A stretch of DNA of 64,000 nt from Octopus vulgaris (lineage: Eukaryota). Location of the stretch: assembly GCA_951406725.2 (NCBI GenBank), contig OX597816.1:181040001-181104000 (forward strand). The letters run 5' to 3'. The notes under the pieces were generated by a model. It did not search any database, was not told the origin of the DNA, and saw only the letters and a program-made list of their open reading frames with translations. This document shows positions 1 through 64,000 of the stretch, one piece after another; the first letter of the stretch is position 1, and each line of letters opens with the position of its first letter. The translations under genes were made by a program, and so were the position numbers.

Positions 1-348
1 TCAAATTTTCCATAATAGACAATAGGCTTCAATTGTAGTTTTAATGTTCTTTAATGCTACTTTCCCCCATTCATTGCAAGTAGAGTAAATTATACAGCAT
101 TGGTTTCATTTAACGTATAATTATGTGTAGTATTGTGTGTGTTTATGTGTGTGTGTATGCGTGTGTGTTTGTGTTTGTGTGTGTAGGTATATAAATATAC
201 AAATTTATATATATGATGTATATATGCAATTATGTATCTATATGTATATATTGATGCATATATCTGTAAAAAACGTATATATGTATAGATATGTATAAGT
301 TAAATATATGCGTATATCTACATCCCCCCTGAAATTCTCTCTCTCTCA

Positions 349-411
<63 letters not shown>

Positions 412-492
412 GTGTGTGTTTGTGTACACATACATATACACCACCGTTGTTTATATGCCTATGTCCCTTGGCAGCTGGAAATAGGATATGAT

Positions 493-542
493 AATTGTAG
501 CGCTGATGACGTCTATTGAGGCAGAAACACTAGTCCACGATT
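493..542 (+). ncRNA. Type-I hammerhead ribozyme motif
   Basis: CTGATGA (503-509), stem II gtct/aggc, GAAAC-acta-GTC (524-535), imperfect stem I aattgt/acgatt. Confidence 0.6.
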
Positions 543-677
543 GACCTCTTGTTTCCATTCAATAAGCCAATCGATTGTCTTCACGACATGTCAATATCGG
601 ATTCTTGGTTTTTGTGATTATCTCACTTTCATATAGTTTTTCTTTTATCGTTAATTGTTTCATTCATTCATTTCACC

Positions 678-845
678 GTTGCCATGCTGGAGCACCGCCT
701 TAAAGGTGCATAGCCGAACAAATCGATCTAAGTGTCTACGTTGAATCCCTAAGTCTAGTACTTAACAAGCCATTGTATTTTGTCGAACCGCTGGAATACG
801 GGGGAGTAAACAAGCCAATACCGGTTTTAAGCAGTGGGGAGGGCG
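678..845 (-). mobile_element. SINE fragment (3' part; family B, ggcggtgctccagcatgg tail)
   Basis: Reverse complement aligns with copies at 4165-4290, 38950-39108 and 49481-49677. Confidence 0.7.
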
Positions 846-852
846 AAAACTT

Positions 853-889
<37 letters not shown>

Positions 890-1458
890 TATGTGCGTGT
901 GTGTGTGAGAGTGTACGTGTGTATATGTACATATGTGCATAAATATATGTATATATATGTATGTGTATATGTGTGTATACATCTATGTATGTATATATAT
1001 ATATATGTGTGTGTGTGTGTATGTATGTATGTATACATTTATATATATATACGCATATATGTATGTATGCATGTATGTATGTGTGTGCGTGAGTGCATGT
1101 GAGGATCTCCTATCGCGGGCATAGAATGTATAAGACGCCAAAACTGTATATCAGTTTCAATAACATCGCTCTCCCAAAGGAACAGCGGGGTAATTAGAAT
1201 GCATTGATTCGCTAACAACTCACAGCAATCCGTATCACACTAACGAATCTTACCTTCCTTCAATTTCTGCGTCTACTGTTATAATTATTGCAAAGGCAGA
1301 TGCTCTCCTAAACCAACAACCTGTATGACATATCATGACAACCCAATCAGTACCCGATCTGATTCCCGCTTCTCTTATTCTTGCCAATATTCCTGTATTC
1401 TAATGTGAGCAAACGATGAGCCTACATATAACAGCGTACGAAATATCAGCCAGAACAG

Positions 1459-1564
<106 letters not shown>

Positions 1565-1649
1565 GCGAACACGCTATCTTTAAGATAGTGTATTTTACAT
1601 TGTATCATATATTTGTGTAATGTATATACATAAGTATACATATAGAATG

Positions 1650-2860
1650 CAGTAATTAAGAATGGAGCAGAAAAGTCTTCGCATCTGATATGGAGTAGCT
1701 GAAATATTTGCAAACTCCAAAGACTGATAGTATTCACGGTCATCATGTGCTAAACCCAGTTTCATTGCAGCCGCTTTGTTAATATTGCAAACTACACCAT
1801 TAATAGCCCTCATATCTTCAAATGATGTAGCTTTGGGAATATGATATAGTAAAGCTCTTAGATAGAATCGCTCTTGTTCCTTTATTGGAACAAAGTAGAT
1901 ACGACCAATTGAGTGTGTATTATTTTTTCTGAGATGCCACATTTTTTCCTTATTATTCCCTGTGTAAAATCCAGGGAAATCAGTAGAGTGTAATGTCCGT
2001 GCAAATGAGTGATTGCTGGTGATTCCCGGTTAACTCACATCCATTCAGTGAGAGTGGACCTGTCATGTTTGTGGATAACATGTTCAATATCATCATTCTT
2101 ATTAAAGTAAATGTATTGCTGTTGGGGCAAATGAACTGTAATATGTCGGACTACAGGATATGAATCATGCAATTTGAACCCTAAAATCTTCCTGATTGTT
2201 CTGATGAGGATACATAGCAGCCATTGATATAATTTTCAATTTCATCTTTGTGTGTTTGTTGGGCATTGACTTGTCCACTAATATTAACCGTCACCCGATC
2301 ATGACCTTTATGAATATATTTGTTAATATATTTAACTGATTTTACAGATGCACAATTCTCTACATTACAATGACCGCCATATTTGGCTAAAAAGAAGTGG
2401 GAATACGGTACAACTAAATGATTATCTAATTCAACATTTGACTTCGTAAATGTAAAACCCTTATTTCGACGTCGGTCACGTGGACAGCCATTATAACTGT
2501 GTCATGTGTTTTCCCGAAAGTCTTTAGGGAGACATCTCTTACATTTCCCATCAACCATACATGTTGCATTGGGTTTGTCTCTTCCACATGGACCATGTAG
2601 CATGCTTTTGGTGACATGTTGAAACAGAATTGGTTGTGTTTGTGGATTTAGAAGTTCTGTATAAACAAATTTATCATAATGTTCTAGATCTTTTTTTAAT
2701 ACGAACGACATATGACAATGAGGTAGCCCACACTTTTGAAACTCTATAGTCCACATGTACCCTGCAACCTCTCCCAAAACATTCTTCTCTAAAATATCAT
2801 GCAAGAGATCCTTAAGTTGCATATTAAATACTCTGTCAGTTATACCTGGTCTGTCAGCTG
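1650..2860 (-). pseudogene. Helitron Rep (HUH) domain fragment, frameshifted
   Basis: IEFQKCGLPHCH (motif 2), HGPCG..CMVDGKC..PK, DNHLVVPYS..GHCNVENCASVKSVKYINKYIHKGHD (motif 3, ~2426-2299), IGRIYFV..ERFYLRALL..SFEDMR. Confidence 0.9.
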
Positions 2861-3039
2861 GTGTCTGTCCTGGATAAAGTTCGTCTGTGATACCGGTCGA
2901 GCAACGAAAATTCTGACACGAATGAAAATTAAATTACGGAGATGTACTTGCATACCACGTGACTTGATCTGAGATCGTGTGCTGAAACAAAAACAATTGC
3001 AGCGTGGAAGGTGTTTGTAAGCCATTTAAGAACACACAA

Positions 3040-3135
3040 AAAACCGTTAGATTCACTTCAACATTTAAATTTAATTTGTGTCAAAATATTTTCGTCGCTC
3101 TGAAACTGCGACCTGTTCATTGTCAAAACTTCGCA
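3040..3135. repeat. Interspersed ~95-bp repeat shared with 35042-35135 (degenerate HHR-like fold on minus strand)
   Basis: aaaaccgttagattcacttcaacatttaaatttaatttg...aaaacttcg present at both loci. Confidence 0.7.
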
Positions 3136-4037
3136 CGAAAAAACTGTTGTCTTATATATATCGAAAATTACGTCAGCATTAGATGGATGGGTCTTAATTT
3201 CATCTAAGATGTATTTTTTAAAATGCAGGTAGCAAGAAAAAACCTCACTCCTAGTAGTTAAACATTCATTCGAGGTCCTTAAGTACTTCAAAAGGTGTGA
3301 GGAGCGGGTGATTTGGCTGGTATTTCTAGCATGTTGAACGAACATATACAGGTGATGCATCAGTCTAAAATATAAAAATTTAAAGCAGAGACCTAGAAGA
3401 TGAAATACTACGAAGCAGTTATTAACAGAATGTGCATTTAACATTAAAAAAAAAAGACAATGATGAATTAATAAGATATATTAACTGAAAAACTAACACA
3501 CAACATAAGCTTTAATAAAAACAGTTCTTTCTACGAAGGAATGATAAAAACAAAATATTATTAGCATCAAAGAAACGGAAAGTAAACATTATGCAATAAA
3601 CGTTTTTAGATGTCTTATGTCACAAAAGCAAATCAAATTGTATGAACAGATCGTAAGGTTGATCCGCAAAGTAAAAATTTCAAATAGTGTTGACGGTAAT
3701 TTTTGTCTTCGGGCATGCGCATAAACATGTGCCAAGTCTGGAAAACGTTATAACCGGTTAATGTGTATCACTGGGCATGCGCGTAACAGGACATACAGAA
3801 GAACACCTTTTCTGTTATGTATACTACTAATGATCCGATATATATATATATATATATACCATATGTTGCATATTCATATGATATCTTGATACTGTGTGGA
3901 CTAAAATCCCCATTGACAGGCCGCTGGTATTTATACACTTTCGGTATGCAAATTAGGGACTCCTTCACAGAATAACTGCTGCATTTGTTAAGTATATAAA
4001 CAATTTCGTTTCTAGTTTCTCTGGAGACTGTTAGAAT

Positions 4038-4095
4038 GATATGGACGCCTCTGATGAGAAGAAATCAAAGTTCGAAAATCGATTAAGGTTGTTCA
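4038..4095 (+). ncRNA. Minimal type-I hammerhead ribozyme with palindromic stem III
   Basis: Stem I atggacgcct/aggttgttcat, CTGATGA 4051-4057, stem II gaa/ttc, GAAA-ATCGAT-TA. Confidence 0.75.
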
Positions 4096-4164
4096 TCATC
4101 CTTTCAGTCTGCGGGGAAATGGCTACAATTTGCCTTGTTTATAATCATACCATATGCTACATGT

Positions 4165-4287
4165 GTGTGTATGTGTTTGCCCCCAACATTGGTGCGTTTA
4201 CGTCCCTGTAACTTAACTGTTCGGCAAAAGATACCGATAGAATAAGTACTAGGGTTGCAAAGTATAAGTCCTGGGGTCGATTTGCTC

Positions 4288-4290
<3 letters not shown>
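4165..4290 (+). mobile_element. SINE fragment (family B)
   Basis: ttcggcaaaagataccgatagaataagtactagg...ggggtcgatttgctcgact matches other copies. Confidence 0.7.
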
Positions 4291-4377
<87 letters not shown>

Positions 4378-4405
4378 AAGGAAAAGGAAAACATATATAT
4401 ATATA

Positions 4406-4660
4406 TATCTGTAAATATAATATGTGACAATTATTCGGTAGCCATGATATAACTCCGAGTTTCGGGTGTCGGGGCGGAAAACCACGCCGCCATCTCTTCA
4501 GTTATCGGGCCATCATTTTCATAGCATTCTTTTCGATGGCCCCGATAAGTGAAGAAATGGCGGCGTGGTTTTCCGCCCCGACGCCCGAAACTCGGACTTT
4601 TATCATGGCTAATATCGAGGTCTCTTTCATTCTTTTGTTGTCTTACCGTTTCTATCAATA
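4406..4660. mobile_element. PLE-like non-autonomous element: two HHR-bearing units back to back, between (TA)n tracts
   Basis: Inverted arms ~4439-4516 and ~4534-4611; minus-strand core CTGAAGA..GAAACTCGGAGTT intact; same family as 43946-44228. Confidence 0.75.
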
Positions 4661-4674
4661 TATATATATGTATG

Positions 4675-4714
<40 letters not shown>

Positions 4715-4761
4715 GCATGTATATGTGTGCATGTATGAATGAATGTATGTGTGCATTTATG

Positions 4762-4797
<36 letters not shown>

Positions 4798-5129
4798 TAC
4801 ATACAATACATGGAGGCTCCTTCCGGGATTATCTAGTCTGGGGATTCTCGGGTCGGTCATAAGGTGATAACCGCTCTGTAACCGACAGTCAGCATGTATA
4901 TATACATTTGCGCTTTTCCTACAGTATTAAGTGTATTTTAGCTCTTATTTCTAGCAATGTAAATGTTTCGGCACCCTTAGTCACACTTATTGACAACTGA
5001 ATTTTTCACATTGCCCCTAGCTGTTTATATCAGTTATATATATATATTGTCGAAAAATATTCGGCGTGTACATGCGATCGATGCAGAACATTTGGCAATG
5101 TTTCTTATCTAAAACGCTTCAACACCAAG

Positions 5130-5830
5130 TCAAACATATTTTGTCAGAGTTCCTTCATGCTAATGATGCGGAATTTGGGGCTCATTCAGCAATGGACATA
5201 AAGACAATATTGGACATCCTCTCCGATGCATGCACGGCATTGAGGCTAAATATTAGCATAAAAAGATAAAGGTTATGTACATTCCACTGACATTTTCGTG
5301 GGAGACGACTCTGTGTGTCTTGGAAGAACATTTAGTAGAGTCGGTACCCTTGACCCCGAAATAAATCACAGGATTGTAAAAGCTGGAACTACTTTCGGGA
5401 ACCTCGACAAGCGAGTCTAGTCAGGTCGGAGTTTCACGAGAGACACGATGCTCACTATGTATGAGACCTGTGTTCTACTGCCCAGCTGTACGGCTGCTGA
5501 ACGTGAAGACCTTCCAGGCATCATATCAAGCAGTTGGGAAGGTTTCACCAGCATTGTGCCCACTGATTCTTGTTGTACATAAAGTGGTCCTCTTACCCGC
5601 CTGATATTGTTCTGTTTGAGAAAGCTAACAGCATTTGTATTGAAAACAGATGTGTTGGACTGGACGAGTTGTCAGGGCGGAAGGGGGAAGGTTGCCCGAA
5701 CAGATATTTTATGGATAGCTGGTTAGAGGGAGAAGGTCTCAGCATTAGCCTAGGAAGCAGTTAAAGGATGTCATAAAAGCAACCTCAAAGCTTTGAGAGG
5801 GATTGATATGGATATCTGGGAGAATTTGAC
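5130..5830 (+). mobile_element. RTE-clade LINE, decayed 3' RT fragment
   Basis: EFLHANDAEFGAHS..ILSDAC..LNISIK (FADD region); LDPEINHRIVKAGTTFGNLDKRV; multiple stops and frameshifts. Confidence 0.75.
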
Positions 5831-5945
5831 TGTACTGTTGCGATGTCTTTGAACAAAAGTGAATGGAGCATGCTCAGTAAACGGAACCCAAGTGCACTGC
5901 CTGCAGAGACTCAGCAACAGTTGAGGCGCGATCGAGTGAGAGGGG

Positions 5946-6015
<70 letters not shown>

Positions 6016-6196
6016 CCGCTTCTGTGATCGCCCTACCGCGATGCGCACCGCATTACTATTGCATTGTAGAGGAAAATAAATTTCACATCTGAAATTCCTG
6101 CAGAACAGAAGCTGGGCTGAAAAGCCACTTGTGTACACATATGATGTGCAATGTTCAATGAAGATATGGCCCTCTTATCACAAAAAGTTGCAATTA

Positions 6197-7075
<879 letters not shown>

Positions 7076-7180
7076 GCAATATCCCTACATATCTCAATCT
7101 ATTTTCTTTTATTTCCTCCACCCCACCCCCTATTTTATATCTTATCTAAACTAACTATGACTTAACTATCCTCCCACACC

Positions 7181-7228
7181 GTCTCCGATGAAGGGATATA
7201 GTAAATATCCTGGAAACAGCTGTAAGAC
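7181..7228 (+). ncRNA. Minimal hammerhead motif, CCGAUGA core variant
   Basis: Stem I gtct/agac, CCGATGA 7185-7191, stem II ggatat/atatcc, GAAAC-AGCT-GTA. Confidence 0.7.
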
Positions 7229-8167
7229 CTATCTATATGTTTTCTAAAATCTACACAACCTTGGTTTTTTATCTCATAACGAAAAAAAGTTTTATATACA
7301 CACGTTGACATATGACCAACGTTGAACCCCTTATTCGCATAATCACCGAATCTGGAACTTAACTAAGGTGTGTCTACAGCACTTATTCAGCATTACCTGA
7401 CACCTTTGGGTGTCACTGACACCATTACCTCTCATAATCTATATATACATATATATATATGTATATTTATTTATCTATTTATTTATTTATTTATTTATAT
7501 ATTTAGTTATTTATTTATATATTTATTTATTTATATATTTATTTATTTATTTATTTATATATATTTATTTATTTATTCATATATATGTACATACATACAT
7601 ACATACATACATACAAACATATATACATACATACATACATACATACAAACATACATACATACATACATACATACATACATTCATACATACACACATCCGG
7701 TCGCGCTGTTTGCACGGATTGTTGTGACTCTCTGTTACCACCCACTTCTGTTATTCATATTTGAATTGGGGGCTTGAATTGAATGCGGGTACTGTAAAAT
7801 ACATCACGGAGTGGTGACTGTGCCCTGCATAGTTATGGGCTACCCTTTCGCAAGTTTAGCCACAAGAACACAATGTAACGGGTGGTGCGATGTGTTCTTG
7901 AGCAAAACACTTCACCCCCACGTTGTTCTGCGATCACGCTGACGTGTGGTACAGCTTGCACCAGTACAGACGATGTCGAGTTGATGGAGGGAGTGACCTA
8001 ATGTATAGCACGTGCATTTGATCACTACAAACAAATCATTTGTGTAAGTTGTTCATCAGGAAATTGCAGAATCGACCTTCTCGGACTACGAGAGACTACC
8101 ATCATCTATATCGTCGATATCATCGTCGTCGTCATCGTCGTCGTCCTCCTCCTCCTCCTCCTCCTCC

Positions 8168-8204
<37 letters not shown>

Positions 8205-8737
8205 AACCACGTCATTTCATCAGGCAATATACAGTCTTCTGTCGGCGAAATAAAATCATTCTATGAAGGTAAACATTTAAAAATATAATTGAATTAGAAG
8301 CAAGCTTCATAAGAAATATAGACTTCATAAAGGGGGGAGGAGATAGTTTGGATTCCAACCTATCAAAACATTGCATCTGTAAAGCCAACAAAATTGGTAA
8401 AAGTACATGTTACGTTGGTGTAGCTAAATTACCATATCGCTTTTCAAATGCGTGGACTCTACAACCAAAATTAAATGAGCGGCCGTTTCTTGTAATATCT
8501 AGTTCTAACGGTCAAGAAATTGTCGCCAATTTACAGATAAAGGCATAACATTGTTTCGAATTAACCGATGCAGATACTCCGTTAGTTGTACGCAATGTCT
8601 AGTACACATATTCACCACATATATACATATACCAAATAAAATAAAATAAAATGAGGGTAAATATATTTTTAAAGGTCGTTGTAAATTTTTTAATTATATT
8701 TACCTCTATGTGTGTATATTGTATGTGGCATATAAAG

Positions 8738-9058
8738 GAAGGCCCATGGTTTAGGGATTAGGAGTATTCAGCTCACTATCGTAAGGTCGTGAGCACGATT
8801 CCCGACGGTGTGTTGTGTCCTTGAGAAAGATACTTTATTGTCCGTTGTTCCAGTCCAATCAGCTGGTAAAAATGAGTAGTACCTGTAATTCAGAGAGCTA
8901 GTCTTGACACATTCTGTGTCACGTTGAATCTACCTAAGAACTACGTTTAAGGGTACGCATGTCTGTGGAGTGCTCAGCCACTTGCTCGTTAATTTCATGA
9001 GCAGTCTGTTCCGTTGGTCGGATCAACTTGAACCTTGGTCATTGTAACCGAAGGAGTA
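8738..9058 (+). mobile_element. tRNA-derived SINE (family C)
   Basis: tRNA-like head followed by gtgtccttgagaaagatactt..ccagtccaatcagctgg; aligns with 21849-22095. Confidence 0.65.
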
Positions 9059-9904
9059 CAAAAAAGCAAATGTTGATAAGGTGGGTAGTAGAGACATTTT
9101 CTGGGTTTGACTGTAAAGCTTTGTTGAAACTAGTTGGGTCACAACTGACAAGTTTGCTATATTCAGTATAAGAAATTACTGTTACTGCTTGGATTCATTC
9201 GAGCACGCATATAAATTCAGATGCTGTAACTTAGATTTATGTAAGAGCACAAGTGAAAGTTCACGGACAAATCTCATTCAGAGATTAGTGCTTTGTGGAA
9301 ACAAGGTAAATGAAAGGAACGAGAAGTTAGGAAAGGCAGAAAGAAGACACTTGATGACCTCAACAGCTGCCTTCAGAAAGACTGACCTAATAACAAGCTA
9401 AATTGTGTATGGACAGGAGGTCAATGATCCCCAACGCCTATAGGCATGGCACATGAAGAGAGAAAGATAGTAAAAGACCACAGTGTGTTTTTGGATATAA
9501 GGAAAGTTGACGAGACAAAAGTGGGTCGGAGGAATATCAGGTTGTCGGTCGATCACGGCAAATGGTATTTCTTCGTTTCAATACTTTGAAATTCATGTTA
9601 CATCATCTCATGGAAATTATCCTCAATAGACATGAATATATATTTAGTTTGGTTACGTGATTAGCTGCTAGTTGTGAGCACATTCAATTCGACTCGGAAC
9701 ATAATTAACTTAGTAAGCTAGTCACCAAATAAAGAATATAACACACTCTCCTTCCTGAAGTGGTATTTCGTGTTGTATAATAAATATACGTATACACACA
9801 CATATACATACAGACACACATGTACATACATACACACACATATTTATATACACATGCATATATACATATATATACATATATACATATATATATATAATAC
9901 ATAT

Positions 9905-9953
<49 letters not shown>

Positions 9954-10016
9954 TATACGTATACGCATACACACGTACGTGTGTATGTATATATGCATAT
10001 ATGCATGTTTGTATGC

Positions 10017-10049
<33 letters not shown>

Positions 10050-10779
10050 TGTATGTATGTATGTATGTATGTATGTATGTATGCAGGTAGGGTTTGAGTC
10101 TAAAAATGTGTATGGAAGTTTTAGCATAACAACAATTATTTACACAATACATTAATCAATTGCCAATTGTGGAAATTATTCTCTATTCATCAACTGATTA
10201 GACACGTATGTCTCATACTGAAAAAAATCACCTACTTCACCATCATTATCACTACCACCACCAACACTACTACTTGTATTAATATTAGTAATACTACTAC
10301 TGCTATTTTGTCTTAGTTCTTTAAGAGAGTAAATATGAAATAAGACAGACATTCTGATTTGAAATATAGAACAAATTTTTATGTTTCTTATCTGAAATTC
10401 TATTTGTGAAATCAAGAAAATCAAATTTTAATTAAGGTAGTAGAAAATAAGACGACATAGAATTAATTATAGATTCAAAATTTCAGAGGAAACTGAAAAG
10501 CTACAAATTTCTGATTAAATTTAGTATATTTGCATGTAAAATTCCTAGCTATCTGGGATTGTGCCGTTAGTACGCAATTCATCATAAAAACGAATTAAAT
10601 CTATAGCCATATTGGAGTACAGGCCTCATAACTAGTATAATTCTAACACGACAGAATGATATAATCAATCGTCGAAGTGTAATAAATCACTCAATGACTC
10701 GTTCATTAAAACTCTACAGACTCCTGTAGACTTACACACTACCACACACTGTAGCCATTCAAAAGTTTACTGTCACACT

Positions 10780-11000
10780 ACAACCATTCAATGATTCACT
10801 TACCAACACATTAAAATCCTTCAATGATTCATCCACTGCCACATTAACAGACTTTTGGCACACAGACATGCTATATCTCGATATTCCTTCTATAGCTGTT
10901 ATAGGAGTATATGTTATTCTCATCTGATAGGTTGTGTGTCTCCTCCACCAAATCAATTAAACACGCTTGTTTTTTCCACTTATTGGTATATCAACTGCGT
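10780..11000 (+). mobile_element. Decayed LINE RT C-terminal fragment (related piece on minus strand ~60480-60870)
   Basis: LAHRHAISRYSFYSCYRSICYSHLIGCVSPP resembles the LxHRR..FY.Y..G.CS..L...VP tail of Jockey/CR1-like LINEs. Confidence 0.4.
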
Positions 11001-11143
11001 CTCAGATCCTAAACCTCGTTTAAATATTTTTAGAATTTATTTCTCTTTGGCCTGATTTTTTTTTACTCATATTTTCCCGACAGACAATACGCTACACATC
11101 GCCAAAGGACATCGGTACGTTTCCTTTTCTTCCTACAATATAT

Positions 11144-11348
11144 AATCCTTATAGGTACAAGACCTGAAATGTCGAGGAAAGGAGGATGTCGATTGGGGAA
11201 AGAGAGATGCTTAACTGGTACTTACTTTATCCACCCCCAAAAGATGAAAGTCGACCACGGCCGAATTTGAGCTTAGAATGTAAAGACGGAAGAAATTGTG
11301 CTAAACATTTTGTCTGGGGCGATTAACGATTCTGTCAGTTAGCCGCCT
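11144..11348 (-). mobile_element. SINE (family A, ggcggcgagctggcagaa head), diverged
   Basis: Reverse complement aligns with 26463-26679. Confidence 0.7.
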
Positions 11349-12657
11349 TCCTACTATATAATAACAAGCAAAACTGTGAGAAATATGTGGTAAGCATTGG
11401 CTGCTGTTGTTTAGACTAGGTTTGCTCTCTTAAAGTAGACCAAAAATTTAGGATATTCCAGCCACGATCATTCCGTCTTGCTTTTAAATATAGTGTATTA
11501 TCCAGGACTACAATATACTCTCTCTTTTTTTAAGATAATAGGGTGTGTAACTTGAAGCGAGTTTTGCTGCTATGTCCAGGTGATCGAGTGATGGCATAGA
11601 GGCTATGTCAGTAGCTCTGCTAGAAGAGATAAGTGATAGGTACTCGTGGTAGAAATAGGTGGTTCAAATATGTGGAAGGAAATATGTGGTAAAAATAAGC
11701 CGTAAAATTAGAATGAAGAAATATGAAAGAAATATATCATATAGCAACTGGTTCCTAAATTGCTACTTCACACCAACAGCTGTGGGTTTGAATTAAACAA
11801 TAATATTGTTTAAGAATTATCGCTAGAATCCCTAATTTAAGTGTTCTGCATCAGTAATTTAGCTACGTGGGTAAGGTATGGAGTTCTGAGTGACTCATAA
11901 GTAACGAGTTTATGCTACTTTCCTAGGTACAGCACACCCTTCTCTATACTTCATTTCACATAGCGATCGGGGAATAGGGAGGAAGCCTTTCTGGAAAATT
12001 CACTGCTTTCTTAAATCATATCTTATCCTCATGAATACATAGAGGATACATTATATAATGTAGTCCTGCGTACCCCCAGAAATGCTCTATAATTTTAGCA
12101 TAAAAAAAAGGGTGAGAATAGCTTTTATCTTATATGTGAGCGATAAGGGTTGATATGGAGACAAACTGGAACAGCAACAAAGAATATGTCGGTCCCTTGA
12201 TCGAGCAGCTGTACAAATATCTAAACCGATGCGAGACCAAATGTATATACATACATAAAACACACACACACACACACTTACACACACACTTAAACACACA
12301 CACACACACACACAGAGTATGTAGTAAGATGCAAAATGATTATGGTACGGACAGTTGGCTAGCTTCAAGTATAGACATGGCTTGTATAGATAACACAAGG
12401 TAGATGATACGCGATCGATAAAGTTTATTAACGTATGCAGTACTTTTGTAAAGAGCAGGTAAAAAGTATCCGAAGAGAAGGTACACTAAACATCTATGGA
12501 ATAGCCTAGTTTCATAAATTCCGTTTGGTTATTTCCTTTGATACGTATGTTATACGTAATTATCTACTCCATTCTCTTCACTCACACAAACATACACACA
12601 CACACACAACAACAACAACAACAACAACAACAACACACACACACGCACACACACATA

Positions 12658-12692
<35 letters not shown>

Positions 12693-12721
12693 CTTTTCCT
12701 TTATCTTTTCATTGATTATAC

Positions 12722-13115
12722 TGTGGCCATGCTTGCTGGGGCACAGCCTTTGAAGAATTTTAGCTCAATGAATCGACCCCAGAACTTATTTTTTGAATCC
12801 TGGTACTTATTCTATTGGTCTCTTTTGCCGAACCGCTAGTTATGAGTAAGTAAACACACCAACGCTGGATGTGAAGCAGTGGTGGGGGACACACACAGAC
12901 ATAAAGACGTACACACATCAATGTATGTATATATATATATATATATATATACATGACGAACTTCTTTCAGTTTCCGTCTACCAAATCCACTCACAAGGCT
13001 TTGGTCGAACCGAGGCTATAGCAGTACACTTGCCCAATGTGCTATGCAATGAGGCTGAACTCGGAACCATGTGGTTGGGAATTAAACATGTTGCCACACA
13101 GCCACGCCCGCGCCT
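12722..13115 (-). mobile_element. SINE family B, near full length with internal microsatellite
   Basis: Head ggcgtggctgtgtgg..ccaaccacatggttcc; internal gtggatttggtagacggaaactgaaagaag. Confidence 0.8.
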
Positions 13116-13133
13116 ATATAATGAAAATTTTAA

Positions 13134-13200
13134 AGAAGATACCTGGGATTGAACCGGGGACCTCCCGATCTGCTATCGAATGCCCTACCGCTAAACATAT
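13134..13200 (-). pseudogene. tRNA-Cys(GCA) pseudogene
   Basis: Reverse complement tttagcggtagggcattcgataGCAgatcgggaggtccccggttcaatcccaggt matches the metazoan tRNA-Cys body; 5' acceptor strand lost into a TA tract. Confidence 0.8.
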
Positions 13201-14519
13201 ATATATATATATGTATGTATGTATGTACTGTCGGAGATGGAGTTATGTTTGTTTGTTTTTTACTAATACATGCCCTACGATATTTTCAAATATATAATGC
13301 AATACCAGATGTTCTGTATGAAAATATAATTCACTTATCTTGATATTTGAGTCAGAGCTTGACTTTTGAAGAGTTTCATGGTCGTACAGTAATCCTCGTT
13401 ATGGACACCGGCATTTTGTATTGAATTTATAAAAGAAGATATAAATATATGTTTAGCTTAATTATGTTTAATTCCATTGGGAAAAGGAGACCCTAAGGTG
13501 TTTTAGTGGCCAAAAAGGAACGTTTGGCTGATTAGTTTCAGCTTCCACTGAAACCTCGTCAACATTCTCCGAGATACAGAATGTATGGTGTGATGTTACG
13601 ATTGGAAAATCAAATCAAAACTTTATATATGCGTATTAAATTATGATTCTGTTTACAAATTTATTCTAATCTCATCTTCGCTGAATCGATATCTAATCTT
13701 ATTGATGTACGTTGCTAACATTGCACTGATATATAAACATGATCTGGTCTATCTTGATATTGTTTAATTTTTCCACATGTACTTGTCTTCATGATGTTAA
13801 ATTTAACATTCTAGCCGCTAGACCACGTACCGTAGTTAGTTTGTGTGTGTGTGTGTGTGTGTGTCTGTGTCTGTGTCTGTGTGTGTGCCCATGTGTGTGT
13901 GTGTGTGTGTGTGTGTGTGCCCGTGTCTGCGCGTGTCTGCACGCGCGCTCCTGCGTGACTATGTGTACATATGCGTATCGGTGTATGTATAGGTGTATGT
14001 GCATGTAATGTAAAGTGCTTCTCTTAATAATCAAAAACAAATTTCAGGCTCTTGAGTAGCCGGGAGCTCAGATGTTGATACGCGATAATGTTTTCTATCT
14101 TTGGTACATAGATCATACATATTGCAGAAGCAGTGGACAAGCAATTGAATATCCTTTTGTACAAACGAGAGTTACATCAACATTATATTTGTCCACAGTA
14201 AATATCTAAATAATTGTTTCTGCCACTCTACCACCTACCATTTATAACAACAAAAATAACCAAAATTACAACAGTAACAATATCACCTCCACTACCACCA
14301 CAACCTACAGCAACAACAAGGATAATAATAACAACAATCCTTTCTATTGTTATTACAAGGCCTGAGATTCTGAGGAGTTGGGGACTAGTCGAGTACATTG
14401 AAACTGGTAATTATTCTTATCGATCTCGAAAGGATGAAAGGAATTTGAACTCAGAATGCTGCTGCTCTTGGCTAAGACGTTGTTGGTGCTGCTGCTTTTA
14501 ATGCCAATGTTGTTGTTAG

Positions 14520-15487
14520 AGGTTTCAGCAGCATCGGGGGTTTCTTTTTATTGTTCTTTGTATGGGGCAGAAAACCTTTCAGTAAGTGGTTTGCCTCGCC
14601 ACAAATGAGACATCTCGGTTTTCTTCCCTCGACTGCTACGAATAGCTGTGTACCATTAAAGAGGTTGATCTGGTCAGGAATGACTCTGATACACCTAATC
14701 GGTCTGTATTAATAATTCTGTTCCTGCGTCTGACCGACTTCCCTTTCCCATTTTGTGCACTTAGAGAATTGCTGTTTTATTATGGTTTTCACCCGCGAAG
14801 AGATGCTCACTTCTGGTGGTACATCCGCTACTTATCTAAACCACTCTCCGATCGGGATATGTCGGAATTAGCCACAATTCCTACCTTTTGAGGGTTATTG
14901 TTGCACTCTTTTTGGCTTTTTCTTCAGATGGGGACCTCACCTCAGCTGTGCCAAGGCATCTCCCAAAGGCGACATAAGTTGATATTCTCCAGTTGTTATC
15001 CTTAAGCATTTTTCAATCTGTGTCTGCGTCGATCGCTCCAGTCTATCGCTTTTTGACGAAATAAACTTTTTTCCAGTATCTTCTTGTATTTCCTTTAGTG
15101 CATTTAGAAATATTGTTCTGTCATTCTTTGATAAGTGCGATTTGGCGACATCGACGTTTTTCTGACACGGCAACTTTCTCCAGTCGATGACACGCTTATG
15201 CGAAACCGATCCCATTTTTTTTTAGAAATAAGAATGGCTTCTGTTTCCGTTGTATTAATATTTGTTGCTGTTGTTGTTGTTGTTGTGGTGGTGGTTGTGG
15301 TCGTTGTGGTCGTGGTAACAGTGTTCTTCCTAGAGTTAGTATTACTTTTTATTGTTCTTGTGACGGTGTTGAAATTTTTGGCAGCGGGAAATCAACTTCA
15401 TACTTTTCCCGTGATGCTGTAGCTGTTGTTCCTGTTGTTACTGCTGCTGTCACTCACTTCTACAATTTCCCCGTTCTGTTCCGCGGA
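14520..15487 (-). mobile_element. L1/Tx1-like ORF1 (gag-like) remnant
   Basis: Degenerate zinc knuckle VEGRKPRCLICGEANHLLKGF at ~14630-14572; low-complexity Thr-rich N-terminal part. Confidence 0.55.
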
Positions 15488-15504
15488 CAGCTGGTTGTTC
15501 TTTT

Positions 15505-16725
15505 CACTGGCAAGGGTGGGGCAATGGTCCATTTAGACCAAGCTAAATCGTTCGATAGGGTAGACCATCATTACCTGGTGTCCGTTCTCGCACGGTTCGG
15601 ACTAGGTCTTGGCTCCCTTAGGTGGATCATACAATTGTACGACAACATCGACTCGATAGTTCGGGTGAATGGTTTTCTCTCAAAACCTTTCTGCATCAAA
15701 CGTTCGGTTCGGCAAGGATGTCCGCTCTCACCACTTTTGTATGTGATGGCTCTTGAGTCGTTAATGCGGAAGTTGAATGGCATCCCGACGAAGCCAGGTT
15801 GTGGAAGATCGGTTTCAGCATATGCGGACAACATCACCATCATCGTGACCGAGATGAAAGGGAGGGCGTAGGTGACCAATGTGTTCATCGCATCGACCAT
15901 CATTTACCGCCTAACCGTCGTTCCTTGTCCAGATTCGTGGGTGAGTCGGAGAGACAGATCTTCCGCTTCTTGTGGAAGGGCTCAACTCCACTTGTGGGGC
16001 GTTCTATCTGCTGTCAAAAGCCGTTAAAGGGTGGACTAGGGATGCCCTGGCTGTTGATGCGCAAACATGCCTTGAGGTTAAGGCACCTCTAGCTTCACCT
16101 GGATGGTAAGCGGATGTGGTCTCTGCTTGCGAAACGGATGTTTCCCAGGTTCAGTGTCCGGAAGTGTCAGAAGTGTGGGATTATGCAGAACACCTGTCGT
16201 CAGATACAAGAAAAATACAGCTGTCGTCTGAGTCAATTCTAAAAATTGACTCACCGGATTTCCTTACGAAAGAAGGTAAGAATTTCTCGTGGTAGTAGCA
16301 ATCTCGAAAGAGGTGATATGGAAGTCGAGAGTGAAAGGATTGGTGACAGGCAGCTTCATCTCTGGCCTCAGTTTGGTGAGATGTTTCACCTTTCACCTGA
16401 AAAGGAAAGTGACGCTGGAGAAGAGATGCCTGTCAGAGAGAATGTACAAAGACAGATGGGCACGTGTGTGGCATGGACGTTGTGTGTGAAAGACACTTCG
16501 TGAACATGCCATAGGACTTACCAAAAGGTGTCGATAGTGGAACAGGGCTCGTGGGGTCGGAGCCAAAATCTGTTCCCCTGCCCCATTTTATGTTTGTTAC
16601 CATGTTTTGTAAATTGTGTTATCATTCGTATTCATTATAAATTTTTAAACCCATTTTGTATGTCTGACCCCAAATCAGGCTGGATCGTCCCCTCTATGTT
16701 GGTCCAGTGTGTGCAATAAAGAAAC
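15505..16725 (+). mobile_element. Tx1/L1-like LINE, 5'-truncated and internally deleted, with 17-bp TSD
   Basis: LDQAKSFDRVDH, VRQGCPLSPLLY, SAYADNITI, FRFLWKG..KGGLGMP; AATAAA near 16715; cagctggttgttctttt at 15488-15504 and 16726-16742. Confidence 0.9.
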
Positions 16726-16967
16726 CAGCTGGTTGTTCTTTTAAGCCGACGAACAATCCTCGTTGTCATCTTTCTTTATTTTAACAAAAATTGATGGGCA
16801 TGCTTGCTAAACAAACCCCAATTTAGTCCCTAAGGGCTATAGATGAAGCAAAAACTAACCAGCTCCCTAAGATCCTCGAATGTTCAATATATCACTTTTT
16901 GTAACAAAAGAAATAATAACAGACTTACGCAGGTGATGTGTAATATGTGTCGAAAGACGAACAAAGA

Positions 16968-17011
16968 ATAATAATAATAATAATAATAATAAAAATAATA
17001 ATAATAATAAT

Positions 17012-17105
<94 letters not shown>
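16968..17105. repeat. (AAT)n(AAC)n microsatellite
   Basis: Direct observation. Confidence 0.95.
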
Positions 17106-17107
<2 letters not shown>

Positions 17108-17128
17108 AAATAAATAATTCTATCTGTT

Positions 17129-17430
17129 GTGGAGGCACATAGCCTAGTGGTTAGAGCAGCTAACTCGCGGTCAAGGGATCGCGGGTTCGAATCTCAGACC
17201 GGGCGATGTATGCGTTTATGAGAAACACCTAAGTTCTATGCAGCTCTAGCAAGAAGGTAAAGGCGAACTTCTGTTGACTCTTTCACCACAACTTTCTCTC
17301 ACTCTTTCCTCCTGCATCTAGCAGCTCACCTGCGACGGACCGGTGTCCCGATTAGGTGGGGAATCCATACGCCAATGAAACCGGGAAACCGGCCTTTATG
17401 AGCCAGGCATGGCTCGAGAAGAAATAAACA
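17129..17430 (+). mobile_element. tRNA-derived SINE (family C-related)
   Basis: A box tagcctagtgg, B box ggttcgaatct; 3' gaaaccgggaaacc..atgagcc shared with 22045-22070. Confidence 0.75.
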
Positions 17431-17437
17431 ATAACTA

Positions 17438-17818
17438 TCCTTTTTATTATAGGCACAAGGCCCGAAATTTTAGGGGAAGTTATTAATCGATCACATCGAG
17501 CCCAGTACTCACCTAGAACTTAATTTATCGACCCTGAAAGGATGAAAGGCAAAGTCAACCTCGTCGGAATTTGTACTCAAAACGTATTTCTTTACTACCC
17601 ACAAGGGGCTAAATACAGAGAGGACAAACAAGGACAGACAAACGGATTAAGCCGAATATATCGACCCCAGTGTGTAACTGGTACTTAATTTATCAACCCC
17701 GAAAGGATGAAAGGCAAAGTCGACCTCGGCGCAATTTGAACTCAGAAAGTAACGGCAGACGAAATACCACTAAGCATTTCGCCCGGCGTGCTAACGATTC
17801 TGCCAGTTCGCCGCCTTA

Positions 17819-17890
<72 letters not shown>

Positions 17891-18080
17891 CCTTTCTACT
17901 ATGGGCACAAGGTCTGAAATTTGGGGGAGGGGGACTAGTCGATTACATCGATCTCAGTGCTTAACTGGTACTTGATTTATCGACTCCGAAAGGATGGAAG
18001 ACAAAGTCGACCTTGACAGGAACTGAATCTAGAACTTAACCGGATGAAATACCGTAAGGCATTTTCCGATACGATCTTGC
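17438..18080 (-). mobile_element. Cluster of three family-A SINEs around an (AAT)n tract
   Basis: Repeated tttatcgacc..gaaaggatgaaaggcaaagtcgacctc; head ends at 17815. Confidence 0.85.
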
Positions 18081-18299
18081 CATCTATCCACAGTCTGGAT
18101 CGGAAGGAATAGGGCAATTCATTCAACCCAGTACTTGATGGATACTTTTTTCAGTCGATCACCAGAATGATAAACGGTAAAGTTGACGTCGGTGGATTTA
18201 AATTTGGAAACGTAAAGAGATGTAAGTAAACACGAGGTGTTGTTTATTGTGTGGGTTGCTGATTATAATTCATAGGATTTAACAAGCCATCATTGTAAA

Positions 18300-19800
18300 A
18301 CAGATTTCTAATAAAACCAACGTTATTTAAACATAGTTCTTATATGTCCGTGGATAAACCAAACCAAGTTGTCTCATATTTCGTTGCGTGAGTTTATTGC
18401 GATAATAGAACGATGCTAAAATATTCGCCTTTATTCTTATGGAAAAACCTACTTCAGCATCCGTATCTTTAACAAAGCACATCGACGTTATCTTATTCTA
18501 CCACATCTAACCTAGCCCAACATATAACTTTTACTATGGAGGAATTATATCTAGGATATAAAAAAAAACAAAACTGTAATTTCATTAACGCTAGTTTGTT
18601 CTGTCTTTATTCAACTGCCTAGCAAAAATCACATAAAAACACTGGTAAAACACCTAATATTGGTCTCAGTGATAATATTTAAAAAAGAAACATTTATTTT
18701 CATACTTACTCCTTTAGAAAACATAACAGAAGAAATGCTACTTCGGGATATGTTTTTAATTAGAAACTGAAAAATAAGTAGCACACAATTCAAACAAAAT
18801 GGAACATTAAAGATAAGGCCAACCATAATTCGGAAATAGAAATCTTGTAACTCTTGTGCTGCTGGAACACTTGAAATACCTTTTTCCAAGGTCCTTTTAC
18901 GAAAAAACATCCATAGAATCACTTTATGCAATCATAAGATTCTTAAAATTTTTTTCCAGTCAATTAATTATCCTGATCGATAATCTATATCCTTCCTGTT
19001 TTATTCATGTTTTCTTCTCCGCTATGATTTTAGTCTATACTTGCTCTTAATAGTTAAAATCTCGATTTCAGCACTTTGAACGCTTTGAATACTTACCTGG
19101 GGCATCATCTACTAATAGACTGTATATTGTATAGCTCTTGTTTTTTTTTCTCAAAGCTGAACTCCCTCACTATTTTCAATCAATGCTTCTTCTCCTATTT
19201 CTGCCTCGCTATTGACTTTGAGCATCTAAATGTTGTATTATCAATCCATAAACTGCATTATATATATTGATATTATTTGATTCATGTTAGTTATTTGTTT
19301 ACTTTTTTTTATATATAATTTTCATGTGCAACAAATTTTTCTCTTACCTAAGCAGTTCTTATTTATATTTTAATTTTTTTAGTATACTATGTTGGTTTAA
19401 ATAACTCGATCTGGAATCACTACTTATTACATCTTTTTCAGCAGCTTCATTATTTATAATCATTAGTAATATTTTGTTAGCTGACGTATATCATATGTAT
19501 TTTGAGCACAGCAGATGCCTTCAGTTTTGTTTTATTAATCATTTGGTATATTACATACTGTTTTAATGTTGACTGATCTCTTGCAGTCAGTGAAGTTGAG
19601 TGAAATTCAGGACATTACTTACTTTTTATTAGTTTTCTTTTCCTTAATATGCATTCTATTTCAATTAAACTCCTAAATGGATCTTAGTTTTTGTTTTGAG
19701 TCCACGATAGTATCATTTAATTATGTTTAAACTTTGCTTTCCATAACTTATCTTCTATTAGAAGTGTTTATCTTCCTTGCCAGGTTTTATATGCTATCTG
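18300..19800 (-). mobile_element. Possible highly decayed Penelope-like ORF
   Basis: Only faint motifs (GLIFNVP, KFVAHENYI*K) with many stops. Confidence 0.2.
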
Positions 19801-19842
19801 TTAATCTTATCCATGTTCTAAATTCGTTTCACAATTACACAC

Positions 19843-19873
<31 letters not shown>

Positions 19874-20098
19874 TTAGGTGAGGGCTAGATAGAGAGCTAT
19901 AGAAAACACGTAGTAGTGCTTAAATGAATTTAAACTTACACTCCGAATCCTTCAACCGGAACTAGATCCATGGCGTCAAGAATGGTTATGAGAGAAATCC
20001 AAATCGAGCTGGTATGGAAGTAGTGATCCAGATAAACTCAATTAGGCCTCAAACACGCGCGCACAGACAACAGACAGACAGATAGCTATCTATCTTTC

Positions 20099-20154
<56 letters not shown>

Positions 20155-20385
20155 CACATATATCTACATATATTCAGAAAGATAAACACATATATATACA
20201 CATACAAATATATTTACATAGAGCACAATAAAATACAGAATACTAAGAAAAGGACGCATCATCTTGTCAGCTTTTTCAGGAAGCTTAGAGTTACGTAATA
20301 ATTGTAATGCTCATAATTTGAAGGTGGAATGTGCAAAAAGTCTTGGGTGTGCAACCAGTAAATTGTCATGCAGAGATATAACCAC

Positions 20386-20933
20386 AAATAGGGAAAGAAA
20401 ACCACAATTGGGAGAAATTATAAAGACTTTACGTGATGGAATATAATTTGTGTTTACAAGAGAAGATTACGTCAGGGAATCAACAAGAGAAAAATGGCAA
20501 AAGCAGTTCATAAGAAGAATAAGAACAAAAGGCAGGAAGCTGGAGGAGAATTTCAGCGGCAGAGGAATGAGGAACAAAGATGGAGAAAAAATGAAATGCA
20601 GGGAGAAAGAGAAGGATCTGTATGACACATAGGGAGTGATCAAAGGGAGAGGAGGGGAGAAGGTAAAGTTAAGGTCAGTGAGAGCACCACTGGTGGTTCG
20701 AGAATCTCACTAAGTAAACAATAAATCAATTAGAAGTGGCAGCTGACTATCCAGTGACAGGAATAGGTAAGCAATGAACGAAAGGAAGAGGGGTGAGGTA
20801 GCGGAGGAGGAAGATATGCTGAGATTGGGAGAATGGAAAATAGGGAAAGAAAACCACAATTGGGAGAAATTATAAAGACTTTACGTGATGGAATATAATT
20901 TGTGTTTACAGGAGAAGATTACGTCAGGGAATC
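20386..20933. repeat. 96-bp near-perfect direct repeat (20386-20481 / 20838-20933) around a purine-rich spacer
   Basis: One mismatch by eye. Confidence 0.9.
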
Positions 20934-21199
20934 TATTGAGTAACGAGGAATTATGATGGCGAAATGTAGTGAGCAATTCCCTGCAACACAACTTACAAAC
21001 ACTGTGGTTAGTGTTGTGCAGGTAGGTCCTACACATAACGTACCAGGATAATGTATGTACTACCACACCACACACCACACCACCATACCACACCACCTTG
21101 CATACACTAGCACTGACCACTTCCCAACACCTATACCATCATCCACACACCTACACATGCACACAGGCACATGTCAATATCACCAGCCCCTTCCACACG

Positions 21200-21492
21200 C
21201 ATATACACGCTCTCACATACACACGCATGCACACCTTCATTTTGGGATCACCACTGCTTTATTATCTCCCCTTCTTCCTGCTCACCTGTGTGACCCCTGT
21301 CCGGCATTCGCCATGATAGATCGCTAGCCACTAAACCTTTTTCTATTTTCTCCCCTGTTTATTTCTGTGTTCCTTTCTGTCGAAGAGCGTAGGCTCGAAA
21401 CGTAAAAGACTTTCTCACTTCCCGAGCTTTAAACTAATACATCTGTTTGTTGTTTACACACCCGACTTCGTCTTTTGCTTTTTGTAAATTCC

Positions 21493-21496
<4 letters not shown>
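21200..21496 (+). mobile_element. PLE-like 3' end with HHR motif (21373-21408), abutting (TA)n
   Basis: cttt-CTGTCGA-a-gagc gtag gctc-GAAAC-GTA-aaag; second copy at 41592-41786. Confidence 0.75.
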
Positions 21497-21557
<61 letters not shown>

Positions 21558-21848
21558 TAGACTCTCACACGCATGCACACGCACACGCGTACACCTATAA
21601 AACATACATACATACATACATACTGGTGATACATACATACATACATACATACATACATACATACATACATACATACATGCATACATGCACACACACAACT
21701 GCTTTGTTATTAAAGGCGAATTTAAATACAGGTCTGGATATTTTGTGTATATCCTTAGCCTGAACCACCGTAAGGTAACTCAGTTTAATCAAGAGTGATA
21801 AGGTTGCCTGCAGCATGTGTATATTTACTTATGTATGCATATATGTGT

Positions 21849-22095
21849 GGAAGCGCGTGGCTAAGTGGTTAGGGTGTCAGCATCATGATCGTAAGATTGT
21901 GGTTTCGATTCCTGGGCCAGGCGACGCGTTGTGTTCTTGAGCAAAACACTTCAATTCACGTTGCTCCAGTCCACTCAGCTGGCAAAAATGAGTAACGCTG
22001 CGATGGACTGGCGTCCCGTCCAGATGGGGAACACATACGCCATTGAAACCGGGAAACTGGGCTCATGAGCCTGGCTAGGCTTTGAAAGGGCGCAT
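21849..22095 (+). mobile_element. tRNA-derived SINE (family C) with (TATG)n tail
   Basis: A box tggctaagtgg, B box gtttcgattcc, gctgcgatggactggcgtcccgtccag. Confidence 0.8.
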
Positions 22096-22798
22096 AGATG
22101 TATGTATGTATGTATGTATGTATGTATGTATGTATGTATGTATGTATGTATGTATGTATGTATGTATGTATGTATGTATGTATGTATGTATGTATGAGCG
22201 GATGGATGGATAGAAGGATGGTTATATGCTCATACTATTTTTTTATGTATTTATACATGCCTTAAATTGAATGTGTATATATTTATTCTATGAGTTTACC
22301 AGCAGGTGAACCACTAAGAGTGAAGGTTCCCTAGTTCTTATTAGAACTTCATTCTAGAAGAAAGTAAAGTAGTAGGTAAAAACCTGATATGAAGTTAGTT
22401 TCTGGTCGTATCAACTTCTGCCTTGCCTCTAGTTTCACAGCTGGCTGCGCTGAAATGTGGGTTATGTGTTGAGCATCTCATAACAAGTTAATTCATGTAC
22501 TGGAACTTCTTGAACTCTGGAAACGTTTACACGGACCTACTGAGTTTAAGAAATGGTCTTACTCGGTAACGAGTTGATTCTCATCATGTATGAAATTAGA
22601 AAGATTGCATCAAGGACTAGACAGGAAGAGGCTTAGCGATAGGCCGGTCTATGGCTGCAGCACGAAACCATAGCGTGTGGTGGTGTGTGTGTATGTGTGT
22701 GTATATGTGTGTTTGAATATATTGAATACACACACACATACACACACACACACATATATATATATATACATACATACATACATACATACATACATACA

Positions 22799-22832
<34 letters not shown>

Positions 22833-23411
22833 ATTCGAAAGTTGGTTGTTATATATGGATTTAAATTTTCCTTCCACGGCTCCGATATAAGGTTTGGTTC
22901 ATAAACAGCGGAAGATATATCACACTTCTGTCCTAGAGGTCATTCAACAACCTTTCGGCTTTAATCTGGAAACTTAAAGATGAAGGGACCTGTTTCAACA
23001 TCAAATGGAAAAATCCTCTCCAAAACCAAACCCTATTTTAACGAATCCAAAAATACTCAGTATATTCTCTTGAAAAACTATCTCTTAAAAAAATACTTGA
23101 GAACCTCCAACGAATACATTAATTCCAGGAACGAGATTTTTGCTGTGTGTCCGCATTTTATGAAACACATCTTGTTGGAATTTAAAAGTAGACCACCGGA
23201 CGCTTAGCAAACCATTAACATCTTATATTTACTTGACATAGAATCATTATAACGTTGGTTATCTCCCATGTGTTTTTCTTCTTGTTTTTTTCCTTTACCA
23301 AACAGTCTTGTTTAAACGGCCTTGTTCTCAGCTTTATAAAAGCGAAATAAATTATTATTACGACCAAGAAACCCTGAGTAGCTGTATCTAACACACGCAC
23401 ACTTATACACA

Positions 23412-23862
23412 TACGAAGGTTTATGAAGAAGTAATACTAAAGCTGTGACACACATTAATTTCACCTCTACTTATTAATAATTGCATTGTTTCTTTCCAGG
23501 TAATCTGGGATCTGACTATTCAAAGAGAACTTGAAAAATGACTAGTAGAGACTGCTCTTGAAAATGGGCAAAATTTGGGCGTTGGGGAAAAAGAGGGTTT
23601 AGCCCCCAAGGACATTCATTCTGACATGTTTGCTACAATTAGGGTTGACGCTTCAGCTTTATCAACAATGCAAAAGTGGGCAGCTGGATCTAGGAGAGGA
23701 AAGGATATGTTTGAACAGGATCCAAGGTTTGGACGTTTTGCAGCTGCCACCACCAAAGTAAACATTGATTGTATCCATCACATGATGATAAATGACAGAA
23801 TATTCACTATAAATCAAATAGCCAATGCTATCAGCCTATGAACTTTTCAGTCAACTCTCGTG
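23412..23862 (+). mobile_element. Internally deleted mariner (TACGAGG-type ends), N-terminal HTH only
   Basis: PKDIHSDM..STMQKWAAGSRRG..EQDPRFGR..INDRIFTINQIA; right TIR aacttttcagtcaactctcg 23841-23860. Confidence 0.75.
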
Positions 23863-23883
23863 TATACACACACACACACACAC

Positions 23884-23915
<32 letters not shown>

Positions 23916-24331
23916 CATTTGATAATTGCAATTATAAAACAGCTACTAATAGTTTCCATTTTTAAAATACATTAAATTGCCAGATTGCCATGTATCTCCA
24001 AGCAATCTTTCAGGCTCAGTTCATAGCATTAGATGTACTGTATTTAAAAACCAAGCCGTTGGTCTATAAGAAAACACGAAAATCAAAAACGAGAAGAAAA
24101 TATGCGTAAGAGGTTGATGCAAAAATTGCAACGAGAAGAAAGAAAAGTAAGAAAACCAAGTGCTTCCTTTTTGACTGTAGAAACCCCAATTGAATAACAG
24201 AAAGGAGGCCAACGACTGTGGGCTACTCAATCTGTAACTAATGGTGCCCTCCAGTTCGACAAAAAAGTGGGGGATTAAGAGAAAGAAAGAGAGGGAGACA
24301 GACAGAAAGACAGAGACAGAGATAGAGAGAG

Positions 24332-24428
<97 letters not shown>

Positions 24429-25097
24429 TCTTCGCGGTACTAGTTCTCAACTAAGATATGTAAGTTATTATTTTTCTTCTATTATAAAATGTTTTTTAAT
24501 ATTTTTCATTTCCCACTTTTGTGCCCGTGTGCAAATTAATTCTTTATATACCAGAATTATTTTAATTAATGCCACTTTTTCCACTCTAAATCGCTTAAAG
24601 CCTAACCTTTTGTTAATTCACACCTAATATTTTTTCTTTCAAGTTAGCCAGCTTTTGAAACCCAGTATATTAAATTTTTGTTCATTTGATCTTTACATTT
24701 TTCTACATCTTGAACAAGCCGCAGAACTACAGGAGTTATATAGATATAGGATTTCTCCTGACAAGTAGTTGGTATTGAAGTTTTATTCTAAGCTGCTAAG
24801 ATATTTTAGAATGTTAACAATTTAATTTCGATAGCCTACATAATTGCTCAATTTTCTTATTACTTTCAAAATTCGTTGTATGAAATTGCAATTTTCTTCC
24901 TGGTTGACAAGCAAATCAACTTGGACCGTTTGCTTTAAAATTTTCCAGTTGCATAAATCTTAAAATTGAGGCTTAATTAGATTCAATTTTCAGATTTAGC
25001 CGTCCCTTTAGCGATATTTTTTCGCTATGAATTTTTATCTTTTAACAGATTTTCTGTGAGATACTATTAAATTTTGTTTCTTTACTTATGTAATATA

Positions 25098-26350
25098 TTA
25101 GGTTGGCAACTAAGTTTCCGCCGTTTTTTAAATTTAAATTTTTGAAAAGGTTTAATAAAAAATAATAACTAATTAATCCATAATGTAATCACCCTTGTTG
25201 TTTACAACTTCTTCCCAACGTTCAACAAGATTTTCAATACCTCATTGGTAGAAATCACCCGACTTCGACTCGAAAAATTGATCCAACCAAGCTATCAATT
25301 CTGCATCAGTATTGAACGAAACTCTGTGCATAGCATTTGAAAGAGATTGAAAGAAGTGGAAATCCGTTGGTGCCAAATCAGGAGAGTACAGTGAGTGTGG
25401 CAGCACTTCCCAGCCATACGTTTGAATGGCTTCCTTGGTCATATTGGCGATATGAGGGCGGGCTTTGTCGTGCAGCAGAAGAACTCTATGCTGCCGATTA
25501 GGTCTTTTCTCTTGAATAGCCGTGTTGGGTCGTTTCATCTGATGAACAAAGAGTTCCGCGTTGACTGTTTGGTTCCGTTCAAGCAATTCGTAATGGATAA
25601 TCCCTTCCCAGTCCCACCATACGCACAACATCGTTTTACGCGGATGAAGATCTTGTTTCACGCGCGGTGTCGCTTGTTTACTGGGGCTACGCCATTCCTT
25701 ACGCTGCTTCATATTGATATACAGGCACCATTTTTCGTCGCCAGTAACGATTCGGCAAAGAAATCGTTGCTTGTATCCATGAGTTGAGCGCTGACGAGCA
25801 AGCACACCAGTGGAGATTGTGGCTCGTTGATTTTTGTTGTTGTCACTTAAAGCATGCGGAACCCATGCTCCATACTTCTGAACCTTTCCCATCGAGTGAA
25901 GATGCTTCTCTATAGCAGTGTGGGAGTATTCCATTTTCTTTGCCAGTTCTCTTGTCGTTTGACGAGAATTTTCGTGCAAAAGTTGGTTTAATCGCTCTTC
26001 ATCGAACTGGACAGCCAGAACGAGGTCAAAATTTCCATTTTTGAACTTGGCATACCAATCACGAGCGGTTCTTCCAGCTAGAACACCCTCTCCATGCACA
26101 GAAAATATGTCGCAATCATCTTTTGCGGCCTTAGAACATTGATTAAAAGCAAAAAGGAGGAGGTGTCGAAAATGCTCGTTTTTTCTTAACTTGACATTCC
26201 ATTTTAATGACCTGAAAATAAACAAAAATTAACTAAAATTAACTAGAAAAAAAAAACAAAATAGATTCCAAAATGATTCAAAAATAGAATTCTCGAAGAA
26301 AATAGATTCCAAAATTTAAAAAAACAGCGGGAACTTAGGTGCCAACCTAA
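25098..26350 (-). mobile_element. Near full-length mariner transposon (1253 bp) with TIRs and TA TSD
   Basis: TA|ttaggttggcaactaagtttccgccg ... cagcgggaacttaggtgccaacctaa|TA. Confidence 0.95.
25173..26202 (-). pseudogene. Mariner D,D34D transposase, inactivated
   Basis: WVPHAL, TGDEKW, HDKARPH, YSPDLAPTD (34-residue spacing counted); +1 frameshift after MECQVKK, short deletion after GNFDL, premature TGA at 25242 before GIENLVERWEEVV. Confidence 0.92.
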
Positions 26351-26362
26351 TACATTCATTCT

Positions 26363-26679
26363 AAGGCGGCGAGATGGCAGTTGCGTACTGGGGTTAATCT
26401 AATTGACTGGCCAAAAATTTTGAGCCTTGTACCTAGAGTAGAAAAGAATATGCATTCATTCTAAGGCGGCGAGCTGGCAGAAACGCTAGCACGCCGGGCG
26501 AAATACCTAGCGGTATTTCGTCTGTCTTTACGTTCTGAGTTCAAATTCCACCGAAGTCGACTTTGTCTTTCATCCTTTAGGGTTCGTTAAATTAAGTACT
26601 AGTTGCGCACTGGGGGCGATCTAATCGACTGGCTCCCTTCCCCAAAATCTCGGGCCTTGTGCCTAGAGTAGAAAAGAAT
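26363..26679 (+). mobile_element. Tandem pair of family-A SINEs (first internally deleted)
   Basis: Heads at 26363 and 26463; atacattcattct-like TSD at 26350, 26450 and 26680. Confidence 0.85.
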
Positions 26680-26852
26680 ATACATTCATTCTGATATTTG
26701 AAACAATATGAACGTGTAATGAAACGACGGTACCTGAGCAAGGTATAGTAAATGAATGTATGATAAAATGAATATGAAAATATAAAAATGTATTAAGCCT
26801 TTTACTGAATTACTGTCTTTCGTGTATGTATGTATATATATATATATATATA

Positions 26853-27007
26853 AGGCGAGCTGGCGGAAACGTTAGCACGCCAGGCGAAATGCTTATCGGT
26901 AGTTCGTCTGCCGTTACGTTCTAAGTTCAAATTCCGCCGAAGTCGACTTTGCCCTTCATTCTTTCGGGGTCGATAAATTAAGTACCAGTTACGCATTGGG
27001 GTCGATG
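26853..27007 (+). mobile_element. Family-A SINE, 3'-truncated
   Basis: ggcgagctggcggaaacgttagcacgcc..gttcaaattccgccgaagtcgac. Confidence 0.85.
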
Positions 27008-27335
27008 TACTATTCCACTATCATAAGCTAAAATACATATCTTTAATCCAGAAACGCGTATATAATTAATCAAAGCCGGGTGGATTCGTTATTTTTTCTC
27101 TTTACCTGCGCGTGTTGAGAGTGTTACTGTCTGGGAGATATCTTATGGTAGTGGAATAGTAAGTATTTAACTGCTATTTCTAAATTTCGGTATTTTTGCT
27201 GAACCTTAATTATAATTATGCTTATAATTACAGAATTTTTGTATAAGGTTACCGATAATGGTTCTTTTAACATACCGAATTACTTGGTAAAATTATTAAT
27301 TATTAATTGATTAATTAATTTTACCCTTTATTATT
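27008..27335 (+). mobile_element. PLE-like element 3' end with 20-bp 5' inverted tail
   Basis: GAAACGCGTA half-core near 27051; homologous to 49119-49450; 27008-27027 is the inverted copy of 27142-27161. Confidence 0.7.
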
Positions 27336-27649
27336 ATTATTATTATTATTACTATATTTATATACATAAAATTAATGTAGACACAGTTTGCAATTTTACA
27401 GTATAAAGGAAGACTATAATCGTCATTGAATGTGACTAGGGTGTTAGAAACATTACATTGCGAGAAATAAAAGTGTTTTCGGACAATTACAGTCCCTGTC
27501 AGTATGTATGTATACAATTATGTGCTTTGACTACAGCATTAGAACATTTTAGCTCTAATTTCTAGCAATGTAGGTGTTTCTAACACTCAAGTGACATTTA
27601 GTACATACATACATACATACATACATACATACATACATACATACATACA

Positions 27650-27681
<32 letters not shown>

Positions 27682-27860
27682 GAAAATTAAAAATAAAATA
27701 ATGATAAAAATAAAAATTAAATGAAAAATATGTGGAAATTTTTACCGGTGAGTGTGTTAAATTATAAGGCACCAAAAGAGAATACTCTCCCCAGACACAA
27801 CAGAATATCCTTCAACATACGAATTCACATAAAGAATCTTGCAAACCAAATCCAAAAACG

Positions 27861-27901
<41 letters not shown>

Positions 27902-28499
27902 AGCTTAGAGAAGAAGAAACGAAACCAAACCAAACGAATCGAATCGAATCGACGCGAAGGCGCTCAGTCATACAATAGTGTAATAAATAAAATATATGCA
28001 TACATACAAACATATATATACGTACCTACATCTACATGTATATATACATGCATATATAAATATATACACGTGTGTACAGGTCACCAGAAATAGACGTAGA
28101 ACTCAACGAGAAACGAAAACGTAAAAACAGCATGGAACGGACCATTTTTTTAACAACGAAAAAACAGAGTACAAGACAACTACACAAGCTGTCCCTAGTT
28201 CAACACCAGCATGTTTCGAAGGTGAGGACAGAACACGTCTCGTCGAACTAATCCTTCCTGCGAAAGAATTAAATAAAATTCCTTTGCAGAGGGGTAAAAA
28301 CAAGGAAAAAAATGTGACAAAAACAGGACGTAAAAACAATACAATTACAAAAAATACAGTACAAGAAGGAATAGAAGCAGGACAGGAAAACAAATAAAGA
28401 GGGCCTAAAAGCCTAGACGAGGAAAAAAATTTTTTTTTCACAAGCGCAGGAAGAAACATGTTTACTTGAACAAGGCCGCCGGCGATATATATATATGTA

Positions 28500-28980
28500 T
28501 ATATAATTTAAATAATCAGAAAATGGAGAAAAAATTTTATCAGCAAACAAACAAATTGGACCACATCTGTAGGTTATTTTTTAATACAAAACATGACATA
28601 ACATTTCTTACGTTACGAAAGCATTTCGAAAATAATATTCATCTTCATAGGACATCCAATCTAGTACGTGGAGATTCATCAGAATGAATACAAATGCATA
28701 AAATAAAATAAACGAAGGGAAAAGGGAATAGGAAAGAACATATTGAGCCTCCTGGCCCCTTCTTGAGGCCATGTTCTATGTACTAGATCGAATGTCCTAT
28801 GAAGATCACGAATATTAATTGCGAAATTCTTTCGTATCACCGACTGGCATTGTAAGCGGAAACGGCCGTAAGAAATGTTATGTCATGTTTTGTATTAAAA
28901 AATAATCTACAGGAGTGGTCCAATTTGTTTGTTTGTTTGTTGATCAAAAGTTTACTCCATTTTCTGATTATTTAAATTTA
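28500..28980. mobile_element. Inverted pair of PLE-like units (28503-28685 minus / 28780-28980 plus)
   Basis: Long inverted homology; CTGATGA on the minus copy, GAAACGGCCGTA on the plus copy; third fragment at 35618-35712. Confidence 0.7.
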
Positions 28981-29139
28981 ATTCCTGATAAACTTTTGTT
29001 TATTCAGTTATTACCTGTACCCTACGAGCATAGTTTTCCTGCATACCCATGCCCATGGATAGCACAGGTAACTGATACCGATAGTAAATCCGGATATTTT
29101 TATCCCTTAGTCGGTTAGCATAACTGCTACCAGTGCTTG

Positions 29140-29495
<356 letters not shown>

Positions 29496-30702
29496 AATTT
29501 TAGATGCTATACATGTGCATGCTTGTGTGCATTATTTCTTTAAGTACACGACTATGTTTAAATTTTAGCTTTTCATTTTAGATTTTTTCATACTTTCTTA
29601 GTTTTTAAAGTTGGTTTAGAACAATAGAGTTCCTGAATTTATATTCAACATTTCCAGATCTTCATGGACTCGTTTTTAAGAACTGAATATATTTGGCTTG
29701 TGTATTGTTTCTCATATCCTGGTTGAATTCGAGTTGAATTCGAGTGGACTTTGCCACCAAATGTTTTTTGACCCTTAGATTCATGCAGCAGCTATCACAT
29801 GTTCATTTGTTTGTCGCAGTCACATCTTAACTGTTTTGCTTTATATTTTATGCTAGTAGCCACGGGTTAACCTTACACACTGATTCACTCGTTATTACGT
29901 AAACAACTCTCCAGTGATGGAGGAATACAGTAGATCGCTGAATTCTTTTTTTTTATTAGAAAGCAATACTTTTCAAACAAGTGATAACATAATGAAAAAT
30001 CTAACCCATGATGCAAAACAACAGAACGTTAGATTTTCTGAATGACATCAGCAAAAATATGACTAATAGTTTTCTTTTGAAAATTAATAAAAGTTCTTAG
30101 AATCTGCTCAAAACAATTCACGGATGTGATGACGTCAAAACAAATCTGTCCAATCAGATTTGTTTTTGACAATCAAGAATTTCTAATATAAAGCAGACAA
30201 AAGCTCGAGCTGGTGGTTCGTTCAGGAAGTAGCGAACTGATGCCTACAAGCCAGTCCGGAAGATAAGATGTTAGTAACATGTAAAAACAAGAGAAGCTGA
30301 TAGCAGTGAGCAACGAAGTATGATTGCATGCAGATTCTGTCTTGCGAATAATTTCGACTGATTCTATTTTGACAATACGTACTTTAAAATTAGTTAACTA
30401 TTTCGATATATCAAGTCATCACCACAAAGAAAAATCCCGTTTTATCAAAAACAAAAAGACATAATATTGAAAAATGAATTGTTTCTCGCATCTGGTTTGG
30501 TTTTCTAAAGAAACTATAAATACATGTTGAATAACCGATTTCGGCTCATATTTCATATCTGACAAATCTGGCTTATCGTTCATTTTAATTTCAGAGTTTT
30601 CGTATTTTCTTGGAACAGTAGAATCCTTAAATTTATACTCGATGTTTCCAAACTTATACTCGATGTATCATTTTCAAGACTTGAATATATTTGGCGTCTG
30701 TA

Positions 30703-30904
30703 TTGAAGGAGGACGAAAGAGAAGCAGACAGAGAAACTCCTGGACTGACAATATTAAAGACTGAACAGCTCACGACAACATGACCCTGCTACGCATGACA
30801 GGGAACAGTAACCAATAGAGATGGCTAACTGCAAAAGTGTCTGCAGTGGCACCCCAACTACTGGCTGCAAAAGTTAAGGGTGCTTGATGATGATGATGAT
30901 GATT
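30703..30904 (+). mobile_element. RTE LINE 3' end with (GAT)n tail
   Basis: EGGRKRSRQRNSWTDNIKD*T..LLRMT; interrupts one copy of a local duplication. Confidence 0.75.
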
Positions 30905-31939
30905 GCGTCTTATATACTGTTTGAATTCGTGTAATCTTTCTCATCAAAAACTTTTTGATCGTTAGCTTCATGTATCAGAAGTCACATGCTGATTTGCTTG
31001 TCACGGTCAAATTTTAACCGTTTGTTTTTAATTTTTATGCCAGTATACGCGGGTTCATTTTTTCATTTGTTTGTTCGCATGTTATTTTTGGTATTGTATT
31101 GTGATATGATAATACCTTGTATAATTAATCTATTTTTGCGTAGAATTTTATAAAGTATGTAAGAATTCTCCACTAGTATTTCCCTCACTTTGTTTTGTAA
31201 TGTGTGGTGTAATGCTATGCAATAGCTCCATGTGGCAAGTGAACGATGAGATTATAGGATAGTGTTGTACTGATCTGTCCAATCTAATAACAAGAGTCCT
31301 GAAGTTTTCAACATTCAAATTACAATAAAATTTATAGATCAAAATTATCATCCACAGTTTGTTCTCGAGTTTATATGCTTGTCATGTGTTACTTATAGTT
31401 TTTGGTTTTGATATTTTTGTTGTATGTACAACAAAAATGGACTAAATGAACCGCCAAAAACGATCTGAAGAAATTTGGCTACCCAAGCACTCTGTCAAGT
31501 TTAATACTTATGTTAACTGATACTAATTATTGCTTGATTAAGTCATTCTTAAGCATAAATGGTCGCAGTTTAACACCAGATTTACACCAGATAACATAAA
31601 CACGAAGGCAGACCCACATCTTTATACACAAGATATAGACTCTAGTGTGTGTAATACTGTTAGCTTAAAACATTGACAAGCTGAGAAAAGCGTGTACATG
31701 TTTGTGTATGAGTGTATAAGTTCGTAAGTGTATGTGTGCACATGAGTTGGCTTAATGGCTTCTTTATTCAGTTGCATTTAACGTATGGCTATCAAAAATC
31801 ATCTGTCGGCAAAATAAGTATCCACGGTGGATCTTCTATACGGACGCCCAGATTTTAGAAATAGCAGTCAAGTCTCTCTCAAACCATAACCAAGTCGGAC
31901 GAAAGAAAAATACATTTAACACTGTAGTCCTAGATGTGT

Positions 31940-33160
31940 GTGTGTAAGTCAAAACCTATACACACTCTTGTTTCCGTAATTTATAAAAACAAATCAAGGA
32001 TTGAACAATTACATCGTTTTTTGACAGTTTCATTGCTTTTCAATGATCTTCTTCCAGCAACCCACAAACTTGCTGATTCCATCAAGGAAGAAGATTTTCG
32101 ACTCGTTCTGCAGCCCTTTATGCACCGCTTTCTGTGTGCTTTCGTCCTTAGCAAAACGGCGATGTCGTAAATGATGTTTGAGTGCTCCAAAGAGGTAATA
32201 TTCGGAATGGCCGAGACCTGGGTTGTATGCAGGGACTTCCAGCAACCCGAAACACAAGTTTTCAATGGTATCAACACAATAAGGGCGACCGTATGTGGAC
32301 CTCGGAGTTAGGTGCAAGTTGCTGGTTTCACTCTGTTGGCCAGCAATTCTCTGTAGCCTACACAAGTGACTGTAAACCCCTTTTCCAAATAATGTTCCAG
32401 TATAGGCCCCTTTGTATCCAGGCCAACGGTTAGAATAGCTTTTTATGTGGAAGGTTGAGTCTTGCATTTCTTATTCACTGGCAATTCCGGTTGTTTCCAC
32501 TCCATACTCTGTCTTTTGGATTCTCGCTCAAAATGATGAACCTAGATCTCATCTCCTGTAACTGTTTGCTCCAGAAAAAGCTCCATCTTTATCGTTTTAG
32601 TGGTCGAATAAGTGTTGACATATCTCTACACGATTGCGCTTGCGCATCCATTTTTCTTGGCACCCATCTTGCCCAGATTTAACGGTAGCGAAGCTTGTGG
32701 ATGATTTTGTATACAGAATCATCACTAATTTGTAGAGAACATGCCACCTCAACGATGGTCACTCATCAGTTCGCCAGAGCCATCTCTCAACTTTGCTGGA
32801 TCTTCACGTCAGTGGTTGAAGGTTGATAGGCGTCCAGCTCTCTCTGCGTTTTCATTTAAAAACTTCTCGGTTCACTCATATACATTTCAACGCGGTAGAA
32901 CGCTATCTCCATAATATACGGAAAGCCTGCGATGCATTTTAGCCCCTGATAAACATTCAAACAATAGAAATCTTAAAACACTGCCAGCAGCAGAGCAGTT
33001 ATGTTTTCTATGTAACACAAAAAGAAATTTGGTGATCAAGGATAAATCTCGGTTGCGTAACCATGAGTGCCACTTTTTAGCATGCGAGCATTGAAGGCAA
33101 TGCGGTCAACCTAAATAAATATATGGCGAAAGAGCGGATAATTTTCGACTTTCCCTTATA
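31940..33160 (-). mobile_element. Decayed mariner element
   Basis: PAYNPGLGHSEYYLFGALKHHL..FFLDGISKFVGCWKK (YSPDLAPSDYHLF region); TIR-like cggataattttcgactttcccttata at 33135-33160. Confidence 0.75.
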
Positions 33161-33211
33161 TGTGTGTATGTGTGTGATGTGTGTATGTTTATAACAATCG
33201 ACCGTTTGAGT

Positions 33212-33265
33212 AGTCATTACTGATGATGCCTACGAAATCGGCGAAACTAGTGTAGTTTAGTGATT
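33212..33265 (+). ncRNA. Type-I hammerhead ribozyme with all three stems
   Basis: Stem I agtcatta/tagtgatt, CTGATGA 33220-33226, stem II gcc/ggc, GAA-ACTA gtg TAGT-T (GUU site). Confidence 0.8.
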
Positions 33266-33419
33266 CTAGAAACGGTCACGATGTGGTTATCTCTCCTGTC
33301 AGTGTGTATACATACGCACACACAAACACACACTCACACATATATATATATATATTGTGCTCTTCTAACAGCATTAAGATCCTTTAACTCTTATTTCTAG
33401 CAATATAGGTGCTTCGGTG

Positions 33420-33459
<40 letters not shown>

Positions 33460-33464
33460 TATAT

Positions 33465-34352
<888 letters not shown>

Positions 34353-34391
34353 TTTCATATAAAATGATTAATCAGTTAAATAATCACACGA

Positions 34392-34585
34392 AGGCGGCGA
34401 GCTGTCAGAATCGTTAGCACTCCCGAAAAATGCTTAGCAGCGTTTCGTGTGTCTATACATTCTGAATTCAACTTTGCCTTTCATCCTTTCGGAGTCGATG
34501 AAATAATTACCAGTTGAACATTAGAGTCGATGCAATCGGCTTACCACTCCCCCAAACCTGCTGGTCTTCAACCAAAATTTGAAAT
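34392..34585 (+). mobile_element. Family-A SINE
   Basis: ggcggcgagctgtcagaatcgttagcac head. Confidence 0.8.
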
Positions 34586-34660
34586 CAATCAAACCAAAAA
34601 TACTAACTAAACATAAATATATTCATGCATATAATAGACCTATAGACCTGTCTATCATTA

Positions 34661-34699
<39 letters not shown>

Positions 34700-34717
<18 letters not shown>

Positions 34718-34990
34718 GAGAATGTCTGTCTGTCTGTCTGTCTGCTTCTCTAAAACTTGAGAACTACACAACCAATTTCATTCAAATTTTACACATGCCT
34801 TACTTAGGGTCCGGGGAGTGTCATCGGCAAAAAAAATTTTCAACTTCTTGCCTAAGGCGAGCCCATTACAATATCATATCTTCTCCACTATTTCAGTATT
34901 ACCTGGTAAAAGTGAAACAAAAACATTTCTCTATTTTATGTCAGATACTTTCACTTTAACAATAAAAATAATACTAACAATTGAATTATA
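34700..34990 (+). mobile_element. Non-autonomous Helitron-like 5' fragment
   Basis: tatataaaa..(gtct)n..aactacacaaccaatttcattcaaatttt; layout similar to 39326 and 52775. Confidence 0.5.
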
Positions 34991-35390
34991 TGTAGTAAGT
35001 AATAATTATAATCAAACTAAAGTATAATATAATCGTTATAACAAAACCGTTAGATTCACTTCAACATTTAAATTTAATTTGTCAAAATATTTTCGTCGCT
35101 TTGAGACCGCGACCCGTTCACTGACAAAACTTCGTGCCATTTTGTATTTGCAATTGACTGCAACGTTTTTATCTTTTACTTGTTTCAGTCTTTAGATTGC
35201 GGCCATGCTAGGGCACCGTGTTGAAGAACTTTTTTTTAGTCGAACAAATCCAATTCATTTTTCTTTTCCTTTTTTATTTTGTAAACCTGGCACTTAATCT
35301 AGCGTCTTTTTTACCGAGCCGCTAATTGACGGGGAAGTAAATACACAAAAATCACCGGTTGTCAAGCGGTGGGGAACACACGCGCGCGCT

Positions 35391-35443
35391 CTCCTGCTGA
35401 TGAGGCAACGGAATTTGCCGGAACTGACCGATCAGTATAGGGA
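35391..35443 (+). ncRNA. Type-I hammerhead with one core mutation (GAAA>GGAA)
   Basis: Stem I ctcctg/taggga, CTGATGA 35397-35403, stem II ggcaa/ttgcc, stem III actga/tcagt, GUA site. Confidence 0.75.
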
Positions 35444-35730
35444 ATTCTCGACCGGTGCTTTCGGCTGATTACGGTCCCTGTCAGTACATGTGTATACAAT
35501 TATGTGCTTTAACTACAGCATTGGAACATTTTAGCTCTTATTTCTAGCAATGTAAGTGTTCTAACACCCTAATCACAACATTTAGTCACTTTTACTGACA
35601 ATTACACGCGCGCGCGCCTGATGAATCTACGTACCTAGATTGGATGTCCTATGCATCATTATTTTCGAAATGCTTTCGTAACGTAAGAAATGTTATATGC
35701 GCGTTTTGTATTTATATATATATATATATA

Positions 35731-36961
35731 TAGGGGTTGGACAAAATAATGAAAACACCTTAAAATTTCAAACAAATTTATTTTAATATGGGGTTGGACT
35801 ACCTTTGGCAGTAATTACAGCTTACATTCTATGAGATATGGACTCGTACAAAGTCTGAATTGTTTTCAAAGAAATTTGTATCCATTATTCAGCTAAAACA
35901 GTCCCTAGTGGAGGATATAGACTCACTTGTTTTTCTAAAATCCACCAGAAATGTTCAATAATATTGAGATCTGGGAACTGTGGTGTTCAGATAAGATGTT
36001 CAACTTCACTAGAATGTTTCTCATGCCATTCAGTAACAACTTTAGCCGTGTGAATTGGTGCATTATGATCCTGAAAGATTGCGTTTCCCTCCGGAAACAG
36101 TTCTGCAAACATAGGATGAATTTGATCAGATAAAAGGTTTAAATAGTCTTGACTATTAATTCTGCCATGAAGGGAAACCATTAGGCCGGCGGATTTCCAA
36201 GATATAGCACCCCCATCACAGATGCTCGTCCATGTTTAACAGTTGGAAGAAAGCAGTCTGGATCAAATGCTTCTTTTGGCTGTCTCCACACGTATACTCG
36301 GCCGGTGGTCGAAAATAAGGTAAAGGATGACTCGTCCGAGAAAATAACATTCTTCCACTGCTCTAAGGACCAATTCTGTAGCTTCTTACTCCACTCTAAA
36401 CGCTTTGCAACGTTTGTTTTTGAAAGTAGTGGATTTCTGATGACAGACCTCCCGTGAAACCCGGCTTTGTGCAGCTCCTGGCGAACAGTTTTTGTGGTAA
36501 CTGGGTTCTCGAAGTGGTCATTAAGCTCTGCAGTAATTTTAGGAGCTGTACTTGTGTGATCCTTTCTAGCAATTTGCGTAAGAGTCCGACGGTCCCTATC
36601 TGAAAGTTTTGGTTTTAATCCGGAGTTTTGCTTTGACGAGGAAGTTTTTCGCTTTTTCTCAAAGGATGTCATTACTTTCAAGACAGTACTTCTTGATACA
36701 CCAAACATTTCGAATGTTTTCGTTACACTAGCGCCTGCCATAAGAGCACCAACAATTTGACCTCTTTGAAAGTCAGATAGATCTGTCATTTTAATGAATT
36801 TTAATTACCTTTTTCTGATGATATCTGAAAAGAAACGGCAATTTTAGCAAAACACATTAAGCAACAATAACAATAAATCAAAAAACATAAAAATAAACAA
36901 GTTTTTGACTGTTTTATAAATATTTCAAAATTATGATGTTTCCATTATTTTGTCCAACCCT

Positions 36962-36963
<2 letters not shown>
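35731..36963 (-). mobile_element. Tc1-like transposon inserted in (TA)n; transposase pseudogene ~36789-35900
   Basis: TIRs ggggttggacaaaataatgaaaaca / tgtttccattattttgtccaaccc; DLSDFQRGQIVG, VIFSDES, FQDHNAPIH, PDLNIIE; frameshift and stop. Confidence 0.93.
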
Positions 36964-36999
<36 letters not shown>

Positions 37000-37550
37000 G
37001 ACGGTCTTATTTCAGCTGCCTTCACACATGGCAATGGTAGACACGAGGCTACAGTAGGAGACATTGGCCGAAGGTGCCACGCAGTGGCATTCACTGCGGA
37101 CCTATGTGATTAAAAAGCACAACTAATCCTGCGCTATATAATTTATTGCTAAATAAAAACTGAAATCCTCATTCTGTATACCATTTAATATGTAGCCTCA
37201 AATTATGCGAGACGGTACATTATTATAGAGTTATTTATCAATTACCTTCTCTCAGAAGCTTTAACTAAAAGGTGGCGTGGACTTTATAGGATACTAGACT
37301 GGATTACTTCGTATTACAGAAATTTCTTTCTCTGAAGATATAATGTTAAGAAAGAATTTAAAATACTCAGAACGACGTGACGAGTTTCGTTTTTGAAAAT
37401 ATGTAAGGCCAATGTGCGCATGATCGTGCACACGAGCGTGTATAAACGTGTATAAACGTGTACGGACGGGATGTATGTATGTATACACATACAAAAATAC
37501 AGACACACACACATACACAGATACACATACATACACACACACATACACAT

Positions 37551-37593
<43 letters not shown>

Positions 37594-37948
37594 TATATAT
37601 ATTTACATATATACATATATATATATATACACATACATACATATATACATATACATACATATAATATACATATATATAATACATATAATTATACATACAT
37701 ACATATCATATCATATATATACATATAATTATACATATACATATATATACATACATATATTAATACATACATACATATGCATATATATATATACACACAC
37801 ACGCACATACATACACACATACACACACAAGTGCAAACAAGGGAGTCAGAGAAAGGCAGAATGCTACTTATATCTGAACACTACTATAGAAATATTCCTT
37901 TAAAAAAACTTTTCTTCTAATTTTTCTAAATTTAATTATTTAATCGTT

Positions 37949-37987
37949 ACAGTTGAAAAGGTCTCAAAATGACCGAAACCGGTACTG
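37949..37987 (+). ncRNA. Degenerate minimal hammerhead motif
   Basis: cag-TTGAAAA-ggtc..gacc-GAAAC-CG-GTA-ctg. Confidence 0.45.
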
Positions 37988-38070
37988 AAATGTTCACTAT
38001 AAAATTATTTTAGCATTTTCTATTTTTGACTTGTTTTTTCATATATATCAACTCGTGTGTTCCTTTTCAC

Positions 38071-38142
<72 letters not shown>

Positions 38143-38194
38143 ATACATCTGCACATATGTATATATATATATAGAGAGAGATTATATATAGATG

Positions 38195-38238
<44 letters not shown>

Positions 38239-38506
38239 TGTACACGTATAGATGTATATGTATAGATGAATATATATATATATATATATATATATGTTTA
38301 TATATGTATATATGTATCTGCACATATGTGTATATATATAGATGTATATGTATGGATGTATATGTTTAGATGTACATATATATATATATATACATGTATA
38401 TATATTTACCTGGGAGACTCTTCTTATAGTAGAGGAAATAGCTAAATTCTTTGGCTGCTATTTCTAAAAGTTCTGTGTGTGGTAAAGTAATTTTTTTTTT
38501 AAACCC

Positions 38507-38554
<48 letters not shown>

Positions 38555-38711
38555 TTTATGTTTATATATGTATATATGTATGTTTTTATGTATATATATG
38601 TATAAATATATGTATGCATGTATATATGTGTATATATATATATGTGCACATATATATGTATGTACATATATGAATATATATATAGATGTATATGTAATAT
38701 AAACACATATA

Positions 38712-38749
<38 letters not shown>

Positions 38750-38751
38750 TT

Positions 38752-39108
38752 CAGGTGTGGCTGTGTGGTAAGAATGTTGGTTCCAAAACACATGGTACTG
38801 GGTTCAGTCCTACTTTATGCTAATTTGGCATGTATCATCTGCTATAGCCTCAAACTAACCAAAGCTTTCTGAGTGCATTTCGTGGACAAAAACTGAAAGA
38901 AATATATCGGATATATATGTATGTATATATGTAGTGTATGTGTGTGTCTGTGTTTCTCTCTCATCACTGCTTGACAACTGCTGTTGGTTTATTTACATCC
39001 CCATAACTTACTGGCTTGACAAGAAGAGACTGATAGAATAAGTACCAGGCTTATCAAAATAAAAAAATCTCTGGAGTCGATTCATTCGACAAAAAATTCT
39101 TCAAGCCA
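38752..39108 (+). mobile_element. SINE family B, near full length
   Basis: gtgtggctgtgtggtaag head, internal microsatellite, gatagaataagtaccaggc tail. Confidence 0.8.
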
Positions 39109-39163
39109 GTGTTTCATATTTTTGTTTGCTCTCTCAATTGTATCTATCAACCTATCTTTCTGC

Positions 39164-39215
<52 letters not shown>

Positions 39216-39325
39216 CACACGTGTATGTATATGTGCATATTTATATCTATTATATCTATATATAAAATACACACGTGTATGTATATGTGCATATTTATAT
39301 CTATTATATCTATTATACTATTATA

Positions 39326-39900
39326 TCTATTATATAAAAAGCAATGTCTTTATACGTGCTCGTGTGTTACTTATAGATTCGAAAACTACTGCACCAATCC
39401 TAATGAAATTTGGAACACAAAATCCAAGCCTTGGGAGAAAGGTAATGCTATATGTTTCATACAATTTCATGGACCAAAATTACAGAATGAATCCTTATGA
39501 TATTTGGAACTTAGATTCAATGCATAGGGGCGGATATAATGCAGTATATTTTGTTTGAATTTAAGGTAGCTTAAAGGGGGTAGAGCCCCCATGAAAATTC
39601 ATAAATTTCCGATGTTGATGAAATTTAAACTGTAGGTAATTGACAAGAAGTATTCCCAAAGTTTCCGCTTCTCATGAGTATTTTAAGACCCCCAATGCGG
39701 GCCTTAACCCCCAAATTTTAATGATTTGTTATGATCCAAAACTAGATCAAAAGTACAGAATGGATCTTTATGAAATGTGGAAATTATATTCTATGCATAA
39801 GGACAAATGTAAAGCAGTATATCGTTGAAAGTGAGGGGGGCATGAATGAAGCCCCATGGAAATTCATATATTTTTTGCTGTTGATGAAACGTTAACCATA
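39326..39900 (+). mobile_element. Helitron-like 5' end with diverged internal ~270-bp repeat
   Basis: A|TCtattatataaaa..aactactgcaccaatcctaatgaaatttgg; 39471-39630 resembles 39744-39895. Confidence 0.5.
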
Positions 39901-41514
39901 GACATTAGACACAAATGAATATTTCTAAAATTTATTATAATTAAGGTTCAGCAAAAATACCGAAATTTAGAAATAGCAGTTAAATACTTACTATTCCACT
40001 ACATTTTTCCTAAGCCAAGACGAATACAATTGTACTCTTGGAAGCTGTAGGGCTACCCAAACATACAAGATGAGCGTTATTTGTAATTTAATGGTACAAC
40101 AGTGTAAGACTTCGCTTTGAGATATACTTAGAATGTGATTTCTGCAATGTGGTGCATAAATTGTCAAGTAAGAAGAGACATCTCTGCATACACTGATTCA
40201 GTTGCAAAATGTTGAGTAAAGTTATTTGGTTGCAGACCTCCTTTGAGTCTTTTAATTATCACTGGATCAGAGATAGTTCCCAGATGGTAACATCGATTTC
40301 AAGGCCTTCCCAGATAAAAGACTGGTTATTCAAAGAGATTTATAGATTGCAAATTTATTCTGTCCAGTTACCTATCGGCATAGTGATCATTGGCAAACTC
40401 CAGAGGTGACACTTTCATTTCCCCTTAGCCCTCACGTCACACAGTTGTTAATGTTTATTTGAGTTGGGTCACGTCCTTCCTATTGCTATAGATTCATAAT
40501 GCATCTTACGGCTGTAACTGTCACCTGTATGGTGAGGAATCCTACATTGGGGAATGGTAACGACTAGGGTAGCTGACTGCTTATTGTGATCATTTGTCTT
40601 TTGGTTTCTTGTAGCTTTGCTCTCTTTTACAAACCCAGTGACCATACATATATTTCCAATTTCTAAGAAATTTGGACAATAGATATAAGACCCAAGTTTT
40701 AAAAATTCCCAACAATTCAACTTCTATGGTTGACTTTAAGACCCCCAATAGGGGCCTTGACTCCCACATTTTAGAGGACCATGTGCTCCATTTTTCAGGA
40801 GTAAAAACCATTATAATTCTTCATCTGCAATTTTGCTGAAATTCGAATCATAGATATTCCAGTTCATTAGAGATAATATTAAAAAAAAGTCTAATTCATC
40901 AATTCCATGGTATCTCTGCTAGTATATATATATATTAAAGAAGATTTAGAAATGTTAAAGTATAAAAAAAGCATTTGTGAAGAAGAAGAAGAAGAAGAAG
41001 AAGAAGAAGAAGAAGAAGAAAAAAATCACACCAACAAAAGGAAGGAAGAAAGAAGGCAAAGAAGGGAAAGGAGAAGAGAAAAAGTAAATGGAGTCAATAT
41101 AAAACAGATATATAAATAAAAATATAATAAAAATGAAAAATATGATTAATAGCAATTGAGAACAGTGGGAGCAGATTACAGTCTAAGAAGAACAAGCAAA
41201 TGGAAAATTTAGGAATGGTCAGTATTCTTATGTTCTTGTCAAAAGTTGACCTGTGTGGTGTGGTCACTATTTCAGTTCTCATAGGAGGGTTGGTGTACAT
41301 ACACACATATACATGCACACATACATATATATGCATATACATTATACGCACAGACATACAGATATGCATACATACAAGTACATATCCATACACGTATACA
41401 CACATACACACACATGTTTATACGTATACACACATATACACACACTCTTATACATATGTATACATATATATATGCACATACTCATACACACATACATATC
41501 CATATCTACACATA

Positions 41515-41572
<58 letters not shown>

Positions 41573-41591
41573 TATGTACGTATGTATGTAT

Positions 41592-41786
41592 ATTCGCCAT
41601 GATTAATCGCTAGCCACTAAACCTTTTTTTCTCTCTATTTCTATGTTCCTTTCTGTCGAAGAGCGTAGGCTCGAAACGTAAAAGACTTTCTCACTTCACG
41701 AGCGTTAAACTAGTACATCTTTTGTTGTTTACACACCCGTCTTCCTCTTTTGTTTTGCTTCGTTTTTCTTTTGTAAATTCCAACCA
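41592..41786 (+). mobile_element. PLE-like 3' end with HHR motif (41649-41684)
   Basis: HHR identical to 21373-21408; flanked by microsatellites. Confidence 0.75.
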
Positions 41787-41802
41787 TATATATATATATG
41801 GA

Positions 41803-41854
41803 AATGGATGCGTGGCGTTCGATCATATAATAATATCAATAATATATAAATATA

Positions 41855-41906
<52 letters not shown>

Positions 41907-42708
41907 TACATATATCTACATACCTACATATATATGTATATATACATGCATATGTGGGTACAGGACATAAAAAAAACGCAGAGAGAATGAGAAACGAGAA
42001 CATAAAATACAAAAACATATAAAACGAACATTTTTTCAAACAACGAAAGAAACAAGCAAACAGGAAAATAAGACATGCAACATAAAGAACATTCCTTTCA
42101 TTAGTTGTCCCCTGTTCTATCTACTTCGTTAAAACAGTCCTTCCCGCAAAGCAAATTAAATAAAATTTGGGAATTTATTGCGGAGGGTGAAAGTGGTAAC
42201 AAAAACAGGACAGTGAGAACAAAACAGTAAAAAACAAACGGTGAGGGTTGTTAAGCCAAGACGATGTGAAGTGGTGAACGATGGAAAAACGAGCTTTGAG
42301 AAGAGACAGATAAAAGTATGTTTTGTCTTTAGGAAGGAAGTAGAAGAAAGAAAGACGGATGGTCATTGGTCACGTGTGAGCAACAAGAAAGAGTGAGAGA
42401 GAGAGGGGGAACGGTGAAGTGGAGAGGAGAAGAACAAGCAAAGGGTGGCAGAGAAAAACAGAAAGGAAAAAGAACAAGAGAGGAAGACAGATAGAAAGAA
42501 TAGAGATAGAATAAGAGTGCGCATCGTAATTATTAAGATAAAACTTACTTGCAAATGGATGCGTGGCGTTCGATCATATAACAATATAAATAATGTATAA
42601 ATATGTACGTACCTACATATATATGTATATATACATGCATATATGGGTACAGGACATGAAAGAAACGTAGACAGAATGAGAAACGAGAACATAAAAAATA
42701 AAAACATA
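41803..42708 (-). mobile_element. Element with partial-tandem direct repeats (41803-42020 / 42553-42708); related to 28070-28450
   Basis: aaatggatgcgtggcgttcgatcatataa..gggtacaggacat..gaatgagaaacgagaacataaaa duplicated. Confidence 0.7.
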
Positions 42709-42867
42709 GTCGATCACAGCGACTCCAGTGCGTAACTGGTACTTCATATCTCGACCCCGAAAGGGCAAAGTCGACCTCGACGGAATTTGAACTCAGAACA
42801 TGAAGACGGACGAAATACCGCTAAGCATTTTGCCCGGTGTGCTAACGTTTCTGCCAGCTCGCCGCCT
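42709..42867 (-). mobile_element. Family-A SINE
   Basis: ..gctaacgtttctgccagctcgccgcc. Confidence 0.85.
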
Positions 42868-43945
42868 TTTATACACACACATTTTACCTATTATACACAC
42901 CTTTTACCTATTTCGGTTATGATATCATTTTTGAAATTCTTAAATTTTATTTTCATACAACATGACAATATGGTTTATAAACAATCGACCATAGTGCCCC
43001 TATATAAAATTTCTATTAATATCTTAGGTTTCTTGGCGTCTTCCCCCTTTAACTGGTAATTAACATCATGATTTAAAGTCTACTCCTACCCTGCCTCTTT
43101 TTATAGGCAGTTACTTATATCCAACTGACTATTCCAATGTCTTATTTCCTTCCTGGGGAAAAAGGATATATATGATAATATTTATGACAATACCTAACCA
43201 CGAACTGTCAACTAACTCTTTTTCTTTATTCAAAATAGTCTTCTAGTCTTATATGTATATATGCATGTATATATACATATATATGTAGTTGATAAAGAGA
43301 TAAATGAATTATAAATGAATTACAACCCTTACAGCCCTATGACCCCACTATGCTCTATGCGATTCTTAGAAGTTGTAAGTTGTAGTCTATTCTTAGCTAC
43401 AATAGTGACAACGTGAATTTCTTCCATCTTGCTCTGTCAAAATATTTAAGAAAAATTATATTAATGTGTTCTACTTGTTAAAATTCCATTTATTTTTTTG
43501 TGCAGCTGAAGATGTTACTGAATTTAAATTGATGTAATCATTACATTGTTTAATTAAACGGGATCGCTTGAAACGGTCTTATTCCATCACTACTTGGTAT
43601 CCTGTTGCTTATTTTGATTTATATATGTATGTATGTATTATATCTAAAATATACGTACGTTTGTCTGCGAGTGTATGTATCTGAGCGCGCGCGCTCATGT
43701 GTGTGTGTGTGTGTGAGTGTATGTACGTTTAGGTGTAAATACAGTGAAAATGTACTCAATGCATGTAACAGAGTTTATATATTCTCTCAATGCTAATGAG
43801 TCACTCATTGATACTCTGAGTGCCTCACGTGCGAGAATTCGTTGAGGCTGGATACAAAATGAAAAAGAATATGAAGGTGTGTGTGCGCGCGCGCGTGTGT
43901 GTGTACGAGTATATATATTTGTGTGTACTATATATATGTATATAT

Positions 43946-44228
43946 ATCTGTAAATATAATATGTGACAATTATTCGGTAGCCATGATAAAACTAGGAGTT
44001 TCGGATGTCGGGGCGGAAATCCACGCCGGTATCTCTTCAGTTATGGAGCCATCGAAAAAAACTGAATAACTGAAGAGATGCCGGCGTGAGTTTCCGCCTC
44101 GACATCCGAAACTCGGAGTTTTATCATGGCTACCGAATAATTGTCACATATTACATTTACAGATAAATTCCTCTACATAATATCAAGGTCTCTTTTATTC
44201 TTTTGTTGTCTTGCCATTTCTATCAATA
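43946..44228. mobile_element. PLE-like element: back-to-back HHR units (43946-44044 minus / 44066-44164 plus)
   Basis: ataa-CTGAAGA (44070)..gacatcc-GAAACTCGGAGTT-ttat; ~99-bp inverted arms; same family as 4406-4660. Confidence 0.8.
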
Positions 44229-44272
44229 CACACACACACACACGTATATATATATATTTATATATTTATATA

Positions 44273-44310
<38 letters not shown>

Positions 44311-44314
<4 letters not shown>

Positions 44315-45114
44315 CATTATATAAAAGGGCTTAGTAAAATAAATTACTTTGCCGCATACTGAACTCATTAGAAATAGCAGCTAAAAAACTTTTTTAAAAC
44401 TATTTCTAATGAGTTCAGTATGCGGCAAAGTAATTTATTTTACTAAGCCCTTTTATATAATGTAATAATTTGAATTCGCCTTAAATGGTCCCTTTGCATA
44501 CTGAACACTTAGTGAAATTGATTAATAATTAATTAATTTTACCCTCAATTGTTGAAATTATAATTAATCTCCCTCTAATTAATGCTTCGGATTTTACCGA
44601 AATAAGCATAGTGTTTGCTGATTTTAACCCACGCTGGTGGAAAAGGGAGAACAGAAATTCTTCGCTTGCATATTTGAGTTTGTTGGCACTGTTAGTTACG
44701 AGCAGATCTTCGAAAGCGATGAGAAGCCGAAAGGGTATGCTCTCACTTTCAGTGTTTTCAAATCCAAACCAAGGAGTTTCTGAGCTGATGATAGAAGTGT
44801 CGTGTTGACTAATCTTGAAACGTACGTTCTCAAATAACCTTTGCATTTGATTTTTTGATGTCTTTAACCCCAAACTTTCGTGAGTTGAGTTGAGCAAGCA
44901 CTATATGAGAGAGGTTTTCTTTAAGTATTAGAAATAGTTTTAGAAAGGTTTTTTGGCTGCTATTTCTAATGAGTTCAGTATGCGGCAAAGTAATTTATTT
45001 TACTAAGCCCTTTTATATAATGTAATAATTTGAATTCGCCTTAAATGGTCCCTTTGCATACTGAACACTTGGTGAAATTGATTAATAATTAATTAATTTT
45101 ACCCTCAATTGTTG

Positions 45115-45122
<8 letters not shown>
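44311..45122 (+). mobile_element. Retrozyme/PLE-like element: inverted tail, direct repeats and internal HHR, within (TA)n
   Basis: 44311-44377 is the inverse of 44400-44466; 44400-44562 repeats at 44960-45122; HHR at 44781-44832. Confidence 0.85.
44781..44832 (+). ncRNA. Type-I hammerhead with palindromic stem III
   Basis: tgag-CTGATGA-(aga..gtc/gac..tct)-GAAAC-GTAC-GTT-ctca. Confidence 0.8.
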
Positions 45123-45167
<45 letters not shown>

Positions 45168-45168
45168 T

Positions 45169-45320
45169 TGTTATGCCCGGGTCACGGAAGACCATTAGTT
45201 CCGCACCTATAAAGTGCGGCGCTTAACCGCATAGGTGACTTGTCAGACACGCGAGTCTCCCATACGACTAAGTGCTTTATAGGTGCAAGACTAATGGTCA
45301 CTCTCTGACCAGCCATAACA
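45169..45320. mobile_element. Foldback MITE-like element between TA tracts
   Basis: Imperfect ~48-bp inverted arms tgttatg..gaccattagt..gcacctataaag / ctttataggtgc..actaatggtc..cataaca. Confidence 0.6.
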
Positions 45321-45326
45321 ATCAAC

Positions 45327-45381
<55 letters not shown>

Positions 45382-45859
45382 GCACAGCTTTTGTCAAGTT
45401 GCGGGGAGTGGACATACATAATTGACAAATAACTTACATTTCTGAGTAAGTAGTAATAATGTACAGAAAATAATTTCCTTTGCAGAGAGTGAATTTTTTA
45501 AGTGCATAAACTATAGGAAATTCGAATTGATTATGACTATAAAGAGGTGTTAATAGAAATTCAATAGAAAGGTTCTATAATGAACAGAAAGGTGTTATAG
45601 TGAGTAGATAGGTGTTTTAACCAATAGAGGGTGTTATATGTATCAGAAAAGTGTTATAATCTATAGATAGGTGTTGTAGACAATAAAGTCTATAGTCGAT
45701 AGAGAAGTGTTAAAAACTCATAAAGAGGTGTTGTTGTTAATAGAGTTTGCAGTTAATGATATAGTAGTTATTGGAGAGGTGTTTGTGTTATATTGCAAAA
45801 TATCGAACTCAGCACTTTATGTGTCCGAAATGTAGACAATTGTAAAACTGTGTACTCAC

Positions 45860-46040
45860 CTAAATCATCGATGTGTTCAGACATTGTGAGGGAAACAATC
45901 ACCAAAAGAACGCTAACAGTCAGCATTGTCATGGAGACGATCATGACAACACGGGCGATCAACTTCTGTTTCTTAGTGGGTTCTCTCTTGGCAAAGCGTT
46001 TAACTACCTCCTTGCACCTCGTCGTTGTCCCGCTTTCCAT
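45860..46040 (-). CDS. Coding exon of an uncharacterised single-pass membrane protein (frame stays open upstream to ~46298)
   Basis: MESGTTTRCKEVVKRFAKREPTKKQKLIARVVMIVSMTMLTVSVLLVIVSLTMSEHIDDL; basic patch then hydrophobic helix; consensus donor AG|GTGAGT at 45860/45859; non-repetitive, higher GC. Confidence 0.7.
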
Positions 46041-46742
46041 TTTGTAATATATCGATTCTCCCGGTTCCAGTTGACACGAGAGGATTTCGATGGAGTCATC
46101 GTGGTCCGTTCCCAAATCTGAGTAGATCTGCAGCTCATACGGTTCATAGCTGCGCTGAGTGGAACTTCTTTCGTCGCCAGTGGAGCCACTGTCGGCTAAT
46201 TCTTCTGCAGAGGTAGCCAGCTTGAGAGAATTACAAAGAAGCCGAAGAAACCGTCCGAAACGCTGAGTTATACTCTTCACACCTGCTTTTCCCTTCCGTC
46301 ACGGTAACAGAGAAAGACGCTCGCTTTAAAGGACCTGAGGTTCCTTTGCTTTATCCTGCATCCATGTTTCTAGATTGCCTTTAGAAAACCATAATTCAAT
46401 AGTATGGGATAAAGTTAAGCAACACAGTTGCTAACGAGTCGTCCACTTTGGTTTGGTTCTATTTCTTTATCTCACATAGTACACTTTACGTTTATTTGTA
46501 TGGTAAGATACCTATTAGAGTCATTATTTTATTCATCCCATTGAAAAACTGTAAACGTTTATTTATTCTTTTAATGTGAATTCGTTGTAATGAATATCTC
46601 GAATTATTCGTTCAATTCCGTCACAGCATTTCCTTTCGAAGTCTTTTCGTTTGAAAGAAAGTTATGACATCATTAAGAAGAATTGGCAGTGAAATATTCA
46701 GGAATTCTTGAAGAACAATTATTATTGTTGTTGTTGTTGTTG

Positions 46743-46815
<73 letters not shown>

Positions 46816-47742
46816 TTTTATTACTCGTACATTCAATTGAGCGTTACCATTCAGATAAGTAAATTCTTCTGACAAGTAATATTTAAGTTATATTCATCAT
46901 GTACATTGAGAAACGCCTAAAAGATATTATCATTTTAGAGAGCGATCCAATTATGAATATATTTGTGTGTGTGTGTGTAAATTCACAGTTTTTTGGTATT
47001 CTCTTTTTCAACACCACGATATTATAGTTATGCTGTAACCAACTTCATTAACTTGAAATAACAAAGTGATAAAAAAAATTGCTAAGTACAGATTTTAGTT
47101 GATTTGCACTCATAATATCAATTACATTTCCAAGAGTAAAAGGAATCATGATGTTCCTTCAAGATACGCAATGTCACGCCTGGATAACATTTTGTCTCTT
47201 TAAGCTTTTCTGTTTTAGATTTTCAATTAAAGTGTGAACATAGAAGCACTTGAAATTATTCTATCTCATTGTAATTACACATTTTATTTCGTCTCTCCTT
47301 CAAATGAGAAAAGATTGCGTCTAGGTAGGAAGAAGCCCTTTTGTTCATTATGACAGTCTGTGGTGATGGTTGCTATGAAACTGCTTTGTCTCCAACAATG
47401 CTTGACTCTCATTTCATGTCTCACAGATCCGGTTCAGTTGGAGCCTTCACACCATTTAGCCCTGCAAAAAGAAATAATACCAATATAGGCAAGCATTGTT
47501 TCAACTAAAATAGTTTTAATACTACAGAAGCTATATTAAAAATGAGACAAAGAGATGTGTCGATTATAAAGTTCCCTTGAGACACGCAATTTCATAGCAT
47601 GTATATGGTGTCATATATCTATATACGTGTCTGTGTGTGTGTGTGTGCATGTATGTATTCATGTATTACATATTTCCGTGTGCGTGAATATATACATATG
47701 TTTATATATTTACATATGTATATATGTATGTATACATATATA

Positions 47743-47799
<57 letters not shown>

Positions 47800-47862
47800 A
47801 TATTGTTATATTTCGGAATGGTCATATTGCCAGTTTATGACCATTCCGAAATATAACAATAT
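47800..47862. repeat. 27-bp perfect hairpin at the edge of a TA tract; the adjacent sequence is related to 27805-27860
   Basis: atattgttatatttcggaatggtcata / tatgaccattccgaaatataacaatat. Confidence 0.85.
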
Positions 47863-47915
47863 CTGTTTCAACACACGACTTCACATAAAAAATCTTGCAC
47901 AACAAATATTTAAAC

Positions 47916-47969
<54 letters not shown>

Positions 47970-48899
47970 CAGACATACCTATATGTATGCATGTATATGT
48001 ATGTGAATTTGTGTGTCTGTATGGGATACATGTACCCGTGCCTGTGTGTTTGTGTGTATGTGTGTGTGAGTGTGTTTGTGTGTATGTGTGTGTGTGTGTG
48101 CGGACGTGTGTATGTGTGTGTATGCGCGTGCGTATTCTAGTTCTATCTTTTGAACTTCTCGCCAATGGAAAACTAGCACGTTTCTAACCCAAAAGGAGAC
48201 TCTTTCATTCAAATTTAAACAATACCATAAGGGTATGTATGCATGTACGCGTGTGAACACTTATGTATATATGCATGTACGTATGTACATTCTTATATAC
48301 ATGTATAAATATCATAAATATATGTATATGAACATGTGTGACATATATTCATCTGTGAAAGCATAAATGCCTTTGCATATACGGATTTCAATGCCTTGAT
48401 TTATGTATGTGCACTAATGTAAGTCTGCTTGTCTTATGTATGTGCACTAATGTAAGTCTGCTTGTCTTATGTATGTGAACTTATGTATGTCTGTATTCTA
48501 CACATGTGCATATGGAATTATTACATGGTAAACTTCTGGAATGTTCTACATATTTTCAGTGTAACTTTAATGGCCTGTAGAAGTTTTTACTGGTTTTGTG
48601 AAGACCATTATCTCAAGTTTGGTGCTGAGACAGTTTGTTACATAACTACATGCGTAAATTATCTTAGCTATAAATCAAAAGCTATGGCCCAAAAGGAATA
48701 ACTGAGCTTTTCGCATTACTGCGAGATAATTTCTTTTTACCTAATCTTGATTGCTTGGTAAGAAGCTTGCTTCCCAGGCATATGGTTCCAGATTCAGTCC
48801 TACTGCGCGCAGATTGGACAAGTTTCTTGTACTATAGCCATGGATGTTTGTGAATGGATTTGGTAGACGGATACTGAAAGAATTATATATATATATATA

Positions 48900-49455
48900 T
48901 TTATAATTATGAGTATAGGGAGAATACGAGACCTCATTCGTATGTTTTGAATTCGTTGGTACTGGTCATTGGATATAGTTTGTCTGATGTTACTTGAATC
49001 AGATAGGTATGTTCAATATTTTCATTGCTCTCAAATTTAAAATCTTGAAATCTTGTGCTGATGAAGAGAATGATAGAATGAAGGTATGATTTTTGCATTT
49101 TCATATCTATCTAACTCAGAAACGCGTCCACAGGTAATCAAATGCCGAGTGAATTTTCGTTGGTTTTTCCTCTATACCTACGTGAATTGTTTTGAGTATA
49201 TGTTGTCTGGGAGTTTCTTCTTATAGTAGAAGAAATAGCTAAGATCTTTGGTTGCTATTTCTAAAGTTCGGTATGTGGCGAAGCAAATTTTGCTGAACCC
49301 TAATTATAGTTATACTCATAATTATAAAAAAATATAAAAATATATTGTTTAAATTTAACGAAAATGGTCCTTTTAACATGCCGAATACTACTTGGGGGAA
49401 TTATTAATTACTAATTAATTAATTAATTAATTTTACCCTTTATTATTATTGATAA
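48900..49455 (+). mobile_element. PLE-like HHR element with 18-bp 5' inverted tail
   Basis: 48900-48917 is the inverse of 49311-49328; HHR inside; tail shared with 27050-27335, 38410-38510 and 44950-45122. Confidence 0.8.
49052..49134 (+). ncRNA. Type-I hammerhead with extended stem II
   Basis: cttgtg-CTGATGA-(gag..gataga.atgaa/ttcat.tctatc..ctc)-GAAAC-GC-GTC-cacagg. Confidence 0.8.
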
Positions 49456-51271
49456 TATATCATATATATATATATATATTTGTGTGTGTCTTTGTGTTTA
49501 TGTTTGTCCTTCGCCACTGTTTAACAACCGGTGTAGGTGTGTTTACATCCCCACTACATTAGCGGTTCGGCAAATAAAAAATAAGTACTGGAGTCGATTC
49601 ATTCGACCTCAAATTTTTCAAAATGGTGCCCCAACATGACCGCAGTCTAATGACTGAAACAAATAAAAGATAAAAGATTATAATAAAATCTGCTGCGCAA
49701 TATTTTTCCTTTATTAGGCTTACTTCTTTTCTCGTCGCAAATTATGACATGTGGTCTGTTATACATGTATCTTACTGAGGTCTTAACAGGAACATTCCAC
49801 CAGTATTCTCCCATATTATGATTCATTATGACCTTTACATTACAATTAGTTCTACGATTTGTATTCTGAGGATTATCCTTCTCACAGATTACTTCGTATG
49901 TTTTGGCCACCTGCATACTTATCACTTCTGTTCATCAAGTATTTCCTGGTTAAGCGTACAACTTTTCTTCTTCTAAGCTGTTTGGAAACGGTGTGAAACT
50001 TCACTGACTATGTATCTCTGGAATACTATTTGAGCAACAACTTTCCAGTTCTCTTTATGTTTTCTGCCTCATGTATACATGTTTCATTCACGGATGCACT
50101 TCGATACGTGCAGGTTAGTGGATGCTGTCGAACGGATAAAATGCAACATTCAAAGGCTGCCGCATTGTTTTTCTTTTAAACAGAAGCCGTCTATATTGCA
50201 GTTGATGTTGATTACTGGTGTAGGTTGAAAGTTTTCAGATTTTAAGATCAATAGCTCGGATTCCTTCTGCGGTCCAATCAGGCGGTCTAAATGCACCTTT
50301 GAATTCTGCTAGAGCAAACACATTGGCGGTTACGAATTCTTTTATCAGAATCTTCTAATGAGCCGTAATGATATTATTATTTACACGGCAATCTTGGCGA
50401 GATAGATACAAACAAGCAGAGTACATTGCATACATTGGATTCTGACATGCAACTGAATAGTAGTTTTTTCTCCAAGTGATGGGCATTGTTACCAATTGGG
50501 TCAACATACCAGCCTGGTACGTTTATATGTCCAGTAAGAGCTTACTAGGAAAGGTCTATAGATAGCCTCTGATAATAGGTTCGTCTTTTCCTTACTATTT
50601 CCTTGCTTTTGTTTTCTTTTTTTTTTTTGCTTTCTTGCGGGAGGTTGTTTTATTTTTTACTGCACCGACAATCAAATTTCTTTTTGATACTTGGCTATTC
50701 TGAAGACTTTAAATGAAGATCTTAAGTGTATCATTTTAATGCTGTTATGTTTTCCGTGTAATCTAAGGACAATACTTCTTTCAAATTTCATTTAGCCACG
50801 CTACATCCTGATTAAAATAATTTTCCTTACTCAGATTTTTTTCAAAATGACTCTATATCATCCTAATAAGGAGATTCTGTGAAATTTATTGATTTTCTCA
50901 TTGTATCTCTATAAATTGTTGATTGGTTTCGATGAAATGACTTGTTAATTATTTTTCTTTTAACTACTCTCTTTAGATACCAGAGGGTTTTTTCCCTGAT
51001 AGCTCTTAATCCCTGTTTGAGAGTGATTAATTTGTATTCAAGTGTTCTTTTTTCTGCACCAAAGAGGAATCTAGTTATTTGTTTGTTCTATGTAATAAGC
51101 AACACTACATGGCTATTTTTCCGTAGGGCAACGATCCTTTTTTTTTTCTATTTTCTAATCAATGATAGCACTTATTTTGATCTTTTTGCCTTTCTTAACT
51201 ACGTTAATATCTCCAACATAGTGCATTACAGTAGTTAATTCACCAAGACGAAGATACATACGTAAGCATGT

Positions 51272-51308
<37 letters not shown>

Positions 51309-51398
51309 TGTAGTTACGCATACAGGTACTTATATGTATTCATGTATGCATTTCTGCATGTTTATAAGTATTAGTATGTGTATATATATATATATATA

Positions 51399-52571
51399 CT
51401 AGCTGAAGGTGACCCGCTCTACGCGCGGGTAAGAGTGTGGGTGTTACTTTCTGTTGCCTCCTTTCAGCACGTAAAAAGCACCATCCGAACGTGGCCGATT
51501 GCAGCACCGCCTTGACTTGCTTCTGTGCCGCTGGCACGTAAAAAGCACCAACCGATCGTTGCCACTGCGAGCCCCACTGGCACCAGTGCCGGCGGCACGA
51601 AAAAAGCACTCACTACACTCACAGAGTGGTTGGCGTTAGGAAGGTCATCCACCTGTAGAAGCACTGCCAGATCAGACTGGAGCCTGGTGCAGCCTCCTGG
51701 CTTCTGAGACCCCAGTCACACTGCCCAACCCGTGCTAGCACGGAAAACGGACGTTAAACGATGATGATGATGATGATTCTCCGTATTTGTTTCTCTCTCC
51801 TTTCTCTCTCACTTTCCCACTCTCTTACTTTTCTTTTCTCTCGGACTCTCCCTCGCTTTCTCTTACTCTATCTTTATCTATCTCTCTCCCATTTATAAAC
51901 AACAGAAGATCTTGAGTAAGTTGAGAAATAAAATATTTAGAAAGATCAATCAGAAATATGAGGCAGTGGCAATGGAAAGGTCTGCTTCAAGGCAGACAGC
52001 AAAACGCTAACATTTAAAAGGGACAGACGAACTTGCGAGCTGAATAAAAATAATAAAATATTGGAAACCAAAGTTTGAAGGGGTAGAATCTGAGGATAGT
52101 AGAGTCACCATGGCTGGCATTTGTTAACGACGGACAGCAACGTTGTGACAGTTTAACGGCTGGCGTAAAATTTTGAACTTGATGTAAAAGGAAATTCGTA
52201 AACACCAAGTTTTGAAGTGATTCTTTCTCACGACAGTAGACTCACCATGGCAAGCATTCAAAACTTCTTTATCATGGACGGCAACACATTGACGCAAATT
52301 TTTTAGTTTGATGTAACAGAGAATTCCTAAACACCCGCTCCTTGAAATTTTAATCCCCTTCCAGCCCCATTTAGACCCCTTTTCACATTTTGGTTAATAT
52401 AACCCGATTTCATTTGGGTCTACTGGGGCCACATTTTATAAGATGAGGAATTTTGTCGTAGAGGTGACGCCTTTCATTTGAGGAACAAAATAGTTGTCAT
52501 GCAAACTTTTCAGCACCTTTAACATAGGTGTGCATATTTTCAGCTGAATCAACCGACTACGTAATGCACAC

Positions 52572-52580
<9 letters not shown>
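51399..52580 (-). mobile_element. Non-autonomous Helitron
   Basis: Minus-strand hairpin acccgcgcgtagagcgggt (51430-51412) then CTAG|T; 5' end merges into a TA tract. Confidence 0.65.
51456..51777 (+). mobile_element. SINE 3' part with (GAT)n tail, nested in the Helitron
   Basis: Internal repeats gcacgtaaaaagcac; ggcgttaggaaggtcatcc; ggacgttaaacgatgatgatgatg. Confidence 0.7.
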
Positions 52581-52620
<40 letters not shown>

Positions 52621-52774
52621 GTGTGTGTGTGCGCACATTATATATACAAATGTATACAAATGAGATATATATCTGTATAAATTAAATTAGAGATAAAACC
52701 ACTAATAGGCAAATCAAACAGTGAAAAACCAAAAACAAAAACATAAAAAAAGAAAATATAACATAGAAAATATA

Positions 52775-53876
52775 TCTATATATATAAAACTATAGTTGTG
52801 TGAGTGTCTGTCCTCTTCGATTTAGATTCCTAACTAGTCCCACATTTTGCGGTGCAGTTTAGCCAAATTCGGGTATCTTATATCGAGCCCGTCTGGGTAT
52901 TAGCGCGCGTCTACGATGAGTGTACGATTTAAAAAATAATTTAACATCATTTTTTATTCCATTTTAATGCATATTTTTTCGTGTGTCGATGGCGGCGGAG
53001 TTGGCGTCCATGGTCACACCTGCACCTGTTTGCTTCTCCCTCTTCTTCCCTCCCTCGTGAAGCTGTGGGGAAGGGAGTGTAAGGAAATCAACGTCGTAAT
53101 GCGTTGTGAAGGAGACCAGCGTTCTTTTAGAACAACGACTTCATGGCTTGAAGTCGCCAAAACAGAAATCGCTAAAAAAGCTGAAACAGATCCACAAAAA
53201 CGGCAAAAACCGCCACACAGGGCAGGTTTCCTGTGCAAACAATTTGCACAACCGAATGTTTTAGTTGTTGCACAAATCTTTATATATAAAAGTAAGTTGT
53301 GTGTCTGTCTCCTACGATTTAGATTCCTAACTACTCCCACATTTTGCGGTGCAGTGTAACCAAAACCGGGTATCTTATAGTCGTGATTCATATCGAGCCC
53401 TTCTGGGTATTAGCGCACGTCTACGATGAGTCTACGATTAAAAAAAAAATTACCATCATTTTTTATTCCATTTTAATGCATTTTTCGCTATTATATAAGG
53501 GAAGTAACTCTCTAAAAATGTCTACGATGAGTCAACGATTAAAAAAAAATTACCATCATTTTTTATTCCATTTTAATGCATTTTTCGCTATTATATAAGG
53601 GAAGTAACACTCTAAAAATGTCTACGATGAGTCAACGATTAAAAAAAAAATTACCATCATTTTTTATTCCATTTTAATGCATTTTTCGCTATTATATAAG
53701 GGAAGTAACTCTCTAAAAATGTCTACGATGAGTCAACGATTAAAAAAAAAATTACTATCATTTTTTATTCCATTTTTAATGCATTTTTTGCTATTTTTTT
53801 TTGCTATAACTCACTAAAAATGCTTATATAGTTATTTCCCTTACAAACCCGGAGCAACGCCGGGCGATACTGCTAG
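52775..53876 (+). mobile_element. Composite non-autonomous Helitron with two 5' ends and an internal ~100-bp tandem array
   Basis: A|TC at 52775, second TC head at 53277, repeat units at 53419/53520/53620/53721, hairpin cccggagcaacgccggg then CTAG|T at 53873-53877. Confidence 0.88.
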
Positions 53877-54019
53877 TAAAATATAAAATTGAAAACTTTA
53901 AATTATTTAAATTGAAAATAAAAATTATTAAATTATATTTATAATTTGTTTAAAAATATATATAACTATGAAAAAGTATGAAAAAGTTTAATATACATAA
54001 ATACAGATATATACACTTT

Positions 54020-54260
54020 GTATATATACATTATATATACATATTTATACATAGAACACACACACACACATACATTATATATACATATTTATATATAGAA
54101 CACACACACATACATTATATATACATATTTATATATAGAACACACACACACATACACATACATTATATATACATATTTATATATAGAACACACACACACA
54201 CACACATACATTATATATACATATTTATATATAGAACACACACACACACACACACATATA
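54020..54260. repeat. Minisatellite (cattatatatacatatttatatatagaacacac..) in five copies
   Basis: Direct observation; unit length varies with the CA run. Confidence 0.85.
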
Positions 54261-54662
54261 AATGAACGCAAGAATATCTGATTCATAATATTTGTTCTCA
54301 TGCTCGTGTGTTGTTTGTTGGTGACAGACATATACTTAAAAGAACGTCGCCGAAGTGATAGGAAGGTAGGAAACAGAGTCAGTGAAAAAGAAAGGAAATA
54401 GCGATAGTGACAGATACTTTAAATAACCGTAGTGGACTTCTGAAAGTTATGAAGAGGAGTAAGAGAGGGAAAGGAGGAAATGGGGTGAGTGAGGAAGATG
54501 GCCCCTAGCAACCACACCTTTTAAGATATGGATTTCTAAGGTAGCCCACGAGCATCGTCACCTCATTCTACATGTCCCTGTAAATTTTGGAGCGAATCGG
54601 ACGGGATGTAGTGGCATTGAAAGCGATCCAAGCGGTAAAAACGCATTTCAGTTTTATATATA

Positions 54663-54741
<79 letters not shown>

Positions 54742-54822
54742 CATAGAGAGATAGATATGTATGTATATATACATGCACACATATACACACACATATATAA
54801 ACATATGTATACGCATGTATAT

Positions 54823-54867
<45 letters not shown>

Positions 54868-55902
54868 AGTGTACATGTATATACATATGTGTGTACATAT
54901 ATGTGTGTGTATGTGTATGCATGTATGTATGTATATATATGTTTGTGTGCGTATGTATGTATGTATGTGTGTGTATATATGCGTGTATGCATGTATAATG
55001 GAAGACTGTCTTGGCAACAAACTGTTGATCGAATCTATGAATAACAAACTATTTTGAAATGATTATGTGATGAGCCATTCTGACAGTATATTATCTCATA
55101 TGTGCATATATACGCGCGCACATGTTTGTGTGTGAGAGTGTGTTTGTGAGCGTCTCTGAGTGTGGGAGTGTGTTTGTGAGCGTCTGTGTGTGTGAGAGAG
55201 AGAGTGTGTGCGTGTGAAGGAATATAGGTTTTTGCATACACGCAGAAATGTTAATCGTAGTTGAAAGCCAAATAGTATGTATTTTACATTCTTGCAGTCA
55301 TACTTTATCACTTTAATTAATCAACAACTAATTTCATGGGATGTAATCCTGTATTGAAAGGGTTTATTTTTTTATTATTTCATTTACCAAAGGCTATGCT
55401 ATAATATGGCTTACGTTTGTTTATTGACTAGTGTATTTTTATAGATATGAATTACTTTAAGAAATGGTTCTATGCAACGTTAGTTACATAACTACAAGAC
55501 ATAATAGCTCCACGCTGTCTATTAACCATCTATGTAGTCATTACTATGTCCTTAAACTCTCATCGTTTCTATTATCGATGGCTAACTCATTTATTCTTAT
55601 TTTGTCCTTCTTTCGTTTTATTTCATTTCATTATATTCTGTTGTATATCCTGCTATTTATTCATTTCATTTCGTTATTGTGTCAGTCTTTTCTATTATTT
55701 CTTTTGAAAGCCGTTGTATATTTTTGAGCAAAGAGATTCTTTAATAATTTTTTGAGTCTTCTGAATACGTTTTTTGATCAGTCTACTAATTATAGCGGAG
55801 ATGTTGTTCAATTTTTACGGCTATCTGAACGTAGGTAATGTGATAATGGAAGTTGTGATTTTTGATGTTTCGGTTTCAAATATCAAAAATATAAATATCA
55901 GT

Positions 55903-56047
55903 AGGCGTGAGTGTGTTGTAAGAAGCTTGCTTTCCAAACGCAGTCCTACTGCGTGACACCTTGGGCAAATGTCTCCTACTATAGCCTCGGGTCGACCAAA
56001 GCCTTGTGAGTGGAATTGGTACACAGAAACTGAAAGAAGCCCGTCGT
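55903..56047 (+). mobile_element. SINE family B, 5' part
   Basis: gtaagaagcttgc..gacaccttgggcaaatgtc..gaaactgaaagaagcccgtcg. Confidence 0.8.
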
Positions 56048-56719
56048 GTAGTAAATAGCTTGCTTCCCTAAGGGACCAACTTCCGCTTCAGTCATTTCGG
56101 AGTTTGCCGTGCTGCTAGCGAGACGAGTGTTATCTTTGTGCTGTATTCGTGTTGTCTTGTATTGGATTACCTAACTGTGCCGTCTTTGTTAGATTATCGC
56201 TTGTATTTCTGGTGGATTTACGTGTTGAACTGTTTTACGCTTCCCCGTCGTGATGGTAAGGTATTTATTTTTGTACAAGAAACTTTTTCAAGCCGTCGTA
56301 GGCTTTTGTTTTGCTACATCCCCCAAGAGGGGTGGGCAGAATTTGAACTACTAACTTTACCTTTTGTAGGTTTCCGTTTAGGAAATTATTATATTTCTAT
56401 TATCTGAACAAGTTTTGGGCCGTTGTAGGCTTATTTCTACACCCCTCCCCAGTGAGGGAAGGGTTTGAACCACTGTCTTTCACAAAGGAAAACATTCATT
56501 TTGAACATTGTCCTCGATAGAGGAATTCAATTTTTTAGTACTAATTAATTTTGGCCGAAGTATGTCGATCGAAATTATTAAAGAATGAGGTACGTTGGAG
56601 GAGGGAACAATTTGCGCCGAAGGGGAGAAGTTTTCTGTTGTCGCCGTAGTGGCGACAGAGTCAATTGAAATTTCGCAAGAAAAATTGAACGAATATTTCA
56701 AGAGAATGAAGGGGGAGGA

Positions 56720-57112
56720 TGGGGATATCACCGTATAGAGGGATTTGATGTCCAAGGTGAAGAGGAGGTGTGAGGGGCCGGGAGGGAAGGAAAAGGAATT
56801 GAAGAGGCGAAGGGTGTGATGAGTGTCGTGTATGTAGGATGGGAGGGCAGCAACTAAAGGGGACAGGATGCGGTCAAGGTATTTGGAAATGAGTTCGGTT
56901 GTTGGGCTTATATATTTTGAGAAGCAAATAGATGGTGGAGGTACGGGGTGTTTGGGTCATGAGGTTGGTGGGGGGGGGAGCAGAACAGGAGATGAGGTCA
57001 TGAATGGTGAGGACACGTGCTGTTGGTAGGAGGAGGTGGGGTCGGAAGGGAGGAAGTGATAGAAGAGGAGATTTTGAAGTTGATTGCGCGCTTCCTCTAT
57101 AGTCTGCGCGCC
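56720..57112 (-). pseudogene. Penelope-like (Neptune-type) reverse transcriptase fragment
   Basis: EEARNQL..FY..LPSDPT; PRTSTIYLLLKIYKP; TELISKYLDRILSPLVAALPSYIHDT..LLFTLDIKSLYTVI. Confidence 0.85.
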
Positions 57113-57131
57113 ATATATGTGTATGTATATA

Positions 57132-57338
57132 TACGAGGTGTGATGAAAAGTTTTTCGCTTTGGGTAAAAGAAAATATAAGAGGATCAGTTAATTATGATT
57201 TTATTCAACGTATTCCCCTCTCAGATTCAGAGGTCCTTCAGTTTTTCTAAGCCCTGTAAAAGAACTCGGAAGGTTCTGCCTCTACCCAGGCCTTCCACGA
57301 CACCTTCAAAGCCAGGTACTTTTCAGCACCCGCTCGTA
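57132..57338. mobile_element. Mariner-derived MITE
   Basis: TAcgaggtgtgatgaaaagtt ... acttttcagcacccgctcgTA. Confidence 0.75.
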
Positions 57339-57350
57339 TGAATATGATTG

Positions 57351-57399
<49 letters not shown>

Positions 57400-57619
57400 G
57401 TGTGTATGCGTGCGTGCTTACAAATGAATAAAAAGTAACTTCTAGTTTCACGATATCTTTTCATTAACCTATATACATATATACTTGCATATAAACAGAC
57501 CTGTTATATATATATATAATACATACAAATATATTTATACAAAAGGATAAAATTATTATTATAAAATAACAACAATATCAGTGACCAGCATGCAAGTAAA
57601 ATCTATAGAGGCAAAAATT

Positions 57620-57897
57620 TATAATTATATATAAAAATATATAATCATAATGAAGGGTACTTGGAAAAAGTACCAACATGCTAGAAATAGAAGTAAAAAA
57701 AACTCTGAACCCCCTATTTCATTCTTTTGCACAAGTGAATGCGAGGGAAATGAGCAAAATACATTTTAGCCTAGTATTTTGGTTCATTTTCCTCGCATTC
57801 ACGTGTGCAAAAAAGTGAAATTGGTGAATCTTTTTGACTTCTAGTACTTTTTCCAAGTAGGTTTCATTATGGTTATATATTTTTATTTATAATTATA
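57620..57897. repeat. ~280-bp imperfect foldback
   Basis: tacttggaaaaagtac/gtactttttccaagta and ttttgcacaagtgaatgcgagg/cctcgcattcacgtgtgcaaaa arms. Confidence 0.85.
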
Positions 57898-57930
57898 ACC
57901 CCCCCCCGTCTCTGTGTGTGTGTGTGTGTG

Positions 57931-57980
<50 letters not shown>

Positions 57981-58963
57981 TATATAAATATATATACATG
58001 TAACGGCCTAAATGTTTGTCTTTGTCCATTGTTTACTCTGTACGTCCACTCTGTCGTTGTTTGTTCGTTCGAAGTTCTAACTCTCCGGAAATTTTATATT
58101 TTTAAAATTTCTGGAAGCTGCTGTTTAGGAAGTTTTCCTATTTTGTCGTTGAAAGTTCGAAATAGGTAGTAATTAACGGTTGAAACTGAGGTGGGGTTAG
58201 ACTTCTTTTGCTAATTTGTCCCGTACTTGTCTCTCATGTGTTTACGCATTTTGTACTCGTTGATGTCCTGTACTTGGTGCATGTTATATATATATATATA
58301 TATATATTCATATATATGCATTTGTTTTGTTAATATAGAGAAAAGATGGAAGAAAAGAGAATAAGAATTGAACGAAAAAAATCAGGTAAATAATAGTGTG
58401 TGTGAGAGAAAAAGGAGCACTGATACATATATTTCCGTTCTATTTGCTTCCTATCCATTTATGTCCATTTTTACATTATAAAGTGTATTCAGAGATGTAC
58501 TCTCTTAACAAACTCTGCTTAATAAATGTTTACATCATAGATAATGGAATATAAAATGCATTGTGTCTAAATAATAGCGCCAATTTGACGTAGTAATCAC
58601 TTTGGGATTATATACTAAAGAGAAATAGCTAAAACACTTTCAACAGAAAACTACTTTCCCCTTGGGAAATTGAACCTAACACATGATATCGTCTATGTCT
58701 TAGCAGAATCGTTAGAGCGTCGGACAAAATGGCGTGCGGTATTACTTCCGGTTCGTTACATTCTTGTGTTCAAATCCCACAGATGACACCATTGCTTTTC
58801 AGCATACTAGATGTCATAAAACTAAATACCAGTCACGTACTGCAGCTGAAAGTATTGAATATCTCCTGCTCTCTAAAAATTGTCGGTCATCTACCTTAAT
58901 ACGGAACCATTATTTACCTCTCCCCATCTTTCTTTTTAGTTTTGTTTGTTCGAAGTATGAGCT

Positions 58964-58994
<31 letters not shown>

Positions 58995-59323
58995 CGTGTC
59001 TGTCTAGCTGTCTGTGCCTGTATGTGTATTTGTGAGTATGGGAAATTACTACCGCCGTATCGGCAGGAAAGTTGGCTGACAGAAGTTTTTATATTGTTAT
59101 ATAGATAAGAGGAAAATGTTAACCTAGAGAGACTGTTAGTCTCTTGTAAGATACCTTCCTACAGAAAAAAAAACTTGTTATGTATAACTGTTAATCGAAA
59201 TTGTGGGGAAATTAATACTTTCTATATTGGCCAGAAAAACAATGGAGCTACTTCAACATATTCGAAGTCACGGCCAGTGATTCAGCAATACAAATGACCA
59301 TGTTGTTGACACATATCTCTCTA

Positions 59324-59358
<35 letters not shown>

Positions 59359-59367
59359 TATATATAT

Positions 59368-59440
<73 letters not shown>

Positions 59441-59475
59441 CACACACACATATATATATATACACACACACACAT

Positions 59476-59817
59476 AACGGGCTGCTTTCAGTTTCCATGT
59501 ACCAAATTCACTCCCAAGGACCTGAGGCTATAGAAGAAGACATATGCCCAAGGTGCTACGCAGTGGAACTGAACTTGGAGCCCTGTTGTTGAGAAGCAAA
59601 CTTCTTGTCACTCAGCCATGCATGCGCCCATCAAAATGGGAAAATATACAGGATTATATGTGTGTGTAGGCGCCGGCGTGGCTGTCTGGTAAGAAGCTTG
59701 TTTCCCGACCACATGGTTCCGGGTTCAGTCCCATTGCATGGAACCTTGGGCAAGTGTCATCTACCATAGCTTCGGGCCTCGTGAGTGGATTTGGTAGACA
59801 AAGTGAAAGAAGTCGTA
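59476..59817. mobile_element. Two family-B SINE heads in divergent orientation (59476-59630 minus, 59668-59817 plus)
   Basis: Both align to the family-B head. Confidence 0.75.
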
Positions 59818-60898
59818 TATGTATATATGTATATATATATATGTGTGTGTGTGGGGGTGTATATGTGTGTGGGGGGTGTATGTGTGTGGGGGGGTGTATG
59901 TGTGTGTGTGTGTGTGCGTGTGTGTGTGTATGTGTGTGTGTGTGTATAATCAAAGTAAGCAACAGGATATCAAGTAGTGATGCAGTACGACCGTTTCAAG
60001 CGGCTCCATTTAATTGAACAATGCAATCATTACATCAATTTAAATGCAGTTCTATCTTCAGCTGCACAAATAAATAAATTAGAATTTTTACCAGTTGGGT
60101 ACATTAATATAATTTTTCTCAAAAATATTCTAACAGAGGAAGAAGATGGAAGAAATTCATGTTGTCGCTATTGTAGCTAAGAATAGACTATATATATATG
60201 TGTGTGTGTGTGTGAGAGAGGAAACATTACGTCCGATAGGTACATACAATTAACGAGCGCTTACGTTGACTCGCCACCTGAACATATACGTATGTAAATA
60301 TATAAATGCCTATATATAATGTAAATGCTCAATCGCCTACTGTTATTAGCCACTTATTCAAAAGCAGTTAATCTTTCCCACGCAAGAAAATGAACTTCTC
60401 ATTCAAAGTTTGCTTTCTTTAATAATTAACACAAAATAGAGAGCGCCTGTCACTAACATATTTCTTTTTTTTAGATTAACGCTTTTATTGTGGTTGATAT
60501 ATTGCGGACAGGGATTCAATTCCAGATGATACAGATCTGAGTTATAAAGGTTAGGGTTTGATGGGAAATTAGGTGCACTGGGTGGTTTTGGTTAGATGGA
60601 GGAGACACAGCTAGATAATCAAAACAATGAGTACTAATTTAATAACAGCAGTAGATAAATAATGCATATGTGAAACAGTCGTGGTAGCGTGTTTGGGAGT
60701 AAAAGTTCGTTAATGAGGTGAGTGGTTTTTTTGTTTGCTATTGAACATCTAACCAAGAAGCTGGAGTTCTCCATTAGTGAAACTGTGTTATGACAGTGGC
60801 TATGAAACTCAGAACTGGAAATAACAAAGTCCACCTACCCGTAAATAGCTGCACATGTTCAGATTATTGTTCATGCTTAGCACCAAAGTCAACCCAAT

Positions 60899-60942
<44 letters not shown>

Positions 60943-60974
60943 TTACATATCTATACATACATATCTACACGTAC

Positions 60975-61075
<101 letters not shown>

Positions 61076-61630
61076 TAGATATATACACATACATATCTAT
61101 ACATACATATCTATATATACATACCTATATATATATATATACACATACATATATACAATATATACACATACATGGCACACACACATACACACATATACGG
61201 CACTTCCATAACCGTTACAAGCGAGTGTGATATGGAGGAAAGTGGAATATATCATGCTTTGCGTAATTGTTTTAAATTACTTTTGAAATCACGTAGACAC
61301 AAACTCACGGTTTTCTGACCCTTGACTTAGCGGAACAACAAAGAAGAGGAACTCGCCACGACTATTCGCAGGTACTTATTTTCATGGACACGGCGATCCA
61401 AGTGAACTAGAAGTCGTGCAAACGAGCTAATGGCCATAAACCCCAAACCTGAACCACTGAGCTACGCATCTTCATAAATTAATCAGTTTTTCTCTACGTC
61501 ATTAGCGATTAGATTAGGTTAGCAAGCGTTGATATTGAACACCTACGGCTGATGATGCACAAAATAGCATGAATCACGTGATCTATTAGTTCTACTTCCT
61601 GTGCTGGATTTTCCCGTCCGCTGCTGATAG

Positions 61631-61678
<48 letters not shown>

Positions 61679-62045
61679 TTGTACTATACGCCTATATAAG
61701 ATGCTTTCGCAAAACGAACAACGCAAGATTATGGCTTTCTTAACGTACCACCACGTTAAGTAATGTATGTATTCATGTATGCATGTATGTATGCGTATAT
61801 GCATGTATGTATTTATGTCTACCATACATGTATACATATATATATACATACATGCATACATATATACATATATATATGCTTATATAAATGAAAGAATAGA
61901 GTCAAAAGTAAGATGGAGTACGATTCGACAACTTTTTAATGCCCACTACACATGTTTCGATACAACATAGATCCACATTAATAATTCTAAGGGTGTACGA
62001 GCTCTAGTTTGTACACTAATACGTTCTTAATGGAATATACCTCAA

Positions 62046-62077
<32 letters not shown>

Positions 62078-62910
62078 CATGCATATGTATGTATGCATGT
62101 ATGTATGTATGTATGTATATGTTCAGGCCTGGCAGAATATGACGCCTACCATCCTGCTATTGTCTATAAATCTATCTCAGTATTCTGCCATTGTGTTTGA
62201 AAATAGCTGTCTAAAACGCTTGTAAAGGTAATATATTTCATTTTCTCCAACTCCTGGGATTATCTCAACTGGCCACTTTTAAGGTAAACAGCTCAGAAAT
62301 TATGTCTGCTACGGTGTCTGGTTGTAACTTTGAAGATGCCATAAATACCGGTGTTTTATATTATTTATGATACTGATTAAAAATTGACCGTCATTGACAG
62401 GGACAGCCTTCTTATCTGATGCAAGTTCTCCCCTCTTAATGGTATTCTCTGTTTTTAAATTTTTTTTAGCCCTTGCAAATCCTTTAATGCATCTAAAAAT
62501 CGTATGTTGCCACAAAATAACTAGTCTGCTTAAACCACAGTAATATCCTTTCTTTCTTTCTTTCGTTTTTTTTTTTTTTTGGTAAAGAAAAGGGATATTA
62601 CTTTGTTTATGCAGACATTTCTATCTCGATAAACTATAAAAAGATAATTCAAAGAATTATCTCTTCTAAAGAAATAAGGAAAGATAATTCAAGTAACATA
62701 TCGTACATCAGAGCCAGATCAAAGAGAAATTGTTTTGATGAAATGCGTTTATGAGGCCATCATCGTCTCTATGTGAATATGTATGAGAGAGAAAGAAAAA
62801 GAGAGTGCGCGCGCGCGTGTGTCTTTGTGTACGAGACAGAAAGTGAAAGGATGGATCTTGTGATTTATCCACCAATGAAAAAGCAGGTGTATGTCTGAGT
62901 GATTTGATAT

Positions 62911-62980
<70 letters not shown>

Positions 62981-63009
62981 ACATGTGAGGAAACTGGAGA
63001 GTTAATACA

Positions 63010-63217
63010 CAAATTATTTAATTACGTCATCTTACAGATATTTTCAGTGACGTTTCTGGTCGGATTCTGCATTCTGAGTCATGTAAGTTTTCTAAGTCTT
63101 CATCTCATCAGAGATTCGTAGAAATGAAGACTTAGAAAAGTTACATGACCCGCATTGCATAATCCACTCATAATCTTCGCTGAGACACGTGTAAAAATTG
63201 CCGTAATTAAATTATTT
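63010..63217. repeat. Imperfect ~200-bp foldback; HHR core motifs on the minus strand (63111-63049)
   Basis: gtcatgtaagttttctaagtcttcat / atgaagacttagaaaagttacatgac; minus strand CTGATGA..GAAACGTC, stem I not evident. Confidence 0.65.
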
Positions 63218-64000
63218 AAGAAGCAGTTCTCCGGTTCTTTTTTCTGTACGTCCATTGTGATATTTCTAACTATGGAGACCAGTAAAAGGAAGCTTGGAAT
63301 ATAATAGACAAGTTCTCCCCGCAGATTTCTTTTTCATATGCAAGGATGTACATGGAGTTCTAAATTCTGGTTATATGTCAATCAATATAAAATGGATAAT
63401 AGATAGAGAGTGAGAGAGAAAGAGAAAGAGAGAGATAAAAAGAGAGAGAAAGAAAGAAAGAGAAAGAAAGAAAGAAAGAAAGAAAAAAAGACACATAGAA
63501 GAGGAGAAGAGTGTGTAATTATGTATGTTTTTATTTGGTCAACAACAAACACCTTGAAACATGCTACAATAGGGAGTCGCTTTCGTTGATCATAAGGCGT
63601 CTTTGAAATTGAACATGCATCTTTTTTCTGTGTTATTTTACATGTGTGTGCAAATGTGTGCACATATGTGTACGTGTGGGTGTGCGCGTGCGTATGTAAC
63701 AGAAAAAGGAAGAGGGAGAGAGAGCAAGAGAAGGAGAGTTAGCAAGAGAGAGGGAGAGAGAGAGTTATGGAAATGTCATACGCGAACAACATAACTGAAT
63801 GGGAAACATTGGAAGAAATTGAAAGAATGCAACATTAAAACACCAAAAACAACGACAAAAACCTTAATTTTTATTTGTCAAAATGTATCACGTGGTCTCA
63901 AAATTTACGAGACGGGCTCATGTTTAATGCTGAGCGTTTTCATGTCAAAAAGGCGGCCCTGAACATTATGCAAATGATAGTTTTCTAGACTTCTGGAATC

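What the first reader, a model, noticed from the sequence alone, without database searches (positions are those of the whole stretch)
44311..45122. Complete-looking ~560-nt retrozyme-like unit with terminal redundancy and inverted tail
The layout is (TA)n, 67-bp inverted tail, 163-bp repeat, ~400-bp body with an intact HHR, 163-bp repeat, (TA)n. The repeats are almost identical, so the insertion is recent. Terminal redundancy is what reverse transcription of a circular or tandem RNA of ~560 nt would leave, and no RT is encoded. This is the best single exemplar of the system.
Basis: partly seen in the sequence, partly recalled or inferred. Interest (0 to 1): 0.75.

Follow-up and report, generated by a model that had tools for sequence, protein, structure and literature searches.

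The report
Penelope-mobilised hammerhead retrozyme, single copy
This is one young copy of a widespread, protein-free 560-base jumping repeat that carries a predicted self-cutting RNA motif; the kind (animal retrozyme) is known, and the fixed ends of its many copies suggest that a Penelope-type enzyme likely pastes it into TA repeats from two start points.

Summary
The layout is real: (TA)n, inverted arm, 163-bp repeats 560 bp apart (1 mismatch), a type I hammerhead, no coding frame. The repeat is not a terminal repeat. The direct arm is 1.29 turns of a 560-bp unit that occurs genome-wide (1,281 and 1,817 exact marker hits) in arrays of up to 12 units. 149 of 160 arms end at one of two fixed unit sites about 100 nt apart, and 54 of 63 two-armed insertions use one of each: the Penelope 'tail' footprint. 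Each insertion carries one haplotype (0.4-0.5% within, 1.4% between loci), which favours one RNA monomer, likely a circle. The inverted part is 90-100 nt, not 67, and is a second arm, not the tail. With one ribozyme (GUU site, U-U at stem II) this copy is a dead end, not the best exemplar. Cleavage, circles and the partner element are unshown. It is a new member of a known kind, and this scan reported the same pattern before for other families in this genome.

The parts
44245..44310 (.). left (TA)n target tract
44311..44410 (-). inverted arm (unit positions ~528-560 plus 1-67/70); its outer end is fixed site S1
44400..44410 (.). 11-nt microhomology shared by both arms at the inversion junction, supplied by the unit's own hairpin
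   Evidence: sequence
44400..45122 (+). direct arm, 1.29 units (723 nt), ending at fixed site S2
44400..44959 (+). one 560-bp unit, non-coding, about 34% G+C, folds better than shuffles (z -4.6)
44400..44562 (+). first copy of the 163-bp redundancy (start of the second turn, 5'-truncated)
44960..45122 (+). second copy of the 163-bp redundancy
44781..44832 (+). type I hammerhead motif: 4-bp stem I, CUGAUGA core 44785-44791, U-U then 3-bp base of stem II, GAAAC 44817-44821, palindromic stem III, GUU triplet; predicted cut after 44828
   Evidence: activity untested
44923..44970 (+). hairpin of the conserved 3' module; carries three A>G changes (44943, 44947, 44955) absent from this copy's inverted arm
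44973..45066 (+). predicted long stem (44973-44983 with 45056-45066) enclosing site S1; kept with paired changes in sibling families
   Evidence: (by eye)
45019..45031 (+). site S1 (unit 60-72): fixed outer end of one arm in most two-armed copies
45025..45122 (+). ~100-nt 'tail' between S1 and S2; S2 (unit 159-163) is the other fixed end
45119..45165 (.). right (TA)n target tract

Best explanation
This is a 5'-truncated, two-armed insertion of a young non-coding 560-bp hammerhead repeat (an animal non-LTR retrozyme), likely written into a TA microsatellite by the enzyme of a Penelope-like element that likely primed both cut DNA strands at two fixed sites of one RNA monomer, probably a circle. 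Shown: constant period, arrays, no ORF, two fixed 3' ends about 100 nt apart, one of each per two-armed insertion, TA flanks, one haplotype per insertion. Inferred: multi-unit arrays are transcribed; their hammerheads (palindromic stem III, likely acting as dimers) cut out monomers that a host ligase closes; a PLE RT/GIY-YIG protein recognises the conserved 3' stem module, nicks (TA)n on both strands and starts cDNA at S2 on one strand and S1 on the other; the two cDNAs stop at variable points and are joined head to head (here through an 11-nt microhomology). The S2 arm here ran 723 nt, so 163 nt were copied twice. Odds by step: retrozyme class 0.9; PLE machinery 0.85; two independent starts 0.75; monomer circle as the usual template 0.55.
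For: Period 556-561 in 110 of 111 full units; arrays up to 12 units. 0 of 52 position-sampled loci and 0 of 39 best-match loci continue into a PLE ORF. 149 of 160 arms end at S1 or S2; 54 of 63 inversion junctions pair S1 with S2, 1 S2+S2, 0 S1+S1, 8 other. (TA)4+ beside 143 of 149 such ends versus 1 of 11 other ends. The S1 arm is longer than the S2 arm in 14 of 54, which fold-back copying cannot give. Divergence 0.39% within an arm, 0.52% between arms, 1.43% between loci; 26 of 32 loci show no fixed arm difference; 18 alleles private to one sampled locus sit in all its covering units. 40 of 79 S1/S2 arms in the position sample pass the predicted cut site. An autonomous 781-aa RT+GIY-YIG PLE in this genome shows the same habit: TA target, two fixed 3' ends ~40 bp apart, partial tandems. 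Literature: PLE tail, inverted 5'-truncated copy and TA bias (PMC8557442); two internal RT start sites bound the tail and both strands are cut and extended (PMC11167929); retrozymes as PLE passengers (PMC7229834; bioRxiv 10.64898/2026.07.22.740005).
Against: No autonomous partner sharing the 3' module was found among the GIY-YIG loci fetched; the 781-aa family's 3' end scores like shuffles (621 of 1000 as high). The ~100-nt tail is longer than the 30-40 bp in print. The ribozyme looks weak (GUU, U-U, fold not minimal). This copy's two arms differ at three clustered A>G sites where one circle would give the same letters. In the position sample 18 of 33 junctions join both arms at the same unit position, which fits a linear RNA end or a fold-back better than a circle. 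Two- to four-unit periodic variants in long arrays (L036, L041, L045, L050) point to later DNA-level expansion, so array length alone does not prove rolling-circle copying.
Confidence: 0.7

Rival explanations
1. Same element and same enzyme, but the template is an uncut linear multi-unit transcript; no circle is needed.
For: Weak-looking ribozyme; uncut RNA was the dominant substrate for a PLE in vitro (PMC11167929); 18 of 33 junctions in the same phase; this copy's arms differ at three A>G sites; source arrays are homogeneous, so read-through would also give near-identical units.
Against: Family polymorphisms are fixed within nearly every locus (3% discordance versus 19% between loci), which needs a one-monomer bottleneck in each lineage; related animal retrozymes do make circles (PMC7229834).
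Confidence: 0.3
2. The inverted arm is made by fold-back second-strand synthesis on the S2 cDNA, stopping at S1; there is only one priming event.
For: 18 of 33 position-sampled junctions are near-perfect palindromes (binomial p about 1e-9); arms share a haplotype.
Against: S1 arm longer than S2 arm in 14 of 54; S1-only insertions exist (L044, L068, L166, L197); same-phase excess absent in the best-match set (3 of 30). May apply to short copies only.
Confidence: 0.2
3. A 5'-truncated pLTR of an autonomous PLE with no fixed unit.
For: PLE-type tail, inversion and TA target; pieces of PLE ORFs lie within a few kb at 5 of 52 sampled loci.
Against: Upstream of the 3' module every long copy returns to the same 560-bp unit; the nearby ORF pieces are cut off by TA tracts or other sequence; no ORF in the unit.
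Confidence: 0.05
4. A satellite or DNA-transposed unit spread without an RNA step.
For: Periodic variants show DNA-level expansion of some long arrays; no family-wide A>G excess.
Against: Dispersed over many chromosomes with fixed 3' ends, variable 5' truncation and PLE-like inversions; ribozyme core kept with change at free positions (cut-site base U or A, never G, in the 100 places listed).
Confidence: 0.04

Closest known systems
Animal non-LTR retrozymes (Cervera & de la Pena 2020, PMC7229834, parts 2-4 of 6 read; Li, Clavereau & Pollet 2026, bioRxiv 10.64898/2026.07.22.740005, parts 1-3 of 5 read)
   Same: Non-coding tandem unit with a type I hammerhead, low G+C, monomers to multimers, self-paired predicted RNA, PLEs in the same genome. 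The U-U at the base of stem II with a 2-bp stem III resembles axolotl HHR_Amex2, which cleaves better as a dimer.
   Different: Unit 545-563 bp, above the 150-450 bp of the 2020 paper but inside the 51-972 bp of the 2026 preprint; GUU/GUA site; cleavage and circles untested here; the two fixed ends and two-armed layout are not described in the parts read.
Penelope-like elements, Neptune/Naiad type and non-autonomous Chlamys such as MRC1 (Craig et al. 2021, PMC8557442, passages seen)
   Same: Partial tandems forming pLTRs, inverted 5'-truncated copy, tail at one end only, (TA)n targets, multicopy head-to-tail non-autonomous forms.
   Different: No RT or GIY-YIG; tail ~100 nt rather than 30-40; no 3' sequence match to an autonomous family found.
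Poseidon PLE of Anolis in vitro (Frangieh et al. 2024, PMC11167929, parts 1-2 of 4 read)
   Same: Two internal RT start sites bounding the tail; AT-rich target; both strands cut and extended.
   Different: There the start sites are not homologous to the target and lie in an AC-rich stem-loop; here both ends sit in TA-like words of the unit, so exact junctions are blurred.
Plant LTR retrozymes (described in the two retrozyme papers above)
   Same: Non-autonomous, hammerhead-bearing, apparent terminal redundancy.
   Different: Type III ribozyme inside both LTRs and 4-bp TSDs there; here one type I ribozyme outside the redundancy, whose length varies between copies.

Membership tests
animal non-LTR retrozyme | type I hammerhead motif in each unit | tested here: met
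   core in window; 228 motif matches in the fetched loci, 147 identical; Rfam gathering search blank
animal non-LTR retrozyme | tandem unit of a few hundred bp, monomers to multimers | tested here: met
animal non-LTR retrozyme | no protein coding, G+C under 50% | tested here: met
animal non-LTR retrozyme | highly self-paired monomer RNA (predicted) | tested here: met
   z -4.63, 0 of 100 shuffles as stable
animal non-LTR retrozyme | two consecutive ribozymes in the element ('active' by Li et al.) | tested here: not met
   this copy has one; other loci have up to 12
animal non-LTR retrozyme | self-cleavage | not testable with these tools
   needs in vitro transcription
animal non-LTR retrozyme | circular monomer RNA in vivo | not testable with these tools
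   only assembled contigs were offered, and genomic tandems hold the same junction
animal non-LTR retrozyme | target-site duplication | tested here: inconclusive
   both flanks are (TA)n, so a duplication cannot be read
autonomous Penelope-like element | ORF with RT and GIY-YIG | tested here: not met
Penelope-type insertion | partial tandem, 5' truncation, inverted copy | tested here: met
   63 inversion junctions in 91 loci
Penelope-type insertion | tail between two fixed 3' ends, on one end only | tested here: met
   54 of 63 junctions S1+S2; length ~100 nt, not 30-40
Penelope-type insertion | 3' sequence shared with an autonomous partner | tested here: inconclusive
   none among the loci fetched from 148 listed of 6,136 GIY-YIG candidates
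plant LTR retrozyme | type III hammerhead in both fixed-length LTRs | tested here: not met

The most novel reading that the evidence does not exclude
Each two-armed insertion records one PLE complex priming both target strands at two fixed sites of a single small RNA circle, with an unusually long ~100-nt tail set by a conserved RNA stem module shared by a whole clade of 545-600-nt retrozymes; and this copy has fixed three A-to-I edits of its RNA template into the genome on one arm only.
Probability: 0.35. Interest if true: 0.6.

Novelty: new member of a known kind. Interest (0 to 1): 0.33.

Why it matters
Retrozyme mobilisation by PLEs is proposed in print from co-occurrence and pLTR likeness. 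A young family with over a thousand units, two sharp 3' ends and one haplotype per insertion gives genomic footprints that predict exactly where a PLE enzyme should start on this RNA, so the route is directly testable. The single copy itself is ordinary, and earlier notes of this scan describe the same footprint for other families of this genome.

Tried and rejected
Rfam at gathering score: 0 matches in the window. Partner search: GIY-YIG scan (148 matches, 150 of 6,136 candidates scored), 30 loci plus 13, 19 and 20 wider stretches compared with the unit; hits were neighbouring sibling repeats nested in the same TA tracts. One search used a stretch that proved to be the 781-aa family's own 3' region and added nothing. 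Two sibling families are themselves ~555-600-bp circularly permuted non-coding units; the middle's output was cut, so I saw its per-locus table for only the first 30 of 60 loci. A decayed PLE abutting a sibling (L282) and a weak hit in L307 showed no shared 3' module. Family-wide RNA editing: rejected, A>G 10 versus T>C 14 among 106 unit-private changes, 4 versus 6 among array-wide ones. 5' ends piling at the ribozyme cut: 9 of 160 against 4.9 expected, inconclusive. Expression: no RNA holder listed on record; contigs of five runs guessed to be RNA (X1, X2, X4, X5, X9) cover parts of the unit, but contigs cannot show ends, strand or circles, and the flank used as a silent control was itself covered in X2. 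Insertion polymorphism could not be read because contigs break in the TA tracts. L183 was dropped from counts as a near-duplicate of L182 (52 loci fetched, 51 counted). Paper searches: the listing for octopus + hammerhead + ribozyme (7 of 8 shown) has no title on such a family; supplements of the bioRxiv preprint were not seen and may list related families.

Full report
Observation. The window holds (TA)n at 44245-44310 and 45119-45165, a 163-bp direct repeat at 44400-44562 and 44960-45122 with one mismatch, and between them a 397-bp body with a type I hammerhead motif (44781-44832). The inverted segment is longer than reported: 44308-44410 matches 44927-45029 over 103 nt at 96%, so it spans the junction of the 560-bp unit, and its last 11 nt are also the first 11 nt of the direct arm. 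No frame exceeds 123 codons without a stop, also when the unit is read round and round, and neither long frame matches Pfam.

The ribozyme. All core letters are present, with a 4-bp stem I, a U-U pair at the base of stem II, a palindromic stem III and a GUU site. GUU is listed as an active NUH site (PMC3138052, passages), and short palindromic stem III motifs are described as working in dimers (PMC4209133, passages). Rfam does not call it. The constrained hammerhead fold scores -3.0 kcal/mol against -7.9 for the free fold, and two copies of the stem III region pair at -13.0. Its 3' half occurs 1,817 times in the genome with 0 control hits; the cut-site base is U in 71 and A in 29 of the 100 places listed, never G. 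Activity is untested.

The family. A search of the own genome gave 1,647 candidates, 40 scored, 156 matches, many in 560-bp tandems. In the 39 other best-match loci arrays reach 12 units and 110 of 111 full units measure 556-561 bp. A 28-mer of the 3' end has 1,281 exact places. Its first 100 places on contig C1 fall into 52 loci, all fetched (12 with only 1.5-kb flanks); they add subfamilies of 544-547 and 563 bp, and none continues into a PLE ORF. ORF pieces lie nearby at 5 of them, cut off by TA tracts or unrelated sequence. The 163-bp redundancy is simply 0.29 of a further turn.

The ends. Of 160 arms, 86 end at unit 150-166 (S2, mostly 159-163) and 63 at unit 55-78 (S1, mostly 60-72); 143 of these 149 abut (TA)4 or more, against 1 of the 11 other ends. 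Of 63 head-to-head junctions 54 pair S1 with S2, one pairs S2 with S2, none S1 with S1. This is the PLE pattern of an inverted copy and a tail at one end (PMC8557442, passages), and the tail is known to lie between two RT start sites (PMC11167929, parts 1-2 of 4). So the true tail here is the ~100 nt at 45025-45122. In the position sample 18 of 33 junctions join both arms within 30 nt of the same unit position (3.6 expected); in the best-match set, chosen for long arms, 3 of 30 do. The S1 arm is the longer one in 14 of 54, so S1 is likely a real start and not only a fold-back stop. An autonomous 781-aa RT+GIY-YIG element, intact at several places, has the same habits with a ~40-bp tail, but its 3' end is no closer to the unit than shuffles. 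The partner remains unidentified.

The template. Over 47 loci of the 560 subfamily, units differ by 0.39% within an arm, 0.52% between arms of one locus and 1.43% between loci; 26 of 32 testable loci have no fixed difference between arms. Eighteen alleles seen in only one sampled locus are present in all its covering units, up to 11 of 11. This favours one monomer per insertion, as a circle would give. Against it: homogeneous parent arrays would give much the same through read-through RNA; variants repeating every two to four units in four long arrays indicate later DNA-level growth; same-phase junctions suit a linear end; and in this very copy the direct arm has G at 44943, 44947 and 44955 where its inverted arm and the family have A. 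That triple is unique in the genome, with two loci carrying two of the three. It looks like A-to-I editing of a hairpin (inference), but there is no family-wide A>G excess and one of the G alleles occurs in other subfamilies, so it stays a lead.

Wider clade. Diverged siblings (62-75% alike over the 3' part) keep the hairpin, a long stem around S1 with paired changes seen by eye, and both end sites; two were followed and are also circularly permuted non-coding units, one with a ~555-bp period. The monomer and its 3' part fold better than shuffles (z -4.6 and -3.6).

Comparison and verdict. It works like, and by every feature testable here is, an animal non-LTR retrozyme family (PMC7229834, parts 2-4 of 6), a class already argued to be non-autonomous PLE derivatives (bioRxiv 10.64898/2026.07.22.740005, parts 1-3 of 5). 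This copy has a single ribozyme and fails that preprint's definition of an active element. The searches run (listings only) showed no title on this family or on the S1+S2 rule for retrozymes. Earlier notes of this scan report the same reading for 359-360, 483-495 and ~590-bp families of this genome (249 notes fit the first look-up, 8 shown); none matched this sequence. My reading was fixed before I saw them. Those notes call the animal a cephalopod; I did not test that. Verdict: new member of a known kind, interest 0.33.

Noticed in passing
window 43942-44168: A separate 227-bp near-palindrome (103-nt arms, 92%) beside TA repeats, with a CUGAAGA-type hammerhead core in each arm; a relative lies at about 4501 (-). 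Looks like a short two-armed insertion of another family.
   Followed up: no
window 45166-45329: A 164-bp imperfect palindrome between two TA tracts directly right of the element; older dispersed family, 570 candidates, 73-91% alike.
   Followed up: partly
window 48890-49450, 27000-27350, 38410-38516: Diverged siblings with the same 3' module; the first belongs to a family with 2,350 candidates and its own hammerhead motif.
   Followed up: partly
window 503, 33220, 36437, 14370, 63111: Further CTGANGA...GAAAC motif matches, some probably chance.
   Followed up: no
L106:1745-4088 and L113-L131: Young autonomous Neptune-like PLE (CxxxxCxxC motif before GIY-YIG; clade label from PMC8557442) with an intact 781-aa ORF, a UUGAUAA-core hammerhead variant, a ~40-bp tail and a second upstream ORF of ~360 aa.
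   Followed up: partly
window 45390-47460: Covered by contigs of run X2 (guessed RNA) with five T>C differences not seen in run X17: possibly an edited minus-strand transcript over the flank; different individuals, so only a hint.
   Followed up: no
window 44739: One contig of run X9 begins here on the + strand behind letters that resemble a template-switch adapter (label recalled): a possible RNA 5' end 46 nt before the ribozyme core; single contig.
   Followed up: no
L036, L041, L045, L050: Variants recurring every 2-4 units inside long arrays: higher-order repeats, or assembly effects.
   Followed up: partly
window 53419-53795: A 101-bp unit in 3.7 copies at 97% identity.
   Followed up: no
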